From a virus (taxonomy: Duplodnaviria > Caudoviricetes), in IMG/VR virus record IMGVR_UViG_3300035562_000082, positions 53,595 through 117,594 of that record: 64,000 bases of DNA; one strand, 5' to 3'. The notes under the pieces were generated by a model. It worked only from the letters and a program-made list of their open reading frames with translations. It searched no databases and was not told where the DNA came from. Shown here in pieces: positions 1-64,000 of this stretch; the stretch's first letter is position 1; every line of letters starts with the position of its first letter. The position numbers were made by a program, and so were the translations under genes.

Positions 1-2409
1 CAGTACGTACCGTATACCAAGACCCCGTTCTTTGATCAACTGACGGCTCTTCAGGGTGTGCACCCGAAGGACGTTGAGGGCTATCCTCATGCAAAAGCCC
101 GTAAGGAATTGTTTGTCAAGCAGCCGGTGGAAGACCTGCCGTCCAAGGACTTGATTTTCACTCAGAACGTGGTGAACATCAAGGGCATAGCGCGGGCTGG
201 TGGAAATCCGGATCCATCACCCGCACAGGTAGTGCGGTATCAGGGTAAGAACTACCTGATGGACGGTCATCATCGGGTGGTCGATGGAATAGCCCATGGT
301 GAGTCCACGGTGCACGCGCATGTACTGACGATCGAGCCCGAGGCTAAAAAGTATGCGCAGATCCTGAAGTTCAATCCTTATCACGATGATAATGGACGGT
401 TTACCGTTCAAGAAGGCGGGGTGTTACCCGGGCACAAGAACATCCCGACCATCAACGCCATGCGCATGGCCATGGACAAGGTCGGGGAGGCGGAGTTCGA
501 ACGTCGGGTACGCGATCACGTAACGACCTTGGGCCGGCAGTTGACGGCCGATGAGTACTCACATGAGGTGGAGCGTATAGCCCGGCAACTGATTGCCCAG
601 AAGTTGGAGTTCGCGCGGATTCTGAAGTTCAACGAGAACCACGATGAACGGGGACGGTTTGCCAGTGGGCCGTCGAGTGGTGAGGATTTGCCGAAGAGCG
701 TGGCGCTGTCGGTCTCTGGTGAGCCGGTAGTTCGAGATCCAGGTTGGAAGAACCAAGCGATTTATGCTGAGAGGATGATTCGTGAAACCGCGAGTAAGTT
801 ACGGTTCAAGGGCGATGTACAAGTGATCTACGGCGAGGCCCCGTCGTTCAAGGTCGGAGACGCCACGTACAGAGAAGGTGGTCATTGGGATGCGCAGAAC
901 AATCGGATTGTGATCCGTGGTGATTGGACGTTGGATAAGACCACGCAGAATTTTGGTGGAGCGGCGATTGCCGGAGTGACTGCTCATGAGGTTCAGCATT
1001 CGCGCTGGACCTACGCTAAGGGTGAGTACGAATTGGCATCAGCGTTGATCAGCAAGGAACCACGAGGAGAAGCAGCGTACAAAGATCCGGTAATGCGTGC
1101 CAGTGGTGAGTTGAAACCTCCGTATGATGCTAAGTACCCGGCGTACGTGCAGTGGAATGCGGTGTTTAACGACGGCAAGATCCAGGATCAGCTAGAGAAA
1201 GAAGATGGAGTTACGGACTATAGTCGGGCGTATTGGAAGAACAAGGACGCACCGTTGTGGAGAGAGCGGGCGATTGACGAGACGCTGGCGGAGATCGCTA
1301 ATCTCAAGGCCCAAAACAAGTACTATAAGGCCGCCCCGTCTTGGGAGAAGGCGTATAAAGCGGTGAACCGCATTGCCCGTGATTTTGCCAGTGGTGCAAA
1401 TCGTCGGGCGTATCAAGCGGGTGATCCGAATCGTGTGGTGAAGGCCGAACAGAATCTGTGGGGGTTCGATGCGCGGTTCAAACTCTGTCCGGTAGATCAA
1501 GCGGTGGTGCTGAAGTACTTTGAACCCGATGGCTCACACACGTGGTTGACGCCTATTCCGGACAAACAGAAACCTGAGTATGCGGATATTTTGAAGTGGG
1601 ATGAGAATCAGCCACGAGATGATCGTGGGCGGTGGACCAGTGGTGGCGGAGATCTAGGACCAACCAGGGCAGAGCGCATTAAGGAACTTGCACAAGGACT
1701 GACGCCTGGAGATTACAGTAGCTTGCCGCCGAAGGCCGTGCAACCAACGGCCAACAAGGACGAGTTGTACAAGCGCGCGGCCGAGGGCCTGGAGCAGCTA
1801 CGGGACTGGTTGAACCGTGGAACGGGCGTGGCGTGCAAGATGGGCTACACGTTGGTGAAGAAGAGCCCGGATGACATGACAGCCGAGGACTGGCGGCAAT
1901 CGAGCAAGCTGCTGTTCATCGCGCCGTTGAAGGGCATGGGGCGGGCGGAGGAGAAGGTCAACGCCGACTACCATGGTGACTGGTCACAGCTTAAGGACGT
2001 GGTGCGCTGTACGTTGGCGACGGACAACGTGAATCAGTTGCAGGACACCATTCGAACGCTGGAGAAGCAGGGCATGGTGTTGGCCCAGCGGCCGAAAAAT
2101 AACATGGAAAACGCTTCTAAATACTGTTATCGAGATGTGAATTTGGTGGTAAAGCTACCTAATGGATTGTTGGCGGAGGTGCAGTTCAACGTCAAGGACA
2201 TGCTTCAGGCCAAGAACGAGGCCCACCGGTATTACGAGATCACGCGGTCGATCGAGGCCAAGCACACGGTGGACGGCGTGCAGTCGGACGCTCGTACGTG
2301 GCCGGAAAAGGATCAGGAGGATCATGCAGATGCAGCGGCAGTGCAGACCCACGTTTACCAGGATGCGTGGAGTGCTCATGTACGACAGTACTACAAGAAA
2401 AAACCGTGA
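1..2409 (+). CDS. 5'-partial polyvalent protein: ParB/Srx-like domain, zincin-like metallopeptidase, RelA/SpoT-like synthetase domain, separated by repeated tags
   Basis: Frame is open from base 1, so the true start lies upstream. ParB-like YLMDGHHR; HEVQH...ETLAE zincin motif; LKGMGRAEEKV...LKDVVRCT...YRDVNLVVKL...AEVQF RelA/SpoT motifs; three ILK-[FW]...D-x-x-GR[FW] repeats. Confidence 0.75.
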   Translation, partial: QYVPYTKTPFFDQLTALQGVHPKDVEGYPHAKARKELFVKQPVEDLPSKDLIFTQNVVNIKGIARAGGNPDPSPAQVVRYQGKNYLMDGHHRVVDGIAHGESTVHAHVLTIEPEAKKYAQILKFNPYHDDNGRFTVQEGGVLPGHKNIPTINAMRMAMDKVGEAEFERRVRDHVTTLGRQLTADEYSHEVERIARQLIAQKLEFARILKFNENHDERGRFASGPSSGEDLPKSVALSVSGEPVVRDPGWKNQAIYAERMIRETASKLRFKGDVQVIYGEAPSFKVGDATYREGGHWDAQNNRIVIRGDWTLDKTTQNFGGAAIAGVTAHEVQHSRWTYAKGEYELASALISKEPRGEAAYKDPVMRASGELKPPYDAKYPAYVQWNAVFNDGKIQDQLEKEDGVTDYSRAYWKNKDAPLWRERAIDETLAEIANLKAQNKYYKAAPSWEKAYKAVNRIARDFASGANRRAYQAGDPNRVVKAEQNLWGFDARFKLCPVDQAVVLKYFEPDGSHTWLTPIPDKQKPEYADILKWDENQPRDDRGRWTSGGGDLGPTRAERIKELAQGLTPGDYSSLPPKAVQPTANKDELYKRAAEGLEQLRDWLNRGTGVACKMGYTLVKKSPDDMTAEDWRQSSKLLFIAPLKGMGRAEEKVNADYHGDWSQLKDVVRCTLATDNVNQLQDTIRTLEKQGMVLAQRPKNNMENASKYCYRDVNLVVKLPNGLLAEVQFNVKDMLQAKNEAHRYYEITRSIEAKHTVDGVQSDARTWPEKDQEDHADAAAVQTHVYQDAWSAHVRQYYKKKP
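352..1635 (+). repeat. Three copies of a peptide tag: YAQILKFNPYHDDNGRF (352-402), FARILKFNENHDERGRF (610-660), YADILKWDENQPRDDRGRW (1579-1635)
   Basis: Read directly from the translation; each copy sits at a domain boundary. Confidence 0.9.
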
Positions 2410-2450
2410 TATACTGGGACTGATGGGCCTGTAGGCCCAGGGTTGTTACC

Positions 2451-2639
2451 ATGGTCGAGTACGCGGAATTGGAGGGCGTGGTTTACCGTACGCGAGCGGA
2501 CGGGTTCTTTGCCGAGCACGCGTATGGCGGAGCGTGGACGCCTGGGGGAAGCAATTCCAGGGTCTGTATGTACGGCCGACCAATGACCGAGAGCGAGGCC
2601 CGAAAGTTCTTGGGGTCGGAGTGGCCCGAAGGCCCTTGA
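2451..2639 (+). CDS. Small hypothetical protein, candidate antitoxin/immunity partner of the upstream RelA/SpoT domain
   Basis: 62 aa ORF directly after the toxin-like C-terminal domain; function inferred from position only. Confidence 0.5.
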   Translation: MVEYAELEGVVYRTRADGFFAEHAYGGAWTPGGSNSRVCMYGRPMTESEARKFLGSEWPEGP

Positions 2640-2664
2640 CAAACCTTTAGGGCTGTGCCATACT
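2636..2664 (+). promoter_or_regulatory. sigma70-type promoter TTGACA-N17-CATACT
   Basis: Perfect -35, 17 bp spacer; spacer nearly identical to that of the promoter at 8588. Confidence 0.75.
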
Positions 2665-2701
2665 ACGTCTGTAGTGTGATTTTCTTGTCAAGGAGTGACA
2701 A

Positions 2702-2785
2702 ATGACGATCGTCTGTGGTGTGGTGCTCGCGGTGTTCCTCGTGGTCTGCCTTGTGGGTTGTGCGGCTAGCGAGGGTTTCTACTGA
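2702..2785 (+). CDS. 27 aa hydrophobic peptide with possible lipobox (LVGC)
   Basis: AGGAG RBS; MTIVCGVVLAVFLVVCLVGCAASEGFY; stop overlaps the next start (TGATG). Confidence 0.5.
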   Translation: MTIVCGVVLAVFLVVCLVGCAASEGFY

Positions 2786-4755
2786 TGGCCATCGAGTTCT
2801 ATCCGATTACCGAGTCTCTGCTGCCGGAGAACGCGAACAAAGAGTTCCTGGGTAGCAAGGGCTATTTCCTGTGGTGGATGGCCCAGCAAGGACTTCCAGT
2901 TCCCCCGGCCGTAGTTTTGCCGACGACCGTTTGTCGTGAGTACTGGACGAAGCCCAAGTCGGTAATGCGTGAGGTTCGATCCACGGTCATTCAGATTGCC
3001 GCGTACTTTCAGAAGCAATGGGGGTACATGCCGTTGTTGGCCGTTCGTTCTGGCGCAGCGAATTCGATGCCGGGCATGATGGACACCATCCTGAACGTCG
3101 GACTCGATCCCGCGAACGAAGAGTTCTGGCGCAAGCGCCTGGGCGATAGCTGCTACGACAATTGTCGGCATCGGTTGATCACCATGTACGGCGATGTCGT
3201 CAAGGGCTTGGACCGACAGGAGTTGAAGGACCGCAGTGTGCAGGAGGCGCTGGCGTACTATCAGAAGGCCATGGGTGAATTCCCGGGGTTCAGAGACCAG
3301 CTAGTGGGCGCTGTTGAGGCGGTGTTGAAGTCCTGGAACACTGATCGGGCGAAGTTCTACCGCAGCAAGTACAAGATCTCCGATGATGGTGGAACGGCCG
3401 TTGTTATTCAGGCCATGGTCTTTGGCAACCTGAACAAGAACAGTGGTTCGGGTGTGATGTTCACCCGCAATCCGATTACAGGAGAGAACGAAGCCACGGG
3501 GAATTTTTTGGCCATGGCCCAGGGTGAGGACGTGGTGGGTAATGCGCTCGCGCCGAATTTGAAGGCCATGGGCAAAAGCCATCCGAAGGCCGCGAAGAGT
3601 GTGTTGGCGCTTGCGACCAAGCTTGAACACACGTTGAAGGACATGCAGGACGTGGAGTTCACGGTGCAGGATGGGGAGGTGTGGCTGTTGCAAACGCGCA
3701 CGGGCAAACGCGAAGTCCGGGCAGCGGTGAAGATCGCGTACGACATGGTGCACGAGCAGTTGATCACCGTGCAAGAGGCGGTCAAGCGCGCAAACCCTCG
3801 TCAGTTGGATCTTCTACAGCAACGGGCAGTGGCCCCGACGTTTACTAAAGCCCCGACGTTCATTGGCATGCCCGCGTGTTCGGGCGCGGTGGTGGGTAAA
3901 CCGGTGTTCACCGCACAAGCGGCAATCGATTGCCAGGAACCGTGTATCCTGGTGCGCAAGAACACCGATGTGGATGACATCGAGGGCATGGTCGCTGCGG
4001 CGGGGATCCTGGCCATGACCGGTAGCGAAACCTGTCATCCGGCGATAGTGGCCAGGGGCATGAACAAACCGTGCGTAGTGGCGCTCAAGCAATCGCTGGA
4101 GGTGTTCAATAACGTGGATCGTATTTCGATCGATGGTGCGACCGGTCGGGTGTGGTTGGAGGCCGTGCCCATGGTCGAGGCCGATAACACGGACTTGGTT
4201 CGGGCATTTCAGTCGATGATGATTCGGGCGTTGGATGTTGTTCCGGTGTCCGATACACCGATTGAGGGCGTGAACACCGTGTTTCTTGATCTAGGAGGAC
4301 GGTTGCACGATCAAGGACTGGTATTGAGCATGGTGATGGCCGCGCTGGATGCGGCGGATACCGTGTACGTGGACTGCCGGTGGGCCGATAGGCCGGAGGC
4401 CGAGCGATCGATGATGGACATGTTTTACCACAATTGCAAGTACGAACAGCAGTTTGTGCAGTTCCTGGACGAACATGTACCGGCGGAGAAACTTAGTAAG
4501 CTGGTGTTGCTGACCAATCAAAAGCCGACGAAAATACAGGTAATGAGTTGTGCCACGGGCTTGGCGGACTTGATCATGGCCAATGGCTGGATAGCAATTG
4601 AGCCCGGGCATGAACTTGGGTTCGCGGATCCGCAGGTGTCCAAGGTCTTGTCGTGGCAAAAGGCTGATGGACTACAGATTTTGTACTTGAATCATCATCG
4701 TGCAGATGGCCGATCGGTGTTGAGCCCCGAGCAGGTCATGCAGTTGCTAGGGTAG
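2785..4755 (+). CDS. Pyruvate phosphate dikinase-like protein (ATP-grasp + phospho-His swivel domain, no PEP/pyruvate TIM barrel)
   Basis: GLPVPP, VRSGA-x2-SMPGMMDTILNVG, QAMVFGN, FTRNP-x-TGE, QGEDVV, DVEFT...LLQTR; His domain TCHPAIVARGMNKPCV; unrelated ~190 aa C-terminus. Confidence 0.85.
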   Translation: MAIEFYPITESLLPENANKEFLGSKGYFLWWMAQQGLPVPPAVVLPTTVCREYWTKPKSVMREVRSTVIQIAAYFQKQWGYMPLLAVRSGAANSMPGMMDTILNVGLDPANEEFWRKRLGDSCYDNCRHRLITMYGDVVKGLDRQELKDRSVQEALAYYQKAMGEFPGFRDQLVGAVEAVLKSWNTDRAKFYRSKYKISDDGGTAVVIQAMVFGNLNKNSGSGVMFTRNPITGENEATGNFLAMAQGEDVVGNALAPNLKAMGKSHPKAAKSVLALATKLEHTLKDMQDVEFTVQDGEVWLLQTRTGKREVRAAVKIAYDMVHEQLITVQEAVKRANPRQLDLLQQRAVAPTFTKAPTFIGMPACSGAVVGKPVFTAQAAIDCQEPCILVRKNTDVDDIEGMVAAAGILAMTGSETCHPAIVARGMNKPCVVALKQSLEVFNNVDRISIDGATGRVWLEAVPMVEADNTDLVRAFQSMMIRALDVVPVSDTPIEGVNTVFLDLGGRLHDQGLVLSMVMAALDAADTVYVDCRWADRPEAERSMMDMFYHNCKYEQQFVQFLDEHVPAEKLSKLVLLTNQKPTKIQVMSCATGLADLIMANGWIAIEPGHELGFADPQVSKVLSWQKADGLQILYLNHHRADGRSVLSPEQVMQLLG

Positions 4756-4784
4756 TTGCCTGAATGACATTCGGAAGCTACAAT
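4756..4784 (+). promoter_or_regulatory. sigma70-type promoter TTGCCT-N17-TACAAT
   Basis: Intergenic, correct spacing, upstream of the wHTH gene. Confidence 0.5.
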
Positions 4785-4812
4785 CGGGAGGAGCCGATGC
4801 ACGCGTCGCCGG

Positions 4813-5262
4813 ATGCACACAGACTGTCCAAAGTGCGGGAGTTCCAGTGCCTGTTATCAACTAAATGGGCCGGATATTGTACTGCATTGTTTGTGCGGGT
4901 TCTTCCGCGTGGTGTTCTCTCAGTTGGAGACCGTGGAGATCCATCACAACGGGGTGGGCGCGGATGTTCGTCTGCCGAAGACCGGCACGCACTTACGTCG
5001 AACGTTGTTTGCGGTCGAGAACTTGGAAGAAGCGAATACAGCGGAGATCGCAGAACGGTTGTGGGACCTGGGGTTGCACTACACTATGAGTGATGTAGCG
5101 TCGTACCTCACGATCTTACGGTCCAAGGGTTTAGTGGAGTCACCGGTTATCCGTCGGGGGGTGGCCGGTGGAAGCACCTGGACGTTGACCGATGCGGCGA
5201 TGGATTTACTGGGGGCCTTACAGCCAAGCAATGGAGTGCAAATATGCTATCGATCGGGGTAA
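4813..5262 (+). CDS. Zn-ribbon + winged helix-turn-helix DNA-binding protein
   Basis: CPKC...CLC N-terminus; TAEIAERL...VASYLTILRSKGLVES...WTLT winged-helix pattern. Confidence 0.65.
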   Translation: MHTDCPKCGSSSACYQLNGPDIVLHCLCGFFRVVFSQLETVEIHHNGVGADVRLPKTGTHLRRTLFAVENLEEANTAEIAERLWDLGLHYTMSDVASYLTILRSKGLVESPVIRRGVAGGSTWTLTDAAMDLLGALQPSNGVQICYRSG

Positions 5263-5534
5263 TTACCGGGAGTCAGATCAACATTTGGACAATGCCGGGT
5301 TGTCCAGATCCATGGCGCGAGGTCGTGCAGATCCTGGAGGCGCGGCCGAAGATGGTGACGCTGAAGGTCAACGGCCGTAAGCCCGTGGTGGTCACCGACG
5401 AAGAGCAGATTGAGATCCTGCCGGCGGTGAAGGTCCAGGTAGGGGTGAAGGACGGTCTGAACATCAGCGGTAGTCGTTTGGCGTTTGATGCCCCGAGGTA
5501 CATTCAAATCCAACGGGTGCGAGAGCGTGCTTAA
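5244..5534 (+). CDS. CsrA/RsmA-like protein
   Basis: MLSIGVITGSQINI start and RLAFDAPRYIQIQR end resemble CsrA (ML-x-L-x-R...VRIG-x-x-AP-x-x-V-x-V-H-R), with an internal insertion. Confidence 0.5.
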   Translation: MLSIGVITGSQINIWTMPGCPDPWREVVQILEARPKMVTLKVNGRKPVVVTDEEQIEILPAVKVQVGVKDGLNISGSRLAFDAPRYIQIQRVRERA

Positions 5535-5802
5535 ACTCAGCGATCGGGTGAAGGCCATTGCTGTAGAGGAGGGGATTACGTTGTTGGAGTTGGAGACCAT
5601 GGTGGAACGCGCGGCGGTGATCACCAAGGGCGCGTTCAATCGCCGATATCACAACTGGGTGTTCTCGATGTCCGATGAAACGGCGGTTGAGGACATGCGG
5701 TCGTTCGTGATGCGTGGGGGTGGTTCTGCCCGAGTAGATCACCAAGAATGTGCGGGCAAAGGTTGTAAACTCTGTGGATGGTGGGGTAAGCTTTTGATAT
5801 GA
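5527..5802 (+). CDS. Hypothetical protein with C-terminal Cys cluster
   Basis: Co-oriented ORF overlapping the previous stop; HQECAGKGCKLC. Confidence 0.6.
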   Translation: MLKLSDRVKAIAVEEGITLLELETMVERAAVITKGAFNRRYHNWVFSMSDETAVEDMRSFVMRGGGSARVDHQECAGKGCKLCGWWGKLLI

Positions 5803-5842
5803 AAGGCTGTTAAACTGTAGGTAACCTAAAGGAGTAGGTGAC

Positions 5843-6337
5843 ATGTTGGGAAATCTGAAACTTCCGTTGTACTTTGGTAGCCATTACATGGTCTGGGGTG
5901 GGCCGTACTTGGAACGCCCGCAGGGCATGGTGTCGGTCAAGCTCGCGCGGGAGATCAATGCGCCGGCTGACCTGGAACTTCCGATCAAGGACTTCAGTAC
6001 ACCCGAACAAGCGGCCACCGACGCGGTGATGCGTGTGGCTGTGGCGTTCATTCTACGAGGTGAACCGCTGTACGCTGGGTGCATGGGCGGTCGAGGTCGT
6101 ACGGGGTTGTTTCTGTCGCTGTTGGCCAAAGCCTTTGGCGTACGTAGTCCCGTGCAGTACGTGCGGGCGAACTACTACGAGCATGCGGTGGAAACCGTGC
6201 AGCAAATGGAGTTCGTGCGCGACTACCAGATTCCGTTGGACGTGCAGAAGGCCGTGCGACGTGCCAAGTGGCGGTCGTTGTTTTCGTTCGGGCGGAACAT
6301 GACGGTGTACAACGGGGTGTTCGCCCAGGCCGCTTGA
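5843..6337 (+). CDS. Dual-specificity/protein-tyrosine phosphatase family protein
   Basis: CX5R loop GCMGGRGRTG, PIKDFSTP acid loop, AVET-x2-Q. Confidence 0.85.
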   Translation: MLGNLKLPLYFGSHYMVWGGPYLERPQGMVSVKLAREINAPADLELPIKDFSTPEQAATDAVMRVAVAFILRGEPLYAGCMGGRGRTGLFLSLLAKAFGVRSPVQYVRANYYEHAVETVQQMEFVRDYQIPLDVQKAVRRAKWRSLFSFGRNMTVYNGVFAQAA

Positions 6338-6362
6338 CAGACGACGGTGTTTGTACTATAGT
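6334..6362 (+). promoter_or_regulatory. sigma70-type promoter TTGACA-N17-TATAGT
   Basis: Near-consensus hexamers with 17 bp spacer. Confidence 0.75.
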
Positions 6363-6389
6363 TTGAAGTACTCCAAGGAGTGGGGTGTT

Positions 6390-6827
6390 GTGGGCGGAAT
6401 TGATAGACAACGGTATTTAGTAGACCCTGCATATAGGGCTCATGTTACTGCTAATAACAGAGCTTCTTATGCTCGCAGACAAGCAATTAAAGGAAAGCTG
6501 GTTAAATCTATTGGTCCATGTGCGCCGCGTAAAAACGTTATTCCGTTGTCGGGCGTACAACATCATCATAGGCAGAGGTACAGTTTAGAACCTTGTGAAT
6601 TTGATCGTCTGTATGAAGAACAGGAAGGGAAGTGCGCTTGTTGTTTTTCGCTTTTTGTGGAACCGGGTAAACTCCATGTAGACCATGATCATGAATTGAA
6701 TAAAGTGCGAGGATTGTTATGCCATAAGTGTAATCGTGGTATTGGTCTACTTGGTGATACGTTAGAATCAGTTCAAAGGGCCGTTAGTTATTTATTGAAA
6801 TCCCAAGGAGTGGGAGTAAAAGAGTGA
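6390..6827 (+). CDS. Endonuclease VII-family HNH (homing) endonuclease
   Basis: Q-x-GKCACC...LHVDHDH...VRGLLCHKCNRGIG; visibly AT-richer than its flanks; GTG start chosen downstream of the promoter and AAGGAG. Confidence 0.85.
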   Translation: MGGIDRQRYLVDPAYRAHVTANNRASYARRQAIKGKLVKSIGPCAPRKNVIPLSGVQHHHRQRYSLEPCEFDRLYEEQEGKCACCFSLFVEPGKLHVDHDHELNKVRGLLCHKCNRGIGLLGDTLESVQRAVSYLLKSQGVGVKE

Positions 6828-7861
6828 AGTACCTGCCGGCCAATACTCTTGCGTATTACCAAGCGGCGCCGCAGTTTAAACCGCAGGTGTTGACCCATGT
6901 GCCGGTAGCGCGATTGGCCAAGGCCACGCAGATTTACCGGCAGGGTCATACCACGGAGGTACCACCTACGGAGGAAGCCGCCCGGTTCTATGCGTTGAAT
7001 CACTGTGCGTCGATCGTACGTGCGCGGTTTACCGTCAATGAGGTTCTGCCGGCCTGGGCGCAGGCGGTGATGCAGGTGTATCTTGAGACCACGATCAAGC
7101 AGTCTGAACGCCTACTGCACTACATGATGTGCATCATCACGCGCGAGGCCCGTAATCAAGGGCACATGACCGACCTTGGGGGGAAGGTTATGGCGGAGAT
7201 CGAACACCAGAGTCCGCAAATGCGGGAGTTCCTGGAACAGATCAAATCCACTGCTGAAATGCAGGCGGTGGGCTGGTATATGGAACAACCGCCAGCGGTA
7301 ACGGCCGAGCAGTATGTGCAGGCCATAGCCCACTTGTTTGACCACGGTAAGTGGAGCAGTAGCTACGGCGGGAAGAACTGGGGGAACATCGCGCGGACGG
7401 TGTTGAAGGTCTTGACCGGTGTAACGTCGTTGGAGACCTTGACCGACACCGCGTACACGTTGGCGCACAACGGTGGGCCGATGTTCAACAAGGGCATGCT
7501 CTATTCTTCTTCAGATGAAATCAAAGAACGGTTGTTGATGGTGTTGGACGTACAGCGTGGAGGTCAAGTACCGGAGTTGTTTTTGGATCAGGAGAATTGG
7601 GCGGGCCTTGTACGACCCCCGGGTATCGTGCAGATCGTAGAGCAAGTTCGTCACGAAGTACCTAAGGCCATTGGGCAGTACGTGGATTGGCAGAAGGTGA
7701 TCAACGCCAGTCCCGTGGGCGAGTACGACCACCAGTTGAGCAAGCAGCAGCAGAAGCACCCGGCGCCGCAGGTTCAGATGTTCATGGGCAAGCCCGCGAA
7801 GAAGGTCGGGGAGTTCCAGGTGTTTCCTGGGCAATCGGTTGAAGTGTACGAACGAGGATGA
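6824..7861 (+). CDS. Hypothetical protein of the phosphotransfer module
   Basis: 345 aa ORF with motif-like YGGKNWGNIA and AHNGGPMFNK segments; family not recognised. Confidence 0.7.
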   Translation: MKYLPANTLAYYQAAPQFKPQVLTHVPVARLAKATQIYRQGHTTEVPPTEEAARFYALNHCASIVRARFTVNEVLPAWAQAVMQVYLETTIKQSERLLHYMMCIITREARNQGHMTDLGGKVMAEIEHQSPQMREFLEQIKSTAEMQAVGWYMEQPPAVTAEQYVQAIAHLFDHGKWSSSYGGKNWGNIARTVLKVLTGVTSLETLTDTAYTLAHNGGPMFNKGMLYSSSDEIKERLLMVLDVQRGGQVPELFLDQENWAGLVRPPGIVQIVEQVRHEVPKAIGQYVDWQKVINASPVGEYDHQLSKQQQKHPAPQVQMFMGKPAKKVGEFQVFPGQSVEVYERG

Positions 7862-8601
7862 TCATGGGCAAGAAGTTGAGTTCGAGTTCGTACGCGCTAC
7901 CGGCCTGGGCAGAGGCGGAGATCGCCAGTGCGCCGATGGTGCGGTGTTACGAAACGCATCCTAAGTTATCGGTGACCGATGCCTCGACTGGTCATACGTA
8001 CTGGGTGTACGGTGGTAGCTGTAGCTGGCCGGTGGTGGACGACGCGGATATCTACATCGGACTTGATCGCAGCATGACCTTTGCCCATCAGTTGTACCCA
8101 TGGGATGAACCAAAGGTCGATCCGGTGATCGAGGTGCAGTATGTGATCGTGGACATGAGTGTGCCGGCTGATCCGTCGTCGTTCAAGCGGATGGTTAAGT
8201 GGATCTGTCAACAGATTCTTGTGGGCAAGAAGGTGCACGTGGGATGCATCGGTGGTCATGGTCGGACGGGCATGGTGCTGGCGGCCATCGTGTTCGAGCT
8301 TTCGGGCAATCATCAGGCCATTCTGTACGTGCGTGAGCACTACTGCAAGAAGGCCGTGGAGGCCAGTGAACAGATCGAGTTTCTTCATGAGCAATATGGC
8401 ATGGACAAGGCCCAGGCGACCAAGAGCGCGGATGGGAAGGGGTGGAAAGGCGAGGGGGCGTGGGATGGTCAGACCAAGCTGCCGGCGATCTGGCAAGGTA
8501 AGGCCCAGCCACTGCAATCAGTTGCATTTTCTAACGCCACTAGGGTGATTGATCCGACACCCAGCAAGAAATCCTTGTGGAATCCGATTGACAAACCCTA
8601 G
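7858..8601 (+). CDS. Second dual-specificity/PTP-family phosphatase
   Basis: HVGCIGGHGRTG CX5R loop, IVDMSVP, AVE-x3-Q. Confidence 0.85.
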   Translation: MIMGKKLSSSSYALPAWAEAEIASAPMVRCYETHPKLSVTDASTGHTYWVYGGSCSWPVVDDADIYIGLDRSMTFAHQLYPWDEPKVDPVIEVQYVIVDMSVPADPSSFKRMVKWICQQILVGKKVHVGCIGGHGRTGMVLAAIVFELSGNHQAILYVREHYCKKAVEASEQIEFLHEQYGMDKAQATKSADGKGWKGEGAWDGQTKLPAIWQGKAQPLQSVAFSNATRVIDPTPSKKSLWNPIDKP

Positions 8602-8616
8602 GGGCTGTGTTATGCT
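8588..8616 (+). promoter_or_regulatory. sigma70-type promoter TTGACA-N17-TATGCT
   Basis: Perfect -35, 17 bp spacer, paralogous to the promoter at 2636. Confidence 0.75.
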
Positions 8617-8650
8617 ACGAGTATTGAACGCCGTCTGATCAAGGGAGTGA

Positions 8651-9616
8651 GTGGTGGCGTTGGCGGACAAACAACAGCAGTTCTTCAACCACGTATTGGC
8701 CAAGGATCACGCCACTACATTGGCTAGGATCCCGCTGTTGGTCAATGATCATCACGTGGAGTTCGACATTCAGTTGTACTCGATCAAGGCCATGATCAAC
8801 GGCGTGGGTTCGGCCGTGCATTTGAAATCCAGCACCAACAGCATGATGAAATGCCTGGGTCTACCGTCGGTGCCGACGGAGGTCCTGGTCTCGCAGAAGA
8901 TGGTCGCGGGGTTCATCGACAGTTACTACGAGAAGGTCACGGGGTTGGCGGTTAATGTGCCGGTGTCGGATATTCCGGTTGCGGGAAAATCCATGAAGTT
9001 CATGGACCCCACTAAGTTGATGCCCGATGCGAAGCTGAAGATCGTGCAACCGTGGACTATGGCGGATGTTGGGGAAAAGCCCACCAAGGGTATTGCCGCA
9101 GCGGTTGATGGTGAAAACGGTGGAACTGTTGCGACAGGAGGTCAGCAAGCGGGTAAATCCACGGCTGTTCACATAGGTAAAACCTTGGCTGGAGGTATGG
9201 ATCTTGAACAGGCAGCAGCGGTGGCCAAATCAGCGGAGAAGCATGAGTCGGTGTCCAAGCAACCGGCGTGCAAGCCCGGGGTGGTCAAGTTGGCGGACGC
9301 CGAGGCCCTAGGGCAGAGGGTTTACGGTACGAACGAAGGTTCGATCTACAGGTTGATCGCCGCCAATCAACGAGTGAAGGTCGCGGCCAGGGTCAAGGGC
9401 CATCAACTGTCGATCCGGGTGGAGGTCAAAGCCGCGTTGGTGCCGGAGATTATCAACATCAAGAACAGCGGTGTCACGTGGCATGAACAGGGTTACGGGT
9501 CGCTGCATCTGGGGTGCAATGGTATGCCGGTGTCGAAAGTCCTGGGGGCGTATCTCTATGGCCTGGGTATCCACTTTGATCGTGTGCTGGCCCCTGGTGA
9601 AGAGGTACCGGTGTGA
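8651..9616 (+). CDS. Hypothetical protein
   Basis: 321 aa ORF after a promoter and GGGAG RBS. Confidence 0.7.
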   Translation: MVALADKQQQFFNHVLAKDHATTLARIPLLVNDHHVEFDIQLYSIKAMINGVGSAVHLKSSTNSMMKCLGLPSVPTEVLVSQKMVAGFIDSYYEKVTGLAVNVPVSDIPVAGKSMKFMDPTKLMPDAKLKIVQPWTMADVGEKPTKGIAAAVDGENGGTVATGGQQAGKSTAVHIGKTLAGGMDLEQAAAVAKSAEKHESVSKQPACKPGVVKLADAEALGQRVYGTNEGSIYRLIAANQRVKVAARVKGHQLSIRVEVKAALVPEIINIKNSGVTWHEQGYGSLHLGCNGMPVSKVLGAYLYGLGIHFDRVLAPGEEVPV

Positions 9617-9846
9617 GTGTTCAAAAGCCATGGATTATTACACTTGAGGGTGATAGTGTGGTTATTCGTCGTCGGGGTAAGCCTGGGCGTATTCGTATTG
9701 ACGCTGAGGACAAACATTTTGTTGTCGGTGTTTATGAAGATCTTGACTTCGGTGAAAAAGAACCGGAATTGAATACGTCGATAACGATTGAGTACAGTGA
9801 ACTTGAGGTTTTGAGAGATGAAGACCACAAGTCCACAGGCGCGTAA
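9613..9846 (+). CDS. Hypothetical protein
   Basis: Start/stop overlap with the previous gene. Confidence 0.5.
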   Translation: MSVQKPWIITLEGDSVVIRRRGKPGRIRIDAEDKHFVVGVYEDLDFGEKEPELNTSITIEYSELEVLRDEDHKSTGA

Positions 9847-10039
9847 ACTACTGACGGCGTTGAACAGCACGTCCGTGGGCGCGGAGGTCAAGTTGGATCT
9901 ACCGAGTCTGATACCGGCGTTGCCGTCCAAGGTGCAGGCGATGTTGACCGAGGCCGAGCCCGGCAAGAACTACAGGCTGTCGCTTTGTTGGTGCGGGGTG
10001 TTGTTGACCGACGTGTGGGTGGAGGTCAAGGACGGCTAG
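9818..10039 (+). CDS. Hypothetical protein
   Basis: Co-oriented small ORF in a tightly packed run. Confidence 0.55.
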   Translation: MKTTSPQARKLLTALNSTSVGAEVKLDLPSLIPALPSKVQAMLTEAEPGKNYRLSLCWCGVLLTDVWVEVKDG

Positions 10040-10056
10040 TTGAAAGCGGAGGTCAT

Positions 10057-10443
10057 GTGAAAACCCCGGATACACTGCTATGGGCAGTGGCGGATACACT
10101 GCAATTGAAATTGCATCTGCTGGGCAAGGGCTTTCAGGCGACGGCGATGCGCGACGTACAGGTTGGGTTGTGGAAGCTCCAGCTTGACCTCGTGGCGCGA
10201 TCGGACGTACTGGAAGAGCAGTGTGCGGCGTTTCTGGTGCATGTGCTGGGCTGCCTGTGGATGTATGTGGTGGCGACCGAGGGTAAGATCGTGGTCACGG
10301 CCTTTGATGGCCCGGCAGTGGGTCTGCGGGTGAAAACCTTGGGGGGCTATGGTATGGGTTCAGTGCCCGGGACGTTGAAGAAGATCGGGCCGGGGATCAA
10401 GCAGAAGTTCGAGTTCAATGGCGAGACCTGGGATACGCTATGA
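10057..10443 (+). CDS. Hypothetical protein
   Basis: GGAGG RBS before GTG; coupled to the next gene. Confidence 0.6.
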   Translation: MKTPDTLLWAVADTLQLKLHLLGKGFQATAMRDVQVGLWKLQLDLVARSDVLEEQCAAFLVHVLGCLWMYVVATEGKIVVTAFDGPAVGLRVKTLGGYGMGSVPGTLKKIGPGIKQKFEFNGETWDTL

Positions 10444-10658
10444 CCGCGCTTAAAAGACTGGAGATCATTGAACATCGTAGCAAGGACTTGCAGCGACAGC
10501 TTGATGATATGTATACGCAGTTGAAGAATAAAAAACTTGATCCCGCGTTTTTAGCGTGTTTATTTCATGGCACGTCAGGTCATTTGTCTGCGATTAACGG
10601 GCACGCGAGCTTGTTGAAAGAGGAGTTGGAGAAGGTCCTTGGGAGGAGCGATGGCTGA
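10440..10658 (+). CDS. Hypothetical coiled-coil protein
   Basis: ATGA overlap with the previous stop. Confidence 0.55.
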   Translation: MTALKRLEIIEHRSKDLQRQLDDMYTQLKNKKLDPAFLACLFHGTSGHLSAINGHASLLKEELEKVLGRSDG

Positions 10659-10797
10659 AACTATGCCTTGTATGTGCGGGCATTCGATCGAAGAACATCA
10701 TGGGGGTGACCCACAATATCCAGGTTCAACCGCGTGCACCGAGTGTGAGTGCATTGCGTATGAGGCCGACGACCCCGATACGGTGGTGGAGACATGA
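10651..10797 (+). CDS. Small Cys/His (Zn-finger-like) protein
   Basis: MAETMPCMCGHSIEEH...CTECEC; GGAGG RBS; below the ORF-track cutoff. Confidence 0.55.
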   Translation: MAETMPCMCGHSIEEHHGGDPQYPGSTACTECECIAYEADDPDTVVET

Positions 10798-10994
10798 AGG
10801 TCTTTACCTGCAAGTCCACGGGGGTGATCCTTGGGTACTATGCAGTGGTGGCGGCTCACGATCATCAGCAGGCCCTGACGTTGGTGAACGAACGGATGGA
10901 AGCCCTGGGTTTACGTCCGGCAAAAGCGGATGAGCTTCAGGAATTTGAGACCAATGTTCCGAATGTGGAGACGCTGTTCGATGGAGACTACTGA
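10794..10994 (+). CDS. Hypothetical protein
   Basis: ATGA overlap, GGAG RBS. Confidence 0.6.
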   Translation: MKVFTCKSTGVILGYYAVVAAHDHQQALTLVNERMEALGLRPAKADELQEFETNVPNVETLFDGDY

Positions 10995-11262
10995 AGATTG
11001 GAAACTGGAGTACATGTTGCTTCGGGAAGTTCCTGGGATTGGTCTGTGCGGGATCAAGCCCATGATGTTCACCTACAGTTTGGTGGTGCGTCTGGATGAA
11101 ATGGGGTATCAGTGGCGGTATTGTTATGAGTATGCGGCTGATGCAGTGGCGGCGATTAAACAGTGGGATGGTAAGGATCATCCGCCCGGACCGTGGATCA
11201 AGCTCAAGGGCCTGGGTATGCCCGAGCTTCTTGGACCAGGAGCAGGTGATGGCCACGTTTAA
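10981..11262 (+). CDS. Hypothetical protein
   Basis: Packed ORF; RYCY...WDG-x-DHPPGPWIK. Confidence 0.6.
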   Translation: METTEDWKLEYMLLREVPGIGLCGIKPMMFTYSLVVRLDEMGYQWRYCYEYAADAVAAIKQWDGKDHPPGPWIKLKGLGMPELLGPGAGDGHV

Positions 11263-11503
11263 TGACCGGCGGACGATCGATCGACTGATGGCCAACGACG
11301 GGTGGCTGCCTGAGTGCGGGGATCGTACGGCGCCGGATAATCCACCGGTAATCAGGATCGTTGAGTACATGAACATGGAGGGCCGGCTTGCGTGGGGTGT
11401 GGTGTTCGACGGCGAGCGAGATCCCTACAGGTACGAGCGACCATCGGAGTACATTTACGAACCCAGGGTGATCTGGGTGCGATCTGGAAGGAGTAGATTA
11501 TGA
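11249..11503 (+). CDS. Hypothetical protein
   Basis: AGGAG RBS, packed ORF. Confidence 0.55.
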   Translation: MATFNDRRTIDRLMANDGWLPECGDRTAPDNPPVIRIVEYMNMEGRLAWGVVFDGERDPYRYERPSEYIYEPRVIWVRSGRSRL

Positions 11504-11721
11504 TCACCAGAGCCGAGCATCTAGCGTGGTGTAAGCAACGTGCACTTGCGTACGTGGAGGCCGGGCAACCTCAAGAGGGCTTGACCTCGATGTTCAGTGA
11601 CCTGGAGAAGCATCCGGAGACCCAGGGACATCCGGGTTCACGCATTGGCCTGGGGTTGATGATGATCGGAGATCTTGCGACGGCCGATAAGGCACGGCGG
11701 TTCATCGAGGGCTTCAACTGA
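11500..11721 (+). CDS. Hypothetical protein
   Basis: AAGGAG RBS; coupled overlaps on both sides. Confidence 0.65.
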   Translation: MITRAEHLAWCKQRALAYVEAGQPQEGLTSMFSDLEKHPETQGHPGSRIGLGLMMIGDLATADKARRFIEGFN

Positions 11722-12002
11722 TGCTTGAACTTGGCCAAACGCTGCGGATGGACCCTAGTGTGTGTCCGGTGTGCGGGCGAGGAATCACGGCCGCAACGTG
11801 TGCTACCGGTCAGCATGCGCCAAAGCCAGAGGACTTGACCGTGTGCTTTGGCTGTTTGATGGTCTTGAAGTACGATCAACAGCTACGGCCGGTCAAGTTG
11901 CCGGACGAGGAGCTATGGGCGCTGCCGTTGGATATGCTGGAGGACATTCAAGCACTCCAGCATAAACTGGAGCAGGTTAAGCGCCGGGAGAACAGAACAT
12001 GA
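11721..12002 (+). CDS. Hypothetical Zn-ribbon protein
   Basis: CPVC...CFGC. Confidence 0.6.
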   Translation: MLELGQTLRMDPSVCPVCGRGITAATCATGQHAPKPEDLTVCFGCLMVLKYDQQLRPVKLPDEELWALPLDMLEDIQALQHKLEQVKRRENRT

Positions 12003-12244
12003 AGACCCGGGACATGACGGTCGAAGAACTTCATCAGTGGTATCCGGGGTTGTCGAATCCGGATAGTCCGGTGTTGGCCAACGGTATAGAGCGTGATCGG
12101 GAGTTCATGCTTAGGCGTACGCGTAAGACCTGCCCACCGTGTATCAAGTCCGAGAACTGTGCGGTTGATCAAGTGTGTTTGCAACATGAGTTTCAGGCCA
12201 AGGGCGGGCTGCCGGGGATCAACAGCAGGGAATGCCAAGGGTAG
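11999..12244 (+). CDS. Hypothetical Cys-containing protein
   Basis: ATGA overlap. Confidence 0.5.
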   Translation: MKTRDMTVEELHQWYPGLSNPDSPVLANGIERDREFMLRRTRKTCPPCIKSENCAVDQVCLQHEFQAKGGLPGINSRECQG

Positions 12245-12247
12245 ATC

Positions 12248-14650
12248 GTGCTGTTGTTGTGGACGGTCCATCCATCTAGTCGAGCGCTCACGGCCGTCGG
12301 GCAGGTAATCCGTTATCACCAGGATCTGGAGGTCCAGGTACAGAACGACATGCAGGCCATCCCCAATCCTCCGGGGTTGCATGTGCTGTTGGCCATGGGC
12401 GGGGAGCCGCTGGAGGTCCTGCGTGGACAGAAGATCGTACAGAAGAACCGTACGATCACCAGCCTCAGGAATCAACCGATCGTCCTGCCCAATACTCAGG
12501 CCCGGGGGTTGATCACCTACAGTCCGGAGATCTCGGAATTCGACTACGGGCACTTCGTGGACCTTCAGTGCGATGTGGGGGCGGCCATCAGGTTGGCGAA
12601 GACCGGGACAATAGAACCTCAATTAGGAGACTATCAGTACGTACCGGATCTCCAGCAGGTTCGTCAAGACCTGGAGAACCATTATCAACACCTACAGCAC
12701 CCGGTGGACCTGGGGTTCGACACCGAGACCCGAGGGTTGGATCCGCTGGCCAAGGCCAAGCCCGATTGTCCACCGGGGTACATCATCAGTCTTCAGGTAG
12801 CGCATTTACCTGGACGTGCACAGGTTGTGTACTTTGAGAGCCTACAGCAGTTTACTCAGTGGCTGACCACGGGCACGAACCGACAGGACCTACAGTGGTT
12901 GTTGACCACGAACAAGATCAAGCTCAAGGGCGCGAACGGCAAGTACGATCTCAACTGGATCTACCAGCACACGGGTATCGAGTGCACGAACTACGTGTTC
13001 GACACCACGTTGGTGGGCAGCCTGTTGGACGAGAACCGATCGAACGGCCTGGACGTACACACCAAGATCTACGCACCGGCCCTTGGGGGCTACAGCGATG
13101 AGTTCGACCGCACGACCGACAAGAACCGCATGGACCTCGTACCACCGACCAAGCTTCTACCGTATGCAGCGGCGGACGCTGATGCTGTGCTCCAGGTGGC
13201 GGCGGTCATGCGCGAGCAACTACTACAGGATCCGGCGCTCACACGGTTCTACGTTCATCTACTGCATCCAGCGGCTAGGGCGTTTGAAGTGGTCGAGCGC
13301 ACGGGCATCCTGGTCGATCAACAGGCCATGGCCGAGCTTAGATCGGACTTGAACACCGAGATTCTGCAATTGATTGCCAAGGCCAAAGGGATTTTAGGTG
13401 GTCGAGTGATCGCCAAACACGGTGATCCGGAGAAGCTTGGTGGGCTTAACCTCACAAAGCCCAGTATGTTGTGCGACTTCATGTTCAGCCCTATGGGGTT
13501 GAACCTCACGCCCAGGCTGATGACCGCTGGTGGACCGGAGGGCAAGGGCGAGAAGAAACCCGCCACGTCCATGGAACACCTGATGATGTTCGAGGACGTA
13601 CCGGAGGCCCAGGAGTTTGTGCGGTTGATGAAGGACTATGGGAGCGCCACCAAGACCCTGAGTACGTACGTGATGAACACCGAGGGCACAAAGGGGTTCA
13701 TGACGTTCCTGCGATCGGACGGACGATTTCACCCGAGCTATTGGTTCTTCGTCGGCAACAAGGACGAGGATGAGGGCGGGGCGGTAACCGGTCGGTTGTC
13801 GTGCAGGGATCCGGCGTTTCAAACAGTGCCGAAGCTCACGAAGTGGGCGAAGAGAATCCGCAGGTGTTATCCAGCACCACCCGGGTATGTGGTGGTGGAG
13901 ATGGATTTCGTACAGGGCGAGTTGATGGTCATTGCCTGCTTGGCGAATGAACCGAAGATGATCCAGGCGTTCCTGGAGAACAAGGATATGCATGTGCTGA
14001 CCGGTAGCTCGATCGCCGGCATGACCTACGAACAGGTGCTGGCGCTCAAGCACACAGAGCCCGTGAAGTACGAACACATACGGTATCAGGCAAAGCCCGC
14101 GAACTTTGGATTGATCTACGGGCAGTTTGAGGAAGGGTTTAAGCGGTTTGCAGAGTTAAATTATGAACTAAAGATGTCGCTTGAGCGTGCAAAGGAGATT
14201 CGGAATGGTTTTTTTGAGTTGTATGAGGGATTGGTAAAGTACCATAAAGAAATCAAGGCGTTTGCGCACAGACATGGTCACGTGCGTAGTCCCCTTGGTA
14301 GAATCCGGCACCTGCCGTTGATCAACAGCAAGAACAACGTGATCAGACAGCATGCAGAGCGTCAGGCGGTCAACAGCCCGACGCAGGCCACGTTGTCGGA
14401 CATGCTGTTGCTGACCATTGCGTTGGAGCACCAGCAGGGGTTGTTCAAGCACGCACCGTGCTTTGCGGCTGTTCATGATGCCAAGTACTCGTACGTGCTG
14501 GAAGATCAGGTGACGACGGTCGTACCGCAGATGGTGGAGATCATGGAGCACCTGCCGTTTGAGAAATTCAACTGGAAGCCGCAGTTGGCGTTCAAGGCCG
14601 ACGTGAAGGTCGGGCTGAACATGGCGGATCTCAAGGAGTGGGTACAATGA
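12248..14650 (+). CDS. DNA polymerase, family A, with 3'-5' exonuclease domain
   Basis: ExoI FDTET, ExoII NGKYD, ExoIII YAAADA; TGRLS; motif A DFVQGEL, motif B RYQAKPANFGLIYG, NSPTQ, motif C VHD. Confidence 0.92.
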   Translation: MLLLWTVHPSSRALTAVGQVIRYHQDLEVQVQNDMQAIPNPPGLHVLLAMGGEPLEVLRGQKIVQKNRTITSLRNQPIVLPNTQARGLITYSPEISEFDYGHFVDLQCDVGAAIRLAKTGTIEPQLGDYQYVPDLQQVRQDLENHYQHLQHPVDLGFDTETRGLDPLAKAKPDCPPGYIISLQVAHLPGRAQVVYFESLQQFTQWLTTGTNRQDLQWLLTTNKIKLKGANGKYDLNWIYQHTGIECTNYVFDTTLVGSLLDENRSNGLDVHTKIYAPALGGYSDEFDRTTDKNRMDLVPPTKLLPYAAADADAVLQVAAVMREQLLQDPALTRFYVHLLHPAARAFEVVERTGILVDQQAMAELRSDLNTEILQLIAKAKGILGGRVIAKHGDPEKLGGLNLTKPSMLCDFMFSPMGLNLTPRLMTAGGPEGKGEKKPATSMEHLMMFEDVPEAQEFVRLMKDYGSATKTLSTYVMNTEGTKGFMTFLRSDGRFHPSYWFFVGNKDEDEGGAVTGRLSCRDPAFQTVPKLTKWAKRIRRCYPAPPGYVVVEMDFVQGELMVIACLANEPKMIQAFLENKDMHVLTGSSIAGMTYEQVLALKHTEPVKYEHIRYQAKPANFGLIYGQFEEGFKRFAELNYELKMSLERAKEIRNGFFELYEGLVKYHKEIKAFAHRHGHVRSPLGRIRHLPLINSKNNVIRQHAERQAVNSPTQATLSDMLLLTIALEHQQGLFKHAPCFAAVHDAKYSYVLEDQVTTVVPQMVEIMEHLPFEKFNWKPQLAFKADVKVGLNMADLKEWVQ

Positions 14651-15207
14651 CCGTCAAGAAGATCTTTCTGGGGCCTGTGGTGGGGATTGATGAACCAATG
14701 ACGGCAGAAAAGATAGTTAAAGCCGAGTTGTCTAAGGCATTGGCAAAGTTAGCGGATACTGCGATGATGTCCCTTGGACAAGGGTTTCAGACGTTCGACA
14801 ACACGCCCGAGGGTGAAGTTGCGTATCTCAAGACCAAGGTCACGCATTTGGAGATCATCATTGCGGAGTTCGTGGATAAACAGAGAGCGCAGTATCAACA
14901 TTTGATTGACTACACGCAGACGCAGGTGATGGAGCGTCTACAGGAGTTGGAGAACAATAGTGCGCCTCAAGTACTGTTTGCTCGACTTGAGGAGCTAGCG
15001 CTAGGACAAAAACAAGAAATAGATGTTGTTAGCAAGTACTGCGAACGACTGGAGATGCTGGAGGAACAAACTGCGGGCACGAACGCCAAGGTATTGGAGT
15101 TGGCAACCGAACTTTTTGCAAAGTGGGTTGCCTGCACCACACGGATTGAGCTTTTGGAACAACGGGTCCATGAGATTCAGCAGTTTTTGGTGCTCAAGAC
15201 GGCTTGA
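14647..15207 (+). CDS. Hypothetical coiled-coil protein
   Basis: ATGA overlap with the polymerase stop; heptad-rich. Confidence 0.65.
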   Translation: MTVKKIFLGPVVGIDEPMTAEKIVKAELSKALAKLADTAMMSLGQGFQTFDNTPEGEVAYLKTKVTHLEIIIAEFVDKQRAQYQHLIDYTQTQVMERLQELENNSAPQVLFARLEELALGQKQEIDVVSKYCERLEMLEEQTAGTNAKVLELATELFAKWVACTTRIELLEQRVHEIQQFLVLKTA

Positions 15208-15379
15208 CTTTGCGATTGAACTGCGCGGCCGATTCGTACGTGAGTTGTGGGAACGTCGAAGAGTGATTGGTTTTGCGTGCGGGCAGAAACGCCAGCAGCC
15301 AGATCAGTCCGCAGGCAAGGAACGGCGTGAGACAGAAGCCGATGATCAGCGCCCAGGTAGGTCCGTCGGATAAGAACAT
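15194..15379 (-). CDS. Small membrane protein downstream of the pilin
   Basis: Long hydrophobic N-terminal segment; co-oriented with the pilin. Confidence 0.5.
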   Translation of the reverse strand: MFLSDGPTWALIIGFCLTPFLACGLIWLLAFLPARKTNHSSTFPQLTYESAAQFNRKVKPS

Positions 15380-15397
15380 GGTGGTCTTTCGTTTAGG

Positions 15398-15487
15398 TTG
15401 ATGGGGGCCGGTTATTCGATACCGGCAAACGTCGGCTCTCGTTTTTCGCCGATGTCATCGCAGCTTAGGGTGTGCGTGCCCGCCCAA
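15398..15487 (-). ncRNA. Putative structured RNA (three hairpins with a closing stem)
   Basis: Minus-strand stems CGCA/TGCG, TCGGC/GCCGA, GCCGG/CCGGC, enclosed by TTGGGCGGG...CCCCATCAA. Confidence 0.3.
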
Positions 15488-15488
15488 A

Positions 15489-15962
15489 TTAATGCTGGCA
15501 GGTCGCGGGTAGGAACGGATAGGCCGCAACGATAGCACCAGCGGCCGTACCATTGGCAGCCGTGGACGTACCGCAGGTCCAGGTCACCGTACCATCGGCA
15601 TTGCCAACGCCGAAGATCCCCAGGAACTTGCCGTCAAGGGTCGAGCCCGTAGCGCCGACGGTCGTTACTACGCCAGCCACCGTGGCACTGGCTTGGTTGT
15701 AGGAAATGGCGGTCATGTACTTGACGTTGGACGGCAGGGTGGTGCTGACCGGGCTGGCGGTAGTCGCCGGGAACGCCCCTTGCGATTGATAGGCTTCCGT
15801 CAGCGCGATCTTCGCGGCATCCAGGAACGTGATTTCCTCGGTGACCTTTGAGCGCGTCAGGTAGTTTTGATACTGCGGCAGGGCGATGGCCGCCAGGATG
15901 CCGATGATGGCAACCACGATCATCAACTCGATGAGCGTGAAGCCCGTTTGTTTACGTTGCAT
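15489..15962 (-). CDS. pilA: Type IVa major pilin
   Basis: [34 protein letters not shown] class III signal with E5; C-terminal Cys pair (WTCG...ATCQH); GAGGGA RBS before ATG 15962. Confidence 0.93.
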
Positions 15963-16008
15963 AGTCTGTCCCTCAGGTTTCCGGCTTATTGCCGGCAGGA
16001 AGATAGTA

Positions 16009-16024
16009 AGCAATGACCGTGCCA
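16009..16024 (-). promoter_or_regulatory. sigma54 (RpoN) -24/-12 promoter of the pilin gene
   Basis: Minus strand reads TGGCACGGTCATTGCT, matching TGGCAC-N5-TTGC. Confidence 0.85.
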
Positions 16025-16077
16025 GGAGCTAAGTACTTGAGTTGCAAAGGCTTTTGATTTCCTAGCCAAGTGGATGA

Positions 16078-16135
16078 TGACAAATTGCGTCACCTTGAGT
16101 GACGTAGCTTGTCACGTGGGTGACGTACATTGGCA
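16078..16135. promoter_or_regulatory. Tandem TGAC-N7-GTCA palindromes, putative enhancer-binding protein (PilR-type) sites
   Basis: TGACAAATTGCGTCA (16078), TGACGTAGCTTGTCA (16100), TGACGTACATTGGCA (16121), phased at 21-22 bp upstream of the sigma54 promoter. Confidence 0.6.
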
Positions 16136-16195
16136 ATTGATTGCCCGGAGGGGTTGGGTGGCGTAGACTGCCGGCGTTCACACAATGGGGTGCGT

Positions 16196-18268
16196 ATGGC
16201 AATCAAGATCGAGGTCAAAGAACAGGTCAAGCTGCCGGAAAAAACTCAGAAGGCCGAGCCCAAGACGACGTTTATGCCCATGGTAATCGGGGGTGACACG
16301 TATTTGGTGCTCAGTCAGTCAAAGGTCGAGCTTGAGGACGAGTTCGCCAGCCTGTATTACACAACGCAAAATCAGTCAAACATTTTCTTGATGCCGCCGT
16401 TTGATCCCCAGGTGTTGTTGAACTTCGTGCAGACGAACAACGTGCTCAATCAGTGCATCGAGGCCATGGAGGTCAACGTCGATGCCACGGGACATGAGTT
16501 TGTGCCGTCGGAGGAAGCAGCGGCGAAGATCGAAAAAAAGCAGGAGGAGTGGAAAGCCCAGCAGATCAAGAAGCAGACCGATCGAGCTACGAAGGTCGCG
16601 GATTACCATTCAAAGCTGGATCAAGCGAATCATCAGTTTCAGACGGGTGCGACCATGGGCGACGACGCTACGCCTGTGCCCGTGGATTGGCCACCGCCGT
16701 TGGCGTACGAACCGAAATTACCGGACCCAGAGTTTGGAACCGGCATTGACCCCGAGGAGTTGATCAAGGCCAAGGCGTTCTTCAACGAGCCGTATCCCAA
16801 TCTGTCGTTCAGTAAGATCCGGCGGAAGTTGCGGCGAGAGCTTGAGAGCGTGGGCTACGCGTACTTGGAGATCCTACGAAACCTGGAGGGGGAGATCGTG
16901 GGTCTACGGAACATCGAGACCCATCAAACACGGATGGTCAAGCTCGATGCACCGATCATGGTGGAGAAGACCATCAGTCGAAACGGCAAGGACGTGAAGC
17001 TCCAGATGTGGGAACGTCAACGTCGATTTGCCCAACGGGTGGCGCTCAAGCAGCTTGTGTACTACCGGGAGTTTGGGACTGCCCGGCACGTCGATCGAAA
17101 CAACGGTAAGTGGGACATTCCGGCTACTGGGAGTGATTCCGGTTATCAAGTGGCGATCGAGAACCGGGGAACGGAGTTGATTGTCTTCGGCATTCATCCG
17201 GATGTTACGACCCCGTACTTTCTTCCACGGTGGATCAACGAGTTGCCGAGCGTCATTGGCAATCGTAAGGCCGAGGAATTGAATCTTGAGTTCCTGGACA
17301 GCGGGGGCATGCCGCCGGCAATCATCTTCGTGCAGGGCGGAACACTGGCAAAGGACGCGAGCGATCAACTGAAGATGTACCTGTCGGGCAAGAACAAGAA
17401 CAAGCATCGAGCGGTGGTGGTTGAGGCGCAGTCCAGTAGCGGGTCGTTGGAGAGCGCCGGCACCGTGCAGGTGAAGGTCGAGCGCTTTGGCGCCGAGCGT
17501 GCGATGGACGCGATGTTCACGAAGTACGACGCGCAGACCGAAGAGCACATTCGTGTGGGCTTCAGGATCCCGCCGTTGTTCTTGGGCAAGGCCGCTGACT
17601 ACAATTTTGCAACGGCTCAAACGGCGTACATGGTGGCCGAAGAACAGGTGTTTCAGCCTGAGCGCAATGCGTTTGACGAACAGATCAACAGCATGATCAT
17701 CCGCACCATGGGGTTCAAGACCCTGAGGTTCAAGAGCAATCCCGTGACGTTGGCCAGTGCCGCTGATCAGATCAACGCCATGACCCAGGCCAAGGGCACG
17801 GTCACCAACGAGTCGTTCGTGGAGGCCATTGAGGAGATCACGGGGTTTGAGCTTGAGCCCCAGCAGCAACAACAGCCACCGGGAGACCCGCAGGATCAAC
17901 CGCCGCCCAAGCCCGGGATGATGCCCAAGGGACCGAGCGTACAGGGTGGGGCAGTGGGGACCGCCGGGAACATCAGCGGGGCGTCTGATAGTGCAGGGGC
18001 TTTGCAGTCGAACACCGGGACCGCTAAGTACGCGCGGGAAGGTCGATCGGCCACGGAGTTGATTGACCTCGCACAGGACTATATGGCGATGAAGGGCCTG
18101 ACGAAGAAGCGTGACCTGGGGGCCGTCAGACAGGCGCAGGTGACGGTCGAGGTTTCGCGGTTGACCAAGGCCGAGCGCCGGGCGTTTGATTCGCTGGTGG
18201 CCATCAGCACCTACGGACAGGATGATCCGGATCTGGTTCGAGTGGTGGCCCATGCACACAGACGCTGA
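16196..18268 (+). CDS. Portal protein (PBSX-like) with Pro/Gln-rich insertions
   Basis: LESVGYAYLEILRN, YFLPRWI, F-x2-GGMPPAIIFVQGG, FRIPPLFLG...YNFATA...EQVFQPER; first gene of the head module. Confidence 0.85.
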   Translation: MAIKIEVKEQVKLPEKTQKAEPKTTFMPMVIGGDTYLVLSQSKVELEDEFASLYYTTQNQSNIFLMPPFDPQVLLNFVQTNNVLNQCIEAMEVNVDATGHEFVPSEEAAAKIEKKQEEWKAQQIKKQTDRATKVADYHSKLDQANHQFQTGATMGDDATPVPVDWPPPLAYEPKLPDPEFGTGIDPEELIKAKAFFNEPYPNLSFSKIRRKLRRELESVGYAYLEILRNLEGEIVGLRNIETHQTRMVKLDAPIMVEKTISRNGKDVKLQMWERQRRFAQRVALKQLVYYREFGTARHVDRNNGKWDIPATGSDSGYQVAIENRGTELIVFGIHPDVTTPYFLPRWINELPSVIGNRKAEELNLEFLDSGGMPPAIIFVQGGTLAKDASDQLKMYLSGKNKNKHRAVVVEAQSSSGSLESAGTVQVKVERFGAERAMDAMFTKYDAQTEEHIRVGFRIPPLFLGKAADYNFATAQTAYMVAEEQVFQPERNAFDEQINSMIIRTMGFKTLRFKSNPVTLASAADQINAMTQAKGTVTNESFVEAIEEITGFELEPQQQQQPPGDPQDQPPPKPGMMPKGPSVQGGAVGTAGNISGASDSAGALQSNTGTAKYAREGRSATELIDLAQDYMAMKGLTKKRDLGAVRQAQVTVEVSRLTKAERRAFDSLVAISTYGQDDPDLVRVVAHAHRR

Positions 18269-18428
18269 GATCCCGTGTAAGCACTGTGCGCAAGAGTTCT
18301 ACGCGGTTCTTCGGATGTTGGAACGACGGGCTACGTGGCTGGATAAGCTACGGGCTCGTCGGATACCCGGGTATTGGTTGAACTGTGTACGACGTGATCT
18401 GCTTGTGCACGAAACTACGAAGCGTTAG
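18252..18428 (+). CDS. Small hypothetical protein
   Basis: Fills the gap between portal and MuF; CKHC. Confidence 0.4.
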   Translation: MHTDAEIPCKHCAQEFYAVLRMLERRATWLDKLRARRIPGYWLNCVRRDLLVHETTKR

Positions 18429-21400
18429 GTGGATCCCCGAGTACTGCTAAAGCTTGAAGCCGCGTTGGTTCGGCGGTTACGCGCAAGCTGGAAGCGCGAG
18501 AGCACTCCTGTTTACCTGAAGATCCAACAGGCGATCACCGATTGTGATTGGCCCACGGCCGTCCAGCAGGTGTACAAACTGGACATGACGCACGTGGGGG
18601 ATGAGAACCGCGAGTGGATCCGGCATATGCTGCTGTCATTCGCGGTTTTTGGTGCGAAGATGGCGAACAAGCGCGGACCGTTGTTCTTGAACGCCGGTAC
18701 GTATGATCAACGACTCGATCATATTACGGACATCATTTGTCAGTACTTTGAACATCGAGCAACGGCCTTGGTACAAGCCCGGGCATTGCAATCAATTGCC
18801 GAGGCCGAACGCGAGGCCAAGACCCAGGTGGCGTACAAGTTCGAGGAGGACGAAGCCCGGGATGTCCATGGACGCTGGACAGCCGGGGGTCCGTCGTTGT
18901 GGCACAGTGGGCAGTTTGAAGCCCAGATATCTAAGGTCGGTAAGACCTACGACAACAAGGCCGATATGGCGTTGTTGAGTAAACGTGGAGCGACGCTTGA
19001 GAAGAGGTCGTCTAAAATTCAACAGGATTTTGCTTATCAAGACGATAACCCAGAGGGGTTTGATCAAGAACTAGAGAAACTGAATGACCAGTGGACGGCG
19101 GTAGTGCTTGCTCAAGAAGGGCTCAAGCGTTTCCACGATAAACCAACGGAAACGATGTTCATTGCCCGGGACGGGGACCGACTGTCTGGGTTGGCCTATG
19201 GGTTTGTGCGGGGCGATCAAATGGAACTTGATCGTCTGGCGTCGTTTCAACGGGGGGCTGGGAGTAAGCTGTTGGTGGAGTTCGAACAGAATGCGCGCGA
19301 TCGTGGACTACAGTCGGTCGTATTGCACTCAACGCATTATGCTGAGGGGTTTTACACCGCACACGGTTACACGTCCAAGGGCAAGAACAATGAATATGGG
19401 ATTGTGGAGTTCGAGAAAGATCTGACGAAGACCAAGACCGTGAAGAAGATTGATCCAGAAGAAATTGCGTGCTTGGCAGTGCCGGCAGACTGGAAGCCCA
19501 GGGCTATCAAGGGCGATCTGCCAGGGCATGAGTTCCATGGTAATCAATGGACTCAAGCAGCCGGGCAGTTCAAGTACGATCCAGCGGCCAAAGCTTGGAC
19601 AGGGGGAACGGATGTTCAGCATCAGAGATTACGAGATCTACGAGTCCCCCCTGCATGGGCCAACGTCCGCCTTAACCCAGACGCTGACGCTGCTCTTCAA
19701 GCACTCGGAGTTGATGTTAAAGGCCGTACGCAGTACCTGTATAGTGCGGCCCACAGTGAACAAGCGGCGGCCGAAAAGTTTCAGCGGCTGAAGGACTTCA
19801 ATGCCGTAGCACCGAAGGCCATCAAGCAGGCGTTGGCCGATATGCAGAACAAACAACTGGCGTCGGAGAAGCGAGATGCGGCGGCCGTGGTGTACCTGAT
19901 TGGCAAGACCGGACTGCGTGTGGGATCGGACGCGGAGACCGGGGGTGCGGTCAAGGCCCATGGGGCAACGACGTTGTTGGGCCAGCACGTGACGTTGCTG
20001 GGCGATAAACTGTCGTTGGATTTCGTGGGTAAGAAGGGCGTGCAGATTCACAAGGAGTTGACGGACCCAAAGCTCGCACAGTATTTGAAGGGCAAGGTCA
20101 AGTCCATGGGCGATCGGTTGTTCAACACCACCGACAGTGCTGTACGAACGTATCTCAAGGACATCACGGGCGATCAGTTCAAGGTCAAGGACTTCCGGAC
20201 ATGGCACGGCACGTCCACGGCACTCCAGGAGTTGAAGGACCGACCGGTGCCGAAGACCGCCACGGAGTTCAAACGTGTTGTGTCGGAGGTTGCCAAGGTC
20301 GTGGCCAAGCACTTGGGTAACACTCCCGCTGTGGCGAAGAGCGCGTACATCGATCCGGCGGTTTGGGGTGGTTGGGGCGGGAAGTTCGCGGTGACCAAGC
20401 AGGAGGTTGATCAACCGTTGATAGACGAGTTCCTGGACACCCATCAGTACGATCAAACTGGAAACTGGCGGCTTTTGCCTGATGTTGAGGAAGAGGATCT
20501 GGAAAGCGCAATTAAAGACGACATGGGCAGTGCTGATCTTCAAACGGCGGGCGCACTCAATCCCATGCAGGCCCAAGCTCCGGTACAGAGCCGACGATCG
20601 TTGAGAAGACGCAGGCGACGCAAGGGCGAGACCAGGACGCTGTACGTCCATCGACCGGTGATCAACGGTCAGACGATTGTTGATTGGGCGAAGACCCAGG
20701 GATTTGAAACGTGTTTACCACTGGAGAAAATGCATGTCACAATCGCCTACAGCAAGCAGCCGGTGGACTGGAACGCCATGGGTGATGCTGACACCCGTAA
20801 TCTGCACGTGGATGATCAGGACGACCGCGAGGTCAAACCCTTGGGTAGCGATGGAGCGGTGGTGCTCAAGTTCGTGTCCAAGAAACTCCACGATCGGTGG
20901 AAACACCTGTGTGGCGCGGGAGCATCTTGGGATTACGAGGGTTACCAGCCACACGTTACCATCACTTGGGAAGCCCCGAAAGGACTTGAGTTATCAACGG
21001 TTGAGCCGTACACAGGACCGATTGACCTCGGCCCAGAACAGTTTGAAGAACTTGATGAAGATTGGGGGGACAAGGTAGTTGAGAAGGCCGATGAGACCGG
21101 TCGGTATGTGACGCCGTTTACGTCGTTCGCCGATGAAGGTGAAGGACTGGTGCAGATGGTCAGCAGTTTGAACAGCAGTCGCATGGCCACCTGGGGGTTC
21201 ACGGCCGAGGCCGATCAACTGGGGGTTGGACGTTATCGGTTGACGGCCGTCCTCGATGGGCGTACTAGTGAGTTCTGTCGGATAATCGACGGCCGGGTGT
21301 TTGACGTTGACGACGCACGACGCAAGGTCAATGAGGTACTGGCGGTTCAGGACCCGTCGGATCTTGAGCAGGTGCAGCCATGGCCTGATCAATCGAAGGC

Positions 21401-22955
21401 CGCGATTGCTGAGTACGAAGGTATGTCCGACGATGATCTTGTAGCCCTGGGATTGAACATTCCGCCATTTCACCCAAACGCAGTTTTTGCTGGGACTACG
21501 TTTGTTAGTTATGGGGCGTTAGATGAAATGATCGGGGCTGACTATCATGGTCCCGCGATTTTGATTAAAACCTCTGAGGGTGCAGAGTTTACCATCGGCC
21601 CTAATCACCCGATACTTACACAGTGTGGAATGCGGTTGGCTAATTGCTTGTGTGAAGGCGATTACTTGGTCTACGACACTAGGGTGGAAATGTTTGATTT
21701 TATTTCCAGTGGCCGATCCAATTCTAATTTCAAGAACGTTCCATTCGTTGAGGATGCTTTTGAGTCGTTGTTGCCGATGGGCAAATTGACGCGGGTTGCC
21801 GCTACCACTGACGATTTCCATGGCGACGGGGTATTCTGTGAGGGTGAAATCCAGATTGTAATTCCTGCAAACCGTTTGTTGTTTAAATTTGATTCCTTGG
21901 GCGTTGAGCATTTCCGAGAGTATGGTTTCATTAAACCCAATGCCTCTTTGGCTAATGTATCTACTGATGGCTCTGGCTACCCTGACATCGAGCCCATCTA
22001 TTTGTCCGCGCCGGGCAGCGTGGGCAGCAGATTGGCGGGTGTGTTTAGACTCCATCGAGTAGTGAGTGTAACGCGAACACAATATAAAGGTAAAGCATTT
22101 GATGCTACAACTGCCTCTGGTGTTTACAACTGTGACGGATTTGTAGTAAGTAACTGTCGTACGATGTGCGAAATGGTGGACGCCGATGAGGGTGAGCCCG
22201 AGGAGTTGGCGGTGACCGGCCCGTTGGACAAACAGCAGTCAACGGCCGAGGATTTTGCGGCCGTGGGGGTAGAGGTCACGGACGATCAGCTTGCGTATTG
22301 GAATGACGCTGTGGGGTTAGATCCTCAAAAGGCGTTGGAAACGATGTTCGCGGGTGATGTAGAGGCGTTGACCGCCAAGCTTGATGAAGGACAGGATCCA
22401 ATTGATGTAGACGAGGGTGGGAGTATCAGCTTTGTGGCCGCAGGCGATCTCGGAGACGGTACGTACGATCTTCAGAGTGTGTTCGATCCGTTTACCGGCA
22501 CGTTGTATTTGACCGACGCGGATTTCACGACCACCGATCCTCAGGTGGTGGCGGAGTTCATCAGCCGGGTGTTCGACGGCATGATCGACACCGGGATGTC
22601 CGCTGGGGCAACGGCCTTGGCCATTGACGTGGGGGATTCCGCGTATGAGTACGCGAAGATGGGTTTCAGACCCGATCCTGGTGATTGGGAGGACATACGG
22701 GGTAACGCCATGGACGCCCTGCAAAGCGGGGATCTCCAAGAGGTGTTCGACAGCCTGGACGATGATCAAAAGAATCAGGTGTTGAATACCTTGAACAACC
22801 CGGACGAACATGCGGTGCAGGATCTGGCGAACTTGCCGATTGAATTTCAAGGGCAGTCCGTGGGAGAATTGATATTGCAATCGGTGTCCGGGCAGTTCAC
22901 GTTGGATCTGACGGACGATGATGCGGTTGAGCAGGCAAAGAGCTATTTTGAGTGA
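18429..22955 (+). CDS. MuF (SPP1 gp7-like) head morphogenesis polyprotein: GNAT, topoisomerase IB, Acb1-like 2H phosphodiesterase, intein-split MuF, acidic C-terminal domain
   Basis: GNAT QRGAGSKLL...AEGFYTAHGY; TopIB GRTQYLY, GLRVG, KDFRTW, HLGNTPAVAKSAYIDP; 2H HVTIAYS and HVTITW; MuF LDGRTSEFC...PPFHPN/CRT. Confidence 0.88.
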   Translation: MDPRVLLKLEAALVRRLRASWKRESTPVYLKIQQAITDCDWPTAVQQVYKLDMTHVGDENREWIRHMLLSFAVFGAKMANKRGPLFLNAGTYDQRLDHITDIICQYFEHRATALVQARALQSIAEAEREAKTQVAYKFEEDEARDVHGRWTAGGPSLWHSGQFEAQISKVGKTYDNKADMALLSKRGATLEKRSSKIQQDFAYQDDNPEGFDQELEKLNDQWTAVVLAQEGLKRFHDKPTETMFIARDGDRLSGLAYGFVRGDQMELDRLASFQRGAGSKLLVEFEQNARDRGLQSVVLHSTHYAEGFYTAHGYTSKGKNNEYGIVEFEKDLTKTKTVKKIDPEEIACLAVPADWKPRAIKGDLPGHEFHGNQWTQAAGQFKYDPAAKAWTGGTDVQHQRLRDLRVPPAWANVRLNPDADAALQALGVDVKGRTQYLYSAAHSEQAAAEKFQRLKDFNAVAPKAIKQALADMQNKQLASEKRDAAAVVYLIGKTGLRVGSDAETGGAVKAHGATTLLGQHVTLLGDKLSLDFVGKKGVQIHKELTDPKLAQYLKGKVKSMGDRLFNTTDSAVRTYLKDITGDQFKVKDFRTWHGTSTALQELKDRPVPKTATEFKRVVSEVAKVVAKHLGNTPAVAKSAYIDPAVWGGWGGKFAVTKQEVDQPLIDEFLDTHQYDQTGNWRLLPDVEEEDLESAIKDDMGSADLQTAGALNPMQAQAPVQSRRSLRRRRRRKGETRTLYVHRPVINGQTIVDWAKTQGFETCLPLEKMHVTIAYSKQPVDWNAMGDADTRNLHVDDQDDREVKPLGSDGAVVLKFVSKKLHDRWKHLCGAGASWDYEGYQPHVTITWEAPKGLELSTVEPYTGPIDLGPEQFEELDEDWGDKVVEKADETGRYVTPFTSFADEGEGLVQMVSSLNSSRMATWGFTAEADQLGVGRYRLTAVLDGRTSEFCRIIDGRVFDVDDARRKVNEVLAVQDPSDLEQVQPWPDQSKAAIAEYEGMSDDDLVALGLNIPPFHPNAVFAGTTFVSYGALDEMIGADYHGPAILIKTSEGAEFTIGPNHPILTQCGMRLANCLCEGDYLVYDTRVEMFDFISSGRSNSNFKNVPFVEDAFESLLPMGKLTRVAATTDDFHGDGVFCEGEIQIVIPANRLLFKFDSLGVEHFREYGFIKPNASLANVSTDGSGYPDIEPIYLSAPGSVGSRLAGVFRLHRVVSVTRTQYKGKAFDATTASGVYNCDGFVVSNCRTMCEMVDADEGEPEELAVTGPLDKQQSTAEDFAAVGVEVTDDQLAYWNDAVGLDPQKALETMFAGDVEALTAKLDEGQDPIDVDEGGSISFVAAGDLGDGTYDLQSVFDPFTGTLYLTDADFTTTDPQVVAEFISRVFDGMIDTGMSAGATALAIDVGDSAYEYAKMGFRPDPGDWEDIRGNAMDALQSGDLQEVFDSLDDDQKNQVLNTLNNPDEHAVQDLANLPIEFQGQSVGELILQSVSGQFTLDLTDDDAVEQAKSYFE
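21480..22154 (+). mobile_element. Intein (225 aa, Ala1, ends Ser-Asn, Cys+1) inserted in the MuF HPN|CR motif
   Basis: Removing AVFAGT...FVVSN restores PPFHPNCRT; block B TIGPNHPILT; block F/G YKGKAFDATT...VVSN/C; AT-richer than flanks. Confidence 0.88.
21519..22082 (-). CDS. DUF559/Vsr-like PD-(D/E)XK endonuclease nested antisense within the intein
   Basis: ETILSEMLNAQGIKFKQQ...YNLDF...VAMEIVSG...RLKSILNEWNVLEI follows the E...Q...Y-x-x-DF...A-x-E...W-x-V pattern; ORF lies wholly inside the intein; alternative ATG at 22055. Confidence 0.65.
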   Translation of the reverse strand: MCSRYTHYSMESKHTRQSAAHAARRGQIDGLDVRVARAISRYISQRGIGFNETILSEMLNAQGIKFKQQTVCRNYNLDFTLTEYPVAMEIVSGSGNPRQFAHRQQRLKSILNEWNVLEIRIGSATGNKIKHFHPSVVDQVIAFTQAISQPHSTLCKYRVIRADGKLCTLRGFNQNRGTMIVSPDHFI

Positions 22956-22958
22956 TGG

Positions 22959-23261
22959 ATGGATCAGTTGAGGCCCGTGGACATTGACGTTGGAAAGCGC
23001 CGTACGTGGTCGATCGAGGGCGTGACGGTTCCACTGACGTTGGTGGGCGGGTTGTTGCTGCAAACGGCGTTTTTTGCTTTCTGGCTTAGTGGATTGTCCT
23101 CGGATGTCAAGACCTTGACCAAGAACCAAGATAAGGCGGATGTGCTGGTGTATAAACAATCGGATGCCACAAAGGACCTTGCGGTCAGGGATCAACGCCT
23201 TACAGACCTGGAGCGTCGGGTTCGGGACCTGGAGCAGATTGCGGATGGGAGAAAGCACTGA
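22959..23261 (+). CDS. Single-TM membrane protein with coiled coil (holin/antiholin-like)
   Basis: Hydrophobic LTLVGGLLLQTAFFAFWLSGL followed by a coiled coil; precedes a spanin pair. Confidence 0.55.
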   Translation: MDQLRPVDIDVGKRRTWSIEGVTVPLTLVGGLLLQTAFFAFWLSGLSSDVKTLTKNQDKADVLVYKQSDATKDLAVRDQRLTDLERRVRDLEQIADGRKH

Positions 23262-23833
23262 TGGAACAACAGGAGTTGAAGCGCAGCCGGTGGCTGGAGA
23301 TGCTGGGTCCTGTGGTGTTGGCCTTGGGCGTTGGGGCCTTTGGTAGCTTTTTTGTGGCGAATAGCATCAACGAAAGTAAGCTATCGTCTTCGGACAGAAC
23401 ATGGAAAGACAAACTTGAGGTGGAGCGCGGGGCTTATCAATCCAAGATCGATAAACTAGAGGCCACGATCAAGGCCCAGGAGGAACGGCATGAGCAGGAT
23501 AAGACGGAGCAGCATCGGCATTTGGATGCTTTTAATACTAAGTTTGTTCGGATGCGCGACGGCTTCGAAAAAGAACTTGCCGCCAGCCGAGCCGGAGGAA
23601 CAGCCTGTACCAGCCGACTTGATGGAATCGCCGAAAACGTTAGAACCCTCTTCGGACTTGTTGAAGAAGGAGATGGATTACGAGCAGAAGCAGAGGGACT
23701 ACGAAAAACGGCGATTGCAAGAGTTGGAGATCTTGAGAAAGAAAATCGAGTCCTTGCCGACAAAATCGCCAGATTCCAACAGTGGGAGCGCGAGCGAACC
23801 ACCAAAATAGTGGTGACCGGGAAGAAGAAATGA
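23261..23833 (+). CDS. Inner-membrane spanin-like protein (Rz-like), copy 1
   Basis: N-terminal TM, long coiled coil, nested lipoprotein ORF. Confidence 0.65.
   Translation: MEQQELKRSRWLEMLGPVVLALGVGAFGSFFVANSINESKLSSSDRTWKDKLEVERGAYQSKIDKLEATIKAQEERHEQDKTEQHRHLDAFNTKFVRMRDGFEKELAASRAGGTACTSRLDGIAENVRTLFGLVEEGDGLRAEAEGLRKTAIARVGDLEKENRVLADKIARFQQWERERTTKIVVTGKKK
23490..23810 (+). CDS. Embedded outer-membrane lipoprotein spanin (Rz1-like), copy 1
   Basis: AGGAGG RBS; MSRIRRSSIGIWMLLILSLFG/C lipobox; Pro-rich; +1 frame inside the Rz-like gene. Confidence 0.65.
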   Translation: MSRIRRSSIGIWMLLILSLFGCATASKKNLPPAEPEEQPVPADLMESPKTLEPSSDLLKKEMDYEQKQRDYEKRRLQELEILRKKIESLPTKSPDSNSGSASEPPK

Positions 23834-24138
23834 TGGGTCGTAGGGTTCAACCGAATGCCGATGGGTGGTTGCCGAATTTGGAGCCCGGTGATTACGGACG
23901 CATTGCAGAGGCCCATCGTGCGGCGTACGTTGGTCGTTCTGATTGGCACGGTTGTACTCCCAATGGGCACTTGTGCAATCTTGGAGGCCACGAGGTCGTG
24001 GAACATGAGGACGGAACGATCACCGCCAGTCCGTCGATCCTGGTCAGCAGCAGTCGATGGGACGAACAACAGCAGACCATGGTGAGGTTCCAGGCGTGGC
24101 ATGGGTATCTTGAGAAGGGAATTTGGAGGGAAGTATGA
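23830..24138 (+). CDS. DUF6527-like protein
   Basis: HEDGTITASPSIL...WHGYLEKGIW. Confidence 0.5.
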   Translation: MMGRRVQPNADGWLPNLEPGDYGRIAEAHRAAYVGRSDWHGCTPNGHLCNLGGHEVVEHEDGTITASPSILVSSSRWDEQQQTMVRFQAWHGYLEKGIWREV

Positions 24139-24416
24139 GTGTTTATGTGGACGATATGAAAGCCAAGTTTGGGCGGATGATCATGTGCCACATGATCGCC
24201 GATGACGATCAAGAACTGCGGGCTATGGCCGATAAGATAGGGGTGGCCCAGCGCTGGCACCAGGGCGATCACTTTGACATCTGCTTGGCCAAGCGTGCGT
24301 TGGCCGTGCAGTTTGGGGCAAAGGAGATCACATGGCGCGAGGCCGGGAAAATCATCATGGCCAGGAGGCGCGCAAATGCAGTTGCTGGAGTTGGAACCCC
24401 AGTTTCTACGGTATGA
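24135..24416 (+). CDS. DUF4031 family protein
   Basis: VYVDD...MCHMIAD...EL-x-AMA-x-KIG...WHQGDHFDI...R-x-LAV-x-x-GA. Confidence 0.8.
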   Translation: MSVYVDDMKAKFGRMIMCHMIADDDQELRAMADKIGVAQRWHQGDHFDICLAKRALAVQFGAKEITWREAGKIIMARRRANAVAGVGTPVSTV

Positions 24417-24717
24417 CAAACGTGAAAACGGTGTGCACTTGGTGCACGTCGAGTCATTGACCGAGGCCGATGGTATCTTTTTTGTCTGTCCGAAGTGCTT
24501 TGCGGCCAATGGCGGCAGTCGAATTGGTGTACACGGAGTGATCTGTTGGTTTGAAGACCGGGTACCGGATGACGCACGGCCTGGGCCGGGAAGATGGAAG
24601 CCCCAGGGAACGGGTTATGTTGATTTGTCGTTTGTTCCGGGCAAGCACAGCAACAGCGTGCGGTTGACCGCTGGTTGTGCATGGCACGGGTTTGTACAGA
24701 ACGGACAAGCCACATGA
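24376..24717 (+). CDS. DUF6527-like Cys/His protein
   Basis: FVCPKC...H...SV-x4-GCAWHGFVQNG; AGGAGG RBS. Confidence 0.5.
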   Translation: MQLLELEPQFLRYDKRENGVHLVHVESLTEADGIFFVCPKCFAANGGSRIGVHGVICWFEDRVPDDARPGPGRWKPQGTGYVDLSFVPGKHSNSVRLTAGCAWHGFVQNGQAT

Positions 24718-24875
24718 AGATCAGGCCGATCACGATCTTGAACAGCCGTAAAAAGACCAAGCAGGTCCTTCAATACCTGTTGAAAAAGCGGCCGGTTAAG
24801 CACTGAGGTTGTTCGGCAGTTGAGCAGGCCGTAAACTCCCGGCAATTGATTGCCAGACTATTAGGGGGGAATTAT

Positions 24876-25187
24876 ATGGCCCTTACCGTTAGCGTGAAGG
24901 AAACCACGACTGTAGTTGGTACAGGGTCTCTTACGTTGTTGGGTGCGGTTTTGAATTCCAGGGCATTTGCTAAGGTTTTGGCAAGTGGAGCCCGTGTGTT
25001 GTACCGTATTGATGATGGGGTTGGGGCCTGGGAACGAGGAGTTGGGACGTTTTTGGCCCCGATGACGCTTACCCGAGAGCAGGTTATAAGCTCAAGCAAT
25101 AACAATCAACAAGTTAGCTTTAGAGCTGGGGTTAAGACCGTCTCAGCGGCGGTTGATGTAACGGCTCTTGATCAAAAGCAGAGGTAA
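24876..25187 (+). CDS. Tail-accessory protein paralog (VKETTT-x-x-GTG family) displaced into the head module
   Basis: Aligns by eye with 51226-51669 and 52876-53232 (ETTT..GTG..TLLGA, WE-x-G-x-GT, SSN-x3-V-x-F-x-AG). Confidence 0.7.
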   Translation: MALTVSVKETTTVVGTGSLTLLGAVLNSRAFAKVLASGARVLYRIDDGVGAWERGVGTFLAPMTLTREQVISSSNNNQQVSFRAGVKTVSAAVDVTALDQKQR

Positions 25188-25195
25188 CTTCGTAT

Positions 25196-25561
25196 TTGAC
25201 CAAAGCCAAAGCTGGAAATGTTCCGTTTGTACTGGTAATTGGAACGTGGTGGGGAGTTTATCAGTCTGGCCATCAAGCAGCAGCGGCACAAGCAGAATCC
25301 GATATGCTCACAGCGGTGGCGAATTTTGGTGATCCAACGGTCATTGGCTACAGTATTATGACCGATGGAGGTGCAGGGGCTGCTGGGTCAAACACATACT
25401 CGTGGATTACAGGTAATTCATCAACAGCATCACCAAATGGTAGCGGGAATTCCGATACACATGTTTCTTCCGTTAATTCGCATATGACTTATCGAGGCCA
25501 GTTGTATTTCGCCCGACGAATAGCACATGCAGTTCATTCAATCTTTAGTCGATTGAATTGA
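25196..25561 (+). pseudogene. Possible C-terminal fragment of an SGNH-hydrolase-like domain
   Basis: Weak TTG start; WITG...GNSD...SHMTYRGQLYFARRIA resembles the SGNH C-terminal block; no GDS motif; AT-rich. Confidence 0.3.
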
Positions 25562-25590
25562 TGGCCGTGCAATCAATTGCCAGGAGCCGA

Positions 25591-26178
25591 ATGATGTCCA
25601 AGTTGGTGTTCAAGGCCGACCAGCCTGAGCAGCATCTGGCGTACGGCGAGGTCTACGCGCCCGATCGCCCGGATGCCCAGGGTGAGTTCATGCGCGCCGA
25701 TCACATTCAGAAAATGGCGCATGAGTTTGTGCGCAAGGGCCGCATGCAGCAGATTGACGTGATGCACAACAATCAGCTTGTAGATGGCTTGTGCATCGTT
25801 GAGTCGTTCATCGCGCGTAAAGGCGACCCAGATTTTATTGAGGGCTCATGGGTCATCGGCATGCACGTGCCGGATGAAGATCTATGGTCGCAGATCAAGA
25901 AGGGTGAGATCAACGGTTTTAGCATGGAGGCGTTGGTCACGCGTCACCCGCAGGATGTACAGATTGACCTTCCGCCCGTGGTCACGGGTATGACCAGCAA
26001 GAGCGAGGACCACGAGCACAAGTTCTTTGTCAGCTACAAGGACGACGGGTCATTTCGAGGTGGAATAACGGATTTTGTGAACGGTCATCAGCATAAGATC
26101 TTGGCCGGCACACACACTGAGGAAGTGGCGGGGCACAGTCATCGGTTCTCGTCCGTGGACGTGCTCAAAATCGTGTGA
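25591..26178 (+). CDS. XkdF-like prohead serine protease with His-rich C-terminal repeats
   Basis: YGEVYAPD-x-PDAQGE, IDVMHN, VESFIA, GSWV, IKKGEINGFSME; HEH/HQH/HSH repeats. Confidence 0.85.
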   Translation: MMSKLVFKADQPEQHLAYGEVYAPDRPDAQGEFMRADHIQKMAHEFVRKGRMQQIDVMHNNQLVDGLCIVESFIARKGDPDFIEGSWVIGMHVPDEDLWSQIKKGEINGFSMEALVTRHPQDVQIDLPPVVTGMTSKSEDHEHKFFVSYKDDGSFRGGITDFVNGHQHKILAGTHTEEVAGHSHRFSSVDVLKIV

Positions 26179-26219
26179 CGTTGTTCGGTGCTCGGTGGAG
26201 CGCTAGACTCGACGGGCTC

Positions 26220-27749
26220 ATGGGACGGATCACCGCCAAGCTCAAGGAACTACGCAACGTCGATGTGGCGATTGTGTCGTTGGTTGATCGTGCGGCTTCG
26301 CGCATGCCCATTCGGATTTTGAAGCGCGATAAGGACCCACAAATGATTGACCTGTCGGGCATTGGTCGAACGCTTAAACGCGCGGTGCAGAAACACGAAC
26401 CTCCGGCGATTGCGGGGTTCATCGTGTTGGACAATCCAGACCCGGTGTTCATGGAGAACGTGCAGAAGGCCGTTAAGGATCACGGGTTTTCGATTGAACA
26501 CGTGACCAAGCACGATGATGGCACGGTGGTGTTCGCGCAGGACGATCAACCGGTTGAAGGCACGCTCCTGCGGTTGAGCGATCAACTGCTGGTGGTGATG
26601 AAGGGTTTTGATCAATATAGCGAGGATCTGCGGGAGAACGCGGACTTCAATGAACTGGTGGCGGCCAATGGGTTTTTCGCCGGATTGGCCGGCGCTATTC
26701 AAGCGCTGTACAGCACGATCTGCGCGGCGTTGGAAGACGCGGATTCACCGATGGACGCTGGCCCGGATGTAAAGGACGCGCTGGGCAAGTTCAGTGGGTA
26801 CGTGCAGACCTTGGTTTCGAGCTTGCCGTCCAACGCCTTCAAGTTGGACCACGTGCTTCAAGACCTTGCTCGGAAGGCCGCCGAGGCGAAGAATTCGCCT
26901 ATCGATCTGAAGAAGATCCCGACTACCTGCCCGAAGGGCATCAGTCAGAACGACTGGGATGCACTGGATGACACGGCTAAGCTCAAATGGGTGGCCGACA
27001 GCACAAATTCTCCTGCCCCTGGAACCACACAGAAGGCTGATATGAAGAAAATCGACAGCAATACGATGTTGGAAATCGAGGAGTTGATGAAGCAACCTCC
27101 TCTGGGCAGCGACGGCACCAAGTGGGTGAGTATGTCCCTGGGTGACAAGGTCGAGGCTTGGAAAGCCAGCTTTGTGAACGCCAACAACCAGGGTGCTCAA
27201 GACGGCAAAAACGGCACTCAAGGTGGAGTGCAGATCGACGTAAGCAATCCAACGGCCAAAGCGCCGTCGGTCAAGGCCGGGGATAAGGGCGCGGTAACCG
27301 ACCCAACCCAAGGAGGTACGACGGCCGTCAAAGCCGACAACGGTGATGACGATGATGATGGTCCTGAAAAACCGGAGGACATGTCCCCGGAAGACTGGGA
27401 TGCGCTGTCCGATGAGGACAAGATGAAGGCCAGCAAACGCGATCACCGGAGGAAGCGCGATGCGGCGTTGACCGCCGTGGTCTCCAGTGTCGCGGCGCTG
27501 GCTCAACAGGTCACGGGCTTGACCACGAAGTTCGATGAACAGGTCAAGGCCATGACCACCAAGATTGACGACGCGGCTCGGAAGTCCGATGATGCACTGG
27601 CAAAAATCAAGAGCGTGGTTCCCGCTGCACCACCGGCTGATGATCGTCCGGCCAATGGCGGGGGTAAGACCCCGGCTCGGAAAGCCGATGACGATCCGCG
27701 TTCAGGGGCTTTTGATACGGCGTTTTTGCCGAATCGTGGACGCAGGTAG
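26220..27749 (+). CDS. Capsid scaffolding/assembly protein
   Basis: Lies between protease and capsid; VSLVDRAA N-terminal motif; acidic low-complexity and coiled-coil regions. Confidence 0.7.
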   Translation: MGRITAKLKELRNVDVAIVSLVDRAASRMPIRILKRDKDPQMIDLSGIGRTLKRAVQKHEPPAIAGFIVLDNPDPVFMENVQKAVKDHGFSIEHVTKHDDGTVVFAQDDQPVEGTLLRLSDQLLVVMKGFDQYSEDLRENADFNELVAANGFFAGLAGAIQALYSTICAALEDADSPMDAGPDVKDALGKFSGYVQTLVSSLPSNAFKLDHVLQDLARKAAEAKNSPIDLKKIPTTCPKGISQNDWDALDDTAKLKWVADSTNSPAPGTTQKADMKKIDSNTMLEIEELMKQPPLGSDGTKWVSMSLGDKVEAWKASFVNANNQGAQDGKNGTQGGVQIDVSNPTAKAPSVKAGDKGAVTDPTQGGTTAVKADNGDDDDDGPEKPEDMSPEDWDALSDEDKMKASKRDHRRKRDAALTAVVSSVAALAQQVTGLTTKFDEQVKAMTTKIDDAARKSDDALAKIKSVVPAAPPADDRPANGGGKTPARKADDDPRSGAFDTAFLPNRGRR

Positions 27750-27779
27750 AGACCGGGACCTCACTTTAAACAAGGACGC

Positions 27780-28736
27780 ATGATGAACAACCAGGAATTG
27801 ATTCAAAAAGCCGACATGGCGCTATCGGACCTTGCAACGGCCGGCCGGTTGAACCCCGAACAGACCGATCAATTCATTCGCACGTTGATCGATCAACCAA
27901 CGATGCTGGCGGTGTGCCGGACTGTGGCCATGACCAGTTTCGAGATGAAGATCAACAAACTGGGATTCGGCAGTCGAATCATGCGTCCCCCGGTGTTTAA
28001 CTCCGACGGCAGTAACGCCGCGTTGGCATCGGCCGATCGCGTTAAGCCCGACCTGGGGCAGGTGAAGCTCGATACCCAAGAGGTGATGGCCGAGATCCAG
28101 CTTCCGTACCAAGTGATCGAGGACAACATCGAGCGCGGGAACATCAACGTACCGTTGCAAACTGGGGCCGGAGGTCTGCATCAGACGATCGTGGATCTGA
28201 TTGCCGAACGAGCGGCGCTGGACCTGGAAGAACTGGGCATTCGTGGCGACACCACGTCGGCCGATACGTATCTGGCGTTGCTCAATGGCTTCATGAAGCT
28301 GGCGACGGCGAATGTCGTGAACGTCGGTGGGGCGTTCGACAAGAACGCGGTCAAGGCCGCGCTGAAGACCATGCCCACGCGGTATCTACGGAACCGCGCG
28401 GCGCTCCAGCATTTCGTGTCCGTGGACAACGAGACGGAGATCCGTGATCAGTACGGCAGTCGGCAGACGGCCCTGGGTGATCAGCAGGTGCAGGGGGTGT
28501 TGCCGGTGTACATCTTCGGCAGCCGCTGCACGCCCGTGGCGCTGATGCCGGGTGATCAAGGGCTGTTTTCGGACCCAATGAACTTCATCTTCGGTATCCA
28601 GCGGAACATCATGATCGAGTACACGAAGGACATTCGTGCCCGGGTGTTCATCGTGGTGCTGACCTGTCGGGTGGCGTTCAATATCGAAGAAGTCAACGCC
28701 GTCACCAAGTACACTGGCCTTCAAGGCAGCCGCTAG
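27780..28736 (+). CDS. Major capsid protein (HK97 fold)
   Basis: 318 aa; GRLNPEQ-x2-FI, IEDNIE, DLEELGI-x-GD, NFIFGIQRNI; followed by a terminator. Confidence 0.88.
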   Translation: MMNNQELIQKADMALSDLATAGRLNPEQTDQFIRTLIDQPTMLAVCRTVAMTSFEMKINKLGFGSRIMRPPVFNSDGSNAALASADRVKPDLGQVKLDTQEVMAEIQLPYQVIEDNIERGNINVPLQTGAGGLHQTIVDLIAERAALDLEELGIRGDTTSADTYLALLNGFMKLATANVVNVGGAFDKNAVKAALKTMPTRYLRNRAALQHFVSVDNETEIRDQYGSRQTALGDQQVQGVLPVYIFGSRCTPVALMPGDQGLFSDPMNFIFGIQRNIMIEYTKDIRARVFIVVLTCRVAFNIEEVNAVTKYTGLQGSR

Positions 28737-28777
28737 TCCTCCACTCCTCCCCTCGTTTTTGCTAGTGGTTGCCCTTT

Positions 28778-28808
28778 GGCCCACCCGTTCAAGGTGGGCC
28801 TTGTTTTT
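28778..28808 (+). terminator. Rho-independent terminator after the capsid gene
   Basis: GGCCCACC-N7-GGTGGGCC followed by TTGTTTTT. Confidence 0.8.
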
Positions 28809-28877
28809 GACGGGGACTTGCAATTGATTGCCAGCGGCATATACTCCGACGTTTAACCCGGTTGAGGAGTGCTGCTG

Positions 28878-29297
28878 ATGGGCGTACAAACTGAGGTAAA
28901 ACCAGACTCAAAACCAGCGGTCAAAGGTGAATCACCAGCGAAAACCATTGATCTTGAGTTGGTGACGTACAAGCGCTATCATCGTGGCGGCAGGTTGTAC
29001 GTGGCTGAGCAGGCGTATCGATTTACCGAGGTTCAAGCAGCGATTTTGTTGGAGGAGGTTGACAATTCAAGTGGTCGTCCGGTGTGGCGGCGGTATAAAC
29101 CCAAGTCCGCAGCATCGGTGCCGGAGTTGGGGATCAAGAAGGTCACGGACAGCACGACGGCCAAGGTCGAGCGCATTGCCGACGATGAGATGCTATCAGA
29201 GGCGCCAAAGCGGATAGACATTGGATCCGATGCGGAGATCGCGGACATCCTTCAACAGGTGAACACCGATGAACCGGGTGAGGGTGTGACCGTCTGA
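28878..29297 (+). CDS. Hypothetical head-module protein
   Basis: GAGGAG RBS; position after the capsid gene. Confidence 0.65.
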   Translation: MGVQTEVKPDSKPAVKGESPAKTIDLELVTYKRYHRGGRLYVAEQAYRFTEVQAAILLEEVDNSSGRPVWRRYKPKSAASVPELGIKKVTDSTTAKVERIADDEMLSEAPKRIDIGSDAEIADILQQVNTDEPGEGVTV

Positions 29298-29304
29298 GAC
29301 GCTG

Positions 29305-30021
29305 ATGGCCTATCAGAAGATCTACGTTCATCCCAAGCGGGTGTTGGTTCGACTCCAGGTCAATCCTGAGTTGAAGGGCGTGGACGACGTACTGTTATCG
29401 GCCATCAGCGGTGCGCAGTTGCACATTGCGTCGATCCTTGACAGTCGGTTTGATCTTCAAACCTGGGATTGCGTGTACTACTTGGACAGTGAGGCGTTTT
29501 CTGGCCTACGACCGAACGGTCAATATCGGCTGGAAATTCCTTCGGGGTTTGTACGCCGGGACCAGCCGTTGACCGTGGGGTGGGACACCGATTGGCGCAT
29601 GCCCAATGAACAACCGGTGCCCTCCTCGGATTACCGATTGGATTACGTGCGGGGGCTGTTGTACATCGACGCTGGGCAGGTTAGCAGTGTGCCGAAGGTC
29701 ATTGGTTTCGACTGGGCCAACAGTCAGTCTTCACAATACGGGGGGTACGGCGAGCGTCATATCCATGTACAGTGCACCACGGGCTTTAAAGAAACGGATA
29801 TTGATGATCTTGAGGACAAGCCAAAGGACCCGCTCCCGGATTGGACGGAGGAGGCAATCATTTCCTACGTGGGGGTTGTCCTGGATGTTTCGCAGACGAC
29901 CAATCGTCAACAGACGGCATCGGCGTTGTACAAACGTGCGGGTGATCATGCGATGTCGATCATCGCGCCGTACAACCGTCGTAAGGGCCTGACTTTTCGG
30001 CCGTTGTACACCAACACATGA
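29305..30021 (+). CDS. Head-tail adaptor
   Basis: Synteny; YRLDYVRGLL and TTGF...LPDW patterns typical of gp6-like adaptors. Confidence 0.6.
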   Translation: MAYQKIYVHPKRVLVRLQVNPELKGVDDVLLSAISGAQLHIASILDSRFDLQTWDCVYYLDSEAFSGLRPNGQYRLEIPSGFVRRDQPLTVGWDTDWRMPNEQPVPSSDYRLDYVRGLLYIDAGQVSSVPKVIGFDWANSQSSQYGGYGERHIHVQCTTGFKETDIDDLEDKPKDPLPDWTEEAIISYVGVVLDVSQTTNRQQTASALYKRAGDHAMSIIAPYNRRKGLTFRPLYTNT

Positions 30022-30467
30022 CGTTGCTGGCGACCCGGGTTGAGGGCCAGCAACAGCTTCAGCATAAGCTGCTGGCGTTGACCACGGCGTTGGATGTTCA
30101 AACGCTGTTGGATCAAAGTGCGTCGCTGTTGTTGCACAACATCATGTTCAGGTTTCTCCGGGCGGTTGATACTCAAGGTCAGGCGTTTGCACCGATCACT
30201 CCTGCCCGAGAACAGGTCAAGGAGAAACTGTATGGCGATAAGTCAACGCCGTTGTTTGCCAGTGGTAAGCTCTTTCACTCGCTTCAGGTGTTCCAAGTAG
30301 GGGCGGATAGTCGAGGTATTGGAACGGACGTACCGTATGGAAAGTTCCATCAGTTTGGGACCATTAAGTTGCCGGTTCGGGAGTTCCTGGGCTTTAGTAA
30401 ACCCGATATCCAGGTTGTGCAGGATCTGTTGATCCATCGGGTGGTGGAGGCGCTGAGAGTTCAATGA
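30018..30467 (+). CDS. Virion morphogenesis / tail completion protein (Mu gpG-like)
   Basis: L-x2-SG-x-L-x2-S, IGTDVPYGKFHQFGT, LPVREFLG. Confidence 0.85.
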   Translation: MTLLATRVEGQQQLQHKLLALTTALDVQTLLDQSASLLLHNIMFRFLRAVDTQGQAFAPITPAREQVKEKLYGDKSTPLFASGKLFHSLQVFQVGADSRGIGTDVPYGKFHQFGTIKLPVREFLGFSKPDIQVVQDLLIHRVVEALRVQ

Positions 30468-30934
30468 AACCCGAGACGTTGGTAACCGAGTGTGTGGAGG
30501 CCCTGAAGGTCATTTTGCAGACCGTGCCGTTGTTGAAGGACAAGGTGCTGTTTGTGACCGATGAAGATGATTTGATGACCCAGATGAAGGGCATCATCGC
30601 CCTTCCGGCGGCGGGTATTATTTACGACGGCATGAAGTCCCGAGAGTCCCAGGGTGAGACCGCGAAATTCGGGTTGTCGGCGGACATGGTGTTCACCGTG
30701 GTGGTGATCAACCGTGGGATTGCCATTGTGGCGAATGAACAAACGAAGATCACGTCCATTGCGTTGTTGGATCAAGTTCGGAATTCGATCATGACCATCC
30801 GTAGTCCTACGGGGCACTTCTGGCGGTTTGTGGTTGAGGCCGCAGCCGCCCAACATGATGGCGTGGTGTTCTGGGTGCAGCGTTGGAGTACGCCCGTACA
30901 ACTTGCGCCAAATCCTCCAAGGCCCTCCAACTAG
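30464..30934 (+). CDS. Tail terminator-like protein
   Basis: Synteny and size; PAAGIIY-x-G. Confidence 0.55.
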   Translation: MKPETLVTECVEALKVILQTVPLLKDKVLFVTDEDDLMTQMKGIIALPAAGIIYDGMKSRESQGETAKFGLSADMVFTVVVINRGIAIVANEQTKITSIALLDQVRNSIMTIRSPTGHFWRFVVEAAAAQHDGVVFWVQRWSTPVQLAPNPPRPSN

Positions 30935-31012
30935 GTTGTTAGGTGCCGGTGGCGGTACTACACTGGCTGGGCCTAAAGACGGGCTTCCGTCTTGGTCATT
31001 GGAGATCAGACC

Positions 31013-32239
31013 ATGCTTGAAATTGTCGGCTCACTGGGATACGGCGGAGAACGGCTGAACACGCGCCTTCCGAAGATCCTTGCAGAACTGCAAGGATTGA
31101 CGGTGAGCGGGCCGCTAACTGGCGCAGGTGCAAATACAACGATTTCTGTGCCGGAAGGCATTGATATTCAAGACACGATCCTCAAGTGCCTGGAGTTCAC
31201 GTCCGGTGTGCCGTCGGACATCACGAGCACGATTTCCATCGTCAGTGATCAGGCGCAGGGGACGATCACGTTGACCACCGGATTGGTGGCCGGCGATGTA
31301 GTGAAGGTCAACGGCAAGTCCTATACGGCGGTGGCGGGTGTACCGAGTAACACCAACCCGTTGGTCGGCGTTGGGACGTTCATCGACGGTGTGGCGATTG
31401 CCGCGCTGTCGCGCACGGCCGATCAGATTGTGGCCATGCAGGCACTGGGATTTGGTTATGCCCAGGCAGCGGCGTTGGTGGCCGCTGGTCAACTACCGAT
31501 GGCCGCAGCCAGTTTGGCGTTGGCCATCAGCGGCAATGATTCCAGTACGTTGTACGCCACAACCGCCGCTGGTGCGGTGGTGACGGTTGTTGCTCGGGCA
31601 GAGGGTACGGCCGGTAACAGCATTACGCTGGACGTTAGTTTGTCGAACAGCCATGCCACGCGTTCGGGCGCGACGTTGACCGGTGGTGCGGCGGGCAATG
31701 CCTACGGCACGATCACGTTGGCCAGTGCGGCGGTCAACGACACAGTGACGGTCGATGGTCAGACGTTCACGGCCGTTGCCAGTGGCAGTCCGTTGACTAA
31801 GAACCAGTTTGTGGGCGGCACGGTGACCGCGCAGGATCTGATGAACCTCGGGTATTTGCAAGGTGCGGCCAACGCTATTCTGGCGGTCAGTAACGACGCC
31901 GCTGCGGCGACGGTTCTTGCACATCAGATCGAGGCGAATGACGAAGCACGGGTGTCGGCCAACAACGGATTGCCGGTTGGCCCGAACGGTGAAATCCTGT
32001 TTAACATCACGAACACTCAAGCGGGCAACGCTACGGCGGTTGTGACGGTCACCGCGACGTTCACGGGTGCAGCGGCCAATGCCATTGTGTTGACCAGCGG
32101 CAATGGCACGCGCGAGGCCGTGAGCGGCAGTGGGACGTTGACCGCTGCGTCGCACGGTATTCAGAGTACCAGCAGTACCACCGGCAACACCTTGTTGTTA
32201 TGGTGGTACAAGAAGTCCCGCGTGGTCGGTCAAGCCTGA
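31013..32239 (+). CDS. Ala/Gly/Thr-rich virion structural protein with an internal duplication
   Basis: Two copies of GTITL...GD-x-V-x-V-x-G-x-x-[YF]TAV...VVTV-x-A-x3-G-x-A-x-N-x-I-x-L. Confidence 0.65.
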   Translation: MLEIVGSLGYGGERLNTRLPKILAELQGLTVSGPLTGAGANTTISVPEGIDIQDTILKCLEFTSGVPSDITSTISIVSDQAQGTITLTTGLVAGDVVKVNGKSYTAVAGVPSNTNPLVGVGTFIDGVAIAALSRTADQIVAMQALGFGYAQAAALVAAGQLPMAAASLALAISGNDSSTLYATTAAGAVVTVVARAEGTAGNSITLDVSLSNSHATRSGATLTGGAAGNAYGTITLASAAVNDTVTVDGQTFTAVASGSPLTKNQFVGGTVTAQDLMNLGYLQGAANAILAVSNDAAAATVLAHQIEANDEARVSANNGLPVGPNGEILFNITNTQAGNATAVVTVTATFTGAAANAIVLTSGNGTREAVSGSGTLTAASHGIQSTSSTTGNTLLLWWYKKSRVVGQA

Positions 32240-32258
32240 TAACCTGAGGAGCTAAAAC

Positions 32259-33308
32259 ATGACCACGAGTTTTCACTGGAACCCTGTCAACCACTATTTC
32301 AGTGGTCAAGGACAGGTGTTGTTTGCTCTGCGGGACGCCAATGGCAATGCCCTGGGGTTCACGCCCGTGGGTAATTGTTCGTCGCTGAAGATCAGCCCGG
32401 CGGTGACCGTGCTTGATCACAAGGAGTCGTACAGCGGTCAGCGGGCGATCGACAAACGGCTGAACACCGAGACCAAGCCCACGGTTACGGCCAACATTCA
32501 GAACTGGATTGCCAACAACCTATCACGGGCTCTGCGTGGTGACTATGTGCCGATCGCCGCAGGGTCGGTGACGGCCGAGCAAGTTCCGGCGTGGCCTGGG
32601 TTGGTCAGCAGTTTGGCGCACATTCAGCCATCGTCGATCGTGGTTACCACGGGTGTACCGGCGACGTTGACCGAGTACTCAACACCCACTGCGGCGTACG
32701 ATTATCAAGTCAACTACGACGCGGGGTCGGTGACGTTCAATAACCCTGGGGCAACGGGTGTTGCGGCGGTGAATCTGCCGGGCAATGTGTCGGCCGTGAC
32801 CATCGGCGCAACCACGGTGTTCACATGCGCAGCCGGTGCTCAACCGCCGATTGGCACACAGGTGCTGTTTGGTGGGTTTACCGGCACGAACGCCAGTGCG
32901 TTGAACGGCATATCGGCGATAGTGACCGCTAGTAGCAGTGGTAGTTTCACCGTGGCGATCGTGACGACCGGCGATACCATCACCGTGCCGTCGGCCGGGG
33001 CGTTTGCTACGTGGGCAGGTATGCCGGCGGTGGCAACGCTCAATGCCGCGTACAGCTACACCGCGCAGTACCTGACCAACAGCCTGACGCAGCCGATTAC
33101 CGAGGTGTGGTTGCGGTTTGAGGGCCTGAACACCGCCGAGTCCAATCAGCCGGTGGTGGTCGATGTATTCCGGTTCTCAACCGATCCACTCAAGGAACTG
33201 GACTTGATCAGCGACACCTTCAGTGAGTTTGCGCTGGAGGGTATTGCGCTGGCCGACGCTACGAAGCCCGTGGGCAGCCAGTTCTTTACCATCAAGGCCC
33301 TGCATTGA
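32259..33308 (+). CDS. Major tail tube protein
   Basis: YFSGQG-x-V, VGNCSSL, HKESYSGQR-x2-D, LRFEGLNTA; followed by a terminator and the chaperone. Confidence 0.85.
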   Translation: MTTSFHWNPVNHYFSGQGQVLFALRDANGNALGFTPVGNCSSLKISPAVTVLDHKESYSGQRAIDKRLNTETKPTVTANIQNWIANNLSRALRGDYVPIAAGSVTAEQVPAWPGLVSSLAHIQPSSIVVTTGVPATLTEYSTPTAAYDYQVNYDAGSVTFNNPGATGVAAVNLPGNVSAVTIGATTVFTCAAGAQPPIGTQVLFGGFTGTNASALNGISAIVTASSSGSFTVAIVTTGDTITVPSAGAFATWAGMPAVATLNAAYSYTAQYLTNSLTQPITEVWLRFEGLNTAESNQPVVVDVFRFSTDPLKELDLISDTFSEFALEGIALADATKPVGSQFFTIKALH

Positions 33309-33337
33309 TGTTGTAGAGATGGCAGGTGGTACAATCA

Positions 33338-33364
33338 AGGGGCTGTAAAGGCCCCTCTTTTTTT
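33338..33364 (+). terminator. Rho-independent terminator after the tail tube gene
   Basis: AGGGGC-N7-GCCCCT followed by CTTTTTTT. Confidence 0.75.
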
Positions 33365-33378
33365 CAACGGAGTGAACG

Positions 33379-33882
33379 ATGGTCATCAAGTACAAGCTGG
33401 CGAACTTGATCGACTTGACGGCGCAGGTTGCGTTGTCCGACGATCCGACGAGACCCAAGATGGAAGTCCGGGGACTACAACTACAGGAGGTGATTCCTCT
33501 GTTGTTGGAAAACCGAGATCTGTTTGTCACCGCGTGGTCGGCTATTCAAGCGGGTAAAACCCCGGTTCAACAATTTGGGGGGATCTTGGCCACGGCCCCG
33601 GAATTTGTGGCCGCGATATTGCAGAAGGCGTGTACGAACATCGAGCTTGAGGACGGTCAGAGCTTTGGGACCCTGCCGATGGGCGTGCAATTGATTGCCA
33701 TGGCCGAGGTGTTCAAGCTGACGTGCCCGGACCCAAAAAGGGTCGGCGAGTTGTTGTCCGAGGTGATGGGGCTGCTGCGCAAGAACGTGGACGAATCAAC
33801 AATCACGCCAGCACCCCTGAGCAACGGTACGAACGTGCAGGCCAACAACTCGCCACAAAACTTGCCGCAGACTACGAGCTAG
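33379..33882 (+). CDS. Tail assembly chaperone (gpG-like)
   Basis: Lies between tube and tape measure; contains a slippery site. Confidence 0.75.
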   Translation: MVIKYKLANLIDLTAQVALSDDPTRPKMEVRGLQLQEVIPLLLENRDLFVTAWSAIQAGKTPVQQFGGILATAPEFVAAILQKACTNIELEDGQSFGTLPMGVQLIAMAEVFKLTCPDPKRVGELLSEVMGLLRKNVDESTITPAPLSNGTNVQANNSPQNLPQTTS

Positions 33883-34073
33883 TAATCTCGTCTGGACATC
33901 GTGAAACGGAGGTCCTATCCTGGACGCCCAGGAAACTTGATACCGTGGTGTCGTTGGTGAACGATCGAAAGACCGTGGACGTACAAAACACGGCGGTGGC
34001 AATGCGCGTGGCCTTTGGCGCGGATAAGGATCAGTGGCTCAAGTTCTTGCACGGGGAAGAGGATGGCGACTGA
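33732..34073 (+). other. Programmed -1 frameshift site C CCA AAA (33732-33738) and gpT-like extension
   Basis: X XXY YYZ heptamer in the zero frame; the -1 frame is open to 34073 and overlaps the tape measure start. Confidence 0.7.
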
Positions 34074-37000
34074 ACAAGCGGAATTGCAGATCATCCTGAA
34101 GGTCGTGTCCAACGCCAAAGAGGCGTTGGATGAACTGGCTGCACGGTTTACAGAATTGAGTGGTCAGCTTGGGAAGGTCGGTAAATCCGCCGAGGGTTTG
34201 GGTGAGGTCGGGGAGCACGCTCATGCGGTAGGCCAGCATCTGGAGGAAACGGGCGAGCATGCGGACACGCTGTTGAGTAAGTTCAACGAGTTACGAGAAG
34301 GCGCGTTGTTATTGGTCAAGAGCTTTCTGGCGTTGGAGGCCGTACGGCTCTTTCGTGAGTTTGCAGAAGAACAAGCGGCGATCGAAGTCATGGTCGTGGG
34401 CATGAAGAACATTGGAGAAGCCGCTGGTTATACCTCGGAGCAGATGACCAAGCTGGTGAAGGACCTCCAGGAGTTCGACATCACCAAGGGCGTGGCGGCC
34501 AAGAACGTTGGGACGCTGATCGCCAATCAACTGTCGCCGGAGAAAATTTCAGAAATTGGTGCGGCGGCACGTAAACTGGCGCTGGAATCCGGTCGCTCAG
34601 TGGACGAGGTGTTTACGGTCTTGGCCCGGGCTGTGGCCACGGGTCAGACGCGGTTGTTGACCCGACAATTCCAGATCCTTGGGAAGTTCGATGCCACACA
34701 GGCGTTGCACGTGGAGGCCCAGCGTCGGTTGGCGGCGTCGGGCTCAAGTTTCATTTCCGCGAGTGAACGACCGGAGATCACAGCGGGAGCGATTGTTCGA
34801 CGGATCAACGAGCGTGTGCCGGAAACCGCGATCAAGGAAGGTGCGGATACCGCAGAGGGGCGGTTGAAGCACCTGGGCGTGGTGTGGAAGGAGTTCAAGG
34901 AAAGTCTGGGTGAAGGCACGGAGACGGTATTTGGGGGTGTGATCGCGGGTTTGACGGCCATTGTTGAGGCCATGAAGGAATTTGTTGAGTCCCTGGGTAA
35001 AGGTACCTCGGTGTCCAAGACCCTGGGTGAGGCCATGAGGAGCCTGGGCGAGGCCATTGCCGGGGCCATTAAGTTCGTGACCGCGCACAAGGATGCGATT
35101 AAGGTACTGGCCGAGTTCGTAGGCATTTTGATAGCCTTTGATTTAGCCGGGTGGTTCTTGAAGGTCGCAACCGCTGGTGCTGGTGCAGCCGGCATAGCGA
35201 CCTTTGGTACGGCCTTGAAGTACGTGGTTCAAATGGGGTTGTTGGCCGGTGGGCCGGTTAGGGCCGCGTTGGCGGGCTTGACGTTCACGGTCAGAACGTT
35301 GTTCGTGGCCCTGGGTGGTTGGGTGACCGTTGCGGCGTTGGTGATCACTGGGCTGATCGAACTGTATAACCGAAGTTCCGTTGTTCAAGCGGCGATCAAA
35401 GCCCTGGGTACGGCGTTTGTTGAGTTCGGTGATTGGCTGTGGGATACGGTGGTTACACGGCTTAAACTGGTGGTCGATGGATTTCGGTCATTATGGGAGG
35501 CCGTGGCCACCCGTAGTACGGCCCCGCTCAAGGCGTTTGTAAAGGAAGTGGGGGATGAGCTTGATCGACTACAGAAGAAAAAAGAAGAGGCAGAACGAAA
35601 AACCGGTGCTCGGTATCGTGGGGCTAAATTAACGGCCGAAACCCCAGCAGGACCGGTTGAGCCCTATGGGGGCGAAGCTCATGGGCGGTTTGTTCCCACT
35701 GTACAACAGCCTAAACGAGAGAAAACCGATGAAGAACTAGCAGAAGAAGCGGCTAGAGACGCGGCAAATGCCAAGGCCATAGCCGATAATCGATTGAAAA
35801 TCGCTGAAGCAGCATTGGCGGAAGAAAAGCGGATGGCCGCTCGTGCTCAGGCGGATGATGAGTTTCTGATGGCCCGTGGGTTGATCGCCGTTGAGAATTT
35901 TTATCAGCATCGACTGGCGGCGGTAAAGGCCGGGTTAGATGCAGAGTTGGCGGTTAACCGTGCTCAACGGAATAAGATCGATGCTGAAGAGGCGGCATAT
36001 CGTGCGTCTCCGGCGTTCAAGGGCGGCGCAACAGCCGATGCACGGATTACGGAGTTTCAGACTCAACGGCAGGCGTTGCTGGCCAAGGACAAACTGGCGC
36101 GGGCAAAGGCCAATGATGATGAGGTTAAGCTCGTGGAGACCGGACAAACGAAGATCCGTGATCTTGAGCGTAAAGCCAGTGAGGAGCGGAATAAACTGGC
36201 GCTCAAGGACACGACGGATCTTGGAGCACGGCTCGAACAAATCCGTGCCAAGTACGAGAAGCTGAATGAAGAGGCGGGGGATAACGAGCGTTTGAAGGCC
36301 GCAAATGCTCTCAATGAGGCGTACGATCGTCAACAGGCGGGGATCGAGACGCTGACTGCCCGGTGGGAGCAGTACAAGAACGTGCAAACGGCGGTGCTGG
36401 ATCTTCAGACTGCGGAAGTGGCGTTGGCGCAGAAGACCTTCCAGTTGACCAGCTTGGGTGCTCAAGAGGCGAACAACGCGATTCTAGAACGACGGATAGT
36501 CCTTGAGCAACAACATCTTCAGGAATTGGAGAATCTGCGACAGCACTATGTGGCAGAGGGCGCGGCCGGGGTCAAGGCCGCCAAGGACACGGAGGTGGAG
36601 ATGCTGAAAACCCGGGCGGCGATTCTTGGGCTGCAACAGCAGATCAAGACCGCAGGGGAAGAGATTGCCAAGAGCTTTAGTGATAATTTGACGGGCACGT
36701 TGGACAAGATCATCGAGCGCACGGAGCACGCAACGCAAGCGTGGAAGGACTTCGGACGGGCGCTGGTAGCTACCATCACGCACAAAGCCACTACGGGGTT
36801 TGCTGAGAGCATTACCAATGCCTTAGCCGGTGGGGGGACTAAAGGCGGAGAACCAGCAGGTGGAGGGATCTTTGGGTTCGTTGGAGGTCTGTTGGGCGGT
36901 GGGGGTAAGAAGCCCACGGGTGCACCGGGAGATCCGCTGGAGGTGGTTATGGGCGTGCCCAAAGTCGCGGGTGCGGCGGATGCGACTACGAAGCTGGCGG

Positions 37001-37695
37001 ACAAGCTGGAGTCCACGAGCGAGAAACAAACGTCGTCGTTGTCCGAGGCACTTTCTGGTTTGGGCGACAAGCTATCGACGTTGTTCAACGATTTGGTAAC
37101 GGCCATTACTTCGATGATCGGCAGTACCAGTGGTGGGGCTGCCGGTGGTGGTAGTGGGTTGTTGGGGTTGTTCAGTGGGTTGTTTGGCGGAGGTGCAGGC
37201 GCTGGTGCAGCGGGTGCTGGCGCAGCAGGGGCTGGATCAGCCGGTGCAGGGGATCTGGTAGCTGGTGCTACAGTGTTGGCAGCCCGTGGGGGGAAGATCA
37301 CGCCGTTTGGGTTGCTTCGGCATCTGGCTGAAGGCGGGCCGATTGTTGGCCCGGGTACTGGTACGTCTGATAGCGTGCCGATCATGGCCAGCCACGGTGA
37401 GTTCATCATGAACGCCGACGCCACTAAGAGGTATGAACCGCTGTTGCACGCGATGAACGACGGGCGGTTGAACATTGGGTTTGGTGGGGCGCGGAAAATG
37501 GCCGCAGGTGGTGCGGTTGCCGGGGGGCATGCGGCAATGCCTGCTCCGCAGGTTCACGTTACTCATCGGATTGTGAACGTCATTGATCCAAAAATGGCCA
37601 AGGACTACATGCAGTCGAGCGATGGTGAACAGGTGATGTTGAATTTCATTCGGCGTAATGCCGGGTCGGTCCAGCAATTGCTGGCAACGGGGTAA
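34063..37695 (+). CDS. Tape measure protein
   Basis: ~1210 aa helical Ala-rich protein; C-terminal GPGTGTSDSVP-x-MASHGEFIMNA motif. Confidence 0.9.
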   Translation: MATEQAELQIILKVVSNAKEALDELAARFTELSGQLGKVGKSAEGLGEVGEHAHAVGQHLEETGEHADTLLSKFNELREGALLLVKSFLALEAVRLFREFAEEQAAIEVMVVGMKNIGEAAGYTSEQMTKLVKDLQEFDITKGVAAKNVGTLIANQLSPEKISEIGAAARKLALESGRSVDEVFTVLARAVATGQTRLLTRQFQILGKFDATQALHVEAQRRLAASGSSFISASERPEITAGAIVRRINERVPETAIKEGADTAEGRLKHLGVVWKEFKESLGEGTETVFGGVIAGLTAIVEAMKEFVESLGKGTSVSKTLGEAMRSLGEAIAGAIKFVTAHKDAIKVLAEFVGILIAFDLAGWFLKVATAGAGAAGIATFGTALKYVVQMGLLAGGPVRAALAGLTFTVRTLFVALGGWVTVAALVITGLIELYNRSSVVQAAIKALGTAFVEFGDWLWDTVVTRLKLVVDGFRSLWEAVATRSTAPLKAFVKEVGDELDRLQKKKEEAERKTGARYRGAKLTAETPAGPVEPYGGEAHGRFVPTVQQPKREKTDEELAEEAARDAANAKAIADNRLKIAEAALAEEKRMAARAQADDEFLMARGLIAVENFYQHRLAAVKAGLDAELAVNRAQRNKIDAEEAAYRASPAFKGGATADARITEFQTQRQALLAKDKLARAKANDDEVKLVETGQTKIRDLERKASEERNKLALKDTTDLGARLEQIRAKYEKLNEEAGDNERLKAANALNEAYDRQQAGIETLTARWEQYKNVQTAVLDLQTAEVALAQKTFQLTSLGAQEANNAILERRIVLEQQHLQELENLRQHYVAEGAAGVKAAKDTEVEMLKTRAAILGLQQQIKTAGEEIAKSFSDNLTGTLDKIIERTEHATQAWKDFGRALVATITHKATTGFAESITNALAGGGTKGGEPAGGGIFGFVGGLLGGGGKKPTGAPGDPLEVVMGVPKVAGAADATTKLADKLESTSEKQTSSLSEALSGLGDKLSTLFNDLVTAITSMIGSTSGGAAGGGSGLLGLFSGLFGGGAGAGAAGAGAAGAGSAGAGDLVAGATVLAARGGKITPFGLLRHLAEGGPIVGPGTGTSDSVPIMASHGEFIMNADATKRYEPLLHAMNDGRLNIGFGGARKMAAGGAVAGGHAAMPAPQVHVTHRIVNVIDPKMAKDYMQSSDGEQVMLNFIRRNAGSVQQLLATG

Positions 37696-37707
37696 AGGAG
37701 GTACATC

Positions 37708-37842
37708 ATGTGGGCCAAGATCGCGTTGAGAGTGGCATTGGGTGTGGCTGCTCTTGCGGCAGCGTACTTTGGTAAGAAGCAGTACGACAAGACGCATCCG
37801 AAAAAACCGCCGACACCGGAAGCACCACCGCCAGCAAGCTAG
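37708..37842 (+). CDS. 44 aa membrane peptide
   Basis: AAGGAGGT RBS; MWAKIALRVALGVAALAAAYFGKKQ... with a Pro-rich tail; not in the ORF track. Confidence 0.6.
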   Translation: MWAKIALRVALGVAALAAAYFGKKQYDKTHPKKPPTPEAPPPAS

Positions 37843-38026
37843 CGGCAATTGATTGCCGTGAGCCCGTGGCACATGCGCAGTGGTCGATGTGCCAGGGCGT
37901 TTGTTAGGCCGTCTATAAACCCAATTGAGATCGTGTGCTTGCTGTTGCGAGGCTGGCGGTATACGTCTTGGGGTTGGTGGACGAAGCCCAATAGGTATCA
38001 ACGTGGATTAGAGCGAGGAGACGAGA

Positions 38027-38983
38027 ATTTCGTATCAAGCGGGGACCGCCACTAATTACCTGGACCTGTTGTCGAAGATCGTGACGTTCGTGTCGGGTGA
38101 CACGGCGTTGGTGGCCGCTGGGCAAGCATGGACGGTCAATCGCTATGATTCAACGGGGGCGGTCAGTCCGTACGGGCCGGATGGTAATGGCTTTAGTCGT
38201 ACCGCTGAGGCGTGGTTCAAGGCTCCTGGATTGGCCGGCACTGACACGTTTTACCTTGGCATCTCTGGTTTCGGCAGCATCTCGGAAGACTCTTACAATC
38301 TGGCGTTGGCAGGTGCCACGGGCTGGAATTCGGCCATGCCTTGGGGTAATCAACCGGGGAAATCGGCTGAGCCCGCGATGTTGGCGTGGAACGGCACGAT
38401 TCCGTATTGGATGGTTGCCAATGGTCGTCGTCTTGCGCTGGTGGCCAAGATCGGGACCAACTATGAATCGATGTACCTTGGTGCGTATTTGCCGTACGGG
38501 ACGCCCGGTCAAGCGCCGTATCCGATCATGATCGCTGGGACGTACCCGAATTTTGCGACGCGGTATTCGAACAGCGGGCAGCTTCATCGAGCGATGTTCA
38601 ACCCCGGTTGGGATGGCGGTGGCCTTAGTAATTCCTACGTGTATTGGCCGGATGGTACGTGGTTGACCGTTGGAAATGTGCTTACCCAGAATCAATCGGA
38701 CATTGGGTACAACGATAGCGGTAGATCCGTATACCCGTGGATCAGTAAGTGGGCACAGTCGATCAGGGAGAACATCGACGGCACGTACACGCTAACACCC
38801 GCGCAGTTGATCAGCGTTAGTCCCAGTGGGAATGTCATGGGCGTGTTCGATGGCATTTATCACGTGACGAACTTCAACAACAGCGCGGAGAACACGATAA
38901 CCGTTGGTGGAAGCACGTATTTGGTGTTCCCTAACATTTTTCGTTCGAACGTCTACGATTACGCGGCGATGCTGCTGGCTTGA
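38027..38983 (+). CDS. Virion structural (tail tip) protein, probable ATT start
   Basis: GAGGAG 6 nt before ATT-TCG-TAT-CAA-GCG-GGG-ACC (SYQAGTATNYLDLL); in-frame TAG just upstream; YWMVANGRR...YLG motifs. Confidence 0.75.
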   Translation: MSYQAGTATNYLDLLSKIVTFVSGDTALVAAGQAWTVNRYDSTGAVSPYGPDGNGFSRTAEAWFKAPGLAGTDTFYLGISGFGSISEDSYNLALAGATGWNSAMPWGNQPGKSAEPAMLAWNGTIPYWMVANGRRLALVAKIGTNYESMYLGAYLPYGTPGQAPYPIMIAGTYPNFATRYSNSGQLHRAMFNPGWDGGGLSNSYVYWPDGTWLTVGNVLTQNQSDIGYNDSGRSVYPWISKWAQSIRENIDGTYTLTPAQLISVSPSGNVMGVFDGIYHVTNFNNSAENTITVGGSTYLVFPNIFRSNVYDYAAMLLA

Positions 38984-38986
38984 GTC

Positions 38987-39901
38987 ATGCCCTATACGAC
39001 CAATAGTGCGGCAAACATTTCCGGGTTGGTTGACGCCATCAACACGTTTTTGTCGGCCAATGGTTGGACGGTGCTAAACACGTACGCCGATGGTCCTGGG
39101 GGTGTTGGCAAGCACGGTATAGCGGTCACCGATGGTGCGGCCGGGTACTTTGAAATCTGGTGTGATGCGATGTTGTTGTACGTTGCAGGCAGTGTGTCGT
39201 ACACCAATACCGTGGCGCTAAACGCTCAACCTAATCAATCGGACATAGGCGTTGGTACGCAGGCGACGTTCAGTGCCAATGGTCCGGTATTGGCCTATTG
39301 GTTGTTTGCACCGAATGCCACGGACTTGTACATCGTGATTCGTGTGGCGACCGGCGTGTACACGCATTTGCATTTTGGGACGCTGGCAAAGTACGGGACG
39401 TACACCGGAGGGCAATGGGGAACCAGGAGTTATTGGGACAACGGTATCAACACGTACGACTATGGGCAACGAGACAGCGGTAACTACATTGCGCCGTATG
39501 ATTACGGCGGCAGTAACTGGGGCACGTACTCTGGGTTTGTGGGTGCTCAGGTGGATGGCCATACATGGTGGAGCTTGGGTCCACCCCTTCATGGGGGGTC
39601 GATTTATCTGCCTGCGTATTCGATTGTGCGGGGAGACGGGCGGAAGATCACCGATAGAAGTCCGAATGCGTTCAATCAGGAAGCGGTGTTTGCTAATCTC
39701 CCGATGTTCGTACTGCGACCGACTGGGTTATGGACGCCCGTGGGCGAGGTCAAGGACTGTCGGTCGGTGAATATTCACAATTACAACTCAGAGGACATCA
39801 TTACCATTGGAACGGACAACTGGCAGGTGTTTCCGTTGATCAGCAAGTTGTTGACCACTCGGTCGAGTCAGGATGAAGGTCTGGCAATCCGTAGAGCATG
39901 A
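38987..39901 (+). CDS. Virion structural (tail tip) protein
   Basis: Paralog-like to the previous gene; YTHLHFG-x-L-x-K, IG-x-D-x-W-x-VFP. Confidence 0.75.
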   Translation: MPYTTNSAANISGLVDAINTFLSANGWTVLNTYADGPGGVGKHGIAVTDGAAGYFEIWCDAMLLYVAGSVSYTNTVALNAQPNQSDIGVGTQATFSANGPVLAYWLFAPNATDLYIVIRVATGVYTHLHFGTLAKYGTYTGGQWGTRSYWDNGINTYDYGQRDSGNYIAPYDYGGSNWGTYSGFVGAQVDGHTWWSLGPPLHGGSIYLPAYSIVRGDGRKITDRSPNAFNQEAVFANLPMFVLRPTGLWTPVGEVKDCRSVNIHNYNSEDIITIGTDNWQVFPLISKLLTTRSSQDEGLAIRRA

Positions 39902-41571
39902 GCACCGGGAATGTAGCTGGCAGTGTACTTGCCACGCCCCTGTCAAGCCTCACGTCGGCGATCATGCCGAACCCGCCGTGGGTTCCGGCCAGCCTGTATA
40001 CCCCAACGTACTACGTCGGTGGCCGTAGCTATCGCTCGCAGACGGAGGTCACGAGATCAGCCAGCGGAAATGTTGCTGGTGCGTATTTCTATGACTATTA
40101 CTTCCATATCCATGTAACGCCGCAGATTCTGGCGTTAGGGGCGATTCTCAATCAGCTAACGCGTACGATCGAGGTTTGGAACGCGTTTTTCGTCAGTAAC
40201 ACCTTAAACTCGATTGTCAGTAGTGGAAACACCGCTGGCATCAACCTCACAGGTCCTGCTGCTCCGCAGGTTGTTGGGCCGTTGGGGACCTTGGTGTACA
40301 GCGTAGGCGTGCAGCCGGTTGGCCCGGTGTCGGTCAACGCCACGTACACATTCAGCTTTAGTAATCTGGCGGTTGGTAGTGCGTTGATCACCGGCACACG
40401 TAGTGTGCTGTTTGGTTTACGGCCGAATTGGGATCAGGGGTTCAAAGAGCGGCTGGAGTGGAAGACCGATGTGCTGTTCAGTCGGGCCGGGGTTGAGCAG
40501 CGGATGGCCCTACGGCAGATTCCGCGACGATGGTTTGAGTTCACGATCAACGCCTATGAGAATGAGTATGGAATATTTGATTCATTGGTCGCCGGTTGGC
40601 AATCAAGAATTTACAGTGTACCCGTATGGTCTGATCGACAGTTTCTTACGGCCGTGCTGGCTGCTGGATCAACGGTCGTTCCATGCAAGACTCAGTACTA
40701 TGATTTTATAGTCGGAAACACGGTGATCATCGGTACTGACGCACGGCATTTAGAGGCCGCGCAAGTGCAGTCGATTGCATCCGATGGTGTGACGTTGACC
40801 CAAGGTACGCAAAACACCTGGAGCCCGGGGGCGTTTGTCGTGCCGGCTCATCAAGCGCGATTGCAGTTATCGACCCAGGGGACGAAGCCCACTGCGCAGT
40901 TGGCGATGTACCCGTTGCAGTTTCAGCTTCAAGATCAATCGAACGTCGTGGCCGTGGACGATAGCACGATGTTCCAAGGTATCCCCGTGTGCTTGTTCGT
41001 GCCCGATCGGTCGCCGGACCTGCCGGTGACGTACGAACGAAAAGCGGTGATGCTTGATTACGACATTGGCATACAGGAGGTGGATGATGCACCGGCTAGG
41101 CCGTTCATTACGCGCACGCACGAGTTTTTGTGGGGTAGTCGTGCAGAGATCTGGGCGTTTAGGGCGTGGTTGCATGCCAAGCAAGGACAGTTGAACAGCT
41201 TTTGGATGCCGGTGTACGAGCGGTCGTTTGAAGTCCAGCAGGATATCACGAGCGCCAGTGCAAACATCAGCGTCCTGTCTCAGGAGTTTTCGGTTCTGGA
41301 GTCTGGACTGGCCGGTCGAGGAGCGATTGCCATTCTCACGGTTGATGGTGTCTGGCATTTTCAAACGGTCACCAGTATTCAGGCCACGACCAATCCCGAG
41401 GTCGAGGCCATGAACTTGGGTGGGAGCTTTGGCACGTTGATTTCTGTGGCGAGCATTCGTATTGCCTGTTGGCTGGAGAAACTGCGGTTGGGCGCGGATT
41501 CTGCTGAGCTTTACTGGGAGACCGACAACATTGTCAGGTCATCGTTGCCGTTTACGGGGACGAACGGATGA
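39898..41571 (+). CDS. Minor tail / distal-tail-like protein
   Basis: PNW-x4-ERLEWKTDV...EQR-x-ALR-x-x-PRR; G-x3-FWMP. Confidence 0.75.
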   Translation: MSTGNVAGSVLATPLSSLTSAIMPNPPWVPASLYTPTYYVGGRSYRSQTEVTRSASGNVAGAYFYDYYFHIHVTPQILALGAILNQLTRTIEVWNAFFVSNTLNSIVSSGNTAGINLTGPAAPQVVGPLGTLVYSVGVQPVGPVSVNATYTFSFSNLAVGSALITGTRSVLFGLRPNWDQGFKERLEWKTDVLFSRAGVEQRMALRQIPRRWFEFTINAYENEYGIFDSLVAGWQSRIYSVPVWSDRQFLTAVLAAGSTVVPCKTQYYDFIVGNTVIIGTDARHLEAAQVQSIASDGVTLTQGTQNTWSPGAFVVPAHQARLQLSTQGTKPTAQLAMYPLQFQLQDQSNVVAVDDSTMFQGIPVCLFVPDRSPDLPVTYERKAVMLDYDIGIQEVDDAPARPFITRTHEFLWGSRAEIWAFRAWLHAKQGQLNSFWMPVYERSFEVQQDITSASANISVLSQEFSVLESGLAGRGAIAILTVDGVWHFQTVTSIQATTNPEVEAMNLGGSFGTLISVASIRIACWLEKLRLGADSAELYWETDNIVRSSLPFTGTNG

Positions 41572-42398
41572 CCTACGGTGTACGCGAGCTTGGGCAGGAG
41601 ACCGGTGCGCCGATTGAACTGTACGAGTTTCAGGCTGGTTCACAGTATTGGAGATTTACCTCTGGTTTTTCGCCCATTACGTACTTGGGGAACGTGTTTT
41701 CGCCTTATCCGTTGAAGCGCGGGAACATCGTGCAGTCACCGGACGCCGGGAAGCTCAGGCTGTCGATTGAGTGTGCGCGCGATCTGCCGGTGGTCACACG
41801 GTACCTTCAGTATTCGTTGGACGGGATATTGGCGATCAGGATTTTTCGCTACCACAACCTGGATACGGAGTTCATTACGTACTGGCAGGGTCGGGTTATT
41901 CAGGTGATGATGACCGACAGCAGCAACAGCAGGATCGACTGTGAACTGGCGTTCAGTCAACTTCAGTTTCCGGGTGCCCGCCGACGGTATCAACCTGGAT
42001 GCCCGCACGTACTGTACAAGGTCGGGTGTAATGCCTCTGAACCGGCGTTTCAGCTTGCGGGTGTGTTGTTGAGCGCCAGTGGCACGTTGTTGACCAGCGC
42101 GACCTTTGGATCCAAGCCCGACAATTTCAACGGCACGGGCGTTGGTTGGTGGGTGGGCGGGAAGTTCATCACGCAGATCGGAGGGCAGAGCGCTTATCGT
42201 GTGGTTTTGGGGCATTTAGGAAGCACGATTGTTATTGAGTCGGCTATCCAAGGACTGGCGCAGAACGCGGCGTTCACCATCAGCCCAGGGTGTGATCGCA
42301 CCATGTCGGCGTGCAATACCAAGTTCGGGAACATCGATAACTACGGTGGATTTCCGTATAAACCGACGCAGAATCCGTTTACCAGCAGTCCGTATTAA
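41568..42398 (+). CDS. Tail hub protein, DUF2163/BR0599 family
   Basis: PIELYEF, C-x-H-x-LY-x3-C, PGCDRT-x3-C-x2-KF-x-N-x2-NYGGFP. Confidence 0.88.
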   Translation: MTYGVRELGQETGAPIELYEFQAGSQYWRFTSGFSPITYLGNVFSPYPLKRGNIVQSPDAGKLRLSIECARDLPVVTRYLQYSLDGILAIRIFRYHNLDTEFITYWQGRVIQVMMTDSSNSRIDCELAFSQLQFPGARRRYQPGCPHVLYKVGCNASEPAFQLAGVLLSASGTLLTSATFGSKPDNFNGTGVGWWVGGKFITQIGGQSAYRVVLGHLGSTIVIESAIQGLAQNAAFTISPGCDRTMSACNTKFGNIDNYGGFPYKPTQNPFTSSPY

Positions 42399-42407
42399 GG
42401 AGGTTGT

Positions 42408-42632
42408 ATGTACTATTACATCGCGGTGATGATCATCATGTACTTTTTCGCCAAGATGCTTGCGCCAAAGGTTCGTAATGCCGTACCGCAGACTCCCACG
42501 GGAGTGATAACCATAGACAACACCGCGTGTATTCCGGTGTTGTTTGGTACGCGCGAGCTACTGCAACCGAATTGCGTGTGGTATGGAGATCTGGGGACCA
42601 CCCCGATCTACGCCAGCAGCGGCGGCAAGTGA
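42408..42632 (+). CDS. Small tail assembly protein
   Basis: AAGGAGG RBS; IPVLFGT...PN-x-VWYGD. Confidence 0.8.
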   Translation: MYYYIAVMIIMYFFAKMLAPKVRNAVPQTPTGVITIDNTACIPVLFGTRELLQPNCVWYGDLGTTPIYASSGGK

Positions 42633-42823
42633 AGATCACGATCAACCACATGGCGGAGTTTGGGTACTGTGTGCCCGGGGTTCGGCAGTGGTTTGCTCAA
42701 CGGAATCTTGATTTCCGTGATTTTTGTCGTAATGGGTTGGACGAACAGGTGTTCGTGCAGTCTGACGATGCGATGGCCCTGCAATTGATTGCCAAAGTAA
42801 AACAGCGGCATGGGCAAGAGTAG
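42629..42823 (+). CDS. Small tail assembly protein
   Basis: YC-x-x-GVRQWF...LDF-x-DF-x-x-NG...DAMA, typical between BR0599 and the central tail protein. Confidence 0.7.
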   Translation: MKITINHMAEFGYCVPGVRQWFAQRNLDFRDFCRNGLDEQVFVQSDDAMALQLIAKVKQRHGQE

Positions 42824-45800
42824 CACGCCGATCATCGGCTATCGCTACTACCTGGGCACGCACTTGGTGTTGTGCCACGGTCCTGTTGACTCTGTGAACC
42901 ACTTTCGTCAGCCGGACAACAATACGATCATCTGGCCGAATTATTTGCCCGATAGTCCAGAAACTCCGGTTTTGAACCCCGCCCATGGAGTACTGAGTTT
43001 CAACAACAACGGGTACTACACACCCGGTCCGATTCGCGCAAGCAGCGTTGACAACTTCATCAACGCCCCTGGTGCCTATGGGGGAGTCCAGCGCGAGGGT
43101 GGGGTGATGGGGTTCTTTGACGTAATGATGGGCGAGCCCGCACAAGGTCCGAACGCCTATCTCACGTCAAAGATCATCGGTTTGGTCGGTAGTCCGGCTG
43201 GTACGTACCTGGGTTCAGGCGCGCTTCAATCGCCGCCTTGGGATGGTAATTGGAATACCAACGCGACGCCCACTAGTGCGGTCAATGGCGCGGTGTATTT
43301 GATTTTGCCCCCGGCTTCTGGGGGTTGGTTGGGCAGGGACAATCAGATAGCCACTTGGAATTCCGCTGGCGGGCCGACCGGTGGGCCTGGAGTACCTACG
43401 GGCCAGACTAATGGTATTTGGGAGTACTCGGGTCTTCCGGCGGTGGTGGGCGTGACGTTTGAGGTCGTGCCCACCAGTACGTTCTACACCTGGAATGGTG
43501 GGGCGTGGGTGATCCAAAAGGCTCTGCAACCGGCGTATCGTGGGGTTAGCGGTGTGGTGATGAAGCGCTGTTTCTTTGCGGCGTTCAATCCGTACATCAA
43601 GACCTTGGCCATTGAGTGCACGCGCATTCACAAGGCGCAAGACGGTACTGCCCAGTGGAATGACGCACAGGCGGAGGTGCCTCCGGGTTCAGGTGATATG
43701 AACCCCGCGCATATCATCTACGAGTGTTTGACCAACGGTGCATGGGGTAAGGGCTATAGCCAGACGCAGTTGGATATGGCGAGCTTCACCGCCGCTGCAC
43801 AGACGTTGTTCAACGAAGGACTTGGGCTGTCGTTGTTGTGGGACCAATCGAATTCCATTGATGATTTCATCAATCAGGTGATGGAGCACGCGGATGGTAG
43901 TGTGTTTGTCCATCAACAGACGAGCCTGTGGACGATCAAACTGGTTCGCAATGACTATGTGATCAGCACGCTGCCGGTGTTGGATCCGACGAACATCATC
44001 AGCATGACCAACGCCACTCGGCCGTTGACGGTTGAGCTTACGAATCAGGTGACGGTCACGTACTTGGATCGCGGCACGCATCAGCCAACGCCGATCACGA
44101 TTCAGAATATTGCGGCGTTGGAGGCCGCTAATGGACTGGTGAATGAAAAAGCACTGGATCGGCAGGGCATCAGCAATCAAACACTGGCATTGCGCGTGGC
44201 TCAACGGGATCTGCATGAACTGGGCAGCGCGTTGTTCAAGTGCAAGCTGGAGTGTAACCGCACGGCCTGGGTGTTGACCGTCAGTCAGCCGTTTGTACTG
44301 AATTGGCCGGACCTTGGACTATTGAATCTGGTGATGCGGCCGGTGAACATCGACTTTGGACTGCTGGAAGACGGCAAGATCGTACTAGATTGCATTGAGG
44401 ACGTGTTTGCACTACCGGCCGTGTCGTATCAGGCACCACAGACCACCCAATGGACGAGCCCGTATAGCCCGCCGATCAATCTGCCGGCGCAGTACGTGCA
44501 GGCTATGCCGTTTTACACGGTGGTCCGTAGTATTTTCGGCGGTAGCATGACCGCGTACAACACGCTGGCGGCAGCGGACGATCTGTTGGTAACCGCAGGA
44601 TCGGTCAGTGCTGGTGATGTACTGAGCGTCCGGGCGTTGGTCAGCGTCGATGGTGGGAGGACGTACGCTCAGCATGGATCGACTCCGGTTTGTCCGTCGG
44701 CGTTGATAAGTGCGTCTATGGGCTATCTGGATACCGTTGCGACGTTGACCAACGGTATTGACCTGACGAACGTGGTGATCGGCACGTACGCGGCGATCGA
44801 CGACGAGGTGGTGGTCGTCAATTCATTGGATCCGGTATCCGGAACGTTGGGCCTTGGTCGTGGATGTCTGGACACCATTCCGCAGCAGCATCTGGCCAAT
44901 GCCTTGATCATGTTCGTTGATGGCTGGCAGACGCTGGACACTACTGAATATGCGCTTGGCCAGAATCTGCATGTCAAGCTGTTGGAGGTCACGTCCAGGG
45001 GTACGCTCGATCTGTCGGCCGCGACTGAGCACTCGATCACGTTCAATGAACGGCAGATCCGGCCGTATCCGCCGGGGAATTTCAGGATCGACGGTGTGGG
45101 GTTTCCGGCGACCGAAACGCCTACGGGTCTGAACATGACCGTCAGTTGGGCGCACCGTGATCGCACGCAACAACTGGCTGCGCCGATTGACACCACGCAG
45201 GGGAATATTGGGCCGGAGGCGGGGGTTACGTACAACCTACGGGTGTACCTGTCGGCCAGCAACACGCAGATAGCGAATTACCCGGGGTTGACCACCACCA
45301 GTCAGCTTGTGCCGTTACCCAATGGTAATTATCCAGTGCGGGTCGAGCTTGAGTCCGTGCGCGGTGGGATCCTGTGCTGGCAGCCATACGCGTACACGTT
45401 TAACGTCGTACAGACATTGGCACCGAATTACGCGTTGTTGTTGAGCGCGAATTTGGTGTTGACCGGTTGGCCGCCGCTGTCGATCACCCCTTTGTACTAT
45501 GTACCGGGAACCGGATCGATACAGTTTACTGGTTATGCCCCGATTCCGTTTGTTCCGACGGTTCCACAGCCGGGAACTGGGTCAATGGTGCTGGCGGGTT
45601 ATGCACCGACGGTGGTGAACACGTTGTTGACGACTCCGGGTGTTGGGTCTCTGGGGTTGACTGGGCACGCGCCGTTGACGTTGTTTAGTCACGTTATTCC
45701 GTCAGGGAATTTGGCGGTTACAACCTACGCTCCAATTGTACCGGCTGGGCCGGGTGTGGATGCACTGTTCATCACCGGTTATGCACCGACGGTGATGATT

Positions 45801-47204
45801 GCCTCTAGTGGGGTTGTTGTGCAACCAGGGGCTGGATCGTTGTCGATCGTTGGCCAACCGTTGGTGCAACCGCAAGTACTACTGCATTTTGACGGCGCAA
45901 ACGGTAGTACATCGATCGTTGATCAAGGCGGAAGTTCGTGGACCGTGCATAACAGCGCGGCGCTCTCTACGACCCAAGCTAAGTTTGGTCCTTCTTCGCT
46001 TGGGTTGTCTGCCGGCGGTTTTATAACTTCCCCCTCAAGTTCACTTTTGACTCCGGGTGCAAATGACTTTACGTACGAGTGCTGGGTGTATTTGAACTCG
46101 TATACCTCTGGTCAAGCAGGGTTGTTTGATAAACAGGCAAGTAATGTGTCCTTTAGTGGGGCTAACTGTGTCGTTTTTACAAACGGCAACCCGTTCTTTA
46201 TTGTGGCCAGTAGTTCTGGATCCTGGGGGGTTACGTTAACCGGTAGTAGTGTGGTTTCGCTTAATACGTGGACGCATTTGGCGTTTGTTCGGTACGGTAA
46301 TACCTGGACTATTTACCAGGATGGTGTGAATGTTGGGCAAACAACAGCTTCGTTTACGGTCCACGACGATGGAAGCGATCAAATCATTGGTGCTGCTTGG
46401 AACAGTGGACCCGGTTCGTACCTTGATGGGTACATTGATGAAGTCCGGATACTGAACGGCACAGCCGCGTACACCGCAAACTTCACGCCACCAGGGCAAC
46501 CATTTGCACCGGGGGGTGATACGGATGCGAGTATCCCGGCAGGTTCGTTGTCAATGAGTGAGCAAACGCCTGCTTTTAATAATTTGTTGTTAATGCATTT
46601 TGAGGGAACTAATGGTTCTACAACTTTTACTGATGAGTACGGAAGTAGTTGGGTAGTTGCTAGTGGTTCTCCTTCATTATCAACTGCACAAGCCAAGTTT
46701 GGTTCATCTTCGCTGTTTCCTAATGATGGGTGGATCCAAACATCAAGTACACCGTTTGCGTTTGGCACAAGCGACTTCACGGTTGAGTGTTGGATTTATC
46801 CAACGAGTCTGAGTGGCGCACAGGCGGTTTGCGGCACCGTAGTGGGTCCGGATCCAATCCACGGATTCGTGATTTTAACAAATGGTTCTAATCTTGAAAT
46901 TTTGGCTGAACATAGTGGGGGATGGAACATTGATATTCAAGCTGGCACAGTAGCTACTAATAGTTGGCAACATGTAGCGTTAGTACGAAAGGGGGGTTCA
47001 TGGGGATTGTTTTTGGACGGTGTTAGTGTTGGTACTCAAACTTTTTCTGGTTCGGTTGGGGCTAGCAGTAGTTACTTGCAAATCGGTAGAGGGGGTGATA
47101 GTACTAGTCAATGGCCGGGGTATATTGATGAGTTTAGGATCAGTACAATAGCTCGGTATACACCGGGGGTTAACTTTACGCCATCTGGACCATTTTTGCC
47201 GTAG
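42810..47204 (+). CDS. Central tail/host-specificity protein with a DUF2793-like insert, GYAPT repeats and two C-terminal LamG-like domains
   Basis: LCHGPVD, PAYRG, DMNPAHIIYECLTN, RG-x-LDT, RPYPPG; two LLHF-x-G-x-NGST...FT-x-ECW...GYIDE-x-RI units. Confidence 0.85.
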   Translation: MGKSSTPIIGYRYYLGTHLVLCHGPVDSVNHFRQPDNNTIIWPNYLPDSPETPVLNPAHGVLSFNNNGYYTPGPIRASSVDNFINAPGAYGGVQREGGVMGFFDVMMGEPAQGPNAYLTSKIIGLVGSPAGTYLGSGALQSPPWDGNWNTNATPTSAVNGAVYLILPPASGGWLGRDNQIATWNSAGGPTGGPGVPTGQTNGIWEYSGLPAVVGVTFEVVPTSTFYTWNGGAWVIQKALQPAYRGVSGVVMKRCFFAAFNPYIKTLAIECTRIHKAQDGTAQWNDAQAEVPPGSGDMNPAHIIYECLTNGAWGKGYSQTQLDMASFTAAAQTLFNEGLGLSLLWDQSNSIDDFINQVMEHADGSVFVHQQTSLWTIKLVRNDYVISTLPVLDPTNIISMTNATRPLTVELTNQVTVTYLDRGTHQPTPITIQNIAALEAANGLVNEKALDRQGISNQTLALRVAQRDLHELGSALFKCKLECNRTAWVLTVSQPFVLNWPDLGLLNLVMRPVNIDFGLLEDGKIVLDCIEDVFALPAVSYQAPQTTQWTSPYSPPINLPAQYVQAMPFYTVVRSIFGGSMTAYNTLAAADDLLVTAGSVSAGDVLSVRALVSVDGGRTYAQHGSTPVCPSALISASMGYLDTVATLTNGIDLTNVVIGTYAAIDDEVVVVNSLDPVSGTLGLGRGCLDTIPQQHLANALIMFVDGWQTLDTTEYALGQNLHVKLLEVTSRGTLDLSAATEHSITFNERQIRPYPPGNFRIDGVGFPATETPTGLNMTVSWAHRDRTQQLAAPIDTTQGNIGPEAGVTYNLRVYLSASNTQIANYPGLTTTSQLVPLPNGNYPVRVELESVRGGILCWQPYAYTFNVVQTLAPNYALLLSANLVLTGWPPLSITPLYYVPGTGSIQFTGYAPIPFVPTVPQPGTGSMVLAGYAPTVVNTLLTTPGVGSLGLTGHAPLTLFSHVIPSGNLAVTTYAPIVPAGPGVDALFITGYAPTVMIASSGVVVQPGAGSLSIVGQPLVQPQVLLHFDGANGSTSIVDQGGSSWTVHNSAALSTTQAKFGPSSLGLSAGGFITSPSSSLLTPGANDFTYECWVYLNSYTSGQAGLFDKQASNVSFSGANCVVFTNGNPFFIVASSSGSWGVTLTGSSVVSLNTWTHLAFVRYGNTWTIYQDGVNVGQTTASFTVHDDGSDQIIGAAWNSGPGSYLDGYIDEVRILNGTAAYTANFTPPGQPFAPGGDTDASIPAGSLSMSEQTPAFNNLLLMHFEGTNGSTTFTDEYGSSWVVASGSPSLSTAQAKFGSSSLFPNDGWIQTSSTPFAFGTSDFTVECWIYPTSLSGAQAVCGTVVGPDPIHGFVILTNGSNLEILAEHSGGWNIDIQAGTVATNSWQHVALVRKGGSWGLFLDGVSVGTQTFSGSVGASSSYLQIGRGGDSTSQWPGYIDEFRISTIARYTPGVNFTPSGPFLP

Positions 47205-47268
47205 ATCGGAAGACCACCAGGACGTACAATCGGTTGAGCGGTGCAATTGATTGCCAAAGGGAGTGCCC

Positions 47269-47907
47269 ATGCGGATCTTCGATAGCGCGAATCCACTGCT
47301 TGTAGCGGTGTTGGGCGTTAGTACGAACGTGATCAACATTCAGAACAATGCGCAGGGTACGCCAGTCCCGTTTGCCACGTTGGTAGGCAATGCCCATATT
47401 ACGGCAGTGAATTCCACGCGGGCGAATCTGGATGTGATCAACACCTACTGGCCGAACTTTACGTTCAGTGGTGTGGTGGCCACGGATACGCTGTCGGTCA
47501 ACGGCGTGGTGTACACGGCGGTGGCCAGCGGCGCAACAGGCGCGCAGTTCAATGTTGGGGTGAGCGATGCGGCAACGGCCGCGAATTTCATCACGGTGTT
47601 CAACGCCGCGCAGGCCGTAGGTACGAGCGCCATGTGGACGGACCAAGGGCATGCAAAAGTTGAGTATCAAGCGACGGTCGATGGCACGGGTACTGTTGCT
47701 GCGAACGTACAGATTCAGGTGTCATTGGATGGTCAGAACATGTTCAATCACCCAACGCTCAGTGCATTTGCATTATCAGGCACGGCTCATGCACAGAGTA
47801 TTTCCCAGGAGGTGGATGCCTACCCGTTCTTTCAAGCGGTGGTGTCGGGTGTGACCCCCGCTGGCGCACGGGTGATCGTGACCTATCGGCCGACGAGGTT
47901 CATCTAG
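47269..47907 (+). CDS. Virion structural protein
   Basis: DTLSVNGVVYTAVASG resembles the repeat unit of 31013-32239. Confidence 0.6.
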   Translation: MRIFDSANPLLVAVLGVSTNVINIQNNAQGTPVPFATLVGNAHITAVNSTRANLDVINTYWPNFTFSGVVATDTLSVNGVVYTAVASGATGAQFNVGVSDAATAANFITVFNAAQAVGTSAMWTDQGHAKVEYQATVDGTGTVAANVQIQVSLDGQNMFNHPTLSAFALSGTAHAQSISQEVDAYPFFQAVVSGVTPAGARVIVTYRPTRFI

Positions 47908-47908
47908 T

Positions 47909-48511
47909 ATGCCCGGTCAGCGGGACTTGATGATCTACCGAGGGGCGACGTTCAACATGGTCCTTCGGTGGGAGAACATGCCGTACGTGTATGCGGCGAT
48001 TACCGGCGTTGCTCAAGCGGCCCCAGCACGTATCACCGCCGTTGGGCATGGGTTGGTGAACGGCTGGCGGGCGGCTGTGGTGTCGGTGCTGGGTATGGTG
48101 GAGATCAACGCCGAGAACGTTCCGCCGAAGAACAAGGACTATCATCAGGTTACGGTTGTTGATGCTAATACTGTGACGTTGAACGACGTGAATGCCGCTG
48201 GATTTACGCCCTATCAATCGGGCGGGTATTTGCAGTACCTGACGCCCGTGCCGTTGACTGGGTATACGGCGAAGATGTCGATCAAAGATCAGATTGATGG
48301 TCTGGAATTACTGCGGTTGGACACGACCAATGGCCGAATTGTAATTGATCCGACGGCGTTGACCATCACGTTGACGATCTTACCCGCTGATACAGCCGCG
48401 CTTATGTGGATGAACGGTGTGTACGATCTTGACATGGTAAGCCCAACTGGGGTCCTGACACCGTTGTTGGCGGGGTCTGTGCAGGTGATCAAGGACGTGA
48501 CCACCACATGA
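47909..48511 (+). CDS. Tail accessory (BppU-like) protein
   Basis: DL-x-IYRGATF...LTGYTAKM-x-I...GVYDL...LL-x-G-x-V. Confidence 0.65.
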   Translation: MPGQRDLMIYRGATFNMVLRWENMPYVYAAITGVAQAAPARITAVGHGLVNGWRAAVVSVLGMVEINAENVPPKNKDYHQVTVVDANTVTLNDVNAAGFTPYQSGGYLQYLTPVPLTGYTAKMSIKDQIDGLELLRLDTTNGRIVIDPTALTITLTILPADTAALMWMNGVYDLDMVSPTGVLTPLLAGSVQVIKDVTTT

Positions 48512-49020
48512 GCGACGAATTTACGGTGGTGGTGTTGGACAATGAACAGGTGGTTGCGCCGGGTAGGCAAGACCTCCAGGTGGTGATCACCACAAAGCCC
48601 GATGAGCAGGTGGTGTTGGAGGGTGGTTTAGGACCTGTAGGTCCACAAGGGCCTGTGGGTCCTTTTGGGGGCACGGTTGAGATCACGGTCACCATCGACG
48701 GTGGCGGGCAGGTCATTCCTCCAGGACCCCTTCAGGCGTACAAACCGGTGTCCGTCAGTGGCACGCTCATTGGTTGGTACATGGTGGCCGATGAAGTGGG
48801 TAGTATTTCCCTCGATGTGTGGAAAGCCCATGCGCAGGTACCCACCGCCGCGAATTTAATCAGTGGTTTATCGGGACCCGCGTTGTTGGATGGGCAGATT
48901 GCTAGTGCCAACATCTTGAGTGGTTGGCAAACTGTAATTGCGGCGGGTGATGTGTTTGGGTTCAACGTTGCGGCGTGTGTGGTGATCAAGCGCCTGACGT
49001 TGGTTTTGGTGTTTCACTAA
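48508..49020 (+). CDS. Tail accessory protein with a short collagen-like stretch
   Basis: GPVGPQGPVGP; IDGGG-x-VI; GSI-x-LDVWK. Confidence 0.65.
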   Translation: MSDEFTVVVLDNEQVVAPGRQDLQVVITTKPDEQVVLEGGLGPVGPQGPVGPFGGTVEITVTIDGGGQVIPPGPLQAYKPVSVSGTLIGWYMVADEVGSISLDVWKAHAQVPTAANLISGLSGPALLDGQIASANILSGWQTVIAAGDVFGFNVAACVVIKRLTLVLVFH

Positions 49021-49029
49021 GGAGTAGCG

Positions 49030-49275
49030 ATGACCGTTCAAGGGACGATGCAAGGACATGCACCGACGGTGGCCATTGGTACGGCCGAGCCGTTGGATTA
49101 TCCAGGCCCAACGCCGGAAATGCTGGCGGGCGATCCGTTGTTTGACGCCATCTGGGCGGCGATCAAGGGCTGGGACATCAGTCGGTTCAACAACGGGCTG
49201 TATGCGGCGGCTAATGGCAACGACGTTCGGCACATTTATGACGTAGTTCGTCCATTTTGTGCTGGTCAGAAATGA
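49030..49275 (+). CDS. Hypothetical protein
   Basis: AAGGAG RBS; F-x-AIW-x-AIKGWDI. Confidence 0.65.
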   Translation: MTVQGTMQGHAPTVAIGTAEPLDYPGPTPEMLAGDPLFDAIWAAIKGWDISRFNNGLYAAANGNDVRHIYDVVRPFCAGQK

Positions 49276-50714
49276 CTGTTCAGCGCCTTTGGCCGTTTGA
49301 CATGGAGGTCCATGATGTGCCGGTGTTGACCGAAAAACTGACTGAGCGTGAGAAGTACGAGAAGATCTGGGAGCACCCGCAGTACCGGGAGAACAGTCCG
49401 GGCGAACAGGCGGTGATGTACTTTCTGTCGCAAGCTCGCCCGATGTCCGATGCTACGTTGATCGACTACGGGGCCGGCACAGGTCGAGCGGCGTTCACAC
49501 TGGCGTTGATGGCCAAGCTCCGTGTGACCATGGTGGACTTTGCAAGCAATTGCTTGGACCCCGAGGTGTTTGCGTACACCGAGACCCAGCCTACGCGTAT
49601 TGGGTTCAAGCAGCATGATCTGACGCAGCCGTTGGATATCACGTCCGTCTACGGTTTCTGCACGGATGTACTGGAGCACATTCCACCGGAACAAGTGGAT
49701 TTAGTGCTGCATAACATCTTGACCAGCAGTCAGCACGTGTGGTTTCAGATTTCAACTGAGCCGGATCGTCTTGGGGCGTTGATTGGCGAGACCTTGCATT
49801 TGACGGTCCAGCCTTTTGCATGGTGGTTGGCGAAGCTCCAACAGCACGGTATGCACGTGCATTACAGTCAGAATTTTGAAGGCCATTGTGTGGTCTACGG
49901 CACGGCCTGGGCAACGACCAAGCAGGTGGTGATGGCCGGTGAGCCCAATGCCGGTGAACAGCAGTTGAATGCCAATGTGATTGAGAACCTGAAGGCCGGT
50001 TGGCCGCAGATTCAACCACATGAAGCTCAAGAACTGGAGATCGTGCTGTTAGCCGGTGGACCGAGTTTGAACGACTTTGTGGACGACATTCGAGCGCATA
50101 GGAAGCGCGCACCGTGTGTGATCACGGTCAACGGCACGTACAACTGGGCGATTGAACATCAGATTACGCCCAGTGCGTTGATCATGGTCGATGGCCGGGA
50201 GTTCATGGACAGGTTTGTGCGGGTCATGCTTCCAGACTGCAAGTACTTGATGGCCAGTCAGGTGTCGCCTAAGGTCATGGCCTGTTTGCCACGGGATCGT
50301 ACGTGGTTGTGGCATTCGGGGATTAACAAGGACGGTGAGAAGCTGGCACGGGAGTTGAACAACGGGCTGTTCTTTCCAATTCCCGGTGGTTGCACGGTAG
50401 TCACCCGGGCGATACCATTGTTGCGGATGTTGGGCTTCAGCAAGATCCATGTGTATGGATTTGATTCGTGCATGAACGCCGGAGTTCATCATGCGTATGC
50501 CCAGACTGAGAACGACGGTGAACTGGTGTTACCGGTTTCCTGTGGAGGTCGGACGTTTGAGTGCACGCCCTGGCAGGTGACGCAGGCTCAGGAGTTCATG
50601 GGCTTGGTGTCGTTGTTGGGGAGTGAAATGGAATTGGCGGTCTACGGCGATGGGCTCATCGCGCAGATCATCAACACCGGAGCATCGATGGAGCACTCGT
50701 TTCAACTTACTTGA
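49272..50714 (+). CDS. Class I SAM methyltransferase fused to a DUF115 (Maf/MptE-like) domain
   Basis: LIDYGAGTGR, CTDVLEHIP; LAGGPSL, ITVNG, MVDGR, GGCTV, LGFSKIHVYGFDS. Confidence 0.8.
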   Translation: MTVQRLWPFDMEVHDVPVLTEKLTEREKYEKIWEHPQYRENSPGEQAVMYFLSQARPMSDATLIDYGAGTGRAAFTLALMAKLRVTMVDFASNCLDPEVFAYTETQPTRIGFKQHDLTQPLDITSVYGFCTDVLEHIPPEQVDLVLHNILTSSQHVWFQISTEPDRLGALIGETLHLTVQPFAWWLAKLQQHGMHVHYSQNFEGHCVVYGTAWATTKQVVMAGEPNAGEQQLNANVIENLKAGWPQIQPHEAQELEIVLLAGGPSLNDFVDDIRAHRKRAPCVITVNGTYNWAIEHQITPSALIMVDGREFMDRFVRVMLPDCKYLMASQVSPKVMACLPRDRTWLWHSGINKDGEKLARELNNGLFFPIPGGCTVVTRAIPLLRMLGFSKIHVYGFDSCMNAGVHHAYAQTENDGELVLPVSCGGRTFECTPWQVTQAQEFMGLVSLLGSEMELAVYGDGLIAQIINTGASMEHSFQLT

Positions 50715-50723
50715 GGACCCGAC

Positions 50724-51158
50724 ATGGCCGCATCAGCATTCAGTATCTACAACAAGGCGAAGAAGTACATCGGTAATGGCACGGTGGTGTTGGGCACGAC
50801 CGCGTGCAAGATGAAGCTCACAACCAGCGCGTCGAACGCCAGTACGTTCACGCTCTCGACTTTTGCGTCGGTCACGGGTGAGATCAGTGCCCGGGGTGGG
50901 TATGTTGCCGGTGGTCGAGCACTGGCGTCCCAGATCTGGACCACCGGGGCGTCGGCCAAGCAGATGAAGTGGTCGTTCGCCAATCTGATCTTCACCGCCA
51001 ACGGCAGCCCGTTGAACAACGTGAAGTTCGCGGTGATCGGAGTGTCGGCCGGCAAGTGCATTTGTTGGTCAAAGCTGTCAACCGCGCAGTTCACGATCGC
51101 CACGGGCAATACGTTGACCGTGCAGTTCAACGCCTCTGGTGTGTTCACGCTGGCGTGA
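50724..51158 (+). CDS. Tail accessory structural protein
   Basis: E-x4-GYVAGG-x-AL...G-x-TLTVQFNASGVFTL. Confidence 0.65.
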   Translation: MAASAFSIYNKAKKYIGNGTVVLGTTACKMKLTTSASNASTFTLSTFASVTGEISARGGYVAGGRALASQIWTTGASAKQMKWSFANLIFTANGSPLNNVKFAVIGVSAGKCICWSKLSTAQFTIATGNTLTVQFNASGVFTLA

Positions 51159-51225
51159 TCTTTGGCTGTGTCGGGCACGGGAGGATCGCCAGTCCTCCCG
51201 ATTTTGCAATTGATTGCCAACGGCC

Positions 51226-51669
51226 ATGTTGCTCAATGATCGGATTCAGGAAACAACGACGGTTGCCGGTACGGGTCCGGCGACGCTTCTAGGTGCGGTA
51301 GCTAATTTTCTTCCGTTTTCGACCGTGTACACGGCGGCTAGTACGCCGAACGTGCCGTACACGATCGTTGATTCCACGAACAACGCTTGGGAAGTCGGGC
51401 TGGGCACGTACACGTTGTCCGGGGCCACGTTATCACGTGATCTTGTGCTGGATAGTAGTAATTCCAATGCGCTGGTGAACTTTGCGGGCGCGACTTCCGT
51501 GGTGTTTGTCACGGTTTCGGCGATGGCTCTTACTTGGCCGCTTGAAAAAGAGAGTCTGGATACCGGGGAGATCATGGTGATCCCTGCGAATTACCAGCAG
51601 GTGATTTGGGGGCAGTTCACTATGAATGGTGGTCTGCTCTATCTTTTTGGTGATTGGGTACACACATGA
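51226..51669 (+). CDS. Tail accessory protein (DR-x-x-ETTT-x-x-GTG family)
   Basis: Paralog of 24876 and 52876. Confidence 0.7.
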   Translation: MLLNDRIQETTTVAGTGPATLLGAVANFLPFSTVYTAASTPNVPYTIVDSTNNAWEVGLGTYTLSGATLSRDLVLDSSNSNALVNFAGATSVVFVTVSAMALTWPLEKESLDTGEIMVIPANYQQVIWGQFTMNGGLLYLFGDWVHT

Positions 51670-52865
51670 CCATCTTTAATAAGGTCGCGGGCGATCAAGT
51701 GGTCGTCAGCCAAGATATATCGCTCTTGCGCGAGGGTTCGCATGGGGCGTTGAGCAGCGGCAATCTTTATACGCTGGTTGGCGATTATGTAATGAAGTAC
51801 TGGTCGCACAATACGGCGATCAACGCTTTGACCGGTAACTTTTCAAACACCGATGACAGTGGTACCTGCACGTTGATCGTGTTTACCGAGGGTCTGCCGA
51901 CGGTCAATGGTAATTCGTTGTGGAGCATTTATTCGGCGCCGGCTGTAGGAGCTAATGCAGCGCCGAATTTTTCTACCACACCGTTGTACTCGATGAACTT
52001 GCAGACTGGTGCGGCCACTCTTGGTAGTTTGACGGTCAACGGCAGTGTGTTGAGCAGCAAGTTGGCGATTTCAAGCACAGGTACACCTGTGGGCACGCCC
52101 AATGCGGCGGGCGGGGGAACGGTTGCGGCGGGTAACAACTATTGTAAGATCGTGGCCGTTGATTCTGTGGGGGGTTTGACGGTCGCTAGTGCTGAATCGG
52201 CCCAGGTTGTGACCACTGGTTCAACTTCTACCATTGCATGGCAGTGGAATCCGGTGTTGGGGGCTGCCAGTTATCAAGTGTGGTTGGGGACATCGAGTGG
52301 GGGCGAGACGCACTTTGCGACCTCAACTATTCCGTACTACGTGCAGACGCTGCCAGCGGCGTCGCTCACATCGGGCACGATTAATCTGGCGGATGGCACG
52401 GGTCAGGGTAAGTTCTACGGTACAACCGCAGGTGACAGTGTAGCGGCGGGGCAGGTTGGTGAAGTCATTACCGCTACGGTGGCCAGTGGCTCTGCGGTGG
52501 CGTTGACAACGGCTACGGGCAAGACCGTAACTTCGATTGCACTTACAGCCGGTGATTGGTGGGTGAATTGGGTGGGGGATTTTATACCCGCAGCCACTAC
52601 CAGTATTACGACCTTGGCCTGTGGTTTGGGTACGACCACTAATACTCTATTGGGGCAAGCCGGGGGTGGTGGGATTGGTACAGATCCAGCGGTTAGTGTT
52701 GCGGAGGCGGCTAATGTACCAGGGGCCAATGTGATCGCCATGGCCGGAGGTCCAGTGAGGGTTAACATTACAACGGCCACGACCATCTATTTAGTGGCGT
52801 TGGCTAATTTCACAGTTAGCACGCTATCGGCCTACGGTACGATCACTGCTGAGCGTCGGCGTTAG
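51666..52865 (+). CDS. Tail fibre-like protein
   Basis: Thr/Gly/Ala-rich; AAGQVGE...TSIALTAGDW. Confidence 0.65.
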   Translation: MTIFNKVAGDQVVVSQDISLLREGSHGALSSGNLYTLVGDYVMKYWSHNTAINALTGNFSNTDDSGTCTLIVFTEGLPTVNGNSLWSIYSAPAVGANAAPNFSTTPLYSMNLQTGAATLGSLTVNGSVLSSKLAISSTGTPVGTPNAAGGGTVAAGNNYCKIVAVDSVGGLTVASAESAQVVTTGSTSTIAWQWNPVLGAASYQVWLGTSSGGETHFATSTIPYYVQTLPAASLTSGTINLADGTGQGKFYGTTAGDSVAAGQVGEVITATVASGSAVALTTATGKTVTSIALTAGDWWVNWVGDFIPAATTSITTLACGLGTTTNTLLGQAGGGGIGTDPAVSVAEAANVPGANVIAMAGGPVRVNITTATTIYLVALANFTVSTLSAYGTITAERRR

Positions 52866-52875
52866 GACTTGACCG

Positions 52876-53232
52876 ATGCCGTACATGGATGATCGGATCA
52901 AGGAAACAACGACCACGACTGGTACCGGCACTATCACGTTATTGGGGGCAGTAGCTGATTTTCAATCTTTTGCCACGGCTTTTGGTGCATCGTCGTTGCG
53001 TGTGAGCTACTGTATAGACGACGGTGTGAGTAATTGGGAGGTTGGTTTTGGGACGTTCAATGGCACAACGTCGTTGACGCGGGACAAGGTGTATTCCAGT
53101 AGTAATGCCGGGGCGTTGGTCAACTTTTCTGCGGGCACGAAGATCGTTTTTTGTTCGGCCGTTGCGGACACACTTACCAATTCGCTTGTGGGCTTCCAGT
53201 ATCTAGCAGCCCGCAGCTTTTTTTTACCATAG
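52876..53232 (+). CDS. Tail accessory protein (DR-x-KETTT-x-x-GTG family)
   Basis: Paralog of 24876 and 51226. Confidence 0.7.
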   Translation: MPYMDDRIKETTTTTGTGTITLLGAVADFQSFATAFGASSLRVSYCIDDGVSNWEVGFGTFNGTTSLTRDKVYSSSNAGALVNFSAGTKIVFCSAVADTLTNSLVGFQYLAARSFFLP

Positions 53233-53241
53233 GGGGCGTAT

Positions 53242-53679
53242 ATGCCGGGTAACACCGACCCGATCTTTTCACGCGTAGCGGATGTTTCTAACAACGCCGG
53301 CACCGGCATGAATCAGCCAATTACGTCCGCTGCTAATGATTTTACTGGCGCTGGGGCAAATAATTCGTTGGTGTTCACCGCCGACGCCACCAATGGGGGG
53401 TTCATTCAACGATTGAGGTTCAAGGCCGCCGGTACTAACGTGGCGTCCGTTGCGCGTATTTTTATCAACAACGGATCGACTCACACTACAGCCGCGAATA
53501 ACACGTTTTATGGTGAGATCGGTCTGCCGGCTACGACCTCAAGTGCTACGGGGGTAACAGGCTCGGATATTGATTACCCGTTGAACATAGCGTTGAACGC
53601 GGGATTCACGATCTACGTTGGACTTGGAACAACGGTTGCCGCTGGTTGGGTGATTACTCCAGTGGCCGGAAAGTATTGA
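53242..53679 (+). CDS. Tail accessory structural protein
   Basis: Beta-rich 145 aa protein in the fibre cluster. Confidence 0.6.
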   Translation: MPGNTDPIFSRVADVSNNAGTGMNQPITSAANDFTGAGANNSLVFTADATNGGFIQRLRFKAAGTNVASVARIFINNGSTHTTAANNTFYGEIGLPATTSSATGVTGSDIDYPLNIALNAGFTIYVGLGTTVAAGWVITPVAGKY

Positions 53680-53682
53680 GTT

Positions 53683-54621
53683 ATGCTAGATTTTTTGCAC
53701 TTGCCGGAGTCCACGCATGCCGACGTGCAGGTTTTCACGGCCAATTCGACGGCCGCCGCGATCGGATTTTCCACGTGGAAGCGGCGCCGTGGCACAGTGA
53801 TGTGCCATGTAATCTGCCTGGGTCCGGGTGGTGGTGGCGGTGGTGGTTTCGTGGGCGCCGCGTCTGCGGCTGGTGGTGGTGGCGGTGGTGGATCTGGTGG
53901 TCAAAGTCAAGTGTTGATCCCGTGCTTGCTGTTGCCCAGTGTGCTCTATGTGAGCGTGGGCTATGGTGCCTTGGGTGGTGCAAGCGGTGCAGGTGGTGCA
54001 ACCGCGATCACAACGTTCGTGTCGGTAGTGCCTACCAATTTGGCCAGCGGTTTTATGGTGGCCTTGGCCAATGGTGGCGGAGGTGGCGCGGTGGGCGCGG
54101 CAAGCGGCGCGGCGGCTGCTGGTACAGCCGGCGCATCAGGTTTCGGTGGCTTCTACAGTTTTTCGGCGACTACGTTTCTTGCGGGTCAGGCAGGCGGCGC
54201 GGGCGGTACGGCAACCAGCGCGAGTTCTGGCACGCCTGTGGCGCTGACTAATACTGGCATCGTAGTGACCGGCGGTGGTGGAGGTGGGGCGATTGCCACT
54301 GCCGGCACAGGTGGGTCGGGTGGATCGGTTACACAGGTTGCGAATACGGACATCGTAGGTATACCGGGTGGTCCCGGCGCAAGCGGCAGCGCTGCTGGAT
54401 CGGCTGGATCTGATGGCGGTCAGGTGTTGCGCGAATTGTTCATGTTCTTCGGCGGTTCAGGTGCGGGTGGTTCAGGCCCAACTGGTGCTGGTACTGGGGG
54501 TCGTGGGGGTAAAGGTGGTTATGGATGTGGCGGCGGAGGTGGGGGCGCGATGTTCACGGGTGGTACCGCTGGCCGTGGCGGTGACGGCGGTGATGGTCTT
54601 GTAATCATCATTTCTTGGTAA
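53683..54621 (+). CDS. Glycine-rich tail fibre-associated protein
   Basis: Poly-Gly runs; ends GG-x-GGDGLVIIISW. Confidence 0.75.
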   Translation: MLDFLHLPESTHADVQVFTANSTAAAIGFSTWKRRRGTVMCHVICLGPGGGGGGGFVGAASAAGGGGGGGSGGQSQVLIPCLLLPSVLYVSVGYGALGGASGAGGATAITTFVSVVPTNLASGFMVALANGGGGGAVGAASGAAAAGTAGASGFGGFYSFSATTFLAGQAGGAGGTATSASSGTPVALTNTGIVVTGGGGGGAIATAGTGGSGGSVTQVANTDIVGIPGGPGASGSAAGSAGSDGGQVLRELFMFFGGSGAGGSGPTGAGTGGRGGKGGYGCGGGGGGAMFTGGTAGRGGDGGDGLVIIISW

Positions 54622-54762
54622 ACTTGATGAAGCCGCTATTTCGCCCTCCGCCGATTCCACGGCCCTGCCCGTCGCCCGTGCTCCCGGCACCACCACCGCC
54701 CCCCGCGCCTTTGCATAAAGCAATGTCTTTGCTTGGTTTGATCATAGTTTGGTAGCTTTAAA

Positions 54763-57700
54763 ATGCTCGGGTTTGAGTCTTTTTCCGAGCAGCCTATATC
54801 AACGCTGCCATCAATAGCGCAGCTATTCCCGGTTGGTTCAGGTTCGGTTGTTAGCGTCGGCTATGCGCCGACGGTGAATGTTCCGGCCGTTGGTAGCCCT
54901 GGTGTTGACGCACTGACGTTCACCGGCTATGCACCTACGGCCGCCGTTACTTGGTACGGCATTAAGAGCCGGCTACAAGGCCCAGTCAGCGCTCAATCGA
55001 TTTCCACAATACCTGTATCGAGCGGAACAGGTCAGGTTTTTGTTACCGCTGGTGTCGATGCCCTGGTGTTCACCGGCTATGCGCCAACGGTTTCCATTGG
55101 CGTAGGTCTTGGAACAACTGCATTGGCGTTCGTTGGTTATGCACCAACGGAAAGTACTGGGTATGTCAGTAGTCCAGGTGCCAATGTCTTGGCGTTGACT
55201 GGCTATGTTCCTACAGCGGTTTTAGGTACGGTTGTACAGCCGGGTATTGGGGCTTTTCCTCACGTTGTACAAACAACGTTGTTGTATTCCAACACCAGTT
55301 CGACAGTAGATAGCCTCGGTTTATCCTTTACTGTTTCTAATGCTGGTGATGAAATTGTTGTTTTTCTTTCTTATTACGACCTTAATACACCGGCTGATCA
55401 AGGGAATATAGCGTCGGTTTCGGACTCGGTTTCTGCTTCGTCGTTTACCGCTGGCCCCTCGGCTCACGATGCAACCATTGGATGGGTTCAATCTTTTTAC
55501 TTGTTGAATGCAGCGGCAGGGGCGCACACGCTGACGTTAACGTTCTCGCAGACTGGTCATAGTCAAGGGGCGGTTGTTTGGGGCTTGGAAGTTGTACCCG
55601 CTGTTTTTGACAACGGTTCAGCACAGATCCAAATAAGCACGGCTACTACGACCGATGCACTCAGCAGTGGTGCATGGACCACTGTTTTTAACGGCGATGT
55701 AGTTCTTGGGTTTGTTACAGGGTGGAATGCCGCTCCGCCACTTGCTGGAACTGGATTCGTTCGTCTTGGTTCAGATATACCGTCCGTTAGTGCGGTTGAG
55801 TCCAAGAATCAACCTACGGCTGGTACCGTTAGTGCCACGTGGACTGATCCCACTTCACAATTTGAGTCCGGGCAGATAGGGGTTGCCTTTGGTTTTCCTT
55901 CCGCAGCGTTGGTGCTCACGACCTACGCACCAAAATTTGATCAAGCGTTTGCTCCGGCCACGGATAGTGCGGTCTTAGCTGGCTATGTCCCGACGGTAGT
56001 CCAGGGTACGGCCGCATATCCGTTGGTCGGGGCACTGGCGTTCATCGGTTATATACCGACGGCCAGTATTGGGTACATTACGCGCCTTGGTGTTGGGGTA
56101 CTGAACTTCACGGGCTACGCACCGAATGAGGTGTTGGGTTACGTGGAGATCGAGGCCGCTGGGGCGCTGGTGTTCACCGGGTACAGCCCCTCATTATCGG
56201 TCAGCCAGACGGCTCAGACCGGCCCAGGATCAACGATCGTTACCGGGTGGGCACCCACCATAGGGGTGACCTACGCGATGCAGCCTGGGTCGATCCTGAT
56301 GGCCGGGTGGGCACCCACGGCGAGCACTGGGTTCCCGATCACGGCCAGTACGGGTGCATTGGCGATCACGACCTATGCACCGACGATCAGTATTGGCACG
56401 GTGGTAAATCCTGGTGTTGGTGCGTTGTCGGTCGTTGGCTACGCACCGAATGAGGTGACGGGATACGTTGAGGTTGAAGGCGCTGGTACGTTGGCTTTCA
56501 GCACCTACACACCCACGGTTGTCTTGGGCACGGTTGTTAATCCAGGTGTAGGAACTTTGAGTTTCACCGGTTACAGTCCGAATGAAGTACTGGGGTACAT
56601 TGAGTTCGAGGGTGCAGGGGTTTTGACACTGACTGGCTACGTTCCCAGTTTGACGATTGGGGATGTGGTTATATCTGGTGTTGGGGGGTTGGCGCTTGTT
56701 GGATATGCTCCGACGTTGGTGCTCGGGATTGTTGTACGTCCATTGGCGGGGGTGATCACTAGCACTGGGCAAGTTCCGACGTTTGGACTGGCGATTTCCA
56801 CTAATACGGGTGTACTAGGTTTTGCAGGTTATGCACCGTTTGCTAGTTTAGGTGTAAATGCGTATCCAGGTGCAGGAGCACTGAATTTTAGTGGGTATGC
56901 GCCGAATGAAGTTGTTGGTTACATTGAATTTGAAGGTGCGGGTGCCCTGGCGCTTGTTGGGTACGCACCAAGCACGTCTATTGGATATGTCATTGCGCCT
57001 GCTGTTGGAGCACTGTCGGTCATTGGACAGGCGCCAACGGTTGTTCTTGGGACTGTGGTGTTCCCATCGACGGGCACGATCGTTGGCGTTGGTTACGGTC
57101 CGACGTTTGGTCAGACGATCCCCACCAGCACTGGTACGTTGAATTTAGTTGGTTATGCATCGTTTGCCAGTCTTGGTGTAGTTGTTAGCCCACAAGTTGG
57201 TGGGCTGTCGCTGGCTGGGCAAGGGCTGTCGATCAGCATCGGCTATGTGCTCAATCCAGGTGCAGGGGCGTTGAATTTTAGTGAATACGCTGCTTTTGCA
57301 TCGTATGGATTGAATTTCACACCGGCAGCCGGAAGTCTGGCGATCATCGGCTGGCAATCAATTGCCGTTCAAGGACTGGACTTTTATCCTGGTCAAGCGA
57401 GTTTGTTGATCACCGGGCTTGGCCCGACGTTTGATCTACGGGTGCCGGAAGGCGTTGGTGTAGCGGCTTTTGCAGGCTATGGACCGTCGGCATCAATAGG
57501 TTATGTAGTTGGACCGTCCACCAAGGCGCTGGGTTTCAGCACGTACGCGCCTAGTTCGTCCATGGGTTTTGTGTACGGCCCAACGACGGACGCGATTGCC
57601 ATCGTAGGTCTCTCCCCAGCGATGTCGATTGGGTACGTGCTGACGCCGGCTGCTGGCGCTATGGCATTAACGGGCTATGGCCCGAGTATGGCCTTTGGGC

Positions 57701-59481
57701 AGTCGGTGTTGCCGGCGGTTGGATCATTGGGATTGACTGGTTACGCACCGTCGTTGTTGACGAACTACATAGTCAATCCGGCGACCGCCAGTTTGTTTAT
57801 CGTTGGTCAGTTTGTGGGTGGAAGTTTTGGTGAGACCCCAGGAACGGCCGCACTGAATTTCAGTGGTTATGCTCTGAGTGCGTTGTACGCACAGTACGTA
57901 CAACCAGCGCAAGCGCAGTTGCAGTTGGTGGGCCGTACTCCGACGATCGTGTACGGCATGGTGGCTGTACCTGGGGTTGGCACAGCGACGTTCAGCACGT
58001 ACGTTCCAGTGGTGGTCGTTGGGTCTGTGCGTGCTACGGCTCAAGCGACATTAGGGCTGACGGGCTACGCACCGACGACAAGCATTGGCACCGTACGAAC
58101 ACCGGCTACAAGGGCAATCAGCACGAGCGGTTATGGACCGGCGTTTGATCTGGGTGCCTACCCGTCTACAGTGCCGTTGGCGCTTGCAGGATGGTCCCCA
58201 GGAACGTCGATCGGGTATGACCTAGCGCCTGCCGTAGGGGGCGTGTCGATCGTTGGTCGTAGCCCGACCCTGCGCCTTGGGACGGTCGTGGTTCCGACGG
58301 TCGGTAGTGTGCTGTTGACGGGCCAAACACCGTCTACGTCATTGGGTGCGGTGGAAGTTCCGGCAGCGGATGCACTGTCGTTTGCTGGCCAAATACCGAC
58401 GTTGTTGACCGTCTATGCATCTGGTACGGGTAGCGTGGTGTTCACGAACTACGCGCCGTTCCCGGCAATCGATTTCCAGCAGCAACCGCTGTCAGCGGTT
58501 GTGCAGTTTACGGGCTATGCACCGGAAGTTGGGTTGTCCGAACAGCCGCCGACGGACGTGCTGTCGATCTCTGGGTGGGCACCGACGATAGATCTGGGTG
58601 TAGCAGTAGCTGCTGTTGACCTGAGTTTGATCGGCTATGCCCCCTTGACATCGGCTGAGGCGGTGTTAACGCCGGATTCAGCGGTGTTGAGCGCCGTTGG
58701 CTATGCACCGGTAGTGGCCGTGACCGAACAGCCGGGGGTTGATGTACTGACGATCACCGGCTATCCGTTGACGTTGGATCTTGGATTACCAACGACGGTT
58801 TATCAACTCAAGGTCGTTGGTTATGGTCCGTTATTGTCCACGCAGTATTTGATTCAACCTGTGGCTTTGCAATTGCAGGGGTGGGCGCCGCGTGTTGACC
58901 TTGGTGAGCAACTACCAACGGACGTGCTGTCGGTTGTTGGGCAAGCACCGATGCTGGATCTCGGGCTGTCAGTGGCTTCAGCGGTATTGGCATTTGCAGG
59001 CCATGCACCGACGTTTGTGATTGAGGCCCCAACACGTCCAGGAGCACTTGATTTTACTGGTTATGCACCAACGGCTAGTGTGGGGTTTGAGCTTACGCCG
59101 GTTGTTGGTGGTATTACGTTAACCGGGCAATCACCCACGGTAGTGCGGGGTGTGCTTGAGCCCGTGGCAGTGGATGTGCTGTCGGTCGTTGGTTGGGCGC
59201 CGACCGTTGGCTTTGGGACGGTGATTCCAGTTCTTGAAGAACGGATCATCTGTGTAGGTGCGTCGCCCGTACTTGATCTGTTGATCCCGAGCTTAGTTGG
59301 GGGTATTCAAGTATTTGGAGAAAGCCCAACAATTGTGTTGGGGTTTATAGAAGGACCTCAGTTCAAGGATCTGACGCTCACAGGGTATAGCCCGACACTT
59401 GTTTTTGGGTACCCAACGGTTAGCTTCGGTACGGTATTCAGCGCATACTCAGACGGAGTTTTACGGGTATTTATTTCCTGA
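54763..59481 (+). CDS. Large repetitive fibre/surface protein (~24-25 aa G-x-L-x-x-x-GYAPT repeats)
   Basis: 1572 aa; tandem repeats throughout except one unique domain at about 55260-55900. Confidence 0.8.
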   Translation: MLGFESFSEQPISTLPSIAQLFPVGSGSVVSVGYAPTVNVPAVGSPGVDALTFTGYAPTAAVTWYGIKSRLQGPVSAQSISTIPVSSGTGQVFVTAGVDALVFTGYAPTVSIGVGLGTTALAFVGYAPTESTGYVSSPGANVLALTGYVPTAVLGTVVQPGIGAFPHVVQTTLLYSNTSSTVDSLGLSFTVSNAGDEIVVFLSYYDLNTPADQGNIASVSDSVSASSFTAGPSAHDATIGWVQSFYLLNAAAGAHTLTLTFSQTGHSQGAVVWGLEVVPAVFDNGSAQIQISTATTTDALSSGAWTTVFNGDVVLGFVTGWNAAPPLAGTGFVRLGSDIPSVSAVESKNQPTAGTVSATWTDPTSQFESGQIGVAFGFPSAALVLTTYAPKFDQAFAPATDSAVLAGYVPTVVQGTAAYPLVGALAFIGYIPTASIGYITRLGVGVLNFTGYAPNEVLGYVEIEAAGALVFTGYSPSLSVSQTAQTGPGSTIVTGWAPTIGVTYAMQPGSILMAGWAPTASTGFPITASTGALAITTYAPTISIGTVVNPGVGALSVVGYAPNEVTGYVEVEGAGTLAFSTYTPTVVLGTVVNPGVGTLSFTGYSPNEVLGYIEFEGAGVLTLTGYVPSLTIGDVVISGVGGLALVGYAPTLVLGIVVRPLAGVITSTGQVPTFGLAISTNTGVLGFAGYAPFASLGVNAYPGAGALNFSGYAPNEVVGYIEFEGAGALALVGYAPSTSIGYVIAPAVGALSVIGQAPTVVLGTVVFPSTGTIVGVGYGPTFGQTIPTSTGTLNLVGYASFASLGVVVSPQVGGLSLAGQGLSISIGYVLNPGAGALNFSEYAAFASYGLNFTPAAGSLAIIGWQSIAVQGLDFYPGQASLLITGLGPTFDLRVPEGVGVAAFAGYGPSASIGYVVGPSTKALGFSTYAPSSSMGFVYGPTTDAIAIVGLSPAMSIGYVLTPAAGAMALTGYGPSMAFGQSVLPAVGSLGLTGYAPSLLTNYIVNPATASLFIVGQFVGGSFGETPGTAALNFSGYALSALYAQYVQPAQAQLQLVGRTPTIVYGMVAVPGVGTATFSTYVPVVVVGSVRATAQATLGLTGYAPTTSIGTVRTPATRAISTSGYGPAFDLGAYPSTVPLALAGWSPGTSIGYDLAPAVGGVSIVGRSPTLRLGTVVVPTVGSVLLTGQTPSTSLGAVEVPAADALSFAGQIPTLLTVYASGTGSVVFTNYAPFPAIDFQQQPLSAVVQFTGYAPEVGLSEQPPTDVLSISGWAPTIDLGVAVAAVDLSLIGYAPLTSAEAVLTPDSAVLSAVGYAPVVAVTEQPGVDVLTITGYPLTLDLGLPTTVYQLKVVGYGPLLSTQYLIQPVALQLQGWAPRVDLGEQLPTDVLSVVGQAPMLDLGLSVASAVLAFAGHAPTFVIEAPTRPGALDFTGYAPTASVGFELTPVVGGITLTGQSPTVVRGVLEPVAVDVLSVVGWAPTVGFGTVIPVLEERIICVGASPVLDLLIPSLVGGIQVFGESPTIVLGFIEGPQFKDLTLTGYSPTLVFGYPTVSFGTVFSAYSDGVLRVFIS

Positions 59482-59576
59482 GTTCGGACGATCAAACACC
59501 GTGTGTTTGCGGTAGTGTGCCGGGTTAAGTTGTGCGCGGTAGTTCAACCGGTAGTAGATTCCTATGGGTGACGATC

Positions 59577-59909
59577 ATGCACGGAAATTTTTGGAAAATG
59601 ATCTTGAGAGACTTTTGGTTGGTCTTGGCGTTGATGATGATCGGCGGACTGCTGGTGGTGATAAGCACGCCGTTGGCAAAGATCGTAGGCGAACCGGCGT
59701 TCGCACCCTGGGGCCTGTTTACCGGCGGCGTGTTCTTCATTGCGGCGTTGAGTCACATCATTCGCCGGCTGTTCTTTCACCCGCTGTCGATGCATGTGTT
59801 TGCCCAGGAGGCGATGAAGAGCCCCGCTGGCGCGGGATTGGTGGTGCTCGGTATGTGCGTTGTGCTCTCGGCGTTCGTTATGGTCATGGGCAATATGTTG
59901 AGGATCTAA
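59577..59909 (+). CDS. Holin (three TM segments)
   Basis: Three hydrophobic segments; directly upstream of the endolysin. Confidence 0.7.
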   Translation: MHGNFWKMILRDFWLVLALMMIGGLLVVISTPLAKIVGEPAFAPWGLFTGGVFFIAALSHIIRRLFFHPLSMHVFAQEAMKSPAGAGLVVLGMCVVLSAFVMVMGNMLRI

Positions 59910-59920
59910 CGTTGAGGGAA

Positions 59921-60607
59921 TTGATTTGGTTCATTGTTTGGTGTTTTGTGGTGCTGGGGCTGCTATTGGCCACGGCCTACCATAAGGCCCATGGGCAGGT
60001 GCCGGTTAACGCCAAAGAGTACCTGCCGTTGTTGGTGGACGAACAGCATCAGCGGTGGCCAGATCATCCAACGCCTACGCTTGCGGCTCAAGTTGAGCAA
60101 GAAACCTGTATTTCGCTGACCTCCAAGGGCTGTTGGAATCCCCACACAGAGTTGAAGACCAGTAGGGAGTACGGGTTTGGTCTTGGGCAGGTTACAGTTA
60201 CTGACAGATTTAATACGTTTAATGAAGAGCAAAAACTTGATCAATCGCTCAAGAACTGGCAATGGGATGATCGGTACGATCCGCGCATGCAACTGCGGGG
60301 GCTGGTGTTGAAGGACCGACAGTTGTACAATCTGATTCAAGGGGCAGCTACTGATGTTGACCATTTGGCCTTTGTGTTCGCTGCGTATAATGGCGGCTTG
60401 GGCGGAGTATTATCGGACAGGAGGGTCTGTGCGGCCACACCTGACTGTGATCCAGGGCGGTGGTTCGGGCAGGTCGAGCGTACGAGCCTTAAAGCCCATA
60501 CTGTGGTTAGTGGGTACGGACAAAGTTTTTTCGACATCAACCGCCGGTACGTGCATAATATCCTCCTTGTCAGACCCACGAAATACCAACCGTTTTTCAA
60601 GGAGTAA
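59921..60607 (+). CDS. Endolysin, lytic transglycosylase (SLT) type with an N-terminal signal/TM
   Basis: AAQVEQE catalytic Glu, GLGQ, AAYNGG; TTG start after GAGGGA chosen over the longer ORF from 59564. Confidence 0.8.
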   Translation: MIWFIVWCFVVLGLLLATAYHKAHGQVPVNAKEYLPLLVDEQHQRWPDHPTPTLAAQVEQETCISLTSKGCWNPHTELKTSREYGFGLGQVTVTDRFNTFNEEQKLDQSLKNWQWDDRYDPRMQLRGLVLKDRQLYNLIQGAATDVDHLAFVFAAYNGGLGGVLSDRRVCAATPDCDPGRWFGQVERTSLKAHTVVSGYGQSFFDINRRYVHNILLVRPTKYQPFFKE

Positions 60608-60612
60608 AGACG

Positions 60613-60981
60613 ATGCAGACCCAATTACATTGGGCCGGGTGCACAAACCACTTTGATGTAAAAACCGGAGTTCGTAGTGCGCGGGTTGAGTTCGTCTCCG
60701 GTGAACAGGTGATGACCGGCGAAGGACTACAACCGCATACGCGGTTGACGGTGACCGTCGATGGGGATACGGCGAACACCATGCAGCGGTTGAAGTATTT
60801 TGTGGTGATGTTGGTGCCTGAGACCCCGGTGGTAGAGCCCATGGTTTCAGCCGCTGGCAACGGTGGCTCGCCGGATCTTACGGCGGCTGAAGTACAGGGT
60901 AAAGAACAGGTGATAACCATTGGTCCCAGTGCGCGCAAAGCCGCTGCGGCTAAGGCAGCGGAGAAACCGGCTGGCAATTGA
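60613..60981 (+). CDS. Hypothetical protein
   Basis: AAGGAG RBS. Confidence 0.6.
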   Translation: MQTQLHWAGCTNHFDVKTGVRSARVEFVSGEQVMTGEGLQPHTRLTVTVDGDTANTMQRLKYFVVMLVPETPVVEPMVSAAGNGGSPDLTAAEVQGKEQVITIGPSARKAAAAKAAEKPAGN

Positions 60982-61265
60982 TTGCAGTTTCTGAACTGCC
61001 GATTGAACTGGTGGCTGTTCTTCAGGTTCGGCTGTCGCCGAGTCAAGAGCAGGCGGTAATCAGTTGGGCGGAGGACGTGCTGCACCATCGTGTGCAAGGC
61101 CCGGAGACCGGGCTTGTGGATAGCCGGTTGGTTTATCATTTAAATCATCGGAACTTTCAAATCGCGGCAGCGGAATTCAGTAAGTGGTGTTTGGTTTGTG
61201 GTAGACCAAGTTCTACGATGTTGAAGAAACGTCGGGAGGAACAGGCGTTGTTTCGGAGGGGCTGA
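60978..61265 (+). pseudogene. C-terminal lobe of a GH24 lysozyme lacking the catalytic N-terminus
   Basis: L-x3-Q-x-x-AVISW...LN-x5-AAAEFSKW...G......KKRREEQALF; no E-x8-D-x5-T motif. Confidence 0.6.
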
Positions 61266-61894
61266 TGTTGCTGGCGTTGCTGTTGAAGCTTGGGCTGGGT
61301 AGTCCATTGGCAACGGCCATCGAGAAGATCCTGAGTGTGATCTGGCTGTATGTACTGGCGATCGGGTGTTTGTTCGGCTGCTATTGGTACGGCGGGCATC
61401 AAGAGCACAAGATCTGGCAGATTAAGATCAAGGACTACGAACAGCGGCTCGCGGCGGCCGAACAGGATAGAGATCAGAAGATCTCGCAAATGCAGGCGGA
61501 TCATAAACTGGCGCTGGCAGAACTACAAACGGCATTGGAGACAGAAAAAGCACGTAAACAACAGGTGCAGACGATCATCAAGGAGGTACCGAAATATGTT
61601 ACGGCCAAGGCTGATGCTCAGTGCGTTCTTACTGCTGGATTTGTCAGCCTGCTCAACCTGCCCCTCCAAAGTCCCGGGGTCTCTGCCGGAGTTCCCGCCG
61701 GCCCTGCCCGAGATGTTGACGCCCCGGCCGGAGTTGCAGCGTCTGCCGTTGCCCAAATTGTCGCCACCAACTACACCGAGTGTACCGAGCGTGGGACAGT
61801 CATAGACCTGTGGCAGAAGTGGTACGTGAAAAGCAAGGCCGAATGGGATGCGCTGAAGGCCAATATGCCCAATGCACCGGCTGTCCCACACTAA
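61265..61894 (+). CDS. Rz: Inner-membrane spanin (Rz-like), copy 2
   Basis: N-terminal TM, coiled coil, TIIKEVPKYV...C-x-L-x-x-GFV. Confidence 0.8.
   Translation: MLLALLLKLGLGSPLATAIEKILSVIWLYVLAIGCLFGCYWYGGHQEHKIWQIKIKDYEQRLAAAEQDRDQKISQMQADHKLALAELQTALETEKARKQQVQTIIKEVPKYVTAKADAQCVLTAGFVSLLNLPLQSPGVSAGVPAGPARDVDAPAGVAASAVAQIVATNYTECTERGTVIDLWQKWYVKSKAEWDALKANMPNAPAVPH
61596..61805 (+). CDS. Rz1: Embedded outer-membrane lipoprotein spanin (Rz1-like), copy 2
   Basis: AGGAGG RBS; MLRPRLMLSAFLLLDLSA/C lipobox; Pro-rich; +1 frame inside Rz. Confidence 0.75.
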   Translation: MLRPRLMLSAFLLLDLSACSTCPSKVPGSLPEFPPALPEMLTPRPELQRLPLPKLSPPTTPSVPSVGQS

Positions 61895-61898
61895 GGGC

Positions 61899-61927
61899 TT
61901 GACAATCCGCTTGGATTGGGTTATGGT
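61899..61927 (+). promoter_or_regulatory. sigma70-type promoter TTGACA-N17-TATGGT
   Basis: Perfect -35 at the boundary between lysis and non-structural genes. Confidence 0.6.
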
Positions 61928-62104
61928 GGCGGTTTCGACAAAGGAGTTGTCGGATGAACGAGCAGGATTTGGTACTCTGGGTGTTGCGTTGGTGGGCTCT
62001 TCATAAGGACGATCTGAAGCAGACCGGTACAGATAGTTTCCAAAAAATCTATCTGCGTAAACCCGCGTTTGTACGACTGGCTGAGAAGCTGGCGGGGCAA
62101 GCAG

Positions 62105-62452
62105 ATGGATGATCTACCGTCGTTGTACCAGCGGCTGTACGAGATCACGGGTCCGAAGTGCAGGACCGAGTGCCGGCTTCCACAGTCCTGTTGCTCGCCT
62201 GAGTACTGTGAAATAGCCATCGAGTTTGCCCAGGAAGAGGGCATCGAATTGGCGCGTACGGATCATCCGAAGCTGCCGTTGATGGGTCCGGCAGGCTGTA
62301 CGGCGCCGCCGCACCTACGGCCGATGTGCACGCGGCACCTGTGCTCGATCAACGGCCTGGGTATGGACCGGGATCCGGTGTTCAACCGCAAGTACTTTCG
62401 GCTGATTGAACAGATCGACCGACTGGAGTTGGAGAAGTACGAACCGAAGTGA
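62105..62452 (+). CDS. Cys-rich hypothetical protein (YkgJ-like metal cluster pattern)
   Basis: C-x3-C...CC...C...GC...RPMC-x3-C. Confidence 0.6.
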   Translation: MDDLPSLYQRLYEITGPKCRTECRLPQSCCSPEYCEIAIEFAQEEGIELARTDHPKLPLMGPAGCTAPPHLRPMCTRHLCSINGLGMDRDPVFNRKYFRLIEQIDRLELEKYEPK

Positions 62453-62476
62453 GGATGAAATGGGACTGGACAATCT

Positions 62477-62686
62477 GTGAAAGTCGCGGCAGTGCTTTGG
62501 TGCCTTTTGCCCTGGGTGTGCGTGTTCATGGGCTGGGGCATGATTGGTAATGCGCGAGAGGTTATTAAATTAGCCGCGATCATATTCTTGGTCCTGTGGA
62601 CGCCCTTGCACGCCCTGTATTTGATAATGTTCTGGCCGGATTTGAAAAAGAGCCTAGAAGATGTTCAACGAAGCTCTCCTAGCTAA
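62477..62686 (+). CDS. Small two-TM membrane protein
   Basis: Two hydrophobic segments. Confidence 0.45.
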   Translation: MKVAAVLWCLLPWVCVFMGWGMIGNAREVIKLAAIIFLVLWTPLHALYLIMFWPDLKKSLEDVQRSSPS

Positions 62687-63905
62687 GATCCCGATCGTGG
62701 GGGTGTTCACCGATGATCCAGTGAATTTCCCGGATTGTCTGGCGGTGTTGACCGGCAGGAGCGTTAGACCATGGCCGGACACCGGGAAGCTCAAGCCGGT
62801 GTTGGGCACCGCGCTTTATTGGACGGACAAATCCGAATCGGCGACGGTTGAGAACTACAAGCTGTTGGTTGTTAATCAACAGCAGTTGGTGGTGTTGAAC
62901 CCCGAGAAGCGATCGAGCCTGATCTTCGACGCCGGGGTGTTCCCCACGCCCGAACTGTCGGTGCGCGAGTACCTGAAGCCGTTTGTCAAAGAACAGGATC
63001 TGCCGCCGTTGTTGCTGGCGCTGAAGGGCCTGTCGCTGAAAACCGCGCAGGAGGTCGTGCAGTTGACGATGGTGCGTACAAACTCCGTGTTGCCGGCGGA
63101 GGTCCGACGTACACGCACGTTGGTCAGCGGTGCGATTCAGGGACTTCAGCCGCTGGACACTGACTTGGACTTCTACATTCCGCCCCCGCAGTTAACCCAG
63201 TGGTTTGGACTGAATGACGCGTATTTCTTGAACCCCAAGACGCCGTTGAAGCTCGTGCCCCGAGGGCTGTTGTTCTCCGGTAGTCCGGGCGTGGGCAAGA
63301 GCTTGGCCGCCCGTGCGATCGCCCAGCACTACAAGATCCCGCTTTTTCGACTGGACGTGGGTGCGGCGTTGAACAAGTACATCGGGGAGAGCGAAAGCCG
63401 GATCAGCCGTAGTCTGTCGATGATCGAACGCGAGAGCCCGTGTGTGATGTTGGTGGACGAGGTGGAGAAGATCTTCACCCAACATCATGAGGATGATTCG
63501 GGGGTGACGCTGCGGATTCTCGGGCAGTTGCTATGGTGGTTGTCCGATCATCGATCGCGGGTGCTGACGGTCATGACCACCAACAACATGGAGCAGATTC
63601 CATCGGAGTTGTATCGGCCAGGGCGTGTGGATCGTGTGGTGGACATTCAGAAGCTGAGTATGGCCGAGGCCAAGGTCTTTGCGTTCGAGGTTTATCGAAA
63701 CATCATGCCCACGGCGTTGACGGCCCAGCGTAAGCAAAAGCTGGAGGCCGGGTTGGTGACGAAAATGAAGTCCCCGATTTACGTCGTGGCGGGTAAGCCG
63801 TTGGAGAACCAGTATTTCTCGCACTCGGAAGTCGCGGACATGGTGTACGAGCAGATCAAGATCAACCACTGGTATCCGCTTAATGCTTTGGAGACCCTAG
63901 CATGA
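62661..63905 (+). CDS. AAA+ ATPase (Ycf46-like)
   Basis: Walker A GSPGVGKS, KYIGESE, Walker B MLVDEVEK, SRH TTN...ELYRPGRVD. Confidence 0.88.
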   Translation: MFNEALLAKIPIVGVFTDDPVNFPDCLAVLTGRSVRPWPDTGKLKPVLGTALYWTDKSESATVENYKLLVVNQQQLVVLNPEKRSSLIFDAGVFPTPELSVREYLKPFVKEQDLPPLLLALKGLSLKTAQEVVQLTMVRTNSVLPAEVRRTRTLVSGAIQGLQPLDTDLDFYIPPPQLTQWFGLNDAYFLNPKTPLKLVPRGLLFSGSPGVGKSLAARAIAQHYKIPLFRLDVGAALNKYIGESESRISRSLSMIERESPCVMLVDEVEKIFTQHHEDDSGVTLRILGQLLWWLSDHRSRVLTVMTTNNMEQIPSELYRPGRVDRVVDIQKLSMAEAKVFAFEVYRNIMPTALTAQRKQKLEAGLVTKMKSPIYVVAGKPLENQYFSHSEVADMVYEQIKINHWYPLNALETLA

Positions 63906-64000
63906 GCAATATCACGGTGAAGATGAAGGACGGAACTACCAGAGTGTTCAAACACGAAGGTCGATCGGGTGGGAGCTACACAAAGACCGTGACATACGAG
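63902..64000 (+). CDS. 3'-partial hypothetical protein
   Basis: ATGA overlap with the ATPase stop; open to the window end. Confidence 0.5.
   Translation, partial: MSNITVKMKDGTTRVFKHEGRSGGSYTKTVTYE

Follow-up and report, generated by a model that had tools for sequence, protein, structure and literature searches.

Inteins are usually described as one polypeptide that performs both splicing and homing. The locus presented here raises the question of what occupies the middle of an intein in which no endonuclease domain can be recognized, and whether the long open frame on its opposite strand is itself a gene. We have explored this question in a window of 64,000 nt, the whole stretch of DNA that was analysed (positions 53,595 to 117,594 of IMGVR_UViG_3300035562_000082; Caudoviricetes), which comes from an uncultivated soil phage. 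An earlier note on this DNA had proposed a dual-coding intein with an antisense nuclease gene, and this reading is supported by the openness of the frame in relatives, by the pattern of substitutions, by profile matches and by the predicted folds.

The intein and its host gene

The features of the sense strand, with the evidence used to place them, are the following.

18429..22955, + strand: host gene, 1508 aa, polyvalent MuF-type head protein (ORF list; Pfam and PHROG matches)
21480..22154, + strand: intein, 225 aa, Ala1 to Asn225, splitting the HPNCRC-type motif of MuF after HPN (junctions, relatives, tblastn, PDB matches of the model)
21480..21689, + strand: Hint N-lobe with splicing blocks A (AVFAG...) and B (GPNHPILT, 21597-21620); intein residues 1-70 (invariant columns, AF2)
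21690..22037, + strand: sense "linker", intein residues 71-186 (low pLDDT; substitution pattern)
22038..22154, + strand: Hint C-lobe with splicing blocks F and G (KAFDATT ... GFVVSN); intein residues 187-225 (invariant columns, AF2)

The host protein comprises GNAT, topoisomerase IB, Acb1 and MuF regions (Pfam matches to Acb1 at 1.9e-38, Topoisom_I at 6e-26 and Phage_Mu_F at 7e-4), and several of its PHROG matches are labelled "minor head protein". Its ORF of 1508 codons is uninterrupted across the nuclease gene, with no sense stop, and holds an insert of 225 codons bordered by FHPN on one side and CRTMC on the other; GC content is 46-48% in the intein and 54-57% in the flanks. Judged by its junctions, its blocks and its predicted fold, this insert is a Hint-domain intein, and the conserved blocks, together with an essential head protein as host, suggest that it splices. 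The HPN/C junction, Ala1 and the VVSN/C end are common to the window intein and 8 relatives, and a tblastn search with the intein leads to MuF inteins, including that of REQ3 (38% identity over all 225 aa). In the PDB, the structures that match the sense model best are inteins without exception (1am2 at E 6.3e-4, RadA, RecA). Among Pfam families, the sense intein gives only a weak match to Intein_splicing (E 0.021) and none to a LAGLIDADG or HNH domain, as the earlier note had read from the letters.

The conserved and the predicted parts of the intein coincide at its two ends. In the N-lobe, the columns that are invariant in the sense reading only are A1, V2, G5, F8, Y11, G12, G40-P44 and T47, and residues 193-225 carry 12 such columns and no column invariant in the antisense reading only; the splicing blocks GPNHPxxT (B), F and G do not vary when read in sense. 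The sense AF2 model reaches a pLDDT of 76-85 at residues ~21-70 and of up to 91 in the C-lobe strands (189-224). Its pLDDT is below 50 at residues 73-87, 108-124 and 128-186, and no confident structure is predicted for residues 73-186 in the sense reading, in agreement with the featureless center previously described. The possibility that the sense middle encodes an endonuclease or a DNA-binding domain in frame was also considered, and was rejected on account of the substitution pattern and the low pLDDT.

As for the splicing class, position 1 is Ala in the window intein and in all 8 close relatives, and not the Cys, Ser or Thr of class 1. For class 3, Tori et al. in 2010 reportedly defined a WCT triad made of Trp B:12, Cys F:4 and Thr G:5. 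This triad is absent from the window intein, the positions being occupied by Ile/Val two residues past the block B His, by Asp at F:4 (AFDAT) and by Val for Thr in block G (VVSN). The sequence features Ala1, Cys+1 and no Cys at F:4 are those of class 2 (KlbA-like) inteins; given Ala1 and the lack of a WCT triad, splicing is probably class 2-like, with Cys+1 attacking directly. C120, tried as a class 3-type nucleophile, was rejected because it is absent from REQ3 and from several long forms.

An antisense frame in codon register

On the opposite strand, the longest ORF (21519-22082, 187 aa, TTG start at 22082) lies wholly inside the intein, and the ORF list agrees with the earlier description of it. 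The start is likely the ATG at 22055, giving 178 aa, and a Met located 5-9 residues ahead of AAHAARRG is kept in most short-form relatives (6 of the 7 loci examined; REQ3 and L011). We therefore use the following features.

21519..22055, - strand: antisense putative homing-endonuclease gene, short form; ATG 22055-22053, 178 aa, stop 21521-21519 (ORF, kept Met, AF2)
21948..22055, - strand: N-terminal Arg-rich helical region, residues 1-36 of 178, candidate DNA-binding part (AF2; helices 3-16 and 22-35)
21582..21947, - strand: nuclease core of Vsr/DUF559-like type, residues 37-158 of 178; E, Q, Y-N-x-D and A-x-E invariant
21579..21689, both strands: overlap in which a fold is predicted for each of the two products, ~37 codons, intein residues 34-70 (AF2 of both strands)

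Position 21519 is a sense codon position 1 and the two frames share their codon boundaries, each antisense codon being the reverse complement of a single sense codon, in such a way that antisense residue i stands opposite intein residue 202-i. The sense DFHGDG (residues 112-117) is thus exactly opposite the antisense PVAMEI (85-90), and the correspondence that had been noticed between these two motifs is exact in codon register. Within the 675 nt of the intein there are no sense stops and a single registered antisense stop, that of the ORF itself, compared with 9-29 in the other four frames, and ~530 nt are coding on both strands. This register is workable because each gene must avoid only TTA, CTA and TCA. 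No Shine-Dalgarno sequence was found ahead of the antisense TTG or ATG, consistent with the earlier remark that no clear ribosome-binding site was seen, and scans for sigma-70 promoters and terminators around the antisense ORF gave nothing above the shuffled expectation. A search of sequencing runs for this DNA brought up one DNA run, a soil metagenome that is probably its source, and none of RNA. Many genes of the window likewise have no obvious Shine-Dalgarno, and GGAGG-type sequences stand at the proper spacing for the antisense ORF in L015, L016, L018, Aaphi23 and vB_Vp_PvVp04.

The frame is open across relatives

Considered in the window alone, the openness of the antisense frame does not go beyond chance and is weak evidence, because this phage seldom uses TTA, CTA or TCA. 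These three codons amount to 1% of the codons of the host gene, which contains two further registered antisense ORFs (313 and 337 aa), and the probability of meeting no antisense stop under the 188 codons, given the synonymous usage of the phage, is ~0.07. The earlier statement that both strands stay open in AT-rich DNA is right as to the open frames, and the DNA is AT-rich only relative to its flanks.

The comparison with relatives is what carries the argument. The antisense frame is open in 19/19 related loci examined, among them phages of 41-49% GC, with probabilities from 1e-3 to ~1e-9, as the earlier note had expected of homologous inteins. In 10 named phages the antisense-stop codons make up 0.2-3.7% of host-gene codons, and each intein is covered by a single run of 208-351 codons without such a stop, in phages of 41-45% GC included; for Vibrio phage vB_VaM_H2, the stop frequency outside the stop-free run gives P ~1e-9. 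The frame is also open in 8 closer metagenomic relatives (35-52% intein identity), with P of 1e-3 and 1e-5 in the two AT-richest. An intein-based scan of IMG/VR gave no confirmed relative.

Selection on the two strands

In the exteins and splicing blocks substitutions concentrate on sense position 3, whereas in the middle of the intein they shift to sense position 1. Between Angelicage and Vivi2, differences at sense positions 1, 2 and 3 number 2, 1 and 45 in the N-extein and 55, 12 and 34 in the intein middle, where amino-acid changes amount to 63 in the sense reading versus 36 in the antisense one. The same position flip is seen when the window is compared with L011, REQ3 and L013. Among 9 short and intermediate forms, the window included, identity over residues 141-192 is 0.27 in sense and 0.49 in antisense, with differences peaking at sense position 1, and 21 codon columns are invariant in the antisense reading only. 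For example, sense F/L at 113 is always Glu in antisense and sense I/V at 124 is always Asp in these 9 forms, whereas in blocks A, F and G it is the sense reading that is the better kept of the two. These patterns show that the antisense gene is under purifying selection, as had been anticipated from the reverse frame, and that the sequence of the sense linker is dictated mostly by the antisense gene.

A predicted Vsr-type nuclease

The antisense protein is basic (pI 10.1) and its predicted fold is that of a Vsr-type alpha/beta nuclease (AF2 pLDDT 87, pTM 0.79, with pLDDT high to residue ~160 of 178), in line with what the earlier note had anticipated for this ORF; as the two AF2 runs used alignments of unequal depth (37 vs 9 rows), the contrast in confidence between the two strands is not fully like for like. 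The DUF559/Vsr-like motif reported earlier is a real resemblance which is not significant on its own: against the Pfam family DUF559 the window ORF scores 15.2 bits (E 0.02), under the cut-off of 20.6. The antisense ORF of one relative passes this cut-off (21.3 bits), 6 relatives match REase_MTES_1575 at 16.7-26.4 bits (cut-off 38.2), and a profile of the antisense family matches the DUF559-like structure 3hrl at E 4e-4. The residues E, Q, Y-N-x-D and A-x-E, which we lined up by eye with the DUF559 pattern, are invariant in 10 sequences and nearly invariant in 37; in the short forms, Asn takes the place of the His that the wider family has in its "EVxGGxxH" consensus.

Domains above Pfam cut-offs (HTH_7, HTH_38, HTH_58) are found in the antisense ORFs of relatives, and the window copy is without HTH domains, of which most relatives have one or two; this lack counts against the homing reading, which calls for site-specific binding. 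The Arg-rich N-terminus is a candidate for a role in DNA binding; its residues invariant in antisense only are A20, A23, R24, R25, G26, R37, A38 and R41 (187-aa numbering). At the other end, the last strand of the nuclease, YRVIR, is the complement of PNHPI of block B, so that the overlap does extend into a splicing block, as had been noted.

Distribution and proposed mechanism

A sequence related to the antisense nuclease has matches in 121 deposited phage genomes, all under head-protein genes, and the layout is present in phages of Proteobacteria too. Among cultured phages, Rhodococcus phage REQ3 has the short form, and the long form occurs in Aaphi23, in a Kagunavirus and in a Jerseyvirus-like Salmonella phage. 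The short form is a clade made of the window, REQ3, L011 and L015-L020. Intein identity is 46-52% whether the flanking exteins are 72% identical or unalignable, and such decoupling of intein from extein similarity is as expected for homing.

Based on our results, we consider it probable that the interior of the intein is a registered antisense gene for a small nuclease of the Vsr/DUF559 fold, most likely the homing endonuclease of the element. In this model, the late head-protein precursor would be translated straight through the intein, and the two Hint lobes (residues ~1-70 and 187-225) would fold, excise the insert and rejoin HPN to CR. The ~115 residues between the lobes would be a passenger linker whose sole need is to stay stop-free. 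The opposite strand would give the basic protein of 178 aa, with three Arg-rich helices and a nuclease core, which may cut intein-less MuF alleles near the HPN/CR codons in a co-infecting phage, and repair would then copy the intein and the nuclease gene together. Antisense expression, cleavage and homing are thus what we infer, like the splicing class, from comparison and prediction. More tentatively, and with a little less than even confidence, we propose that the short form is an autonomous minimal Vsr-like homing endonuclease of ~170-180 aa that reads its site through the Arg-rich three-helix N-terminus instead of an HTH, and that ~40 codons encode folded parts of two proteins, with YRVIR opposite PNHPI.

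Alternative explanations

The antisense ORF could be a by-product of codon bias, that is, a non-coding shadow that looks like a nuclease by chance. The rarity of TTA, CTA and TCA in the host gene, the two other long registered antisense ORFs, the P of ~0.07 for the window, and the fact that antisense translations of homologous genes are always somewhat alike would all fit with this; it is contradicted by the openness in relatives, by the flip between Angelicage and Vivi2, by the columns invariant in antisense only and by the fold match, and we regard it as scarcely credible. It could also be that the gene of the family is real and that the HTH-less short copy is a decaying relic, inactive and unexpressed, in a vertically inherited element that is de facto a mini-intein. 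The HTH domains of most relatives have indeed been lost, neither a Shine-Dalgarno nor a promoter was found for the window ORF, its openness taken alone is within chance, and the comparison with the closest extein relative, L015 (72% in the extein and 52% in the intein), fits with vertical descent under relaxed constraint. But the short form is a clade whose members all keep the ORF, and mostly the ATG, every invariant acidic residue is kept in all short forms, antisense is better conserved than sense across them, three short-form relatives have a strong Shine-Dalgarno, and the window's own genes often have no obvious one either. Decay is unlikely in the light of these observations.

Finally, the nuclease could be expressed and yet domesticated, serving the phage in the degradation of host or competitor DNA or in the exclusion of co-infecting phages rather than in homing at the MuF site. 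The host gene encodes a polyvalent conflict protein with Acb1, and the short form has none of the HTH expected for the recognition of a long site, which would suit such a role. Against this, the 121 phage records and all loci examined show the gene nowhere but within inteins at this one MuF site, no free-standing homologue was recognized among the database matches, and the similarity of the inteins is decoupled from that of the exteins. We judge domestication very improbable and retain an antisense homing endonuclease as the preferred reading.

Relation to known systems

The layout is already known, and what this locus contributes is one more member, a short variant and a broader range of hosts. 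The earlier note knew of no described case, and this has been overtaken by Gosselin, Arsenault and Gogarten (bioRxiv 10.1101/2025.01.02.630785), who report that full inteins in the minor capsid proteins of actinophages harbor VSR-like endonucleases encoded in antisense. Like the window intein, theirs are contiguous, with an antisense nuclease ORF inside and a Vsr-like predicted fold, and REQ3, whose 225-aa intein is the named one closest to ours, is part of their dataset. The window copy differs in coming from an uncultivated soil phage, in its polyvalent host protein of 1508 aa and in being a short form without HTH. The preprint lists the REQ3 intein as class 3, unlike the window intein, from which the WCT triad is absent. 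Phages of Proteobacteria with this layout lie outside the survey of the preprint; its text, as far as searched, makes no mention of the codon register, and its main text, as searched, holds neither the HTH-less minimal form nor the two-fold overlap. Antisense LAGLIDADG endonucleases in inteins (Synechocystis DnaX, Chloroflexus SpoVR-like) are cited there from Gorbalenya 1998 and Gogarten 2002. According to this account, they also have an endonuclease gene opposite a full intein, in cellular hosts and of the LAGLIDADG type, whereas here it is of the Vsr/PD-(D/E)XK type and in a phage.

Other systems share part of these properties. The "fractured genes" of Dassa et al. 2009 (PMC2677866) consist of an intein in two halves, separated by a Vsr-like homing-endonuclease gene that stands free, and these authors proposed a route for free-standing endonuclease genes into inteins. 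They have in common with the window a Vsr-like endonuclease tied to an intein in phage-like DNA, but their intein is in two genes with a non-overlapping endonuclease, whereas the window has one precursor and is not a fractured gene. L013, tried as a fractured gene, was rejected, as a continuous sense ORF of 526 aa spans its nuclease gene. I-Bth0305I (from a Bacillus phage group I intron, with the EDxHD motif; PDB 3R3P) and E. coli Vsr (1CW0, 1VSR) are 14-18% identical to the window nuclease; no EDxHD motif was recognized in the latter, and its set E, Q, Y-N-x-D and A-x-E is nearer to the DUF559/REase_MTES_1575 pattern. Canonical large inteins (PI-SceI, PI-PfuI; LAGLIDADG or HNH) have the Hint domain interrupted at the same topological place, and in them too intein and nuclease move together. 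In contrast with them, the window nuclease is outside the intein polypeptide and depends on a transcript and a translation start of its own, on the opposite strand.

With splicing and homing on opposite strands there would be two transcripts, and the timing of the nuclease could be separated from that of the late structural gene. The locus shows how a free-standing endonuclease gene can colonize a mini-intein without breaking it, and offers an instance from nature of dual coding over a long, registered sense/antisense stretch with both strands under selection. Should the minimal HTH-less form and the two-fold overlap hold true, nature would here provide a clear case in which sense and antisense coding are co-adapted for two domains, both structured and functional. 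It would be a mistake to take the "featureless" middle of such inteins for a degenerate endonuclease domain. Nuclease genes of this kind stay unannotated, since gene callers and annotators miss them; the matching database proteins were called at contig ends or where callers had split the host gene.

The intein and the frame opposite it

We report here a 225-codon intein inserted at the HPNCRC-type motif of a MuF head protein; it begins with AVFAG, contains GPNHPILT and ends with GFVVSN. Its source record, of 117.6 kb, is judged complete, and the sole run listed for it is a soil metagenome. The host protein is polyvalent, with GNAT acetyltransferase, topoisomerase IB, Acb1 (anti-CBASS) and MuF/minor-head-protein regions (Pfam, PHROGs). 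In one relative (L012), a 1484-aa protein with Acb1 and NUDIX adjoins a long-form antisense nuclease. Ala1 and Cys+1 are present and the WCT triad is absent; by sequence the window intein appears class 2-like, and the related intein of phage REQ3 is listed as class 3 in a preprint (Gosselin, Arsenault and Gogarten, bioRxiv 10.1101/2025.01.02.630785).

Features of the locus
18429-22955, plus strand: host ORF, 1508 aa, polyvalent MuF-type head protein (Pfam, PHROGs)
about 20634-21071, plus strand: Acb1 anti-CBASS phosphodiesterase domain (Pfam, E 1.9e-38)
21480-22154, plus strand: intein, 225 codons inserted into the host ORF between FHPN and CRTMC
21519-22082, minus strand: antisense ORF, 187 codons, within the intein
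19638-20651, minus strand: other registered antisense ORF, 337 aa, opposite the host gene
22317-23258, minus strand: other registered antisense ORF, 313 aa, opposite the host gene

The 187-codon ORF lies on the minus strand as the earlier note described it, its codons exactly aligned with those of the sense frame, so that antisense residue i stands opposite intein residue 202-i; the sense DFHGDG is indeed the complement of the antisense PVAMEI. The remaining four frames each carry 9-29 stops across the intein, leaving just this pair open. In the shared register, antisense stops correspond to the sense codons TTA, CTA and TCA, which make up only 1% of host-gene codons, and the 337- and 313-aa ORFs are consistent with this usage. 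Because of these two ORFs, an open antisense frame alone is no evidence of a gene in this phage. Given its synonymous codon usage, the probability of no stop beneath 188 codons is ~0.07, and as a single sequence the ORF matches DUF559 below threshold (Pfam, E 0.02, 15.2 bits against a cut-off of 20.6). The two arguments first made for a nuclease gene, its open frame and its nuclease-like look, are therefore suggestive only: openness beyond chance is not established from the window alone.

Openness and selection in relatives

Using either reading, tblastn matched MuF inteins in many phages, including Rhodococcus REQ3, Cronobacter ES2, Kagunavirus, Aaphi23 and phages of Vibrio, Pseudomonas, Gordonia and Edwardsiella. 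The reverse frame is open in ten named-phage and eight metagenomic loci. Antisense-stop codons form 0.2-3.7% of host-gene codons in all ten named-phage loci, and in each a single stop-free run of 208-351 codons covers the intein; the contrast is extreme in the AT-rich ones. In Vibrio phage vB_VaM_H2 (45% GC), 23 of 627 codons are antisense stops, yet none occurs in 290 consecutive codons and other runs reach at most 34, for which we calculate a chance of ~1e-9 from the stop frequency outside the run. The eight metagenomic relatives (35-52% intein identity) all share the HPN/C junction, Ala1 and the VVSN/C end, and none has lost the antisense ORF; for the two with the highest AT content, P is 1e-3 and 1e-5. 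The closest antisense relative is L011 (P0032, 53% identity). Its one sense-frame stop (L011:4500-4537), seven codons from the contig end in an assembly of ~3x coverage, is probably an assembly-end error rather than the mark of a split intein. A search with the ES2 antisense nuclease gave matches in 121 deposited phage genomes, and 62 of these belong to Salmonella phages. Each of the listed matches, which include Salmonella Jerseyvirus-like, Klebsiella, Pseudomonas and Acinetobacter phages, sits beneath a gene for head morphogenesis or a minor capsid protein, and none of those listed is annotated as a nuclease gene.

Substitution patterns also indicate selection on the reverse frame. Between the Gordonia phages Angelicage and Vivi2, differences at sense codon positions 1, 2 and 3 number 2, 1 and 45 in the N-extein as against 55, 12 and 34 in the intein middle, where 63 amino-acid changes fall in the sense and 36 in the antisense reading. 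In nine short and intermediate forms, the window included, blocks A, F and G hold 18 sense-only invariant columns and no antisense-only one, residues 36-140 show constraint on either strand, and residues 141-192 hold 10 antisense-only invariant columns and no sense-only one, with an identity of 0.49 antisense versus 0.27 sense. Sense column 113 is F or L where the antisense is always Glu, and sense column 124 is I or V where the antisense is always Asp. The MuF intein of Angelicage (gene 15; L006:1543-2400, minus strand) carries a registered antisense ORF, with HTH_58 and REase_MTES_1575 matches and an antisense-type substitution pattern. In the preprint, Angelicage clusters with Affeca and Keitabear, and the HEN given for this cluster is endonuclease VII-like and in frame 3 (10.1101/2025.01.02.630785), which may concern this intein or another.

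Nuclease fold, short forms and start sites

The antisense product of most relatives is ~280-310 aa long and carries one or two HTH domains (Pfam matches above cut-off: HTH_7 36.5, HTH_38 31.4 and HTH_58 38.7 bits). Its C-terminal part repeatedly matches REase_MTES_1575, always below cut-off, and in one relative DUF559 above it; E, Q, Y-N-x-D and A-x-E are invariant. A profile built from 37 members finds a tandem-HTH protein and, at E 4e-4, the DUF559-like structure 3HRL. From the ATG at 22055 the window nuclease has 178 aa and a pI of 10.1. Its predicted fold (pLDDT 87, pTM 0.79) bears out the Vsr-like reading: Foldseek ranks Vsr 1cw0 first (E 3.6e-4), followed by 1vsr and I-Bth0305I. The sense intein is predicted with confidence only at its ends (pLDDT 76-85 at about residues 21-70, and strands 189-224), and every one of its best PDB matches is an intein; its middle is as featureless as had been thought, with pLDDT <50 at 73-87, 108-124 and 128-186. 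This contrast in confidence is indicative, not strict, because the sense alignment is shallower (9 rows versus 37).

A short type, with an intein of ~221-226 aa and a nuclease of ~170-180 aa that lacks HTH domains, comprises the window copy, REQ3, L011 and L015-L020; the metagenomic loci L021 and L022 retain one HTH. Short forms share an AAHAARRG helix, in most preceded by an ATG 5-9 residues ahead (in L020 the nearest is 18 residues upstream), and three have strong Shine-Dalgarno sequences. For the window ORF we too found no clear ribosome-binding site, nor a promoter-like site nearby; an obvious ribosome-binding site is also absent from many other genes of this phage. The overlap does reach splicing block B, through which the nuclease ORF passes: YRVIR, its last predicted strand, is the complement of PNHPI, and over ~37 codons (intein residues 34-70) each of the two products has predicted structure. 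Among the long forms (L004, L005, L010, L002, L009), the block F His codon read on the opposite strand gives the ATG of the nuclease, and the block F codons that follow it give a GGAGG-type ribosome-binding site in Aaphi23 and vB_Vp_PvVp04 or a weaker GGAG/GAGAT in the others. One conserved stretch thus serves as splicing motif and as opposite-strand translation start.

A probable homing element on two strands

The openness of relatives, their substitution patterns, the domain matches and the fold support a dual-coding intein, as originally proposed, and our analysis demonstrates an antisense gene that is under selection and has a nuclease fold. Most probably the locus is a homing element that divides its two functions between the strands. 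Translation of the head-protein precursor would run through the complement of the nuclease gene, and the Hint lobes would excise the insert by splicing. The antisense gene, presumably transcribed and translated, would supply a nuclease of Vsr fold; by cutting empty MuF alleles, this enzyme would trigger copying of the whole unit of intein and nuclease. The register seen in every locus is that of fewest compromises, since each gene must avoid only TTA, CTA and TCA. Intein identity to the window is 46-52% alike where the flanking extein is 72% identical and where it is unalignable, a decoupling that may reflect horizontal spread.

The earlier note knew of no described case. This novelty is not upheld: the preprint already describes, in actinophages, full inteins with anti-sense VSR-like endonucleases (bioRxiv 10.1101/2025.01.02.630785), beyond which our literature search found no further papers on the layout. 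The link between Vsr-like homing endonucleases and split inteins goes back to Dassa et al. 2009 (PMC2677866), whose 'fractured gene' layout does not apply here because the sense frame is continuous. The biology of an intein and a nuclease on opposite strands is striking, and this locus adds a soil-phage member whose host protein is polyvalent, a conserved clade of short forms that lack HTH domains, the overlap with block B and a distribution well beyond actinophages.

A related Cys1 intein occupies another junction (GPQ/C ... AN/CGW) in the GC-rich contig L013 (3722-5302, minus strand; 3959-4807, plus strand). Its antisense nuclease is 38% identical to that of the window over 63% of the latter, with an extra N-terminal CxxC...CxxC segment and an HTH, and its continuous 526-aa sense ORF was broken into pieces by the gene caller.
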